Sequence record: SRR20825010_1489
DNA: 35,320 bases
Strand: one strand, 5' to 3'
Shown here piece by piece: positions 1 to 35,320 of the stretch. Made by a program: the position numbers and the translations under genes. The stretch's first letter is position 1. The number at the start of each line of letters is the position of its first letter. The notes under the pieces are model-generated. The model saw only the letters and a program-made list of their open reading frames with translations. It was not told where the DNA came from and made no database searches.

Positions 1-64
1 TAGCCCACGGTTTAAACCGTGGGCTATGTTTTTGGACTGCTCGCTCAGAACCGTTTTAACGGTT
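1..64. repeat. REP-like palindrome pair (may continue left of the window)
   Basis: Perfect 26-bp palindrome TAGCCCACGGTTTAAACCGTGGGCTA at 1-26; second hairpin AACCGTT-TT-AACGGTT at 49-64. Confidence 0.7.
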
Positions 65-181
65 TATACTTTTGCAAATGATAGTAGATTATTATTTACA
101 TGCTATTAGGAAGTTTTTATAAATTACATGGGATATATACGTCACATGTTTGGCGCTTACCTAACGTTACCCCCAATTACC

Positions 182-1045
182 ATGAGTTCAAATAGAATAA
201 TTAGAAGATTAACTCTTATTAAATACTTGTTCAACCAAGGTGTCGAACAGTCAATAAAGGCCGAACCAGTTAGAGGCTTTTCTATTCTTCAATTCCATGA
301 CGCTGCTGAAATGCTTTTGAAACTTGCAATTGAACACAAAAACATAAAAAAGAAAGAGAATGGCTTTCGAAGCTATTGGGAACTGTTACCTGAATTAACT
401 CACAAGGAATCTATCATGGATTTAAATTCGCGAAGAAATTCACTAAAGCATGAAGGGCATATTCCTGGGAAAGAGGACATTCTGTATTGCAAAATGATAT
501 GCGAAGAATTTCTAAAGCAAAGTACTAAGAACATTTTTGGTATAGCATTTTCTGAAATAAGCCTTGCCAACCTCATTTCGTACAATGGTACAAGAGAATA
601 TCTCGTTGCTGCAGAAAAATTCTTGACTGATAAAAACTATATCGGCTCAATAGAACAATCTAAAAAAGCTTTCGAAGAGTTGTTGTTTGAGTATAAGTCA
701 ACCAAACTTATTTTTGGTCAAAATGCATTTGACATCTCAACAAGGCCAAGAACTTCTTCAATTGGAAGAGTTTCATCAACAGATATGTCAGTAAGGGATA
801 TTATATCTGTCACACAGATTTTAGCTTTGGGAATTGACTTTAAACAGTATTCTAAATTCATGACACTTACTCCTAAGACATATCGAGAAGCATCAACTGG
901 TCATGTGCGAATTCAGAAAAAGATAGATCCGAAATTCAATTCAGAATCGAATGCTCAATTTTGTTTGAGCTTTGTTGTTGGCACAAGTTTAAATCTCCAA
1001 GACTTTGATTTTGAACTAGATGAATTAATCAACCCTACTGACTAA
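182..1045 (+). CDS. Hypothetical protein with HEPN-like N-terminal region
   Basis: Long AT-rich ORF (track start 128; ATG 182 preferred because it follows the attC-like site). Helical 'FHDAAEMLLK' segment followed by an R-x4-H motif 'RNSLKH' (434-451). The ORF is solid; the HEPN call is motif-level only. Confidence 0.7.
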   Translation: MSSNRIIRRLTLIKYLFNQGVEQSIKAEPVRGFSILQFHDAAEMLLKLAIEHKNIKKKENGFRSYWELLPELTHKESIMDLNSRRNSLKHEGHIPGKEDILYCKMICEEFLKQSTKNIFGIAFSEISLANLISYNGTREYLVAAEKFLTDKNYIGSIEQSKKAFEELLFEYKSTKLIFGQNAFDISTRPRTSSIGRVSSTDMSVRDIISVTQILALGIDFKQYSKFMTLTPKTYREASTGHVRIQKKIDPKFNSESNAQFCLSFVVGTSLNLQDFDFELDELINPTD

Positions 1046-1053
1046 TAAAAAGA

Positions 1054-1197
1054 GGATAACAAGGTCTGATATTCCATATCGGTTCAGTAGTCCCAGAGGC
1101 TTTTCTGCTTTCTGCCCACTGCGATAACCGGTACTGGCATTGGCTGGGCTTTTAGCAGCACAAGGAGTTGGAATTTCAAAAGGTATAATTATTAGCC
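1054..1197 (+). other. Degenerate attC-like element
   Basis: GGATAAC just after the stop; TGATATTCC (1067-1075) pairs imperfectly with GGAATTTCA (1170-1178); ends in ATTAGCC (1191-1197), one mismatch from GTTAGCC; more GC-rich than the flanking ORFs. Confidence 0.35.
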
Positions 1198-1223
1198 TTT
1201 AAAGGCTATAAAACACAAACAGA

Positions 1224-1481
1224 ATGAAAGAGATATTTGTAGAAAATGGAATTGTAGATAATGGAATTGAACAACACAAAATTCAATACGTTTATTCTCC
1301 GCCATATATATTGAATTGCGTAACAAGAGTATTGCTTGATGTATCGGATGAAGTAAAAAAGGAGATTAACGACAAAAACTTAACTGTTTTTATAAAAACA
1401 GAATCAGACTATGTAAATATAAAATCCACAACGATAATTAATGCCGATAATGAACTTCTGTTCAAGTTTTTCAGAATTTAA
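1224..1481 (+). CDS. Small hypothetical protein (85 aa)
   Basis: ATG with A-rich upstream context typical of Bacteroidota; AT-rich; no recognisable motif. Confidence 0.5.
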   Translation: MKEIFVENGIVDNGIEQHKIQYVYSPPYILNCVTRVLLDVSDEVKKEINDKNLTVFIKTESDYVNIKSTTIINADNELLFKFFRI

Positions 1482-1547
1482 TTAACCCACTGGCTCTCAC
1501 TTTCAAAGAGTCGTAGCGAGACGCCACAACCAGTGAGCGGAGATGGC

Positions 1548-1817
1548 TTATCGCTTTATTTCAAAGCCCTCAAATCCACTCGCTTCAATATTTTCTACAA
1601 ATACCTTTTCAACACTGGTATTGGATGGCCCATCATGGCACCATTTCACCAAAGCATTTAAGTTTTCATCGGAACCCTCAGCAATAATTAAAACAGATCC
1701 GTCTGGTTCATTCTTACACCAACCTTTAATACCAAGCCGCCTTGCTTGTTCTTGAGTTGACGCTCGAAAATAGACGCCTTGCACTTTACCTGTTACCTTA
1801 ATTCTTTTGGCTTGCAT
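1548..1817 (-). CDS. acyP: Acylphosphatase
   Basis: 'VTGKVQGVYFR' and 'GWCKNEPDGSV' signatures; start trimmed to MQAKR (ATG 1817), overlapping the deoC stop. Confidence 0.93.
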   Translation of the reverse strand: MQAKRIKVTGKVQGVYFRASTQEQARRLGIKGWCKNEPDGSVLIIAEGSDENLNALVKWCHDGPSNTSVEKVFVENIEASGFEGFEIKR

Positions 1818-2463
1818 AGTATTCTTCCATAATGGAAACTGCGGAGGAAACCCCCAGTCTATCAGCTCCGGCATTGATGAGGGCTTGAGCGTCCGCCAAG
1901 GTTTTAATGCCGCCAGAAGCTTTTAAGCCCACGTTTGAGGGTAAATTTTTACGCATCAGTTCAATGTGTTCTACTGTTGCGCCTGCACCAGAAAAGCCCG
2001 TAGAGGTTTTTACAAAGTCAGTTCCAGCATCGGCACAAAGTTTAGAGGCCAATACAATTTCCTCATCGGTCAAGTAAGACGTTTCAATGATCACCTTCAT
2101 TAGGCAATCGGCCTCATGAATAATTTTAGCGCACTTGGCCAGTTCAATTTTCGTCCAAGGCAAACCTGTTTTGAAAGCTGAAATGTTCATTACGATATCC
2201 AACTCATTGGCACCGTTTTCAATCGCCTTTTCAATCTCGGTTACTTTGGCTTCCGTCATTTGGTAACCCAAAGGAAAACCAATCACCGTCACCAACTGAA
2301 TGTCGGCAGTACCAATTTCTCTAGCGGCTTTTTTCACCCAAAACGGAGGAACACAAACCCCAAACAACTGATGCGCTTTGGCTTCCGCCACCAAACGATC
2401 AATATCGTTTGCGGTAATGGTCGGCTTAAGGTTGGTGTGCTCTAGGTAATGATTAATGTCCAT
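1798..2463 (-). CDS. deoC: Deoxyribose-phosphate aldolase
   Basis: 'VIGFPLG', 'KVIIET', 'FVKTSTGF', 'KASGGI', 'RLGVSS' DERA motifs. Confidence 0.96.
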   Translation of the reverse strand: MDINHYLEHTNLKPTITANDIDRLVAEAKAHQLFGVCVPPFWVKKAAREIGTADIQLVTVIGFPLGYQMTEAKVTEIEKAIENGANELDIVMNISAFKTGLPWTKIELAKCAKIIHEADCLMKVIIETSYLTDEEIVLASKLCADAGTDFVKTSTGFSGAGATVEHIELMRKNLPSNVGLKASGGIKTLADAQALINAGADRLGVSSAVSIMEEYYASQKN

Positions 2464-3667
2464 CTACAAAATCTTGGAGGTATGCGTAATCGGGCATCAG
2501 TTTACCGTTTTGGCAAATGGTAGCCCTTCCAATAATTTGATCTTTGTCGTCACCCACAAGGTTGGGCAGAATATGCCTAAGAAATTCCTTCCCGAAATCT
2601 TCAGAGGCATTTCTAGGTAATTCGCAAGGCAAATTATCCACCGCCATCACGGTAATATTTCCCTCATCAGCAAAAGCAGACTCTTCCTTGTTATCGCTTG
2701 GGTTGTAGTCGTAAACAGGGTCAGCAATCGTGCTAGGTCGGATTGTAGAAGGAATCGAACCTTCAATATCACAAGTGATGTCTGCAATTACTCGAATCTT
2801 AAATTCACTTCTGTTGGCATCCTCTTTAGTGAAAAGCGCGGGAGCTTTCGGGTCCCAAAAAGCACCAGCAATTAGTATATCCGCCTTTCTAGCATATTGC
2901 CCAAAACTCGACTCGTAATTCGCTGGATTCTGATAAAATTCATCTCGGCTAAAAGAACCGCCATCGATGCGTTGGTTGTAATCTCTGGTATTGAGTTGGG
3001 TATATACAGGCTCGTTGAAATATTCGGTCAAAAACTCCACAGGGCTTACTTTTCTTATTTTCATTCCAGTAAGTACTTCCATCGCTCCCTTAGAAACACG
3101 ACCACCACCGGTAAGCGCAATTTTAATGGCTGGCAATTTCACCTTGGCATATTCCTTCTGCATGTCTTCCATATCGAAGCATTCGTTGGCAGGCCGTAAA
3201 TGAAAAAGGTTATAGCGTTTTCCGAAAGTCAGAATTCCATTATAGGCGCCAACAATTCCCGCATAGCGGCCAAAAGCGATTAACCTTTGATGTTGCAAAT
3301 TGGTCAGGCATTCCCAGTCAATCAGTCTGATTTGCTTTTGAAGAATGGTTTGAAGCAAGCCCCTATTGTACTCTTGCTTCTTCATGGTATGCGAGAAAAA
3401 GAAATGGGTTTTTCCATCGGCAAGCATTTCAACCGGAACTTCCTTTACGCCCAAAATAATATCGCAATCAGATACATCATCCACCAAAATAGCTCCCGCC
3501 TGCTGATATTCTGAATCTTCGAAACAACGAATATCGCTTCGCTGACAATGTACAGTCACATTATCATAAGTATTCAATAGCGTTTCAACTTGAGTTGGAG
3601 TAACCGGTACGCGCCTGTCTACTGGCACTTTACCTTCTTTTATGATTCCGATTTTCAATTCTTGCAT
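2453..3667 (-). CDS. NAD(P)-dependent oxidoreductase, AlaDh/PNT family, saccharopine dehydrogenase / lysine-ketoglutarate reductase-like
   Basis: 'DRRVPVTP', 'ILGVKEVP', 'FFSHT', 'IAFGRYAG', 'ADITCD', 'MAVDNLPCELP'; start set at ATG 3667 (track start 3673 is a TTG inside the promoter box). Confidence 0.85.
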   Translation of the reverse strand: MQELKIGIIKEGKVPVDRRVPVTPTQVETLLNTYDNVTVHCQRSDIRCFEDSEYQQAGAILVDDVSDCDIILGVKEVPVEMLADGKTHFFFSHTMKKQEYNRGLLQTILQKQIRLIDWECLTNLQHQRLIAFGRYAGIVGAYNGILTFGKRYNLFHLRPANECFDMEDMQKEYAKVKLPAIKIALTGGGRVSKGAMEVLTGMKIRKVSPVEFLTEYFNEPVYTQLNTRDYNQRIDGGSFSRDEFYQNPANYESSFGQYARKADILIAGAFWDPKAPALFTKEDANRSEFKIRVIADITCDIEGSIPSTIRPSTIADPVYDYNPSDNKEESAFADEGNITVMAVDNLPCELPRNASEDFGKEFLRHILPNLVGDDKDQIIGRATICQNGKLMPDYAYLQDFVDGH

Positions 3668-3670
3668 GCC

Positions 3671-3678
3671 CAAAGTTA
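3671..3678 (-). promoter_or_regulatory. Bacteroidota sigma-70 -7 element
   Basis: TAACTTTG, exact TAnnTTTG match, 3 nt before ATG 3667. Confidence 0.65.
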
Positions 3679-3749
3679 ATGATTAGTTGAAAGCTTCGAA
3701 ACTGGATTTGCCGGACTTATTTTGTCCAGAATCGCTGAAGGCAAAAGAC

Positions 3750-5627
3750 TTACTTGATGTCTAGAATAGAGATTTCTATTCTGCGGTTTTTGGGAGAAAT
3801 TCCGGCTTCAATGGGTTTACTTTCACCGTAACCTTTATAAACAAACGCTCCTATTGGTAATCCTTTATTTATAAAGTAGTTAAGCACTGATTTTGCCCTT
3901 TCGGTAGATAAATTCATGTTATAGCCTTCCTCACCTGAGGTGTCTGTATGCCCCCCAATTTCTACAATGATTTCAGGGTTATCCCTGATGAAGTCTACTA
4001 CGATATCCAGTTCCTTGGTGGCCTTCGTGCTGAGTTCAGCGCTGTTCAGTTCGAACAAAATATCGTTTAGAATTACCTTCTCCCCTTTTCTCATAGGTCG
4101 AAGATAAATGGCGGCTTCATTTCCACTTTTCCATAGCGCATCCACTTCTTCTTTATAAAGCAGATAACCCCTCTTTTTCACATACAGATTGGCATCTTCC
4201 ACTTGCGGCAAAACCAGATTAAATCGGCCACTTTCAAAGTCGGAATAGGTGCGTGATCGAATGGAATCTTTGGCGATATCAGCCACATAGATTTCAGAGA
4301 AAAGAGGAGTGCTATCAGCAGCGCTGAGCACTAAACCTCGTTTGTAATCCACCAGTTGTTTGGGGATTAAATCGTCTGGCAGTTTGAACCGATATAAGCT
4401 CGAAGAACCATCAAAAAGGTTGTCGCTGTAATAGGCCCAGCCATCAATGCTGATGGTATAGCCCACTTGATTTCTGTGATTATTGATGGGAAAACCCAAA
4501 TTCTCTGGCTCCGACCATTCTCCCTGTCCAAGCTGTTCTGTTCCGTATAAATCATAGCCACCAAAGCCCAATCTGCCGCGTGAAGCAAAGAATAAATTGA
4601 CCCCATTGGGATGAATATACGGAGAGCAATCATCGAAACGAGTGTTGATGCTTGGCCCTAAGTTCACGGCTTCCATCCATTTCCCATTCTGTTTGGTCGA
4701 CTTCCAAATGTCTTGCCCGCCTTCGCCTTTCGGTCGGGCACTGACAAAGTAGAGTTCACGCCCATCTTGAGAAAGCGAAGGTTGTGATTCCCAATGAAGT
4801 GTATTCACCGTCTCCCCTAAATTTCTCGGCTTCGACCAATCATTCCCTTCTCTATAACTGATGTACAAATCGCAGCTTCCAAGGCCGTCTGGCGCATTGC
4901 AAGCGGTGTAGACCAAAGTATTTCCGTCAGCAGAAATGGAGGCAGTTCCTTCATTTCTTTCAGTATTAATTTTCTTTGAAATTTCCAGCGGTGGGCTCCA
5001 TGCCTCGCCATCCTTCTGGCTAAAGAAAAGGTTTTCATCGCCCCTGCCGTAATTATCGCGAACGGTATAGACCAAAAGACCAGCAGCCGTAATGGAAGGG
5101 AAATACTGTTGCGGCCGATTATTAATTGGGGCAGGAAGTTCTTCAAAATCAATGTTTCGGGGATTGGAACTTCCTTGAAGAGCATAATCAATGGAGGAAG
5201 TAACGATTTCAAAAAGTGCATCATCTAAGCCCTCCACTCTGCCCTCAATCTGATCTTTAAGGCCTTTGGCTTGTTCATATTTTCCTTCAGAAAACAAGGC
5301 ATAAGCAGCATCGGCCAGCATTCTATTTTTGAATTGTTGATCAACCTCTTCCACATATTCATCATAAAGTTGAAGCGCTTTTTCAAGCTCTCCCCTCTTG
5401 ATCAAGATCTGATGTGTCAGCAAAACGGCTTCATCAAAGCTATCATCACGCTTTAAAGCATCGAGTAAAAGGTTATAAGACTTGTAGTAATTGCCAACGT
5501 GATCGAGCGATTGCGCCTCTTTGTAAAGCTCAATGGCTTTCTTATTTCGGGTATGAAGTTTATCCTCCTCTTGGCCGTTGGCCAGAAGAATACAAAAGAG
5601 TAGGGATATGATAATGAAAAACCTCAA
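3750..5627 (-). CDS. OmpA-family protein with TPR, PD40 repeats and C-terminal OmpA domain (PorE-like architecture)
   Basis: Signal peptide; TPR-like helices; repeated 'NLGxxVNT..ESQPSLS.DG..LYFVS' PD40 units; 'EIGGHTD..G...NMNLSTERAKSV...NRRIEI'. Confidence 0.9.
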   Translation of the reverse strand: MRFFIIISLLFCILLANGQEEDKLHTRNKKAIELYKEAQSLDHVGNYYKSYNLLLDALKRDDSFDEAVLLTHQILIKRGELEKALQLYDEYVEEVDQQFKNRMLADAAYALFSEGKYEQAKGLKDQIEGRVEGLDDALFEIVTSSIDYALQGSSNPRNIDFEELPAPINNRPQQYFPSITAAGLLVYTVRDNYGRGDENLFFSQKDGEAWSPPLEISKKINTERNEGTASISADGNTLVYTACNAPDGLGSCDLYISYREGNDWSKPRNLGETVNTLHWESQPSLSQDGRELYFVSARPKGEGGQDIWKSTKQNGKWMEAVNLGPSINTRFDDCSPYIHPNGVNLFFASRGRLGFGGYDLYGTEQLGQGEWSEPENLGFPINNHRNQVGYTISIDGWAYYSDNLFDGSSSLYRFKLPDDLIPKQLVDYKRGLVLSAADSTPLFSEIYVADIAKDSIRSRTYSDFESGRFNLVLPQVEDANLYVKKRGYLLYKEEVDALWKSGNEAAIYLRPMRKGEKVILNDILFELNSAELSTKATKELDIVVDFIRDNPEIIVEIGGHTDTSGEEGYNMNLSTERAKSVLNYFINKGLPIGAFVYKGYGESKPIEAGISPKNRRIEISILDIK

Positions 5628-5636
5628 ATAGCTAAA

Positions 5637-6254
5637 CTACGGTATATTCATAAACTTATGAGTCTGTAAAGATATTTTCCACTTGGGGTTATTTTTTACA
5701 TACTCAATAATTTCAGGCAACATTTTCTCCGACTGATCCCATTCTGGCTGCATGTACAATAAACAGTCCTTGTTCATTTTCGCAGCGTGGCCTTCCGCCC
5801 ATTTAAAGTCACTTTTATTGTAAATAATGACTTTGAGCTCATCGGCTTCCGCATAAAATTCGTCTTTTGGGGCTTTAAATTTCTTGGGAGAAAAACACAA
5901 CCAATCCCAATGGCCTGAAAGCGGATGTGCACCAGAAGTTTCAATATTCGTTTGAAAACCTGCTGCATGAAGTTGGCTTGTCAACTCCGTCATATCGTAC
6001 ATTAAAGGCTCTCCACCCGTCACCACAGCCAAACGACCAGGATGAGCCGAAGCTTTAGTAACGATTTCCTCCACCGATTCTTTTGGCCATTGGCTGGCGT
6101 CCCAAGAATCTTTCACATCGCACCAAACGCAACCTACATCGCAGCCGCCCAATCGAATAAAATATGCTGAATTTCCGGAGAAATGACCTTCTCCCTGAAT
6201 TGTATAAAAAGCTTCCATGATAGGAAGCTGTATGATTTCCTTTGTTTTTGACAT
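5637..6254 (-). CDS. queE: 7-carboxy-7-deazaguanine synthase (radical SAM)
   Basis: 'FYTIQGEG', CxxxCxxC 'CDVGCVWCD', 'VTGGEP', 'SLQTHK'. Confidence 0.95.
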   Translation of the reverse strand: MSKTKEIIQLPIMEAFYTIQGEGHFSGNSAYFIRLGGCDVGCVWCDVKDSWDASQWPKESVEEIVTKASAHPGRLAVVTGGEPLMYDMTELTSQLHAAGFQTNIETSGAHPLSGHWDWLCFSPKKFKAPKDEFYAEADELKVIIYNKSDFKWAEGHAAKMNKDCLLYMQPEWDQSEKMLPEIIEYVKNNPKWKISLQTHKFMNIP

Positions 6255-6298
6255 TCCAATTTTTTAAAGCAGGAGTTGAAACTGCAGCCCTGTTTGAC

Positions 6299-6332
6299 GG
6301 ATCCTGATCGCGAACACTCGGGACAGGATGAC
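6299..6332. repeat. REP-like hairpin between folD and queE
   Basis: ATCCTG...CAGGAT stem followed by GAC; minus strand reads GTCATCCTG...CAGGATCC. Confidence 0.5.
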
Positions 6333-6342
6333 TTCGAGGCGG

Positions 6343-7218
6343 TTAAACTAATTTTTGTGAAGTAAGGTAAGTGTTCCAAAGCAATGACGCGATCGTCATT
6401 GGTCCAACGCCACCTGGCACAGGCGTAATGAACTCACACTTTGGTGCTACTTCATCAAACTTTACATCGCCCTTTAATTTAAAGCCCGATTTGGTTTGGT
6501 TGGATGGCACTCTATGAATTCCTACATCGATTACGGTTGCTCCTTCTTTTACCATATCACCAGAAACAAAACCTTCCTTACCGATCGCAACGATCAGAAT
6601 ATCGGCTTGCTTAGTGATTTCAGCCAAGTTTTTTGTTCGGCTGTGGCAAAGGGTTACTGTCGCATTACCTGGGTTGCCGTTTCTAGACATCAATACACTG
6701 ATTGGCGTTCCCACCGTATTGCTTCGACCAATCACCACACAATGTTTTCCTGAGGTTTCAATACCGTTGCGCTCTAGCAAAAGCATCATTCCTTTTGGCG
6801 TGGCGGGTAGAAGTGTTGGTATACCCAAAAGCATTTTACCCAAGTTCACTGGATGGAATCCGTCCACATCTTTATTGTGAAGAATGGCCTCCACTACTTT
6901 TTGCTCGTCAATTTGTTTTGGAAGCGGCACTTGAACGATAAAGCCATCAATTTCAGGATCATCATTCAATTTTTGAACAGTAGCCAAAACCTCAGCTTCA
7001 GAAGTCTCTTCAGAGAGGTGAATCAAAGTAGAGCCAAAGCCGATTTGCTCGCAGGCTTTTACTTTGGCGTTTACGTAAGTTTGGCTTGCGCCATCATTAC
7101 CCACCAAAACAGCAGCCAAATGAGGGACTTTACCTCCTTCAGCCTTTATCTGTGCTACTTTTTCTTTCAACTCATCTTTTATGGATTGAGCTGTACCTTT
7201 TCCGTCCAATAATTGCAT
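6343..7218 (-). CDS. folD: Bifunctional methylenetetrahydrofolate dehydrogenase/cyclohydrolase
   Basis: '[10 protein letters not shown]', 'GRSNTVGTP', 'VIDVGI', '[12 protein letters not shown]'. Confidence 0.97.
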
Positions 7219-7251
7219 CTGGTAAATGGTTTTTTGTGCTCAGTGCACGGT
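7216..7251. repeat. 7-bp-period degenerate repeats downstream of the four-helix-bundle gene
   Basis: Minus strand CCGTGCA CTGAGCA CAAAAAA CCATTTA CCAGATG; 7236-7251 is an imperfect inverted repeat of 7619-7634. Confidence 0.6.
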
Positions 7252-7617
7252 TTACTTCTTCAAATAATTAATGTAGCCTTGTATAAGCTTCTTACAACTT
7301 GTGATTTGAGTTATCAATGTATCCAAATCTTGTTGAACAATATAATTTTGATCTAGTGCCAGAAACAATTGCGTTTCTATCTCATATAATGAGCCACGAG
7401 AAATATACATATATTGAATTCGCTCGGTTGTATGTTGCCTTCCGATCCCTTCGGCAATATTAGAAGGAACTGATATTGCTGCTCTTCTTATTTGCGAAGT
7501 CAGTGCATACTTTTCTTCATCAGGAAATAGCCTAGACAAATCATAGATAACAGAAACAAGCTTTCGAGCTTCTTTCCAAACATCTAAATCATAATATTGT
7601 CTGTTCTCATTCCCCAT
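7252..7617 (-). CDS. Four helix bundle protein (23S rRNA IVS protein / bAvd-like family)
   Basis: 'LDVWKEA', 'FPDEEKYALTSQIRRAAISVPSNIAEG', 'SRGSLYEIETQL'. Confidence 0.95.
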   Translation of the reverse strand: MGNENRQYYDLDVWKEARKLVSVIYDLSRLFPDEEKYALTSQIRRAAISVPSNIAEGIGRQHTTERIQYMYISRGSLYEIETQLFLALDQNYIVQQDLDTLITQITSCKKLIQGYINYLKK

Positions 7618-7618
7618 A

Positions 7619-7668
7619 ACTGAGCACCGAGCACTATCAACTAAGCACTATTAATTTAAGCACTATCA
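7619..7668. repeat. Heptamer tandem repeats upstream of the four-helix-bundle gene
   Basis: ACTGAGC ACCGAGC ACTATCA ACTAAGC ACTATTA ATTTAAGC ACTATCA; the last unit contains the lepA stop. Confidence 0.8.
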
Positions 7669-9453
7669 ATCTAACTTAAGCACCGCCATAAAGGCTTCCT
7701 GTGGAATTTCCACATTACCTACCTGACGCATTCTTTTCTTACCTTTTTTCTGCTTTTCTAAAAGCTTACGCTTTCTGGAAATATCACCACCGTAACATTT
7801 TGCCAATACGTTTTTACGTAAAGCTTTTACTGATTCCCTTGCAATAATCTTGGTGCCAATGGAGGCCTGAATGGCAATCTCAAACATTTGGCGTGGAATC
7901 AACTCCTGCAATTTCTCACAGAGTCTTTTTCCCCAATCATAGGCTTTGTCTTTATGTACAATGGCCGAAAGTGCATCTACTTTTTCTCCGTTGAGCATAA
8001 TATCCAGCTTCACCATGGTAGACTGGCGGAAACCAATCAACTCATAATCAAGAGATGCATAACCACGGGAAATCGTTTTGAGTTTATCAAAGAAATCGAA
8101 AACGATTTCAGCCAAAGGCATTTCAAAACTCAGTTCAACCCTATCGCTGGTGAGGTACACCTGATTTTTAATCAAGCCCCTTTTGTCCATACATAAATTG
8201 ATGATTCCACCCACATACTCAGACTTAGAAATAATTTGAGCACGAATAAATGGCTCTTCCAAATGAGAAATGGAAGACGCATCGGGCATTTCAGATGGCG
8301 CATTAATTTTAAGAATCGATCCATCTGTTCTTACTGCGTGAAACTGAACTGAAGGAACGGTAGTAATTACCGTCATGTCAAATTCACGCTCTAATCTTTC
8401 CTGAATAATCTCCAAATGGAGCATCCCCAAGAAACCACAACGGAAACCAAAGCCCAAAGCGGCAGAAGTTTCAGGTTCCCAAACCAAGGAAGCATCATTC
8501 AATTGAAGCTTTTCCATTGAAGCCCTCAATTCTTCGAATTCAGAGGTTTCCACAGGGTAAATACCCGCAAAAACCATTGGCTTCACATCTTCAAAGCCTT
8601 TAATAATTTTGGTCGTTGGTCGATCTGGGTGCGTGATGGTATCACCCACTTTCACTTCCTTGGCCACTTTAATGCCTGAAATGAGGTAGCCTACATTTCC
8701 TGCGCTAATTTCTTTTTCTGGCTGTTGTTTCAGCTTCAACACACCAATTTCATCGGCATTATAGATCTTATCCGTATTCACGAATTTAATCTTATCTCCC
8801 TTTTTGATGGTACCGTCAAAAACACGGAAAATTACTTCGATCCCTCTAAAAGAGTTGAAAACTGAATCGAAGATCATCGCTCTCAAAGGCTCCTTAGGAT
8901 CGCCTTTTGGTGCTGGAATTTTTTCAACAATGGCCGTTAAAATATCTTCGATACCCAAACCTTCTTTTCCACTTGCTCTAATGACGTCTTCGGGATCGCA
9001 GCCGATAAGCTCTACCACCTGATCCGTCATTTCTTCAGGCATGGCGCCTGGTAAATCTATTTTATTGAGCACTGGAATAATCTCCAGGTCGTGATTCAAA
9101 GCCAAATAAAGGTTAGAAATGGTTTGCGCCTCCACACCCTGAGAAGCATCTACAATAAGCAATGCGCCTTCGCAGGCAGCAATTGATCGAGATACTTCAT
9201 ATGAAAAATCCACGTGTCCGGGGGTGTCGATAAGGTTGAGGGTATATTCCTCGCCCTTATGCATATATTTCATTTGGATAGCGTGACTCTTGATAGTAAT
9301 ACCACGTTCACGTTCCAAGTCCATGTTGTCCAACAACTGATTCTGCATGTCGCGATCGCCAACAGTTCCAGTGAACTGAAGTAGACGATCGGCCAAAGTA
9401 CTCTTACCGTGGTCGATGTGTGCGATAATACAGAAATTCCTGATTCTCTCCAT
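7666..9453 (-). CDS. lepA: Translation elongation factor 4
   Basis: '[20 protein letters not shown]', '[11 protein letters not shown]', '[18 protein letters not shown]'. Confidence 0.99.
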
Positions 9454-9470
9454 AGTTTTTAAAAGAAGTG

Positions 9471-9478
9471 CAAAAATA
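9471..9478 (-). promoter_or_regulatory. -7 promoter element for lepA
   Basis: TATTTTTG followed by CAC, 17 nt before the ATG. Confidence 0.6.
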
Positions 9479-9527
9479 GAAAATTATGATGCATTTGCTT
9501 TGTGGGGATAACCATTAATTTTACACT

Positions 9528-10049
9528 ATGTTATTGGCAGACAAGAAAAAGAGACAGAACCTATCGGAATACATCGTTTACATGTACCAAACCGAAATGT
9601 TGGTTCGAAATTTTGAGTTCGATATTCAAAAGATTGAGAACCATGTGGTAAAGAATATTCATGAAGAAAGCTTAAATGCGGAAGGAAAAGCGGAATTGAC
9701 CGAGTGGTACAAAGTCATAATTGCTCAAATGAAGGAGGAAGCGCTAGAACGCGAAGGCCACCTGAGTTTTGTTCAGGAGGAAGTAAAACGCCTTTCTGAC
9801 CTTAGTCTACAGCTTCAGGTAAATGACGAAAACTATCGTGCAATTTTCAACCGTGCCCGCCCTGCTATTCGTGCTTCTATTGTTGAGTCTAATGGTTTAA
9901 TCAACGACCCCATTCAAGCTTGCCTTAATGGCATTTTGGGTCTACTGATTGCCAGAATGAATGGAAAAGAAATTCTAGACGACACCTTAGCACAGCTAGA
10001 TCACTTTGGGAATGTACTGTCTTATCTATCGATGAAGATTAGTTATTAG
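9528..10049 (+). CDS. Conserved Bacteroidota protein (DUF4924-like)
   Basis: 'KKRQNLSEYIVYMYQTE', 'WY....QMKEE....GHL' pattern recalled for this family; family call from memory. Confidence 0.75.
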   Translation: MLLADKKKRQNLSEYIVYMYQTEMLVRNFEFDIQKIENHVVKNIHEESLNAEGKAELTEWYKVIIAQMKEEALEREGHLSFVQEEVKRLSDLSLQLQVNDENYRAIFNRARPAIRASIVESNGLINDPIQACLNGILGLLIARMNGKEILDDTLAQLDHFGNVLSYLSMKISY

Positions 10050-10367
10050 TTAAGGGGTGATTAGTTATGAGGGGAAGAGGTATTGGTTAAGAGGAGTTAG
10101 TTAAGAGGTAAAGAGTTATTGGGAAAGAGGGAATCACTTGATCAGGGAATCCAGGGATTGGGAGTTTGACTGACTCCAAGCCTGTACCAGTTTTCTTAAC
10201 TTTTGTTCTTCAGTATTTGTGGGAATATAGAACTCGAATTTATAAGGAATGTTACTAATAACCCCTAACCAATACACCAGTAACTAATCCCCTGTTTTCT
10301 GATTTCCTGATCAACTATTTCTATTCTACTGATCACTCCTCCCTAATAACCAATACACTAATAACTA
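10040..10367. repeat. Long degenerate inverted-repeat element between convergent genes
   Basis: G-rich left arm and C-rich right arm; TAGTTATTAGT (10040-10050) / ACTAATAACTA (10357-10367); GTATTGGTTA (10080-10089) / TAACCAATAC (10266-10275 and 10347-10356); TTGATCAGG (10138-10146) / CCTGATCAA (10306-10314). Confidence 0.75.
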
Positions 10368-11174
10368 CTTCCCAAAGGGAGAGTCTGGTTCTTTCGCGAA
10401 AACATTGAATACGATTTTGTCCATTCGGCCGGGCATCCATTTATTGAGGAAAACGGCCAACTTACCTTGGCTGGTAAAAACAATGTCGCGCTTTCTTTTT
10501 TGAATGGCCTTGATAATGCCTTGCGCTACTTCTTCTGGGCTCATCATCTTCCCTTCATCGCGTGGAGATTCACCTTGGGAAGTTCCGTCCGCGGTAAGTG
10601 CGGCATTTCGGATATTCGTTCCAGTAAAGCCAGGGCAAGCCACGAGTACGTGAACACCTCTGTGCATTACTTCCGTACGCAATGACTCCATAAAGCCATT
10701 CATCGCATATTTTGAAGCGGTGTAAGCGGTTCTTGCGGGTGTACCTCGGTAACCGTTAATTGACGACACACCCACAATGGAGCCTTTCGTTTTTAGTATT
10801 TCCGGAAGGCAGTATTTGGTGGCGTAAAGGGTTCCGTAAAAGTTAATGTCCATTACTTTTTTGAAAACATCCATTTCGATTTCTTCAAAAAGCGCGCGCA
10901 TAGAAATGCCCGCATTATTGATCAGGATATCAATTTTACCAAAGGTTCTTACGGTTTCCTTAACGAGAATTTCATTGTCCTTTTCTTTGGCTACATCCAG
11001 TTGCAGACAAAGATTTCGCGTTTTCATGCCATCCAGAATTTCGGCCACTTCATTGAGTCGTGCTTCATTCCTACCAGTAATGACAATATGTGCGCCCAGT
11101 TTAGCAAACTCAATGGCCAATGCTTTTCCAATACCCGAAGAAGCTCCTGTGATGATGACAACTTTGTTTTTCAT
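10365..11174 (-). CDS. Short-chain dehydrogenase/reductase
   Basis: 'ITGASSGIG', 'NNAG', YxxxK 'YTASK'. Confidence 0.95.
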   Translation of the reverse strand: MKNKVVIITGASSGIGKALAIEFAKLGAHIVITGRNEARLNEVAEILDGMKTRNLCLQLDVAKEKDNEILVKETVRTFGKIDILINNAGISMRALFEEIEMDVFKKVMDINFYGTLYATKYCLPEILKTKGSIVGVSSINGYRGTPARTAYTASKYAMNGFMESLRTEVMHRGVHVLVACPGFTGTNIRNAALTADGTSQGESPRDEGKMMSPEEVAQGIIKAIQKRKRDIVFTSQGKLAVFLNKWMPGRMDKIVFNVFAKEPDSPFGK

Positions 11175-11188
11175 GCTTAATATTTACG

Positions 11189-11196
11189 CAAAGATA
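11189..11196 (-). promoter_or_regulatory. -7 promoter element for the SDR gene
   Basis: TATCTTTG followed by CG, 14 nt before the ATG. Confidence 0.65.
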
Positions 11197-11267
11197 TCAG
11201 CTTTTAGAACTCTCTTAAATAATTCATGATATTAAGGGCTTAATACATGATGGCTGTTAATAAATTA

Positions 11268-12158
11268 ATGAAAAAGCTGGTATACATAATTACCCTTCTA
11301 CTATTGATTACTGGCTACAGCAAGGCTCAAATGGTTATTAAAGGAAAAGTTATGGCTTCAGATGATGGATTGCCAATGCGCTTTGTGAGCATTCAAGCAA
11401 AAGAAACTGACAAAAAAACACTAACAACTATTGATGGTGATTTTGAAATTGAGGTTGAACTCGGACAAACGCTTATTTTTAGGTTCGTTGGGTTTGTCGA
11501 ACGGGAAGTTCAAATTACTGAAGACAAATATTATCTAATTGAGCTCAAACCATATATCATTCATGATGATTTTGGCCAGAATCGTATTCATTTTGATGCA
11601 GGATATGACCTGAAGAACAGGTTTGTTATCGGAAAGCTTAGCTACGTTTCAGACCAAATTGGGTGGTTTTCAATCCGAACTTCAGTCGTAAAAAACCTTA
11701 CTAGCCAAGCTGATTTTATCGACTCAAAAATAGAAGTTTCCAATCTTATCTACTCATACCCTAACATAAGCATTGGCACTACATTTCGATACCAAAATAT
11801 CTCTTTCCAAGAGTACAGTTTCAAAAATTCTACATTCTCATTTCAACCAAAATTGAAATACTTTGAAGGCAACATTGGGTTTGGAGTTAGCAATCATGAT
11901 TTGAATTCCAAGAAGACTTTTGGAATCCTTCTTGGGGCAAATAAAGAAATTCGAGTTGGCACATATCACTATATCCCTCTTGAGATCTCTTCAACCTTTT
12001 GGGGTAAAAACGTAGAATTTAATGCTTCAGTAAAATATAAAGTCCTAAGATATTTTGAGCTTGGATTGAGCTATCAGCATTATCGAAGTTTTGATTCGTT
12101 GATAGCAACAGTTGGAAGCTCAATCAGATTATGGAAACGGGCTAAAAACGAATACTAA
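11268..12158 (+). CDS. Secreted protein with carboxypeptidase-regulatory-like N-terminal domain and probable beta-barrel
   Basis: Signal peptide MKKLVYII...SKA-Q (ATG 11268; track start 11247); 'IKGKVMASDDGLPM..VSI...TTIDGDFEI...L.F.FVGF'; C-terminal half rich in alternating aromatic strands. Confidence 0.8.
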   Translation: MKKLVYIITLLLLITGYSKAQMVIKGKVMASDDGLPMRFVSIQAKETDKKTLTTIDGDFEIEVELGQTLIFRFVGFVEREVQITEDKYYLIELKPYIIHDDFGQNRIHFDAGYDLKNRFVIGKLSYVSDQIGWFSIRTSVVKNLTSQADFIDSKIEVSNLIYSYPNISIGTTFRYQNISFQEYSFKNSTFSFQPKLKYFEGNIGFGVSNHDLNSKKTFGILLGANKEIRVGTYHYIPLEISSTFWGKNVEFNASVKYKVLRYFELGLSYQHYRSFDSLIATVGSSIRLWKRAKNEY

Positions 12159-13744
12159 ACCTCAGCCGCCACTTTCTTATTGTAATTGTCAATGGCTACA
12201 AAGTAATCTGGATCTTCCACCACATTGACATCGCAAATTTCTTCGGCACGTTTGATTAGCGCTAAGCAATCTTTACTTAAGTGACGCAAGTGAATGGTTT
12301 TTCCTTCTTTCTGATATCTTTCTGCCAATTTGTTAATCGCCTCTATGGCAGATTGGTCAACAATTCTTGATTCAGCAAAGTCAATTACCACTTCATCTGG
12401 ATCTTCTTTGATATCGAATTTGCTATTGAAAAGGCTGATAGAACCAAAGAACAATGGCCCGTAAATTTCATAGTGCTTAATACCATGCTCATCTGTTGTT
12501 TTTCTAGCGCGAATGCGCAGTGCATTTTGCCATGCAAACACCAAGGCTGAAATGATTACCCCAGCAAATACGGCAATGGCCAAATCGAAAATTACAGTAA
12601 GCACTGTTACCAATAGAATTACGATGACATCGGCTTTAGGCACTTTGTTCCATACCTTAAAAGTAGACCAAGCAAATGTGCCAATGACCACCATAAACAT
12701 TACGCCTACCAATGCTGCGATAGGCACCATTTCAATGTATTCGGAAGCAAAAAGGATAAAGCCTAACAAAGCCAATGCGGCTACAACGCCTGAAAGACGA
12801 CCTCTGCCGCCAGACTTTACATTGATAATACTTTGACCGATCATGGCGCAACCGCCCATTCCGCCAAAGAATCCATTGACCAAATTGCCCAAGCCTTGCG
12901 CTACCGATTCACGGTTTCCGCTTCCGCGGGTTTCAGTCAGTTCATCCAAAAGGTTAAGCGTCATCAATGACTCGATCAGGCCAATAGCGGCTAAGATGAT
13001 CGCATAAGGTAAAATAAACGCTAGCGTGTCCCAGTTGAGGTCGATTACTGGCACATTAAAAGAAGGAAGTCCGGCTTTAATGCCATCGCCTCCACCAGCT
13101 TGAATAAAGCTCTTTACAGTTTCTGTTTCTACTCCTCCAAAAATCACAATCAGCGAAACCACCACAATGGCCACTAGTGCACCTGGAATATTTTTATTGA
13201 TTTTGGGAAGGAATACCATGATGGCCATGGTCAATAATGTCAGGCCAAGCATAATAAGTAAAGAAGAACCCGTTAGCCATTCTCCACCTATTTTAAACAT
13301 GCCCAATTGCGACATAAAAATCACGATCGCCAAGCCGTTCACAAAGCCCATCATTACTGAATGAGGTACCATTCTGATGAACTTGCCTAGCTTTAGAAAG
13401 CCAGCAGACATTTGAATAATGCCTGTTAGGATCAAGGTAGCAAACAAGAACTGAAGGCCTTGCCCATCTCCCATAAGTTCACCTTCTGCCACCAATGAAA
13501 CCATCACTACGGCCAAAGCACCAGTAGCGCCTGAAATCATTCCGGGTCTTCCACCAAAAATGGAGGTGATTAAGCCCATCATAAAGGCGCCATAAAGCCC
13601 AACGATTGGGGAAATTCCAGCCACAAAAGAAAATGCAACAGCCTCGGGTACAAGGGCCAAAGCCACCGTTAAGCCTGAAAAAATATCGCTTTTGGCGCTG
13701 ACTCTGTTTTTGTCAACAATTGAGAAGGTTTCTCTAAAATTCAT
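12155..13744 (-). CDS. SulP family inorganic anion transporter with STAS domain
   Basis: 'GLTVALALVPEAVAF', 'GGRPGMISGATGA', 'GGMGGCAMIGQS', 'YGPLFFGS'; start trimmed to ATG 13744, downstream of the promoter box. Confidence 0.94.
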   Translation of the reverse strand: MNFRETFSIVDKNRVSAKSDIFSGLTVALALVPEAVAFSFVAGISPIVGLYGAFMMGLITSIFGGRPGMISGATGALAVVMVSLVAEGELMGDGQGLQFLFATLILTGIIQMSAGFLKLGKFIRMVPHSVMMGFVNGLAIVIFMSQLGMFKIGGEWLTGSSLLIMLGLTLLTMAIMVFLPKINKNIPGALVAIVVVSLIVIFGGVETETVKSFIQAGGGDGIKAGLPSFNVPVIDLNWDTLAFILPYAIILAAIGLIESLMTLNLLDELTETRGSGNRESVAQGLGNLVNGFFGGMGGCAMIGQSIINVKSGGRGRLSGVVAALALLGFILFASEYIEMVPIAALVGVMFMVVIGTFAWSTFKVWNKVPKADVIVILLVTVLTVIFDLAIAVFAGVIISALVFAWQNALRIRARKTTDEHGIKHYEIYGPLFFGSISLFNSKFDIKEDPDEVVIDFAESRIVDQSAIEAINKLAERYQKEGKTIHLRHLSKDCLALIKRAEEICDVNVVEDPDYFVAIDNYNKKVAAEV

Positions 13745-13766
13745 ATTCACTTTTCTAATAGGGCTG

Positions 13767-13774
13767 CAAAGGTA
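13767..13774 (-). promoter_or_regulatory. -7 promoter element for the SulP gene
   Basis: TACCTTTG followed by CAGCCC. Confidence 0.7.
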
Positions 13775-13924
13775 GGGCATTTCGTTAAGACAGAAAGACT
13801 TGCCTATGAATTGTTCATTCAACAGAAATTATGAATCCATTAAGTTTGCCTAATGATACAGTCTTGCCCCTGCAAAATTTCAGCAGAGTAACTAGAGTTT
13901 CACAGAATGAAATTATCTTCGCGC

Positions 13925-15328
13925 ATGGCAAAATTCAGGGGGAAAAGAAAAGTACTAGAACAAGTTAGAATCGAAGGCATTGCAGCGGAAGGAAAGTGCA
14001 TTGCCCGAGTAAACGATGAAGTACTTTTTGTGGAAGGCGTTGCGCCCGGTGATGTGGTAGATGTACTCGTAACTAGGAAGAAAAAGAACTTTATGGAAGG
14101 TAAGCCCCTTACTTTTCATGAATATTCAAAAGACAGAGTAGAACCATTCTGCAAACACTTTGGCGTTTGTGGTGGCTGTAAATGGCAACACATTCCTTAT
14201 GACATTCAACTAAAATACAAGCACCAGCAGGTGATTGATAATTTGGAGCGCATTGGTAAAATTCCTTTGCCTGAAATCAGCCCAATTTTAGGTTCTTCAA
14301 AAATCAAGTATTACCGAAACAAGCTAGAATACACCTTTTCGAATTGGAAATGGCTTACAAAAGAAGAAATTGCTACTGGCGAAGATGCAGACCGAAGAGC
14401 TTTGGGATTCCACGTTCCGGGCAGTTTTGATAAGATATTAGACATTGAAACTTGTTATCACCAGCCTGATCCCTCAAATGAAATAAGGCTTTCGGTAAGA
14501 AAATATTGCCTTGAAAATGACCTCCCCTTCTTCGATTTAAAAAGAAGAACTGGAAACCTCAGAAACCTGATCATCAGAAATTCATCGTTGGATCAGTGGA
14601 TGGTCATTGTTCAATTTGCCATGGAGCACGAAAAGAACATGGGATTGATGGAGCACATCAAAACCGCCTTCCCTCATATTCATTCCCTACAATACGTGAT
14701 CAATGATAAGGGCAACGAAACTTTCCATGACTTGGAAGTAATGCTTTATTACGGTGAAGCGCACATTACCGAAGCCATGGAAGATGTAAGGTTTAGGATT
14801 GGGCCAAAATCGTTTTACCAAACCAACGCCTCTCAGGCTTATGAGCTCTACAAAATCGCCAGAGACTATGCTGATTTAAAGGGTGACGAAGTGGTCTATG
14901 ATTTATACACAGGCACGGGCACGATTGCCAACTTTATAGCAAAGGATGCGAAAAAAGTGATTGGTTTAGAATATGTAGAGGCGGCCATTGAAGACGCCAA
15001 ATTGAACTCAGAAATCAATGGAGTAACGAATACCGAGTTCTATGCTGGTGACATGAGAGAATTACTGAATGACGACTTTATGTCCAATCATGACAGGCCT
15101 GATGTGATCATCACCGACCCTCCACGCGCAGGAATGCATGAAGATGTAATTGCAATGCTGCTCAAAATTGAGGCTGAAAAAATCGTGTACGTAAGCTGTA
15201 ATCCCGCCACACAAGCGCGTGACTTGGCTTTACTCGATGCAAAGTACAGCGTCAAAAAAGTACAGCCAGTAGATATGTTTCCACAGACGCATCATGTAGA
15301 GAATGTGGTTTTGTTAAAACTAAAATAG
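13925..15328 (+). CDS. rlmD: 23S rRNA (uracil(1939)-C5)-methyltransferase
   Basis: TRAM domain, 'CKHFGVCGGC' Fe-S motif, 'SFYQTN', 'DPPRAG', 'YVSCNPATQARD', 'VDMFPQTHHVE'; ATG 13925 preferred (track start 13907). Confidence 0.95.
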   Translation: MAKFRGKRKVLEQVRIEGIAAEGKCIARVNDEVLFVEGVAPGDVVDVLVTRKKKNFMEGKPLTFHEYSKDRVEPFCKHFGVCGGCKWQHIPYDIQLKYKHQQVIDNLERIGKIPLPEISPILGSSKIKYYRNKLEYTFSNWKWLTKEEIATGEDADRRALGFHVPGSFDKILDIETCYHQPDPSNEIRLSVRKYCLENDLPFFDLKRRTGNLRNLIIRNSSLDQWMVIVQFAMEHEKNMGLMEHIKTAFPHIHSLQYVINDKGNETFHDLEVMLYYGEAHITEAMEDVRFRIGPKSFYQTNASQAYELYKIARDYADLKGDEVVYDLYTGTGTIANFIAKDAKKVIGLEYVEAAIEDAKLNSEINGVTNTEFYAGDMRELLNDDFMSNHDRPDVIITDPPRAGMHEDVIAMLLKIEAEKIVYVSCNPATQARDLALLDAKYSVKKVQPVDMFPQTHHVENVVLLKLK

Positions 15329-15447
15329 AATATCTATCAGAGGCAATGAAGGTTTTACAATTTAAAGTGTATAGCGTTAAAAAGAACACCAACTTTCTTT
15401 TCAGTATATAGATTTCAAAAATAGTACAAATCAAATATGTCGGTTTT

Positions 15448-17697
15448 CTACCCTAGTGTAATTTGCTTCTGTACCATATAAGGTTGGTTGTATTGACGCT
15501 TTCCAGTGGCTTTATACAAGGCATTCGCCACCGCAGCAAACACTGGAGGAAAAGGTGGTTCTCCCAAACCTGTCGGAGCTACTTCGCTCTGCACAAAATG
15601 CACATCTATAGATTCTGGAGCCTCACGGTGCCTGATCATTCTATACCTGTCGAAATTGTTTTGTTCCGTTGCTCCATTATTGAAAGTTAAATGGCTGTAC
15701 ATAGAGTTACCTATTCCATCTACCACGGCTCCTTCTACCATATTGGTTGCGGCTAGTGGGTTCACCACCACACCACAGTCAACTGCGCAAGTCACATGTT
15801 TCACCTTCGGTTCACCATTCACCATTTCAACATCAAGAACATGAGCCACATAACTGTTGTGGCAAAAATAGGCCGAAACCCCTCTGGAAATACCTGCTTC
15901 GGTTTGTCCCCAATTCGATTTATCCCTAACCAGTTCTAATATTCCAGCATATCTGTCCGGATCATAATCGTTTCTCTCACCTACTGGGCTTTCTTTGGCC
16001 CGTTTCATAAGATCAAGCCTGAATTGGATTGGATCTTTTCCTGCTGCTTCGGCTATCTCATCGAGGAATGACTGTTCCGCTCCAGCAATAAAATTAGACC
16101 CAGGAGCTCTGAATGCCCCAACCGTAATATTAGACTCAATTCGCCATGATTCTGCCAAATAGTTGTCAACGGCACCTGCTGGGAATCTATTCGCATGCAA
16201 TGGGCTTTCAGGAATTCCACCAGCTTTAGCGTGGAAAGCAATTAGATTATTATCCATATCCAAAGCCGCACGATAGGTAGCATGATAGGTTGGTCGATAA
16301 ATACCACCACTCATGTCATCTTCACGGGTATAAACCAGCTTAATAGGTGATTTAGCTGCTTGTGAAATTAAGGCCGCTTCCACTACATAGTGATCGTAAG
16401 CTCTTCTGCCAAAACCTCCACCCATACGGGTCATTTTAATGTCTACCTTTTCCAACGGTACGCCAAGTCTGGAAGCAACAACTTGTTCAGCAAATTGAGG
16501 AGCCTGCAATGGCCCAGCCAAATTCACCATTTCATCTGTTACATTGGCAAAGAAATTCATTGGTTCTAGCGCGTTATGCGCTAAGAAGGGAGCTGTATAA
16601 GTTCTTTCAATCACTTTTGCAGCTCTTTTGAAGGCACCTTCAGGATCACCATCCCTGCGCTCTACCCTACCAGGCTTTTGTGACATCGCCTGCATTTGCT
16701 GATAGTGATCAGTACTATTTTCAAGACCATCTGGAACTTCAACCTCCTGTGTTCCTCTAAAACCTCCAACGGTAATTTTGGTTTTCGGGCTCTTTTCCCA
16801 TTCTACTTGAACAGCCTTCTTGGCTTGCATTACTTCCCAAGTAGAGCTACCTGTAATGACCACCAGTTCTGGAAAGGCATCGGCACTGAACATGCCTCTG
16901 GCAAAATCATTCGGGAATGAAGTGATGGTGAAAACATCTTTAATCCCTGCCATATTTTTAGCAGCAGAACTATCATAAGATTTCATTCTCATGCCAAAGG
17001 CTGGTGGGTGGATGATCATGGCGGTAAGCATACCCTCTTCTTCATAATCGAGACCAAACATGGGCTTGCCTGTTACGATGTCTTTACCCCTTACATTTTT
17101 CTTTGGAGTTCCTACGATTTTGAAATCAGAAATTTTCTTAAGCTCAAGATTTTCAGGTATTTCAACTCCCACTGCCAATGAGGCTATTTCGCCATAACCA
17201 GCAGATTTACCGTTGATATGTGATAGCACTCCATTTTCTGTAATGATTTCGCTCGAAGGCACTCCCCATTGTTTAGCAGCAGCCTCCTTCAGCATATATC
17301 TGGCCGCAGCTCCGGCATTTCTCAAACCATTCCACCCCGCACGAATCGACTGACTGCCACCAGCGAACTGTCGGTTGTATAAGGCTGAATTGAAAGGGGC
17401 TTGTTCAACCAGAACATTTTTCCAGTCTACATCCAACTCTTCCGCCACAATCATCGGCATAGATGTGGTCACGTTCTGGCCGAATTCTGGATTAGGCGCC
17501 ATTATAGTGACCACACCGTTATCTCCTATTTTCAGGTAGCCATTTAGCTCAAACCACTCTTCTGGCATTTCCATAGCCTGCTCACCAGAAGGCATACAAC
17601 CAGCCAACCAACTAAAACTGATCATCAAACCTCCTCCTGCCAATGCTGAGGATTTTAGGAATGACCTTCTATTTACTTTTGTCTTTAATACTGTCAT
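15448..17697 (-). CDS. Xanthine dehydrogenase family molybdopterin-binding subunit (IorB-like), Tat-exported
   Basis: 'NRRSFLK' twin-arginine signal; 'PEFGQNV', 'MGGGFGRR', 'AFRAPG', 'VDCGVVVNP', 'GLGEPP'. Confidence 0.92.
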   Translation of the reverse strand: MTVLKTKVNRRSFLKSSALAGGGLMISFSWLAGCMPSGEQAMEMPEEWFELNGYLKIGDNGVVTIMAPNPEFGQNVTTSMPMIVAEELDVDWKNVLVEQAPFNSALYNRQFAGGSQSIRAGWNGLRNAGAAARYMLKEAAAKQWGVPSSEIITENGVLSHINGKSAGYGEIASLAVGVEIPENLELKKISDFKIVGTPKKNVRGKDIVTGKPMFGLDYEEEGMLTAMIIHPPAFGMRMKSYDSSAAKNMAGIKDVFTITSFPNDFARGMFSADAFPELVVITGSSTWEVMQAKKAVQVEWEKSPKTKITVGGFRGTQEVEVPDGLENSTDHYQQMQAMSQKPGRVERRDGDPEGAFKRAAKVIERTYTAPFLAHNALEPMNFFANVTDEMVNLAGPLQAPQFAEQVVASRLGVPLEKVDIKMTRMGGGFGRRAYDHYVVEAALISQAAKSPIKLVYTREDDMSGGIYRPTYHATYRAALDMDNNLIAFHAKAGGIPESPLHANRFPAGAVDNYLAESWRIESNITVGAFRAPGSNFIAGAEQSFLDEIAEAAGKDPIQFRLDLMKRAKESPVGERNDYDPDRYAGILELVRDKSNWGQTEAGISRGVSAYFCHNSYVAHVLDVEMVNGEPKVKHVTCAVDCGVVVNPLAATNMVEGAVVDGIGNSMYSHLTFNNGATEQNNFDRYRMIRHREAPESIDVHFVQSEVAPTGLGEPPFPPVFAAVANALYKATGKRQYNQPYMVQKQITLG

Positions 17698-17707
17698 GTT
17701 GGTGGGA

Positions 17708-18163
17708 TTAATAAGCTGCCGCTTTTTTCACTGCTTGTTTGATTCTAACATAAGTACCGCAACGGCAAAAGTTACCGTTCATTGAAGATTCAATCTCTTG
17801 ATCTGTTGGGCTAGGATTGGCTTTTAACAACGCCACAGCACTCATAATCTGTCCTGGTTGGCAATAACCACACTGCGCTACATCCATCTCCAACCAAGCC
17901 TTTTGTACTGGGTGATCTCCGTTCTCTGAAAGCCCTTCTATGGTAGTAATAGGCTGATTTACAGCAGCCGAAACAGGAAACGAACAAGAGCGAATTGCCG
18001 TACCATTTAGATGTACGGTACAAGCTCCACATTGGGATATACCGCAACCATACTTTGTTCCTTTTAAGCTGAGATGATCTCGAAGCACCCATAGTAATGG
18101 GGTATTTGGATCAACATCAACTGACATCTGTTTTCCGTTGATATTTAATTGAATGCTTGTCAT
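17708..18163 (-). CDS. (2Fe-2S)-binding subunit (IorA-like)
   Basis: '[16 protein letters not shown]', 'QCGYCQPG', 'NFCRCGTY'. Confidence 0.95.
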
Positions 18164-18273
18164 ATCGATCTAGGAGTTAATATTGATTCTGTTCTGTGTT
18201 AATATACTGATTATCAAATCATTTAGAAACCTGAATTTTCCAACTCAAGACTTAGAATTGATAAGCGGAAAAT

Positions 18274-18729
18274 CTAATTAGGTCTTGATAACTTTGTGAA
18301 AGAGAGAGAGCCCAGCTTCCAACCATCATCCTTTTTAATATATACCTCCGTTACCATAAAAGGATTGGTGACCTCATTTCCACCAACAACTGCCAACAAA
18401 GTAATTCTATTTAGCAGAATGGCAGTGTTACCAATTACCTCTACAGAGGTCTCAAAAATATCCGCTTTTTTATAATGTATACCCCCACTTCTAATGATGT
18501 TGATTTCCTGCTCTTTCCCCCAAGCACCTCCCATATGTACGAAAACAGCTTTATCATCGAAGAGGTCTGTGAGTAACTCTACCTTTTTGTCAGCCATCCA
18601 GTCCCATTTGTTTTTAGAAAGGGCAATTATTCCCTGCTCTTCTTTGGTGAAAGAAGTCTGATTTGTCTGTCCTAGAGTATATAAGGATGAGAAGGTTAAG
18701 AGAAAAAATATAAATGTCAATTTTTTCAT
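18274..18729 (-). CDS. Secreted NTF2-like / DUF4440 family protein
   Basis: Signal peptide; 'LFDDKAVFVHMGG', 'TEVYIKKDDGWKL'. Confidence 0.85.
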   Translation of the reverse strand: MKKLTFIFFLLTFSSLYTLGQTNQTSFTKEEQGIIALSKNKWDWMADKKVELLTDLFDDKAVFVHMGGAWGKEQEINIIRSGGIHYKKADIFETSVEVIGNTAILLNRITLLAVVGGNEVTNPFMVTEVYIKKDDGWKLGSLSFTKLSRPN

Positions 18730-18876
18730 ACGCTCAATTTTGGGGAAGCCTCCATTACAATGTCACCTTACAAAGATGTCTTCATTATAAGACTAAATGC
18801 GTATATAAATTACAGTTTGACTTACCAATTTAACTTATTTACAAATTAAAAAGTAAAATCAATTTTAGAAACCCCT

Positions 18877-18884
18877 TAGCTTTG
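18877..18884 (+). promoter_or_regulatory. -7 promoter element for the AraC gene
   Basis: TAGCTTTG, 22 nt before ATG 18907. Confidence 0.6.
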
Positions 18885-18906
18885 GTTTGAAATCGACTGG
18901 AATATT

Positions 18907-19809
18907 ATGGAAGAAATATTAAGATTTGATACTGTTAGTCAATACAATACATTCAACAACCATGAAACTCTACACCCATTGGTAAGTGTAATTGACTTTT
19001 CCAAAGCTGACCCTAGAAGACTAAAACGCAGCTACTATGGGTTCTATATGGTATTGTTAAAAGATGTAGACTGTGGTGACCTTAGATATGGGAAGAACAC
19101 TTACGATTATCAAGAGGGCACATTGGTTTTCTTGGCACCAGGTCAGATTCTGGGTATGTCTAACAACGATGAGCAGCTTTATCAACCCAAAGGTCATGGG
19201 GTTATTTTCCATGCCGATCTAATCAAAGGCACTTCACTGGGACGAAACATTAGTGATTATTCATTCTTTAATTATAATGTGAACGAAGCACTTCATATAT
19301 CAGCGCAGGAGCGCAACCTCATCTTGGATAGTCTTTCAAAAATTAGTCATGAACTTCAACATGCGGTTGACAGTCACAGTAAAAGGCTTATCCCTTCAAA
19401 TATTGAACTTTTGCTAAATTACTGTATTCGTTTTTACGATCGCCAATTCACTACACGTGATAATGCCAATAAGGGAATTTTAGCCAAGTTTGAAACACTG
19501 TTAAACGATTACTTTTCGTCTGACAAACCAACTACAACAGGGTTACTCTCTGTTGCTTATTGTGCCAATCAGCTCCACTTGTCTCCAAATTATTTTGGTG
19601 ATCTTATTAAAAAGGAAACTGGTAAAACGGCAAATGAATTCATCCAGTTAAAGCTTATAGATGTGGCTAAAGAACGCATCTTTAATGCTGATAAATCCTT
19701 AAGTGAAATTGCATACAATCTTGGTTTCAAATACCCACAACATTTCAGCAGGTTCTTTAAACAGCACGTTGGAATGTCTCCTTTGGTCTATCGAAATTTA
19801 AATACATAA
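18907..19809 (+). CDS. AraC family transcriptional regulator
   Basis: 'YDYQEGTLVF..PGQ' N-domain; C-terminal HTH 'LSPNYFGDLIKKETG...SEIAYNLGFKYPQHFSRFFKQHVGMSP'. Confidence 0.95.
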   Translation: MEEILRFDTVSQYNTFNNHETLHPLVSVIDFSKADPRRLKRSYYGFYMVLLKDVDCGDLRYGKNTYDYQEGTLVFLAPGQILGMSNNDEQLYQPKGHGVIFHADLIKGTSLGRNISDYSFFNYNVNEALHISAQERNLILDSLSKISHELQHAVDSHSKRLIPSNIELLLNYCIRFYDRQFTTRDNANKGILAKFETLLNDYFSSDKPTTTGLLSVAYCANQLHLSPNYFGDLIKKETGKTANEFIQLKLIDVAKERIFNADKSLSEIAYNLGFKYPQHFSRFFKQHVGMSPLVYRNLNT

Positions 19810-19947
19810 ATTAATTGATTCTCAAGCTGTCCTTGGATGGATTTTATAGAGACTTTGGTGCTTTTGGTAAAGAAAAGATAAATGAAAAATCAATGAACTG
19901 CCAGTGCATATCATTAGTTTAGTGGATAAAATTTCTTTAGAAGCATT

Positions 19948-20901
19948 ATGAACCAACTGATATTTAAAAACGGAGATGTATTAGAAGCCATCGGCCTTGG
20001 CACTTGGAAGTCTGAACCAGGTGAAGTTTATCAAGCGGTTAGAACAGCCATTAAACTAGGCTATCGCCATATTGACTGCGCTTGGATTTACCAGAACGAA
20101 GCCGAAATTGGAAATGCTTTTGCCGATGCCTTTTCAGAAGGTGACGTAAAGCGTGAAGACCTTTTTGTGACTTCTAAACTTTGGAATTCATTCCACGCTC
20201 CAGAAGATGTCGAACCTGCTTTGCAAGAATCCTTGAAAGTCCTGCAATTAGACTATTTGGATCTGTACTTAATCCACTGGCCAATTGCGCATAAGAAAGA
20301 AGCCATCAACCCAAAAACTGCTGACGACTTTATTCCGATTGACGAAATGCCCATTGCCGATACTTGGAAAGCCATGGAAGCTTGTGTAGAGAAGGGCTTG
20401 GTAAAACACATTGGTGTTTCAAACTTCAATATTCCTAAGCTGAAAAAGCTGATGGAAACCGCCATCATTCAACCGGAAATGAACCAAATAGAGTCGCACC
20501 CTTATTTGGCTCAAAACGATTTATTGCACTTCTGTATAGAGAACAACATTCATTACACCGCTTATTCTCCTTTAGGTTCAAAGGACAGGGCAGAAGGAAT
20601 GAAGGGGCATGACGAGCCTGATATGTTTGAAAATGAAGTGGTGAAGAAAATCGCTGAAGCCCATAATGTCCATCCCGCTCAAATTTTAATCAAATGGGCG
20701 GAAGCCAGAGGCACTGCCGTAATTCCAAAATCGGTAAACCCAGAAAGATTAAAGAAGAACTTGAAGTCAGCTAAAATTGAGCTGAGTAAGGAAGACATGG
20801 CCAAATTGAACAAGCTTGATAAAGGGTACCGATTCCTGAACGGTAAGTTTTGGGAACGTGAAGGTGGAAGTTACACCGCTGAAGGGCTATGGAATAACTA
20901 G
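19948..20901 (+). CDS. Aldo/keto reductase
   Basis: 'IGLGTWK', 'GYRHIDCA.IY', 'TSKLWN', 'LDLYLIHWP', 'IGVSNF', 'IPKS'. Confidence 0.96.
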   Translation: MNQLIFKNGDVLEAIGLGTWKSEPGEVYQAVRTAIKLGYRHIDCAWIYQNEAEIGNAFADAFSEGDVKREDLFVTSKLWNSFHAPEDVEPALQESLKVLQLDYLDLYLIHWPIAHKKEAINPKTADDFIPIDEMPIADTWKAMEACVEKGLVKHIGVSNFNIPKLKKLMETAIIQPEMNQIESHPYLAQNDLLHFCIENNIHYTAYSPLGSKDRAEGMKGHDEPDMFENEVVKKIAEAHNVHPAQILIKWAEARGTAVIPKSVNPERLKKNLKSAKIELSKEDMAKLNKLDKGYRFLNGKFWEREGGSYTAEGLWNN

Positions 20902-20931
20902 TCTCGCCTAGCAAATATTTAAACATAGGCT

Positions 20932-22119
20932 ATGATAAGAGAATTTAAAAATCAAACAAGACTCAAAAATGCGGGTAGCCTTTTAATGTTTGTGATATTG
21001 CTCATGCAGGCTTCCGATTCTAAAAAGGATATAAACAACGGAGCAAAAAAGATAGAAGCAGTAAAAGTTGCGGAAGTATCGTTTAAAGAATCTGCGAAAG
21101 TAAAATTAGAGATTGATACGATCTCGTTCGCCATAGATGAATTGTCAGATGGTTATACTGGTTCGTTGCAATATATAGACGATGGTAGACCAGCCCTTTC
21201 TTTATACAATAAAGTTGCCCATTCCATTGATCTATGTGATTTCGACAAACGCGAAATGTATGAGCGAATCCCCTTTGAGAAAGAAGGCCCTAATGGCGTT
21301 GGTTCGGCCCCTGTAGGTATTTGGTTTTTGTCACCTGATAGCATTGTAGTCACAAATAAGTTCGATTTATTCTTAATAGATCGTCAAGCTAAAGTTTTCA
21401 AAAAATTTAGGCTGAATATACCTGAACTAGGGGGCTTTCCTGACATTATCCTTAGTACAACTCACCCTATAATTCGAAAAGGCAACAAGCTTATTGCATC
21501 AATTTATCCGCAGAAGGATGTGTTCAAGTATTCTGATTTAAGAAAGTGGAAAAATTTTGTGGAGTTTGATCTAAAAACTGGTGCTATACGTGCTTTTGGT
21601 GATTTACCTGACCAAATGAAAGAAAAGATTCTAGGTTTTAATTACGTAGATAAGTCTTATGTTTTCAATGGTGAAGACATAATTATAAGTTTCTATCCGT
21701 CTAAAGATTTATATAAACTACCCTATCCTTATGATGAAAGCCTAGAGCGAATAGAATTAAAAAATTCAAACTTTAAGGATGTGCAAGAGATGTCCAATAA
21801 AAATTCATCGGACTTTATGGGCTATACAAAACACTATCTTATGAATAACAGTTTTGACGGCATTTATTTCAATGGAACTCACTATTTGAGAATAAATCAA
21901 AAGGCAATTTCCCAGGAAGAGCTTAACCAGAGGGATTGGGCTAAATGGAAAGTCCTTCAAGTATTTGACTCCAACTTCAACCTTCTCTTAGAAAAAGACC
22001 TCAAATCAAAATATGGAAATTACATGATGACCATTCCTTTTGATGATTCGTTTCTAGTCGCTATTGGTAGAGATTCGGAAGACGTAATGAACTTTGCAAA
22101 GTTTACCATCAAACAATAG
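20932..22119 (+). CDS. Exported beta-rich protein (DUF4221-like, tentative)
   Basis: 395-aa ORF with N-terminal hydrophobic segment; 'FEKEGPNGVG', 'SPDSIVV' propeller-like motifs. Family call from memory. Confidence 0.65.
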   Translation: MIREFKNQTRLKNAGSLLMFVILLMQASDSKKDINNGAKKIEAVKVAEVSFKESAKVKLEIDTISFAIDELSDGYTGSLQYIDDGRPALSLYNKVAHSIDLCDFDKREMYERIPFEKEGPNGVGSAPVGIWFLSPDSIVVTNKFDLFLIDRQAKVFKKFRLNIPELGGFPDIILSTTHPIIRKGNKLIASIYPQKDVFKYSDLRKWKNFVEFDLKTGAIRAFGDLPDQMKEKILGFNYVDKSYVFNGEDIIISFYPSKDLYKLPYPYDESLERIELKNSNFKDVQEMSNKNSSDFMGYTKHYLMNNSFDGIYFNGTHYLRINQKAISQEELNQRDWAKWKVLQVFDSNFNLLLEKDLKSKYGNYMMTIPFDDSFLVAIGRDSEDVMNFAKFTIKQ

Positions 22120-22235
22120 AGATTGATCAGACTTCACTGGTCGTAGGTACTGTCTTAAAAAGCAATTTTACCTTTTTGATTTTCAAAGCTTACTTCGACT
22201 GGAGTATAATAACTCCCCAAACCTATAAAAACAGA

Positions 22236-22274
22236 AGAGGTTACACCATTGCTGATGTAACCTCTTTGTGTTTT
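22236..22274. terminator. Intrinsic terminator (possibly bidirectional)
   Basis: AGAGGTTACA (22236-22245) / TGTAACCTCT (22256-22265), T-rich on the right and A-rich on the left. Confidence 0.7.
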
Positions 22275-22284
22275 TATGATCTAC

Positions 22285-22309
22285 AAAAAAACCCCGACTA
22301 GTCGGGGTT
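22285..22309 (-). terminator. Intrinsic terminator of the cold-shock gene
   Basis: Palindrome AACCCCGACTAGTCGGGGTT (22290-22309) followed by a U-run on the minus strand. Confidence 0.85.
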
Positions 22310-22336
22310 CAGTAATCAAAAATCTATAATTTCTAA

Positions 22337-22528
22337 CTATATTTTCTTGACATTCACAGCGTTAAGACCTTTACGGCCTTCTGCTTTTTCGAATTCAACT
22401 TTGTCATCTTTGTCAATGGCATCGATTGTACCAGAAACGTGAATGAAAATTTCTTCGCCTGTTGCGTCATCAACAACGAAGCCGAAGCCTTTATCGTTAT
22501 TGAAGAATTTTACTACTCCTGTATTCAT
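22337..22528 (-). CDS. Cold-shock protein (63 aa)
   Basis: 'GVVKFFNNDKGFGFV' (RNP-1), 'IFIHVS' (RNP-2); start MNTG at 22528. Confidence 0.95.
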   Translation of the reverse strand: MNTGVVKFFNNDKGFGFVVDDATGEEIFIHVSGTIDAIDKDDKVEFEKAEGRKGLNAVNVKKI

Positions 22529-22571
22529 TGTAAATTGTAATAAGTAATTAAAAATTTTATTTGTATTACGA

Positions 22572-22579
22572 CAAATGTA
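22572..22579 (-). promoter_or_regulatory. -7 promoter element for the cold-shock gene
   Basis: TACATTTG followed by an AT-rich 5' UTR. Confidence 0.65.
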
Positions 22580-22589
22580 GCTATTAGTT

Positions 22590-23108
22590 ATGAAATCCAA
22601 TAAAACCAGCAATAAAAAACTGTATATCGTCCGACATGCCAAATCTAGTTGGGGGAATGCGCATCTATCTGATTTTGAGCGACCTTTAAATCATCGGGGT
22701 GAAAATGATGCGCCAGATATGGGCCAGCGACTGGCCATGGAAGGCGTCAAACCATCGCTTATAATGTCCTCTCCTGCCAACAGGGCAATAACGACTGCCA
22801 AAGTGATTTCTGCTAAAATCGGCTATACTGTATCTGAGATTATGGAAGAAGAAAGGCTTTATCATGCTTCTACCGGAACCATAAAAACGCTGTTAAGTCG
22901 AGTGGATGATGAGCACGATACCCTCATGATTTTTGGCCATAATCCTGGTTTGACCTACTTGATCAACGAAATCAGCGATTTTGATTTAGACAACCTACCC
23001 ACCTGTGCCGTCTGTGGTATTGAGTTTGAAATGGAAAGTTGGAAAGGTATTCAAACCACTCGAGGTCATCAATTCTATTACGATTATCCAAAATCGAAGA
23101 ATGATTGA
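22590..23108 (+). CDS. sixA: Histidine phosphatase, SixA-like
   Basis: 'VRHAKSSW', 'DFERPLN.RG', 'SSPA.RA..TA', 'GHNPG'. Confidence 0.88.
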   Translation: MKSNKTSNKKLYIVRHAKSSWGNAHLSDFERPLNHRGENDAPDMGQRLAMEGVKPSLIMSSPANRAITTAKVISAKIGYTVSEIMEEERLYHASTGTIKTLLSRVDDEHDTLMIFGHNPGLTYLINEISDFDLDNLPTCAVCGIEFEMESWKGIQTTRGHQFYYDYPKSKND

Positions 23109-23118
23109 CAGTCTAGTT

Positions 23119-23237
23119 CCTTCGTAAACTCAGGATGAAAAGTGCGCATAGTTAGGCGCAGCATTATAATCAAACCGAAGCGCTGAAACTGAAGCTACTT
23201 CTTTTCTTTCCCTGAGCTCCGAGGCTTCGGAGAAGGG
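23119..23237. repeat. Inverted pair of degenerate REP-like units
   Basis: CCTTCGTAAACTCAGGATGA (23119-23138) and TCCCTGAGCTCCGAGGCTTCGGAGAAGGG (23209-23237), which contains the hairpin CTCCGA-GGCT-TCGGAG. Confidence 0.5.
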
Positions 23238-23255
23238 TCTAAACCTCTAGGCTAA

Positions 23256-24308
23256 TCACAAAACCTGCTTCAGAAGTTGGATGTAAAACTCAATCCCCTC
23301 TTCTATTTCATGGATGAAAACGAATTCATCGGCTGTATGTGATCGCGCAGAATCACCAACACCGATCTTTAAAGAAGGATAAGGCATGAGCGCCTGATCA
23401 GACATGGTTGGAGAGCCATAAGTTCTTCTCCCCAAATCAATTCCCGCCTGAACAATCGGATGCTCTACTGGAATGGAGGAAGGATTCAATCTAGTCGACC
23501 TTGGCTCTACCTTGGATTTGACATGCGCTCTGATAATTTCTAGAATTTGGGTGTTCGAATAACAATCTGTGCTGCGCACATCCACCACAAACTTACATTC
23601 ATCGGGCACTACGTTGTGCTGCTGGCCTGCATTAATCATCGTCACAGACATACGCACCGGCCCTAGGGTTTTTGAAATTTCATCAAAGGTATAGGTACGG
23701 AACCATTCAAGATCCTTCATGGCTTTGTAAATGGCGTTCTCCCCTTCGTTTCGGGCAGCGTGGCCTGATTTCCCCGTAGCCACGCAATCCAACACCATCA
23801 AACCTTTTTCTGCGATCGCTAAATCAAGCAAAGTAGGCTCGCCTACGATGGCGAAATCTATATCGCCCAGTTCTTCTAGAATACTTTCCACCCCATTCTT
23901 TCCAGAAATTTCTTCTTCGGCCGAAGCCGCTAAAATCAAATTATATTTCAGATTCGGTTCATTATAGAAATTCAGAAAACAAGCCATGAGAGAAACCAGA
24001 CTCGCTCCAGCATCATTGCTTCCCAAGCCGTAAAGCTTACCGTCTTCCACCTCAGGAGAAAATGGATCTTTGGTGTAGCCCACATTGGGTTTTACGGTAT
24101 CGTGATGTGAATTGAGCAGAATGGTGGGTTTACTGGCATCGAAATGCAAGTTCTTCACCCAAATGTTGTTGCCTTTTCTTTGGGTTGAAATTCCTTTATC
24201 CTGAAAAAAGGCTTGAATCAAATCAGCCGTTTTATCCTCTTCTTTACTGAAAGAAGGAATAGCAATAAGCTGTTTTAGTAAATCGAGTGCTTCGTTGAAT
24301 AACTGCAT
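23256..24308 (-). CDS. argE: M20 family deacylase (ArgE; acetylornithine deacetylase / acyl-citrulline deacylase)
   Basis: 'LNSHHDTV', 'YGLGSNDAG', 'AEEE', 'VGEPT', 'SHTADE'; last gene of the arg operon. Confidence 0.88.
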   Translation of the reverse strand: MQLFNEALDLLKQLIAIPSFSKEEDKTADLIQAFFQDKGISTQRKGNNIWVKNLHFDASKPTILLNSHHDTVKPNVGYTKDPFSPEVEDGKLYGLGSNDAGASLVSLMACFLNFYNEPNLKYNLILAASAEEEISGKNGVESILEELGDIDFAIVGEPTLLDLAIAEKGLMVLDCVATGKSGHAARNEGENAIYKAMKDLEWFRTYTFDEISKTLGPVRMSVTMINAGQQHNVVPDECKFVVDVRSTDCYSNTQILEIIRAHVKSKVEPRSTRLNPSSIPVEHPIVQAGIDLGRRTYGSPTMSDQALMPYPSLKIGVGDSARSHTADEFVFIHEIEEGIEFYIQLLKQVL

Positions 24309-24309
24309 T

Positions 24310-25101
24310 TTAATTACTGATTAGAGTTCCAGATTGGTCATTGGCCAAGGCCGATAAGTTTTCAAACGAACCAATTCTTACCGATTTAGCGCCATGAGTC
24401 AAGGCCAATAAAGCGCAATCCATTTTAGGAATCATGCCTTCATTAATCACTCCGCTCTCTTTTAGTCCTGCAACTTCTTCTCTTTTAATTTCAGGAATTA
24501 CAAGCTTGTTTTCGAAATCGGAAAGTACACCAGGCTGCTCGAAGCAGTAAATCAATTTCACTTCAAATTGCTGGGCTAAAGCAGCTGCCACCGAAGCCGC
24601 AATGGTATCGGCATTTGTGTTCAGCATATGACCTTCACCATCGTGGGTCAAAGGTGCTAAAACTGGAACAAGCCCCGAATCGATAAGTTTTTTGAGGATC
24701 TCAGTATTGATGTTTTCTGGCTTTACATCGCCCACAAAGCCATAATCAATTGCACCAACGGGTCTTTTTGTAGCTGGAATGACATTGGCATCGGCACCCG
24801 TCAGACCAATAGCATTTACTTTCAAGGCTTGAAGTTTACTGACAATCCGCTTGCTCACGAGTCCACCATACACCATGGTTACCAAGTCAATAGTTTCCGC
24901 ATCGGTGATTCTTCGTCCGTCAATCATTTTAGGCTCAACGCCTAGCTTCTTACCAAAGTCGGAAGCAATTTTTCCACCTCCGTGAATGAGGATTTTTTCT
25001 CCTTCTAAAGTTGAAAAGGATTTTAGAAAAGCATCCAAAGCGGATGTTTCATCGATGACCTTTCCCCCAACTTTAACAATGGTAAGCTTTTTCATATTCA
25101 T
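24310..25101 (-). CDS. argB: Acetylglutamate kinase
   Basis: 'VKVGG', 'IHGGG', 'GRRITD', 'LNTNADT', 'GMIPK'. Confidence 0.95.
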   Translation of the reverse strand: MNMKKLTIVKVGGKVIDETSALDAFLKSFSTLEGEKILIHGGGKIASDFGKKLGVEPKMIDGRRITDAETIDLVTMVYGGLVSKRIVSKLQALKVNAIGLTGADANVIPATKRPVGAIDYGFVGDVKPENINTEILKKLIDSGLVPVLAPLTHDGEGHMLNTNADTIAASVAAALAQQFEVKLIYCFEQPGVLSDFENKLVIPEIKREEVAGLKESGVINEGMIPKMDCALLALTHGAKSVRIGSFENLSALANDQSGTLISN

Positions 25102-26051
25102 TAAATCTGGGGCATTAACAATTCATGAAACACCGCTTGAGCTACGTAAACTCGGTTTTCAGCTTGCTCTAAATGAATGGCATTTGGGCCATCCAAAATT
25201 TCATCTTTAATCACCAAGCCTCTTCTTACTGGCAAACAGTGCATTACTTTCGCGTTTTGCGTAAGTGCCAATTGCTTAGAGCCGAAAGTCCAACTTTCAT
25301 CTTGAGATAAAATTTGGCCATAGTCATCATAGGACGACCAGTTCTTTACATATACAAAATCAGCATCTTTAAGCGCTTCTGCTTGGTCATGAAAAACAGA
25401 AACTCCTTGGCGAAACTCCTCTGCTAAATCATAGCCTTCTGGATTGGCAATACTGAAATCAACGTCAGCTTTTCCCATCCATTCAGCAAAAGAATTGGGA
25501 ACTGCTTGCGGCAAAGCCTTTACATGTGGTGCCCAAGTCAGCACTACCTTGGGTTTGCGGGCTGCTGCCCATTGCTCTTTGATGGTAATCAAATCGGCCA
25601 AACTCTGTAATGGATGTCTGGTGCCACTTTCTAAACTCACAATCGGTACGCCCGCATATTTGATAAAGGCATTCAACAATTTTTCTGAGTAATCCGCTTC
25701 TTTCGATTTCAGTTCAGGAAAAGTACGCACGCCCAACACATCGAAATAACGCCCCATTACGGCAGCAGCTTCCTTAATATGTTCGGCCTTATCTCCATTC
25801 ATCACCACGCCATCCTCAAACTCCAAGGCCCAGCCATCTTTCCCAATGTCCAGTACAATAGCCTGAGCTCCTAAATTTTGAGCCGCTACCTGAGAACTCA
25901 AGCGCGTCCTCAAACTCGGATTGAAGAAAATCAAACCAATTCTTTTGCCTTCGGCCAATTTGGTTTGAAATGGATTTGCCTTTAATGACAAAGCCTTTTC
26001 TACCAATGCGTTGATGTTTTGTACGTCTTTTACTGAAGTAAAATTTTTCAT
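25101..26051 (-). CDS. argF: N-acylornithine carbamoyltransferase (ArgF'; probably succinyl-specific)
   Basis: 'FFNPSLRTR', 'WALE..DG..MNGDKAEH', 'HPLQ', 'TWAPHVKALPQAV', 'KNWS', 'HCLPVRR'. Confidence 0.9.
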   Translation of the reverse strand: MKNFTSVKDVQNINALVEKALSLKANPFQTKLAEGKRIGLIFFNPSLRTRLSSQVAAQNLGAQAIVLDIGKDGWALEFEDGVVMNGDKAEHIKEAAAVMGRYFDVLGVRTFPELKSKEADYSEKLLNAFIKYAGVPIVSLESGTRHPLQSLADLITIKEQWAAARKPKVVLTWAPHVKALPQAVPNSFAEWMGKADVDFSIANPEGYDLAEEFRQGVSVFHDQAEALKDADFVYVKNWSSYDDYGQILSQDESWTFGSKQLALTQNAKVMHCLPVRRGLVIKDEILDGPNAIHLEQAENRVYVAQAVFHELLMPQI

Positions 26052-26108
26052 TCTTTCTAATTCGTCACAGAAATGAATTTCTGGATTTTGGAGCGTCTTT
26101 CTGACCTC

Positions 26109-27236
26109 TTATTTATTTAATTCTATACTTAATGCAGCTAAAAACTGATCCAGCTCGGCTTTGCTAATGTTCAGCGGAGGCAATAAACGAATGGTGTTTT
26201 TATTGGAAGCCGAACCCGTAAAAATACCATGTCCAAAAATCAATGCTTTACGCAAGGCGGCCACATCAAAATCAAATTCAGCACCAATCATTAAGCCCTT
26301 TCCTCGAACCTCCTTCACTTCTTTAATTTTCTTCAATTCAGTTTCAAGGTAAGCCCCTTGTTCAGCAGCATTCAGGATCAATCTTTCCTTTTCTAACACT
26401 TCTAATACTGCTAAAGAAGCCGCGCAAGCCAAATGATTTCCTCCGAAAGTGGTTCCCAACATTCCATGCCAAGGTTCGATTTCTGGTGAAATCAAAACAC
26501 AGCCTACCGGAAAGCCATTGCCCATTCCCTTTGCCAGGGTAATGATATCGGGTCTTACTATGGAGTGCTGATGAGCGAAAAATTTCCCTGTTCTCCCAGC
26601 ACCCGACTGAACTTCGTCCAAAATCAAGACGGCTTCATGGCTATCGCACAATTCTCGCGCTTTGGCTAAAAAAGCATCGTTTGGAGTATAAAGACCCGCA
26701 ACGCCTTGAATTCCTTCAATGATCACTCCTGCTACGTCATCATCGAAGGCGGCAGATAAGGCTCCCAAATCGTTCAAAGGCACAAAAACCACATCGTGTC
26801 CATTGTTGAATGGCGCTACAATTTTAGGATTGTCTGTTGCAGCCACTGCTCCTGAAGTTCTTCCATGGAACGCGTTTTCCACCGCGATAATCTTGCGTTT
26901 CCCCGTATGAAATGAAGCAAGTTTTAAGGCATTTTCATTGGCTTCGGCACCAGAGCTACACATGAAAAACTGGTAGTCGTAGTAGCCAGAAATTCGGCCC
27001 ATGGCTTCGGCCAATTCTTCTTGAAGTGAATTTTGAACTGCATTGGAATAAAAACCAATTTTTGACAATTGATCTGTGATTCGTTTCACATAATGCGGAT
27101 GGGTATGCCCTATCGAAATCACAGCATGACCACCATACAAATCCAAATACTCTTTCCCTTCCTTATCCCAAAGCTTGGCTCCAAGCGCACGCACTGGCTC
27201 AATTGGGTAAAGCGGGTAAACATCAAATAATTTCAT
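26109..27236 (-). CDS. argD: Acetylornithine/succinylornithine aminotransferase
   Basis: 'SGAEANENALK', 'FHGRT', 'DEVQSG.GRTG', 'LAKGMGNG', 'TTFGGN'. Confidence 0.93.
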   Translation of the reverse strand: MKLFDVYPLYPIEPVRALGAKLWDKEGKEYLDLYGGHAVISIGHTHPHYVKRITDQLSKIGFYSNAVQNSLQEELAEAMGRISGYYDYQFFMCSSGAEANENALKLASFHTGKRKIIAVENAFHGRTSGAVAATDNPKIVAPFNNGHDVVFVPLNDLGALSAAFDDDVAGVIIEGIQGVAGLYTPNDAFLAKARELCDSHEAVLILDEVQSGAGRTGKFFAHQHSIVRPDIITLAKGMGNGFPVGCVLISPEIEPWHGMLGTTFGGNHLACAASLAVLEVLEKERLILNAAEQGAYLETELKKIKEVKEVRGKGLMIGAEFDFDVAALRKALIFGHGIFTGSASNKNTIRLLPPLNISKAELDQFLAALSIELNK

Positions 27237-27245
27237 AGTTATTAA

Positions 27246-28199
27246 TTAAAAAGCACTTGGTTTTAGGTTTAAACCTAGTTTTTCAGGAAAGCCAAACATC
27301 AAATTCATGTTCTGTACGGCCTGACCACTAGCACCTTTTAGTAGGTTATCTATGGCAGAATGAATCACCAAATAGCTGCCATGTTTTTCAAGATGAAGCA
27401 CACATTTATTGGTATTCACCACTTGCTTCACATCAATGGCCACATCGCTTACCCAAGTAAACGGATGGCCTTCATAATATTCTTTATACACCTGAATGGC
27501 TTCTTCCAAAGGCCACTCGCAATGCTGATATGCCGTCACAAAAATGCCTCTGGTGAAGTTTCCTCTATAGGGCACAAAATTGATCGGTTTATCGAACCAA
27601 GGCTGAAGCTGTTGAAGGCTTTTCCCTGTCTCCTCCATGTGTTGGTGGGTGAAGACTTTGTAAGTTGAAACATTGCTATCGCGCCAGCTAAAATGGGTAC
27701 TGGTTGAAGGTTGAACTCCTGCCCCAGTTGAACCCGTCATGCCTGAAAGATGTACTTCTCTCAACATTCCGTTATAGGCCAATGGCAACAATGCCAACTG
27801 AATGGCAGTAGCAAAACAGCCTGGATTCGCCAAGAAACGGGCCTTTTTAATTTCGTCACGATTGAGTTCTGGTAAGCCATAAACAGCCTCGTTACTCATT
27901 CTGAAATCATGGCTCAAGTCAATGATCTTGACAGTGTCTGGCACTTGATTCTCCTTCATAAACTCTGAAGAAGCACCATGTCCCATGCAAAGAAAAAGCA
28001 GGTCAATATCGAAATGGATCTGATCCGTAAAGTTCAGTTCGCTGTCTCCCAAAAGATCGGTATGCACATTGTGAATTGGCAAACCTACCTGACTTCGGCT
28101 ATGCGCAAAACTGACCTCCACCTCAGGATGATGAATCAGTAAACGCAGTAATTCACCTCCGGTGTAGCCTGCTGCTCCAACTATTCCTGCTCTAATCAT
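27246..28199 (-). CDS. argC: N-acetyl-gamma-glutamyl-phosphate reductase
   Basis: 'GAAGYTGGEL', 'YGLPE', 'ANPGCFAT', 'IDNLLKGASGQA.QNMN'. Confidence 0.96.
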   Translation of the reverse strand: MIRAGIVGAAGYTGGELLRLLIHHPEVEVSFAHSRSQVGLPIHNVHTDLLGDSELNFTDQIHFDIDLLFLCMGHGASSEFMKENQVPDTVKIIDLSHDFRMSNEAVYGLPELNRDEIKKARFLANPGCFATAIQLALLPLAYNGMLREVHLSGMTGSTGAGVQPSTSTHFSWRDSNVSTYKVFTHQHMEETGKSLQQLQPWFDKPINFVPYRGNFTRGIFVTAYQHCEWPLEEAIQVYKEYYEGHPFTWVSDVAIDVKQVVNTNKCVLHLEKHGSYLVIHSAIDNLLKGASGQAVQNMNLMFGFPEKLGLNLKPSAF

Positions 28200-29394
28200 T
28201 TTCTTGATTTACTTGGTGGTAAATGGCACTTTGGTTACCGAAAATCTTCGCGAAGCCTTTAACGTCATCGCCCGTCCAAGCATTGTTCATTTCACCATAG
28301 TTGCCAAACTTGGCCGACATTAAATCATGCTCAGATTCAATTCCAATCAGTTGATAGCGGTAAGGCAAAAGCTTGAAAAAGGCTTTGCCCGTCACAAATT
28401 TCTGACTGCTTTGCATCATGGTTTCTAAATCACGCATAACAGGATCCATAAACTGACCTTCATGCAGCCAGTTGCCATAAAAAGCTGCTACTTGGTCTTT
28501 CCAGTAAATTTGCCATTTGGTCAAAATATGTTTCTCTAAAGCCTGATGCCCTTTGATGGTAAGGATGGCAGCCGAAGCTTCAAAACCAACCCTTCCTTTG
28601 ATTCCAATAATGGTATCACCCACATGGATATCGCGCCCAATGCCAAATGGTGCTGCTATTTTCTCCAAAACCTGAATGGCTTCATATGAATGCTCGAACT
28701 CCTTCCCATTAATTGACTTCAACTCGCCTTTTTCAAAACCAAGCTCCAAGTCCTCTCCAACGGTTTTCGTTACTTGAGTCGGCCAAGCTTCTTCTGGTAA
28801 ATAACCTTTAGAAGTCAAGGTTTCCTTTCCTCCTATCGAAGTTCCCCACAGACCTTTATTAATAGAATAAGCAGATTTCGAAAAGTCCATATCTACACCT
28901 TTCGATTGTAAATAGGCGATTTCCTCTTCTCTCGAAAGCCTCATATCTCGAATAGGAGTGATGATCTCCGCATCGGGCAGATAGGTTTGGAAAATCATAT
29001 CGAAACGCACTTGGTCGTTTCCAGCCCCAGTGCTTCCGTGCGCTATATATTCTGGGTTAAGCGTTTTGGCGTATTTCGCAATCGCCATTGCCTGGCTTAC
29101 CCTTTCAGCACTTACAGAAAGTGGATAAGTGCTGTTCTTCAGCACGTTGCCAAAAATCAAGTACTTGATGACGCTTGAATAATAGTTAGAAGTCTCTTCA
29201 ATCGTTTTGTGGCTGGTTACGCCCATTGCATAGGCACGCTTTTCAACTTCGTCTAGTTCCTTCTGAGAAAAACCGCCCGTATTCACCAATACAGAATGAA
29301 TTTCTAAGCCACGTTCTTCACTCAAATATTTTACACAATAAGAGGTATCGAGCCCTCCACTATAGGCTAAAACTACTTTCTTCTTATTCATCAT
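28192..29394 (-). CDS. argG: Argininosuccinate synthase
   Basis: 'VLAYSGGLDTS', 'HGSTGAGNDQVRF'. Confidence 0.96.
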   Translation of the reverse strand: MMNKKKVVLAYSGGLDTSYCVKYLSEERGLEIHSVLVNTGGFSQKELDEVEKRAYAMGVTSHKTIEETSNYYSSVIKYLIFGNVLKNSTYPLSVSAERVSQAMAIAKYAKTLNPEYIAHGSTGAGNDQVRFDMIFQTYLPDAEIITPIRDMRLSREEEIAYLQSKGVDMDFSKSAYSINKGLWGTSIGGKETLTSKGYLPEEAWPTQVTKTVGEDLELGFEKGELKSINGKEFEHSYEAIQVLEKIAAPFGIGRDIHVGDTIIGIKGRVGFEASAAILTIKGHQALEKHILTKWQIYWKDQVAAFYGNWLHEGQFMDPVMRDLETMMQSSQKFVTGKAFFKLLPYRYQLIGIESEHDLMSAKFGNYGEMNNAWTGDDVKGFAKIFGNQSAIYHQVNQEND

Positions 29395-30064
29395 TTTTCT
29401 TTCTTTTGGCCTCAGCCTTCAACAAAATATTCTTCTTAAAATTTACCCAACGCTCAAACAAACTGAAGTCTTTATCCAACTCGCGTTCAACCCATTGCGT
29501 TCTCTTAGGCTTTACGTTCTTCTCCCATTCTGGATTGAACAGCATGGCAGTACAAATACAATTTGACCTGTTTTTAGACTTTAGTATCTCATAATTCACA
29601 CAGCTTTGACAGCCTTTCCAGAAATCCTCGTCTTGGGTCAATTCAGAATACACCACGGGTTTATAACCCAATTCGGAGTTGATTTTTAGCACCGCTGCAC
29701 CTGTAGTAAGCCCGAAGATTTTTGCTGTTGGGTACTTCTTTCTTGACAGTCTAAATATTGCCGCCTTAATACGTTTTGACAAACCTAATCCACGAAATTG
29801 GTGAGAAACAATGAGTCCCGAATTGGCCACGAATTTCTCATGACTCCACACTTCTATGTAGCAGAAACCTGCCCATTCGCCTGATTCGGTTACCGCCACA
29901 ACGGCCTTACCTTCTCGTATTTTTAGCGATACGTATTCGGGGGTTCTTCGCGCAATTCCAGTCCCTCTAATTTTGGCTGAATTAGCAATTTCTTCTATAA
30001 TATCGTCTGTAAAGCGGGTATCTTCTTCTGTCGCTACCCTAATTATGAACTTTGTTGATTCCAT
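29384..30064 (-). CDS. GNAT acyltransferase, Bacteroidota ArgA-equivalent (glutamate N-acyltransferase)
   Basis: 'RGTGIARR', 'ANSGLIV...FRGLGL', 'FGLTTG.AV.KINS.LGY.PV', 'CQSC...CIC'; first gene of the arg operon, overlapping argG. Alternative GTG start at 30070. Confidence 0.85.
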   Translation of the reverse strand: MESTKFIIRVATEEDTRFTDDIIEEIANSAKIRGTGIARRTPEYVSLKIREGKAVVAVTESGEWAGFCYIEVWSHEKFVANSGLIVSHQFRGLGLSKRIKAAIFRLSRKKYPTAKIFGLTTGAAVLKINSELGYKPVVYSELTQDEDFWKGCQSCVNYEILKSKNRSNCICTAMLFNPEWEKNVKPKRTQWVERELDKDFSLFERWVNFKKNILLKAEAKRKKNDE

Positions 30065-30169
30065 TTTCACTGTAATTCTGGATCGAGAAAACGACTTAAT
30101 GTTTTCAGAAATCCCAAAAGGAAATATGATTTAAAATTTAGAAAAGAATATAGGTAATATTGGGGACTT

Positions 30170-30213
30170 GACTACCGCATAGGTAGTCTATATATATGAG
30201 GCGACTAGCGCCT
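30170..30213 (-). promoter_or_regulatory. Candidate attenuator hairpins upstream of the arg operon
   Basis: Minus strand AGGCG-CTAGT-CGCCT (30213-30199) and GACTACC-TATGC-GGTAGTC (30188-30170), with alternative TAGTC/GACTA pairing between them. Confidence 0.55.
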
Positions 30214-30297
30214 AAAAAACTTAGGTGTATACACAGCAACCTCAGACACAGGGAGTGTCATGTTTATGGTTGATGATATGTTCGCTTTGTTCTTCAT
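30205..30297 (-). CDS. Putative leader peptide MKNKANISSTINMTLPVSEVAVYTPKFFRR (30 aa)
   Basis: ATG 14 nt downstream of the -7-like box TTCCTTTG (30312-30319); its only Arg codons are the final AGG CGC before TAG. Confidence 0.6.
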   Translation of the reverse strand: MKNKANISSTINMTLPVSEVAVYTPKFFRR

Positions 30298-30395
30298 TCT
30301 GAAATGAGGGACAAAGGAAATCAAAAGTTTGGTAGGAACAACGGTTTTATTCAGGAATTTTAAAAACCTGACAAAAATGATTCGAAACAAACTAT

Positions 30396-31004
30396 TTACG
30401 CACTCAATTTACCGTAACCCGCTGGTGGTCTGCGATATGCATAATAGCTCATTACCACTTCAATTGCTTGGCGAATTGCTTTGTTGATAGGCATCATTTT
30501 AGTGCCTAGCTCTGTATCGATACTGCGGAGCCTAAAATAATAGTCACTCATCATTGGGGCAGGAATACCGTCTTCTATGTCTTTCTCAATTTTAGCAATC
30601 GTATCTGCCTGCCCTGCTTTCATTAGTTTACAGGTAATGAACTGAGCCTTCCCGTTTTTATCGCGTGTGGCCGAATAACCAAAAAGGCGACAGATTAGAC
30701 CACGGTAGACGTATTGTGAGCAACCTCCTTTGTCTAGAGAGTCTTTCACAGGGTTGAACAGCGTACACATTGAACTTTCATTCGTCAACAAATTCTGATA
30801 AAATTCATCAATTCGCTTGGTCAGAAAAAGGTGAAAAGCATATGGAAGAAACTCTAATGGAGTTGCCTCTATATCGGCCTTGAAGCAGCATTTACCACAG
30901 CCAGAAACACAATGAAGCCCACTATTATCGCGCAGGGTGTTCATTTCTTGCTCAAGGGCGGCAAAAATCTTTTCTACCGATTTTACTTTTCTGACGATTG
31001 ACAT
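30396..31004 (-). CDS. YkgJ family cysteine-cluster protein
   Basis: 'CVSGCGKCC', 'MCTLF', 'CSQYVYRGLICRLFG'; TACCTTCG box at 31013-31020. Confidence 0.88.
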   Translation of the reverse strand: MSIVRKVKSVEKIFAALEQEMNTLRDNSGLHCVSGCGKCCFKADIEATPLEFLPYAFHLFLTKRIDEFYQNLLTNESSMCTLFNPVKDSLDKGGCSQYVYRGLICRLFGYSATRDKNGKAQFITCKLMKAGQADTIAKIEKDIEDGIPAPMMSDYYFRLRSIDTELGTKMMPINKAIRQAIEVVMSYYAYRRPPAGYGKLSA

Positions 31005-31115
31005 AAGGGCTGCGAAGGTAGTGGAGAAAACCTTCGCTTTAACATTGGCTATAAGATTTACTTTTGATGCTTTATACTCTAAAAACCAATAGTTTACACC
31101 AAAAGTAATGGTAAA

Positions 31116-31829
31116 TTATAGTTTAGTGAAGCTCACTTGTGATCTGACAGGCAGCTTATCTTCTTCCAAGCTCAAGTAGGCAACTCCTGAAAGTGTTTTT
31201 CCACTCCCTTTTTCAATGTAGATCATGCCAAAACCGGAAGTAAGTATTTCTGAAGAAAACTCGATGGCCCAGTAATTACCCAATTCATGTATGTAAAACT
31301 CACGCTCTTCTCGTTTGCCATTATCCCAAATAAAGAGTTGGTTATTGGCCCTGAATTCAAAAGTTTTATTCTGGAAGAAACCAGAGTTTCCGTTGCCTTT
31401 CCAGGAAGTGTTTGACAGCTCTACTGGTGCGGCTTCGGGGAAATAATTCGCAAAGAAGTATTCCGTAGTAGGGTTATCATCAATGGTAGATTTCAGCACC
31501 AGCATTCCTTCTTTATTGATGCCTCCATAAAGTGTGTCTTGTGGTGATTCAAACCTCACCTTGCCTCCAATATTTACCACTGTCCAGCTTTCTTTCACAT
31601 CTGAGTAAAAACTCTCTGCCTTAGTATCAGATAAAACCGTCAAGAGCATTAGGCCTGGTTCAACAAATGCTTTTTCATCACTAGCACCGTCCTCACTATA
31701 TTTCAATTCTCCCATCTCCATTTCTGGTGGAATAGCCTTGATATAGGCCAAAAGCCAATTTCCTTTTAGATTTTGAGCGCTAAGAGAAGTCGAAAAAACA
31801 ATTAGAAATAAGAATAGTAAAATACGCAT
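31116..31829 (-). CDS. Secreted hypothetical protein
   Basis: Signal peptide ending LSA-Q; two lipocalin-like starts ('LKGNWLL', 'LSNTSWK'). Confidence 0.75.
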   Translation of the reverse strand: MRILLFLFLIVFSTSLSAQNLKGNWLLAYIKAIPPEMEMGELKYSEDGASDEKAFVEPGLMLLTVLSDTKAESFYSDVKESWTVVNIGGKVRFESPQDTLYGGINKEGMLVLKSTIDDNPTTEYFFANYFPEAAPVELSNTSWKGNGNSGFFQNKTFEFRANNQLFIWDNGKREEREFYIHELGNYWAIEFSSEILTSGFGMIYIEKGSGKTLSGVAYLSLEEDKLPVRSQVSFTKL

Positions 31830-31853
31830 GCCCGAATATACGGTAAAAAGACA

Positions 31854-32624
31854 TTAGCGGTCGAGCCACTTTTTAAAATCTTGCACCTTGTCTCGACTTA
31901 CAATCGCATCGGTTTCATCGGTATGAATTAAAATGAGTCGGAGACGTGAATTGGAATAGGTAATAATATCCTTTACCGCATCTAGTGAAACCAAATATTT
32001 ACGGTTAATGCGGAAGAATTTCTGAGGGTCTACCAACTGCTCCACTTGCTCCATGGTATAGTCAATAATGTAGCGGTTCTTCTCTTTGGTTTGAAGGTAG
32101 GTCGCCTTTTCTTGGCTAAAAAAGTAAGCAGTTTCTGCGGTTGGAAGGGTATGAATATGCTCACCAATTTTAACTACAAATCGTTCTTTATATTGCTTTG
32201 TAAGCATTTGCATGGCTTGCTGAATCAGCATCATATCCATTGCAGGTTTTTCCTCAGCTACACTTGACTTGAACCGAGCTTCGTATTTATCTATGGCTGT
32301 TTCTAAATCCTCTGGGGCGATGGGCTTCAGTAAATAATCGATGCTATTTACTTTAAAAGCTTGAATAGCATATTCGTCAAATGCAGTGGTGAAAATAATA
32401 GGAGCAGACACCTCAACCTGCTCTAAAATCTCGAAACTGAGTCCATCGGCCAGTTGGATATCGAAGAACAGAAGGTCGGGTTGTTGGTTTTCCTGCAGCC
32501 AGTTGGTCGCTCGTTTTACCGAATCTAGTTTGGCCAGAATTTCAATTTCCGGATTAATATTTTCTAACAGCGTCACCAATCTTTTGGCCGCCATGGATTC
32601 ATCTTCAACAATCAGTACTTTCAT
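31854..32624 (-). CDS. LytTR family response regulator
   Basis: REC domain ('IVEDE', 'FFDIQLADG', 'FTTAFDEYA', 'DYLLKP') plus LytTR 'FFRINRKYLV'. Confidence 0.96.
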   Translation of the reverse strand: MKVLIVEDESMAAKRLVTLLENINPEIEILAKLDSVKRATNWLQENQQPDLLFFDIQLADGLSFEILEQVEVSAPIIFTTAFDEYAIQAFKVNSIDYLLKPIAPEDLETAIDKYEARFKSSVAEEKPAMDMMLIQQAMQMLTKQYKERFVVKIGEHIHTLPTAETAYFFSQEKATYLQTKEKNRYIIDYTMEQVEQLVDPQKFFRINRKYLVSLDAVKDIITYSNSRLRLILIHTDETDAIVSRDKVQDFKKWLDR

Positions 32625-33649
32625 TTTTCAAAGGCTAATAATGGAAGTTTCACAAAAAAATCGCTCGGCCCATCAATCACCTCCACCGATATTGGGCTTA
32701 GGAATTCATACCTTGCTTTAATATTTGACAGCCCCATTCCTGAGCTCTCTTCCATTGGAATATTCTTTTTCTGAAGGTTATTTCGGATCACTAACTTTTC
32801 TCCCTTTTCAATTTCAATATGAATGGTAAGCGGCTCTTCTTCTGCAATTACATTGTGCTTTATGGCATTCTCTAAAAGCATTTGAATGGCCATAGGTGGC
32901 AACATTTTCTGTTCAAAGCCTTTGATATTTATATTGAGTTGGAGCTTTTCGTCAAACCTTATTTTCTGCAAAAAGAGGTAAGAGTTAACAAACTCCATTT
33001 CGGTTTTAAGGCTCACCACTTCTTGCGAACGTGTATCTAAAACATAGCGATACACTTTTGAAAGTTCCCGAATAAACTTGGCTGCTTGATCCTGATCTTC
33101 ATACACCAAATTGGTAAGCGCATTCAAACTGTTGAATAAAAAGTGGGGGTTGACCTGATTTTTCAGCGTTTCATATTTGGCCTCCATTTGTTCCTTTTTC
33201 AACCTTTCAGCATCTAAGCTGGCTTTCTTCCAGTTCTTCAAAAACTCAACTGAATTCACGAAAAATGAAATCACAAAGGTAATTCCAACAGAGATCAGTA
33301 GTGTCCATTTAATATCCCCCATGTCGATATCGAAACCATATTTCAGTACCAAAAACAGACTATAAACCGCCAAAGGTGTATAAACAATCACCCCAATTAC
33401 TCCCCAAATAAATCGTTTAGCAGGATTTTCCAACCAAGGAATCTTATAGGATAGATACATTGAAACATGTGCATTACCCTGCCAAAGTAAAATCCACTGT
33501 ATAGCGGAAACAGTCATGGCACTCAGCGCAACTTCCCATGTATTGAAGCAGGTATTACACCAAAAATAAACTGAAGGTCCACCAATCAACGCGATGAGCG
33601 CAGTTTCCTTCAGCTCCCTTTTCCATTTAAGCGTTTTGAGATATCCCAT
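32621..33649 (-). CDS. LytS/YehU family sensor histidine kinase
   Basis: Four hydrophobic segments; 'LKNQVNPHFLFNSLN', 'LLENAIKHN', 'GMGLSNI'; overlaps the regulator start. Confidence 0.95.
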   Translation of the reverse strand: MGYLKTLKWKRELKETALIALIGGPSVYFWCNTCFNTWEVALSAMTVSAIQWILLWQGNAHVSMYLSYKIPWLENPAKRFIWGVIGVIVYTPLAVYSLFLVLKYGFDIDMGDIKWTLLISVGITFVISFFVNSVEFLKNWKKASLDAERLKKEQMEAKYETLKNQVNPHFLFNSLNALTNLVYEDQDQAAKFIRELSKVYRYVLDTRSQEVVSLKTEMEFVNSYLFLQKIRFDEKLQLNINIKGFEQKMLPPMAIQMLLENAIKHNVIAEEEPLTIHIEIEKGEKLVIRNNLQKKNIPMEESSGMGLSNIKARYEFLSPISVEVIDGPSDFFVKLPLLAFEK

Positions 33650-33668
33650 TTAGGCTAAAATACTGATT

Positions 33669-34358
33669 TTATACTTTCTTTATGCTGGTATATTTACCAA
33701 CACCGAATTGTTTTCTGTAACGGTTAGCATGATAGGCAATTAATGGAGAACCAAGAGCGGCTGGCAAAACCCAAAGTATCCAGCCCATATTGCCCAAGGC
33801 AGCAAACAAAGCTCCATTCTGAACCAGAAAAGCTGTAATGCTGGCTATAAAAGCACCTCCCATTAAATTCATGTGAGCAAACCACCACCACATTTTATCG
33901 GGCCTGGTATTTCTAAACCCTTTGATGTTGAGCCAAGCTGTATTAGCAGTAAAAAAGCCGAAAATCAAGGATAAGTAACCAATGGTTGACGAAAAGTTGC
34001 TCAAAATCAAATAGCGTACACCAACTCCAAAAAGACTTAGACCAAAAGCGATGGCGACAAAAGCGGCAATCCAATCTACTGGTAATGGCTTAAGCGTCTT
34101 CTTCAGTTTTAATACTCGTTGGCCTGCAAACGTCATGTAAAAACTAAAGACGGCAATAATGGTAAGGAAAAAGTTGAACCTCACGAAAGATACAATCAGG
34201 ATGGCGCTAACGAAAATCCATGCCATTGACCAAAAGAAAATCTTTCCGGCAGCGCGGTGAATCTTGCCTCCTTTTCTTCCAAAGAAAGCAGCCAGAATAC
34301 CTGAAAGCAAAGTGGTGACTCCTGCGGTTACGTGAGATATAATGAGTACTTTTTCCAT
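33669..34358 (-). CDS. Integral membrane protein (DUF2306-like)
   Basis: Multiple TM helices; 'KGGKIHRAAGKIF', 'WWFAHMNLMGGAFIASITAF'. Confidence 0.8.
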   Translation of the reverse strand: MEKVLIISHVTAGVTTLLSGILAAFFGRKGGKIHRAAGKIFFWSMAWIFVSAILIVSFVRFNFFLTIIAVFSFYMTFAGQRVLKLKKTLKPLPVDWIAAFVAIAFGLSLFGVGVRYLILSNFSSTIGYLSLIFGFFTANTAWLNIKGFRNTRPDKMWWWFAHMNLMGGAFIASITAFLVQNGALFAALGNMGWILWVLPAALGSPLIAYHANRYRKQFGVGKYTSIKKV

Positions 34359-34381
34359 GATCGAATTCTTTAATGTACAAT

Positions 34382-34412
34382 AAAAAATGAAGGGCTCGAT
34401 TAATACGAGCCC
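34382..34412 (-). terminator. Intrinsic terminator/hairpin after the secreted helical protein gene
   Basis: GGGCTCG (34392-34398) / CGAGCCC (34406-34412); minus strand continues TTCATTTTTT. Confidence 0.7.
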
Positions 34413-34419
34413 CAGTTAG

Positions 34420-35064
34420 TTACTTTCCGCAACCAGCCATTAATTGCTCGGCCATTTCTATCCCCCAAGTTGGCTCAAAGCTTTTTCCTTTTTCTTCCGC
34501 GTTGAATAAAGGGATGCTTTTCTGCACCAAACCACAAGCTCCAGCGGTAGATGACCCAAAGAATTGAGCTGTTCCGTATTGCATTTGCGCCATCAAGGCC
34601 ATTGCACGTGGATTTTTAGGGTCTAACTGCATGGCATGTCCGAAAGACTGTGACGCCAAACCTGATAACGATTGACCTCTTGAGGCGGGGTCTGCTGCTA
34701 ATTGTGACATGAAATAAAAGCCTTCTAAAGCTACTACTTCACTATTGTTCGGGACAAGGCTTTTCGCTTTCTCAACAAATGGTTTGGCTTTGTCTAAAAG
34801 TTCGTCTTTGGCCTTTACTCCTTCTGCTAATAAAGAGGCGTTGATATAGCTTAATGCAGCATAATATTGCGGATGCCATTGGTCAGTAGCATTGGCAGCG
34901 ATGCGTTCAAATTGTCCAGCAGAGGCTTGTAGGTTTTCTACATTGCGTTCAGCTCCCATCGACTGTAAGCCTTTCACCATGGCATTCATATAAGCCTCTT
35001 GGTTTTGAGCATTTAAGGTGAAATTTGTGATAAAAAGTGCGATTAAGATGGTTAACTTTTTCAT
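34420..35064 (-). CDS. Secreted TPR-like helical protein
   Basis: Signal peptide ending LNA-Q; 'FERIA......W.PQYYAA', 'A.QLDPKNPRA', 'P.WG'. Confidence 0.8.
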   Translation of the reverse strand: MKKLTILIALFITNFTLNAQNQEAYMNAMVKGLQSMGAERNVENLQASAGQFERIAANATDQWHPQYYAALSYINASLLAEGVKAKDELLDKAKPFVEKAKSLVPNNSEVVALEGFYFMSQLAADPASRGQSLSGLASQSFGHAMQLDPKNPRAMALMAQMQYGTAQFFGSSTAGACGLVQKSIPLFNAEEKGKSFEPTWGIEMAEQLMAGCGK

Positions 35065-35149
35065 AGTATGTTTTTTTAAATTTTTGAGTTCGTTTTATAA
35101 TGATGATACTAAGGTGCAGTGAAATCGCTGGCTTAGAAAAAAAGTATTA

Positions 35150-35180
35150 CCGAACCGTAGAATCTTCAGGATGAACCGTA
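35150..35180 (-). promoter_or_regulatory. Paired LytTR-type operator boxes
   Basis: GAACCGTA at 35152-35159 and 35173-35180 (21-bp period); minus strand ACGGTTCAT-N12-ACGGTTCGG. Confidence 0.7.
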
Positions 35181-35320
35181 AGGAAGTAAATTTCAAAGGG
35201 CCAAAACTCAAATTTCAAAGGGATTTTATCCAGTTCAGTAGTAAAAGCTGGTACCAGAGGATTAAAGTAATAACTCTATTGATATTAAACGCCAATCCTC
35301 CCAACCTCCTTCTCCAAGGA

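Follow-up and report, generated by a model that had tools for sequence, protein, structure and literature searches.

A candidate arginine-sensing leader peptide ahead of the arginine biosynthesis operon in Roseivirga and other Bacteroidota

Introduction

The biosynthesis of arginine is classically controlled by a repressor protein, ArgR. The locus described here raises the question of how an arginine operon could be regulated in organisms in which this repressor is not found. The DNA analysed (hereafter the window: the whole stretch of 35,320 nucleotides from sequence record SRR20825010_1489) comes from Roseivirga (Cytophagales), a marine member of the Bacteroidota. A preliminary description of the window had proposed that a short open reading frame (ORF) in front of the arg genes encodes an arginine-sensing leader peptide, that two hairpins follow, and that the position of the ribosome at the end of this ORF determines the fate of the transcript. 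Here, the locus is compared with the corresponding loci in the closest genome, in relatives of that genome and in more distant Bacteroidota.

The arg locus and the absence of ArgR

The order of the operon is GNAT-argG-argC-argD-argF′-argB-argE, with the leader ORF 5′ of GNAT (Table 1). The sequence features listed in the preliminary description were all found, on the minus strand of the window. The ATGGAA start of GNAT lines up with those of the relatives in the alignment, and the true start of this gene is likely to be the ATG at 30064.

Table 1. Features of the arg leader and operon in the window
Feature	Position	Strand	Basis
Putative Bacteroidota-type promoter: TTG (30341-30339), 19-nt spacer, -7-like box TTCCTTTG (30319-30312)	30312..30341	(-)	read from sequence
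Leader ORF, 30 codons + stop, peptide MKNKANISSTINMTLPVSEVAVYTPKFFRR	30205..30297	(-)	translation
Hairpin 1: AGGCG / loop CTAGT / CGCCT; 5′ arm = Arg codons, stop codon in loop	30199..30213	(-)	sequence + folding
A/U spacer CATATATATA, 10 nt, between the hairpins	30189..30198	(-)	read from sequence
Hairpin 2: GACTACC / loop TATGC / GGTAGTC, conserved pattern CC-UAYGY-GG	30170..30188	(-)	sequence + covariation
G-poor tract starting AAGTCCCC, candidate Rho loading/termination zone	about 30116..30169	(-)	base composition
GNAT-family N-acetyltransferase, first gene of the operon	29384..30070	(-)	NCBIfam match
Rest of operon: argG, argC, argD, N-acyl-ornithine carbamoyltransferase (argF′), argB, ArgE-like deacylase	to 23256	(-)	NCBIfam matches

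That the window holds no argR, as had been stated, agrees with a tblastn search using two ArgR sequences from Bacteroidota, for which the best match had an E value of only 2.4. The C-terminal domain of ArgR (PF02863) was found in none of 5 Roseivirga and none of 201 Cytophagales genomes, the control genomes being positive. In a phylum-wide sample, just 3 of the 59 GNAT-positive genomes had matches to PF02863, leaving 56 without. There were two clear cases of ArgR: in these, argR is situated directly 5′ of GNAT and the leader is absent.

The consensus for promoters of Bacteroidota is TTG-N19-TAnnTTTG. The -7-like box reported earlier is present in the window, its end lying 14 nt from the leader ATG; in 26 of the 31 sequences from the genus the box is 16–24 nt 5′ of the leader ATG, and AAACTTTT stands in front of it. 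Only 4/31 have a TAnnTTTG box in the interval from the leader to GNAT. A scan for sigma-70 promoters gave 44 sites where 44.1 were expected, and is uninformative for Bacteroidota.

Conservation of the leader ORF and its terminal arginine codons

Translation bears out the ORF of 30 amino acids that had been described: it begins with the ATG at 30297 and ends in AGG (30213-30211) and CGC (30210-30208), which are its sole Arg codons and are directly followed by the stop codon TAG (30207-30205). An equivalent ORF of 27–32 codons, ending in Arg-Arg-stop, is present in 31/31 sequences from the genus (two being longer, via an upstream ATG). The body of the peptide diverges within the genus, whereas all 31 retain the start, the length and the terminal Arg-Arg-stop. 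By chance, 0.41 such ORFs would be expected on average (maximum 3, from 100 dinucleotide shuffles), and 4 were counted on the reverse complement; these counts are to be read with the leader criteria having been chosen after inspection of the data, and with the genomes being related and hence not independent observations.

The preliminary description had suggested a comparison across relatives for a short ORF with terminal Arg codons, and such an ORF is kept at the levels of genus, order and phylum. Arg-tailed leader ORFs were found 5′ of this operon in 23 of the 60 Cytophagales sampled, at 67 of 79 named loci from Bacteroidota and at 34 of 56 loci from the phylum-wide sample, with a maximum of 8 in the shuffled controls for these three counts. 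In one family belonging to another class, all 20 genomes have leaders of 21 codons, with 4–6 Arg among the last 10 residues.

Taking the last 10 codons of the leaders, 38% specify Arg (91/240), compared with 3.8% in the genes of the window, i.e., an enrichment of about 10-fold; the leader of the window itself has just two Arg codons. The codon AGG accounts for 62 of these 91, compared with 14.7% of Arg codons in the genes of the window. No leader peptide family was found in NCBIfam or Pfam, and the exact leader peptides are absent from a collection of 15 billion proteins.

RNA structure of the leader

The leader RNA (260 nt) folds better than 200/200 shuffled sequences (z = -4.1). Hairpin 1, the proposed AGGCG/CGCCT stem over the Arg codons and the stop codon, is present in the window as described, and its folding z-score is below -1 in 19 of the 21 distinct sequences from the genus. 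The arms of hairpin 1 change between clades, and the stop codon remains within the hairpin. The 7-bp hairpin 2 was likewise located where it had been placed, 10 nt after hairpin 1, and in 29/29 sequences from the genus 15–18 nt separate the stop codon from hairpin 2. Among the 31 genus sequences, which were not chosen for having hairpin 2, two-sided changes affect six of its seven base pairs, with 95.8% of cells in the paired state. Thus, the covariation anticipated for the two hairpins holds for hairpin 2, whereas for hairpin 1 none was detected within the genus. RNAalifold, applied to the 31 sequences, predicted hairpin 2 as the sole helix, and hairpin 2 is also present in other families of Cytophagales.

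One structural claim of the preliminary description did not hold: the pairing of TAGTC at the stop codon with GACTA of hairpin 2, which would make the two structures mutually exclusive, can form in the window but is confined to its clade, and neither a conserved antiterminator nor any other conserved alternative structure was predicted by RNAalifold across the 31 genus sequences. Two further pairings were considered and discarded. A UCCCC motif is predicted to pair with a downstream GGGA in the window, but changes in its partner are uncompensated in close relatives. Pairing of the hairpin 2 loop with the AGG codons was ruled out by the many histidine leaders (see below) which have the same loop without AGG codons. 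A search of Rfam gave no relevant match in 29900-30500 (E up to 10) or in five related loci (E up to 1).

The region following hairpin 2

Both earlier statements about this region, that it lacks a U-run directly after hairpin 2 and that a G-poor tract precedes GNAT, were borne out. With a T-rich tail defined as 5 or more T within the 8 nt following hairpin 2, 0/29 arg leaders have one, and hairpin 2 is accordingly ruled out as a canonical terminator for arg. The terminator scan found no intrinsic terminator on the leader strand in the stretch separating the leader from GNAT; canonical terminators exist elsewhere in the window. The G-poor tract contains a single G in 50 nt, and 50-nt segments with at most one G occur at only 4 places on that strand of the window (0.24% of such segments). 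The mean composition of the tract over the 29 arg leaders is 7.0% G and 19.7% C; thus C is not enriched, being about 19–22% in the window. As to a possible Rho loading site inside the leader ORF, its body shows only a mild skew of C over G (G 17–19%, C 20–23%), compared with 24.5% G and 18.3% C in the arg coding sequence. What the comparison shows, at the level of sequence, is that the ORF has been conserved together with the Arg codons at its end, hairpins 1 and 2 and the G-poor tract.

Given the missing U-run and the extremely G-poor tract after hairpin 2, the output of the leader would most plausibly be termination that depends on Rho. The Rho_N domain was identified in ORFs of 545–566 amino acids in 5/5 Roseivirga genomes. 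In several species of Roseivirga, repeat elements of about 60–100 nt have entered the interval from the G-poor tract to GNAT, with the leader left intact; their presence there implies that the regulatory decision falls 5′ of the repeats.

A corresponding leader before hisG

A twin of this arrangement was found at the hisG loci of 30/30 Roseivirga: a leader with 4–6 His among its last 12 residues, a hairpin whose loop contains the stop codon, and then hairpin 2, for which many of the his leaders have the loop CC-UACGC-GG, the same as in the arg leader. A T-rich tail after hairpin 2 is present in only 4 of 25 his leaders. When a model of hairpin 2 by itself was used on a complete genome, only the arg and his leaders were recovered, the other matches being inside coding regions; no other amino-acid operon with hairpin 2 was found in this way. 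The occurrence of the same two-hairpin platform with His codons before hisG argues for sensing of the cognate codon.

Proposed mechanism and alternatives

The best reading of these data is that the ORF encodes an arginine-sensing leader peptide; this reading draws on the conserved ORF ending in Arg, the covarying hairpin 2, the missing ArgR and the histidine twin, taken together. The mechanism could be envisaged as follows. The mRNA of the arg operon would begin a few bases before the 30-codon leader ORF. When charged tRNA-Arg is scarce, the ribosome would stall at the terminal AGG-CGC, melting and covering hairpin 1, and would stay parked there. When arginine is plentiful, the ribosome would reach the stop codon and depart, allowing hairpins 1 and 2 to form, and RNA polymerase would then be halted early in or after the G-poor tract, most likely by Rho. 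Three steps in this scheme are presumed: higher expression upon stalling, an output at the level of transcription termination, and the action of Rho. With moderate confidence, therefore, the leader may be regarded as a ribosome-mediated attenuator which reports the supply of arginine and whose output is probably Rho-dependent termination after hairpin 2. Several observations count against this scheme. A ribosome halted on the terminal Arg codons would mask hairpin 1 and leave both hairpin 2 and the G-poor tract exposed; no conserved alternative pairing is predicted that would tie the position of the ribosome to hairpin 2; the tract is poor in G yet not enriched in C, and the C-over-G skew in the body of the leader ORF is mild; and the leader of the window has just two Arg codons.

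The same sensor could be coupled to another output, such that the position of the ribosome governs the stability of the mRNA or the translation of GNAT rather than termination; this is rather unlikely, though it has several observations in its favour. A canonical terminator and an antiterminator are both missing. In Algoriphagus and Pedobacter there is an additional hairpin near the start of GNAT, and the abstract of PMC6847099 describes the choice of start site in Bacteroidota as depending on unstructured mRNA. Conversely, the repeats inserted in front of GNAT argue against long-range contact with its start codon, and in a clade of Sphingobacteriales the leader is followed by canonical terminators.

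Sensing could instead be performed by the peptide: acting with free arginine or a metabolite related to it, the nascent leader would arrest the ribosome over the final codons or the stop codon, and the parked ribosome would set the fate of the transcript. TnaC and SpeFL in bacteria, and the arginine attenuator peptide of fungi, work by this logic. An arrest peptide of this kind is slightly less probable still. In its favour, the residues Thr(-4), Pro(-3), Arg(-2) and Ile(-1) never vary among Pedobacter-type leaders (n = 22) yet are written with 3, 4, 5 and 2 codons, respectively, and three different stop codons are used. For the preferred attenuator, in turn, the five codons that specify Arg(-2) imply that it is the arginine codon, not a string of nucleotides, which is kept. 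The non-Arg residues of the Pedobacter-type leaders (Thr, Pro, Ile, Gln) are also kept at the amino acid level despite synonymous changes, and codon sensing alone does not explain their conservation, which counts against the preferred reading. The leaders are, moreover, long (30–44 codons), with lengths that are kept within clades and with most of them ending in Arg-X-stop or Arg-Arg-stop; the stop codon lies within a hairpin, and an alternative RNA structure was not found. It is conceivable, at similarly low probability, that the Arg-X-stop tail holds the terminating ribosome according to the level of arginine, and that the ribosome parked beside the CC-UAYGY-GG hairpin, with its missing U-run, gates Rho or another factor; were this so, the control of arginine and of histidine in Cytophagales would share a previously undescribed expression platform without a terminator. 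Against an arrest peptide stands the his leader, which in the same genus bears a plain run of His codons on the same RNA platform. The C-termini of the leaders also vary widely among clades, with only Arg and aromatic residues recurring; those of Belliella and Aquiflexum extend 4 codons beyond the conserved Arg; and the 4–6 Arg among the last 10 residues in some clades are what codon sensing predicts.

That hairpins 1 and 2 make up a structured RNA recognized by a protein or small ligand, the ORF being incidental, is very improbable. Such an element would accommodate the conservation of AGG and of the hairpin 2 loop at the nucleotide level across Cytophagales, and the loop common to the arg and his leaders might be a protein site; yet the ORF has remained open, with its ATG and length conserved in 31/31 while the body diverged, Arg(-2) varies synonymously, the tail is rich in Arg before arg genes and rich in His before his genes, and a match in Rfam is absent. 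The idea that the ORF specifies a stable small protein, functional in its own right and co-expressed with the arg genes, is scarcely credible: the ORF is conserved, in some clades at the amino acid level, but it belongs to no Pfam or NCBIfam family, is highly variable in sequence among clades and has a fixed 5′ position together with hairpins, and its his analogue suggests a regulatory role.

Comparison with known systems

The arg leader, in its preferred reading as a ribosome-mediated attenuator, resembles the enterobacterial attenuators trpL, hisL, leuL, thrL, pheL and ilvL, in which a short 5′ ORF rich in cognate codons is followed by hairpins, and it shares with them the proposed logic whereby the stalling of a ribosome reports the level of charged tRNA. 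It differs from them in that it would sense arginine, in that its regulatory codons are the very last of the ORF, in its length (30–44 codons), and in being without a U-run terminator (0/29) and without a conserved antiterminator. With tnaC (tna operon), mgtL (mgtA) and speFL (speF), it shares a leader ORF with an untranslated stretch after it that is poor in G and has no intrinsic terminator, and the proposal that the position of the ribosome near the end of the ORF decides whether Rho acts. Those three leaders are enterobacterial and sense tryptophan, proline/Mg2+ and ornithine, respectively; in tnaC and speFL it is the nascent peptide which senses the ligand. In the arg leader, by contrast, the Arg codons are the likely sensor, a stalled ribosome would leave the G-poor tract uncovered, and the role of Rho is inferred.

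The fungal arginine attenuator peptide (the upstream ORF of arg-2 / CPA1) also precedes a gene of arginine biosynthesis, and a response to arginine is proposed here too. The fungal peptide is eukaryotic and acts on scanning ribosomes, with the nascent peptide sensing free arginine; a relationship in sequence is not claimed. Within the same phylum, the Bacteroid-trp motif of Rfam (the presumed Trp leader of Bacteroidota) is likewise a peptide-leader element, but for another amino acid and with another structure, and neither it nor any other Rfam family matched the arg leader (E up to 10) or related leaders (E up to 1).

The preliminary description had known of no arg attenuator of this form in Bacteroidota, which agrees with the literature searched: no bacterial arginine leader-peptide attenuator was found described there or in Rfam, NCBIfam or Pfam, although an arg leader could stand in the supplements of PMC9723704. 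For Flavobacterium psychrophilum, that paper suspects attenuation by leader peptides ahead of amino-acid operons. The available portion of PMC2965389 contains no arginine leader and no Bacteroidetes, and in that of PMC4833913 Bacteroidetes appear only in statistics on the distance between leader and gene.

Significance

The arg leader would represent a form of control over arginine synthesis other than the textbook repression by ArgR, spanning a large and ecologically important phylum whose signals for translation and transcription already depart from those of model organisms. As a compact element, it could be used for annotation, for a model of an RNA/leader family, and for arginine-responsive switches in Bacteroidota hosts. 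The platform common to arg and his combines a covarying hairpin, whose loop is conserved, with an extremely G-poor tract and lacks a U-run; it points to attenuation that is Rho-dependent or otherwise non-canonical. Since the device occurs where ArgR was not found (0/201 Cytophagales; 56/59 GNAT-positive genomes), it probably explains the regulation of arginine synthesis there. Most likely, the leader would allow stalled ribosomes to report a shortage of arginine in organisms devoid of the usual arginine repressor.

Leader region of the arg operon in the window

The arg operon is preceded by a short open reading frame (ORF), the leader, followed by two hairpins, one at and one beyond its stop codon, and by a G-poor tract (see the table below). 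The only Arg codons of the leader ORF, AGG and CGC, are its final two. The preliminary description of the region was accurate, in that the ORF, the Arg-Arg-stop end, the hairpins and the lack of a U-run are all present; it had also called for folding of the region, and the fold of the 260-nt leader is more stable than 200 of 200 shuffles (z = -4.1). The longest ORF of the first gene, which encodes a GNAT-family N-acetyltransferase (GNAT), has a GTG start at 30070 (minus strand); judging from alignment with the start in relatives, the true start is probably the ATG at 30064 (ATGGAA).

Features of the leader region and the operon that follows it
Feature	Position	Strand	Remarks
Upstream gene, CxxCxxCC-domain protein	ends 30396	minus	
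-7-like box TTCCTTTG	30319-30312	minus	TTG 19 nt upstream of box
Leader ORF, 30 codons	ATG at 30297	minus	translation MKNKANISSTINMTLPVSEVAVYTPKFFRR
Leader stop TAG	30207-30205	minus	directly after AGG, CGC
Hairpin 1, AGGCG/CGCCT	30213-30199	minus	stop codon in loop
A/U spacer, 10 nt	between hairpins 1 and 2	minus	
Hairpin 2, GACTACC/GGTAGTC	30188-30170	minus	
Tract 3' of hairpin 2		minus	1 G per 50 nt, without U-run
Operon		minus	order: GNAT, argG, argC, argD, N-acyl-ornithine carbamoyltransferase, argB, ArgE-like deacylase

Conservation within Roseivirga

The GNAT of the window is 95-96% identical to that of the nearest species of Roseivirga, a genus of the order Cytophagales. Thirty loci of the genus, picked by GNAT homology alone and without selection for any hairpin, form with the window a set of 31 sequences. 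All 31 contain an ATG-started ORF that ends in AGG-CG[C/G/T]-TA[A/G], 111-185 nt before GNAT; the short ORF with terminal Arg codons is thus kept in relatives. These ORFs comprise 27-32 codons (two are longer via an upstream in-frame ATG), and the body of the peptide is freely variable. Arg makes up 38% of the last 10 codons (91/240; 24 distinct sequences), as against 3.8% in the genes of the window, and AGG accounts for 62 of these 91 Arg codons, as against 14.7% in window genes; more distant species have extra arginines in the tail (e.g. ...RARTRRR, ...IRQDRR). When a leader is defined, by criteria chosen after the data were seen, as an ATG-started ORF of 20-70 amino acids that stops 60-300 nt short of GNAT and has Arg as its second-to-last residue (-2) and at least two Arg in the last eight, it is found in 31/31 sequences, in 4 reverse complements and in a mean of 0.41 (maximum 3) over 100 dinucleotide shuffles. 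Comparison of the sequences supports the view that selection acts to retain the terminal Arg codons: in 22 leaders of the Pedobacter type, Arg at -2 is encoded by five different codons.

In 26/31 sequences, the TTCCTTTG box stands 16-24 nt 5' of the leader ATG, and a TAnnTTTG box is found between leader and GNAT in 4/31. That the operon mRNA begins with the leader ORF and that this ORF is translated is likewise supported by comparison. Most sequences of the genus alignment (A5) have the hexamer ACATAT some 16-24 nt 3' of the leader ATG, in different reading frames (N-I-S versus S-T-Y); its recurrence may reflect a constraint on the nucleotides themselves early in the transcript.

Hairpins and the G-poor tract

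Among the 31 genus sequences (27 distinct), six of the seven pairs of hairpin 2 show changes in both partners, and the paired fraction of cells is 95.8%; when the partner is slid by 1-3 columns, pairing of the tested two-hairpin structure falls to 27-55%. The loop with its closing pairs reads CC-UAYGY-GG. The result for hairpin 2 is the same in 55 sequences from across the order; these were chosen by loop pattern together with a stem of five or more pairs, which makes their percentage paired circular. Hairpin 1 has no covariation inside the genus because its 5' arm consists of the invariant Arg codons; in other clades, the stop-codon hairpin is formed by different arms (CAGGG/CCCUG, GGCC/GGCC, CGCCC/GGGCG, GUCCC/GGGAC, UUUAGUA/UACUAAA, ACGCU/AGCGU). 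The covariation sought by the preliminary description is present in hairpin 2 and, inside the genus, absent from hairpin 1. The TAGTC/GACTA pairing through which that description proposed mutually exclusive structures is limited to the window's clade. RNAalifold, given 205 nt of all 31 sequences, predicted hairpin 2 alone and no alternative structure. In Belliella and Aquiflexum (loci L120, L123, L147), the leader continues for four codons after the conserved F-R-[A/V], so that just 5 nt separate its stop from hairpin 2, while AGG is still about 26 nt away from hairpin 2.

None of 29 arg leaders has five or more T in the 8 nt after hairpin 2, and the 50 nt that follow it contain on average 7.0% G and 19.7% C. 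The tract in the window is one of four places on its strand with at most one G per 50 nt (0.24% of 50-nt windows); other such stretches are 10027-10136 and 18673-18726 (minus strand) and 10310-10376 (plus strand). Canonical hairpin-plus-U terminators are present elsewhere in the window. Several Roseivirga species (loci L025, L028, L029, L031, L033, L036, L037, L039, L040, L041) have palindromic repeat-like elements, with ends such as GTCATTGCGA...TCGCAATGAC and GTCATTCTGA..., between the tract and the GNAT start. These add roughly 60-100 nt to the 5' UTR and the leader is kept, so the regulatory choice probably falls close to hairpin 2.

Distribution in Cytophagales and the phylum

The Cytophagales-wide search for an Arg-tailed ORF upstream of GNAT, carried out on an even sample, found a leader in 23 of 60 regions (reverse complement 0, shuffle maximum 4), an underestimate, as leaders whose Arg is at -3 or whose stop comes later are not counted. 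Leaders are present at 67 of 79 named Bacteroidota loci (reverse complement 2, shuffle maximum 5) and, by a looser criterion (ORF of 12-80 amino acids with at least three Arg in the last 10), in 34/56 GNAT upstream regions of a phylum-wide sample outside Cytophagales (reverse complement 3; shuffle mean 3.3, maximum 8). Among the named loci, the tail varies with the clade: ...RRxRFFFRV in Algoriphagus, ...FRNVFRA in Cyclobacterium, ...TSRQNFTPRI in Pedobacter and ...FRVRR in Chitinophagaceae-like leaders. In family f44 of the phylum sample, which belongs to another class (L256-L293), leaders of 21-23 codons of the ...RRSVRRIPRRR type (MQKSLAHRIDRRSVRRIPRRR) are present in 20/20 genomes; in the folds computed, a segment some 35-40 nt further 3' pairs with the last Arg codons and the stop, and a second hairpin lies within the helix so formed.

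A second family, f24 (L268, L274, L276, L279, L282, L285), has a conserved 28-residue ORF with few arginines, MNKISLHITSLSRT...SPEVRML.., about 220-230 nt upstream of GNAT. L272 and L277 have, closer to GNAT, a second stretch of the form ...FRRP-stop or ...RRP-stop, whose stop lies in a hairpin and which has no in-frame ATG; these may be leaders with non-ATG starts, missed by an ATG-only search. Sphingobacteriales-type loci (L174, L176, L171, L243) have tails such as ...LRFRRPFMPRT and ...VRRPYMPRA, followed by two tandem canonical terminators: AAGACTA...TAGTCTT with a T-run, and, immediately 5' of GNAT, a second hairpin with a T-run. Intrinsic termination is thus probable in at least this clade.

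There is no ArgR homologue in the window, as had been stated, and the ArgR C-domain was found in 0/5 Roseivirga and 0/201 Cytophagales genomes, while control genomes matched. In the 151 genomes of the phylum sample, GNAT is present in 59, ArgR in 65 and both in three, one of which has an ArgR match at cut-off level that contains an internal stop; in the other two, which are clear, argR is the gene immediately 5' of GNAT and an Arg-rich leader is missing. Rho is encoded in 5/5 Roseivirga genomes.

Relation to known systems

The arg leader resembles a classical leader-peptide attenuator in how it would work, but it lacks two of the features that define such attenuators, an intrinsic terminator and a conserved alternative pairing. 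In layout it is similar to the Rho-coupled leaders tnaC, mgtL and speFL, although a role for Rho is only proposed here and the tract is not C-enriched. Rfam has no matching family (E up to 10), NCBIfam and Pfam have none for the leader peptides, and a large protein collection contains no called protein identical to these peptides. In a flavobacterium, leader-peptide attenuation has been suspected upstream of amino-acid operons, with details in supplements (PMC9723704). The literature search yielded no account of an arginine leader peptide from Bacteroidota, nor do the portions consulted of PMC2965389 and PMC4833913 contain an arginine leader element of this type; thus, no prior description was found.

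A histidine counterpart and the proposed mechanism

A model built from arg leaders, searched against Roseivirga genomes, gave one strong match per genome, the arg leader itself, and a single extra match (E = 5.6e-4), upstream of hisG-hisD. All 30 of 30 Roseivirga hisG loci have a leader, a hairpin with the stop in its loop, a spacer and hairpin 2, in that order. The his tail reads ...AHHxHHFHHLS, with 4-6 His among the last 12 residues, and the stop-codon hairpin is AUCUCUC-UUGA-GAGAGAU; in many of the 30 loci, hairpin 2 has the CC-UACGC-GG loop of the arg leader, and in the window's clade its loop is different. The 50 nt after the his hairpin (G 7.5%) are as G-poor as the arg tract. In one complete genome, a hairpin-2-only model matched the arg and his leaders, the remaining matches lying inside coding regions. 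Algoriphagus has a similar his leader, and in Pedobacter a short His leader is accompanied by a canonical terminator. At L190 (1495-1671, minus strand; other his loci, L193-L222), a TATATTTG box lies 7 nt before the ATG of the his leader, so this mRNA may be nearly leaderless.

In the most likely mechanism, the ribosome would be parked on the last codons, over hairpin 1, when charged tRNA-Arg is scarce; when arginine is plentiful, it would terminate and leave, both hairpins would form, and transcription would end prematurely in or after the G-poor tract. As there is neither a U-run nor an antiterminator, the termination step is tentatively assigned to Rho or another factor as the best candidate. 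A parked ribosome would leave both hairpin 2 and the tract uncovered, but might block Rho arriving from the leader RNA or keep the polymerase coupled.

It is unlikely that the output is instead translation or mRNA stability. Slightly less likely still is an arrest peptide, whose nascent chain would sense free arginine: leaders are long, and Thr-Pro-Arg-Ile-stop of the Pedobacter type is kept as amino acids despite synonymous changes, whereas the his twin speaks against it, as do the differences in tail from clade to clade and the leaders that run on for four more codons. An RNA bound by a protein, with the ORF incidental, is very improbable, and a stable small protein encoded by the ORF even more so. 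What speaks most strongly for an ORF that is read, with its cognate codons as the sensor, is the comparison of the two leaders: arg and his share one platform, with codons matched to the operon.
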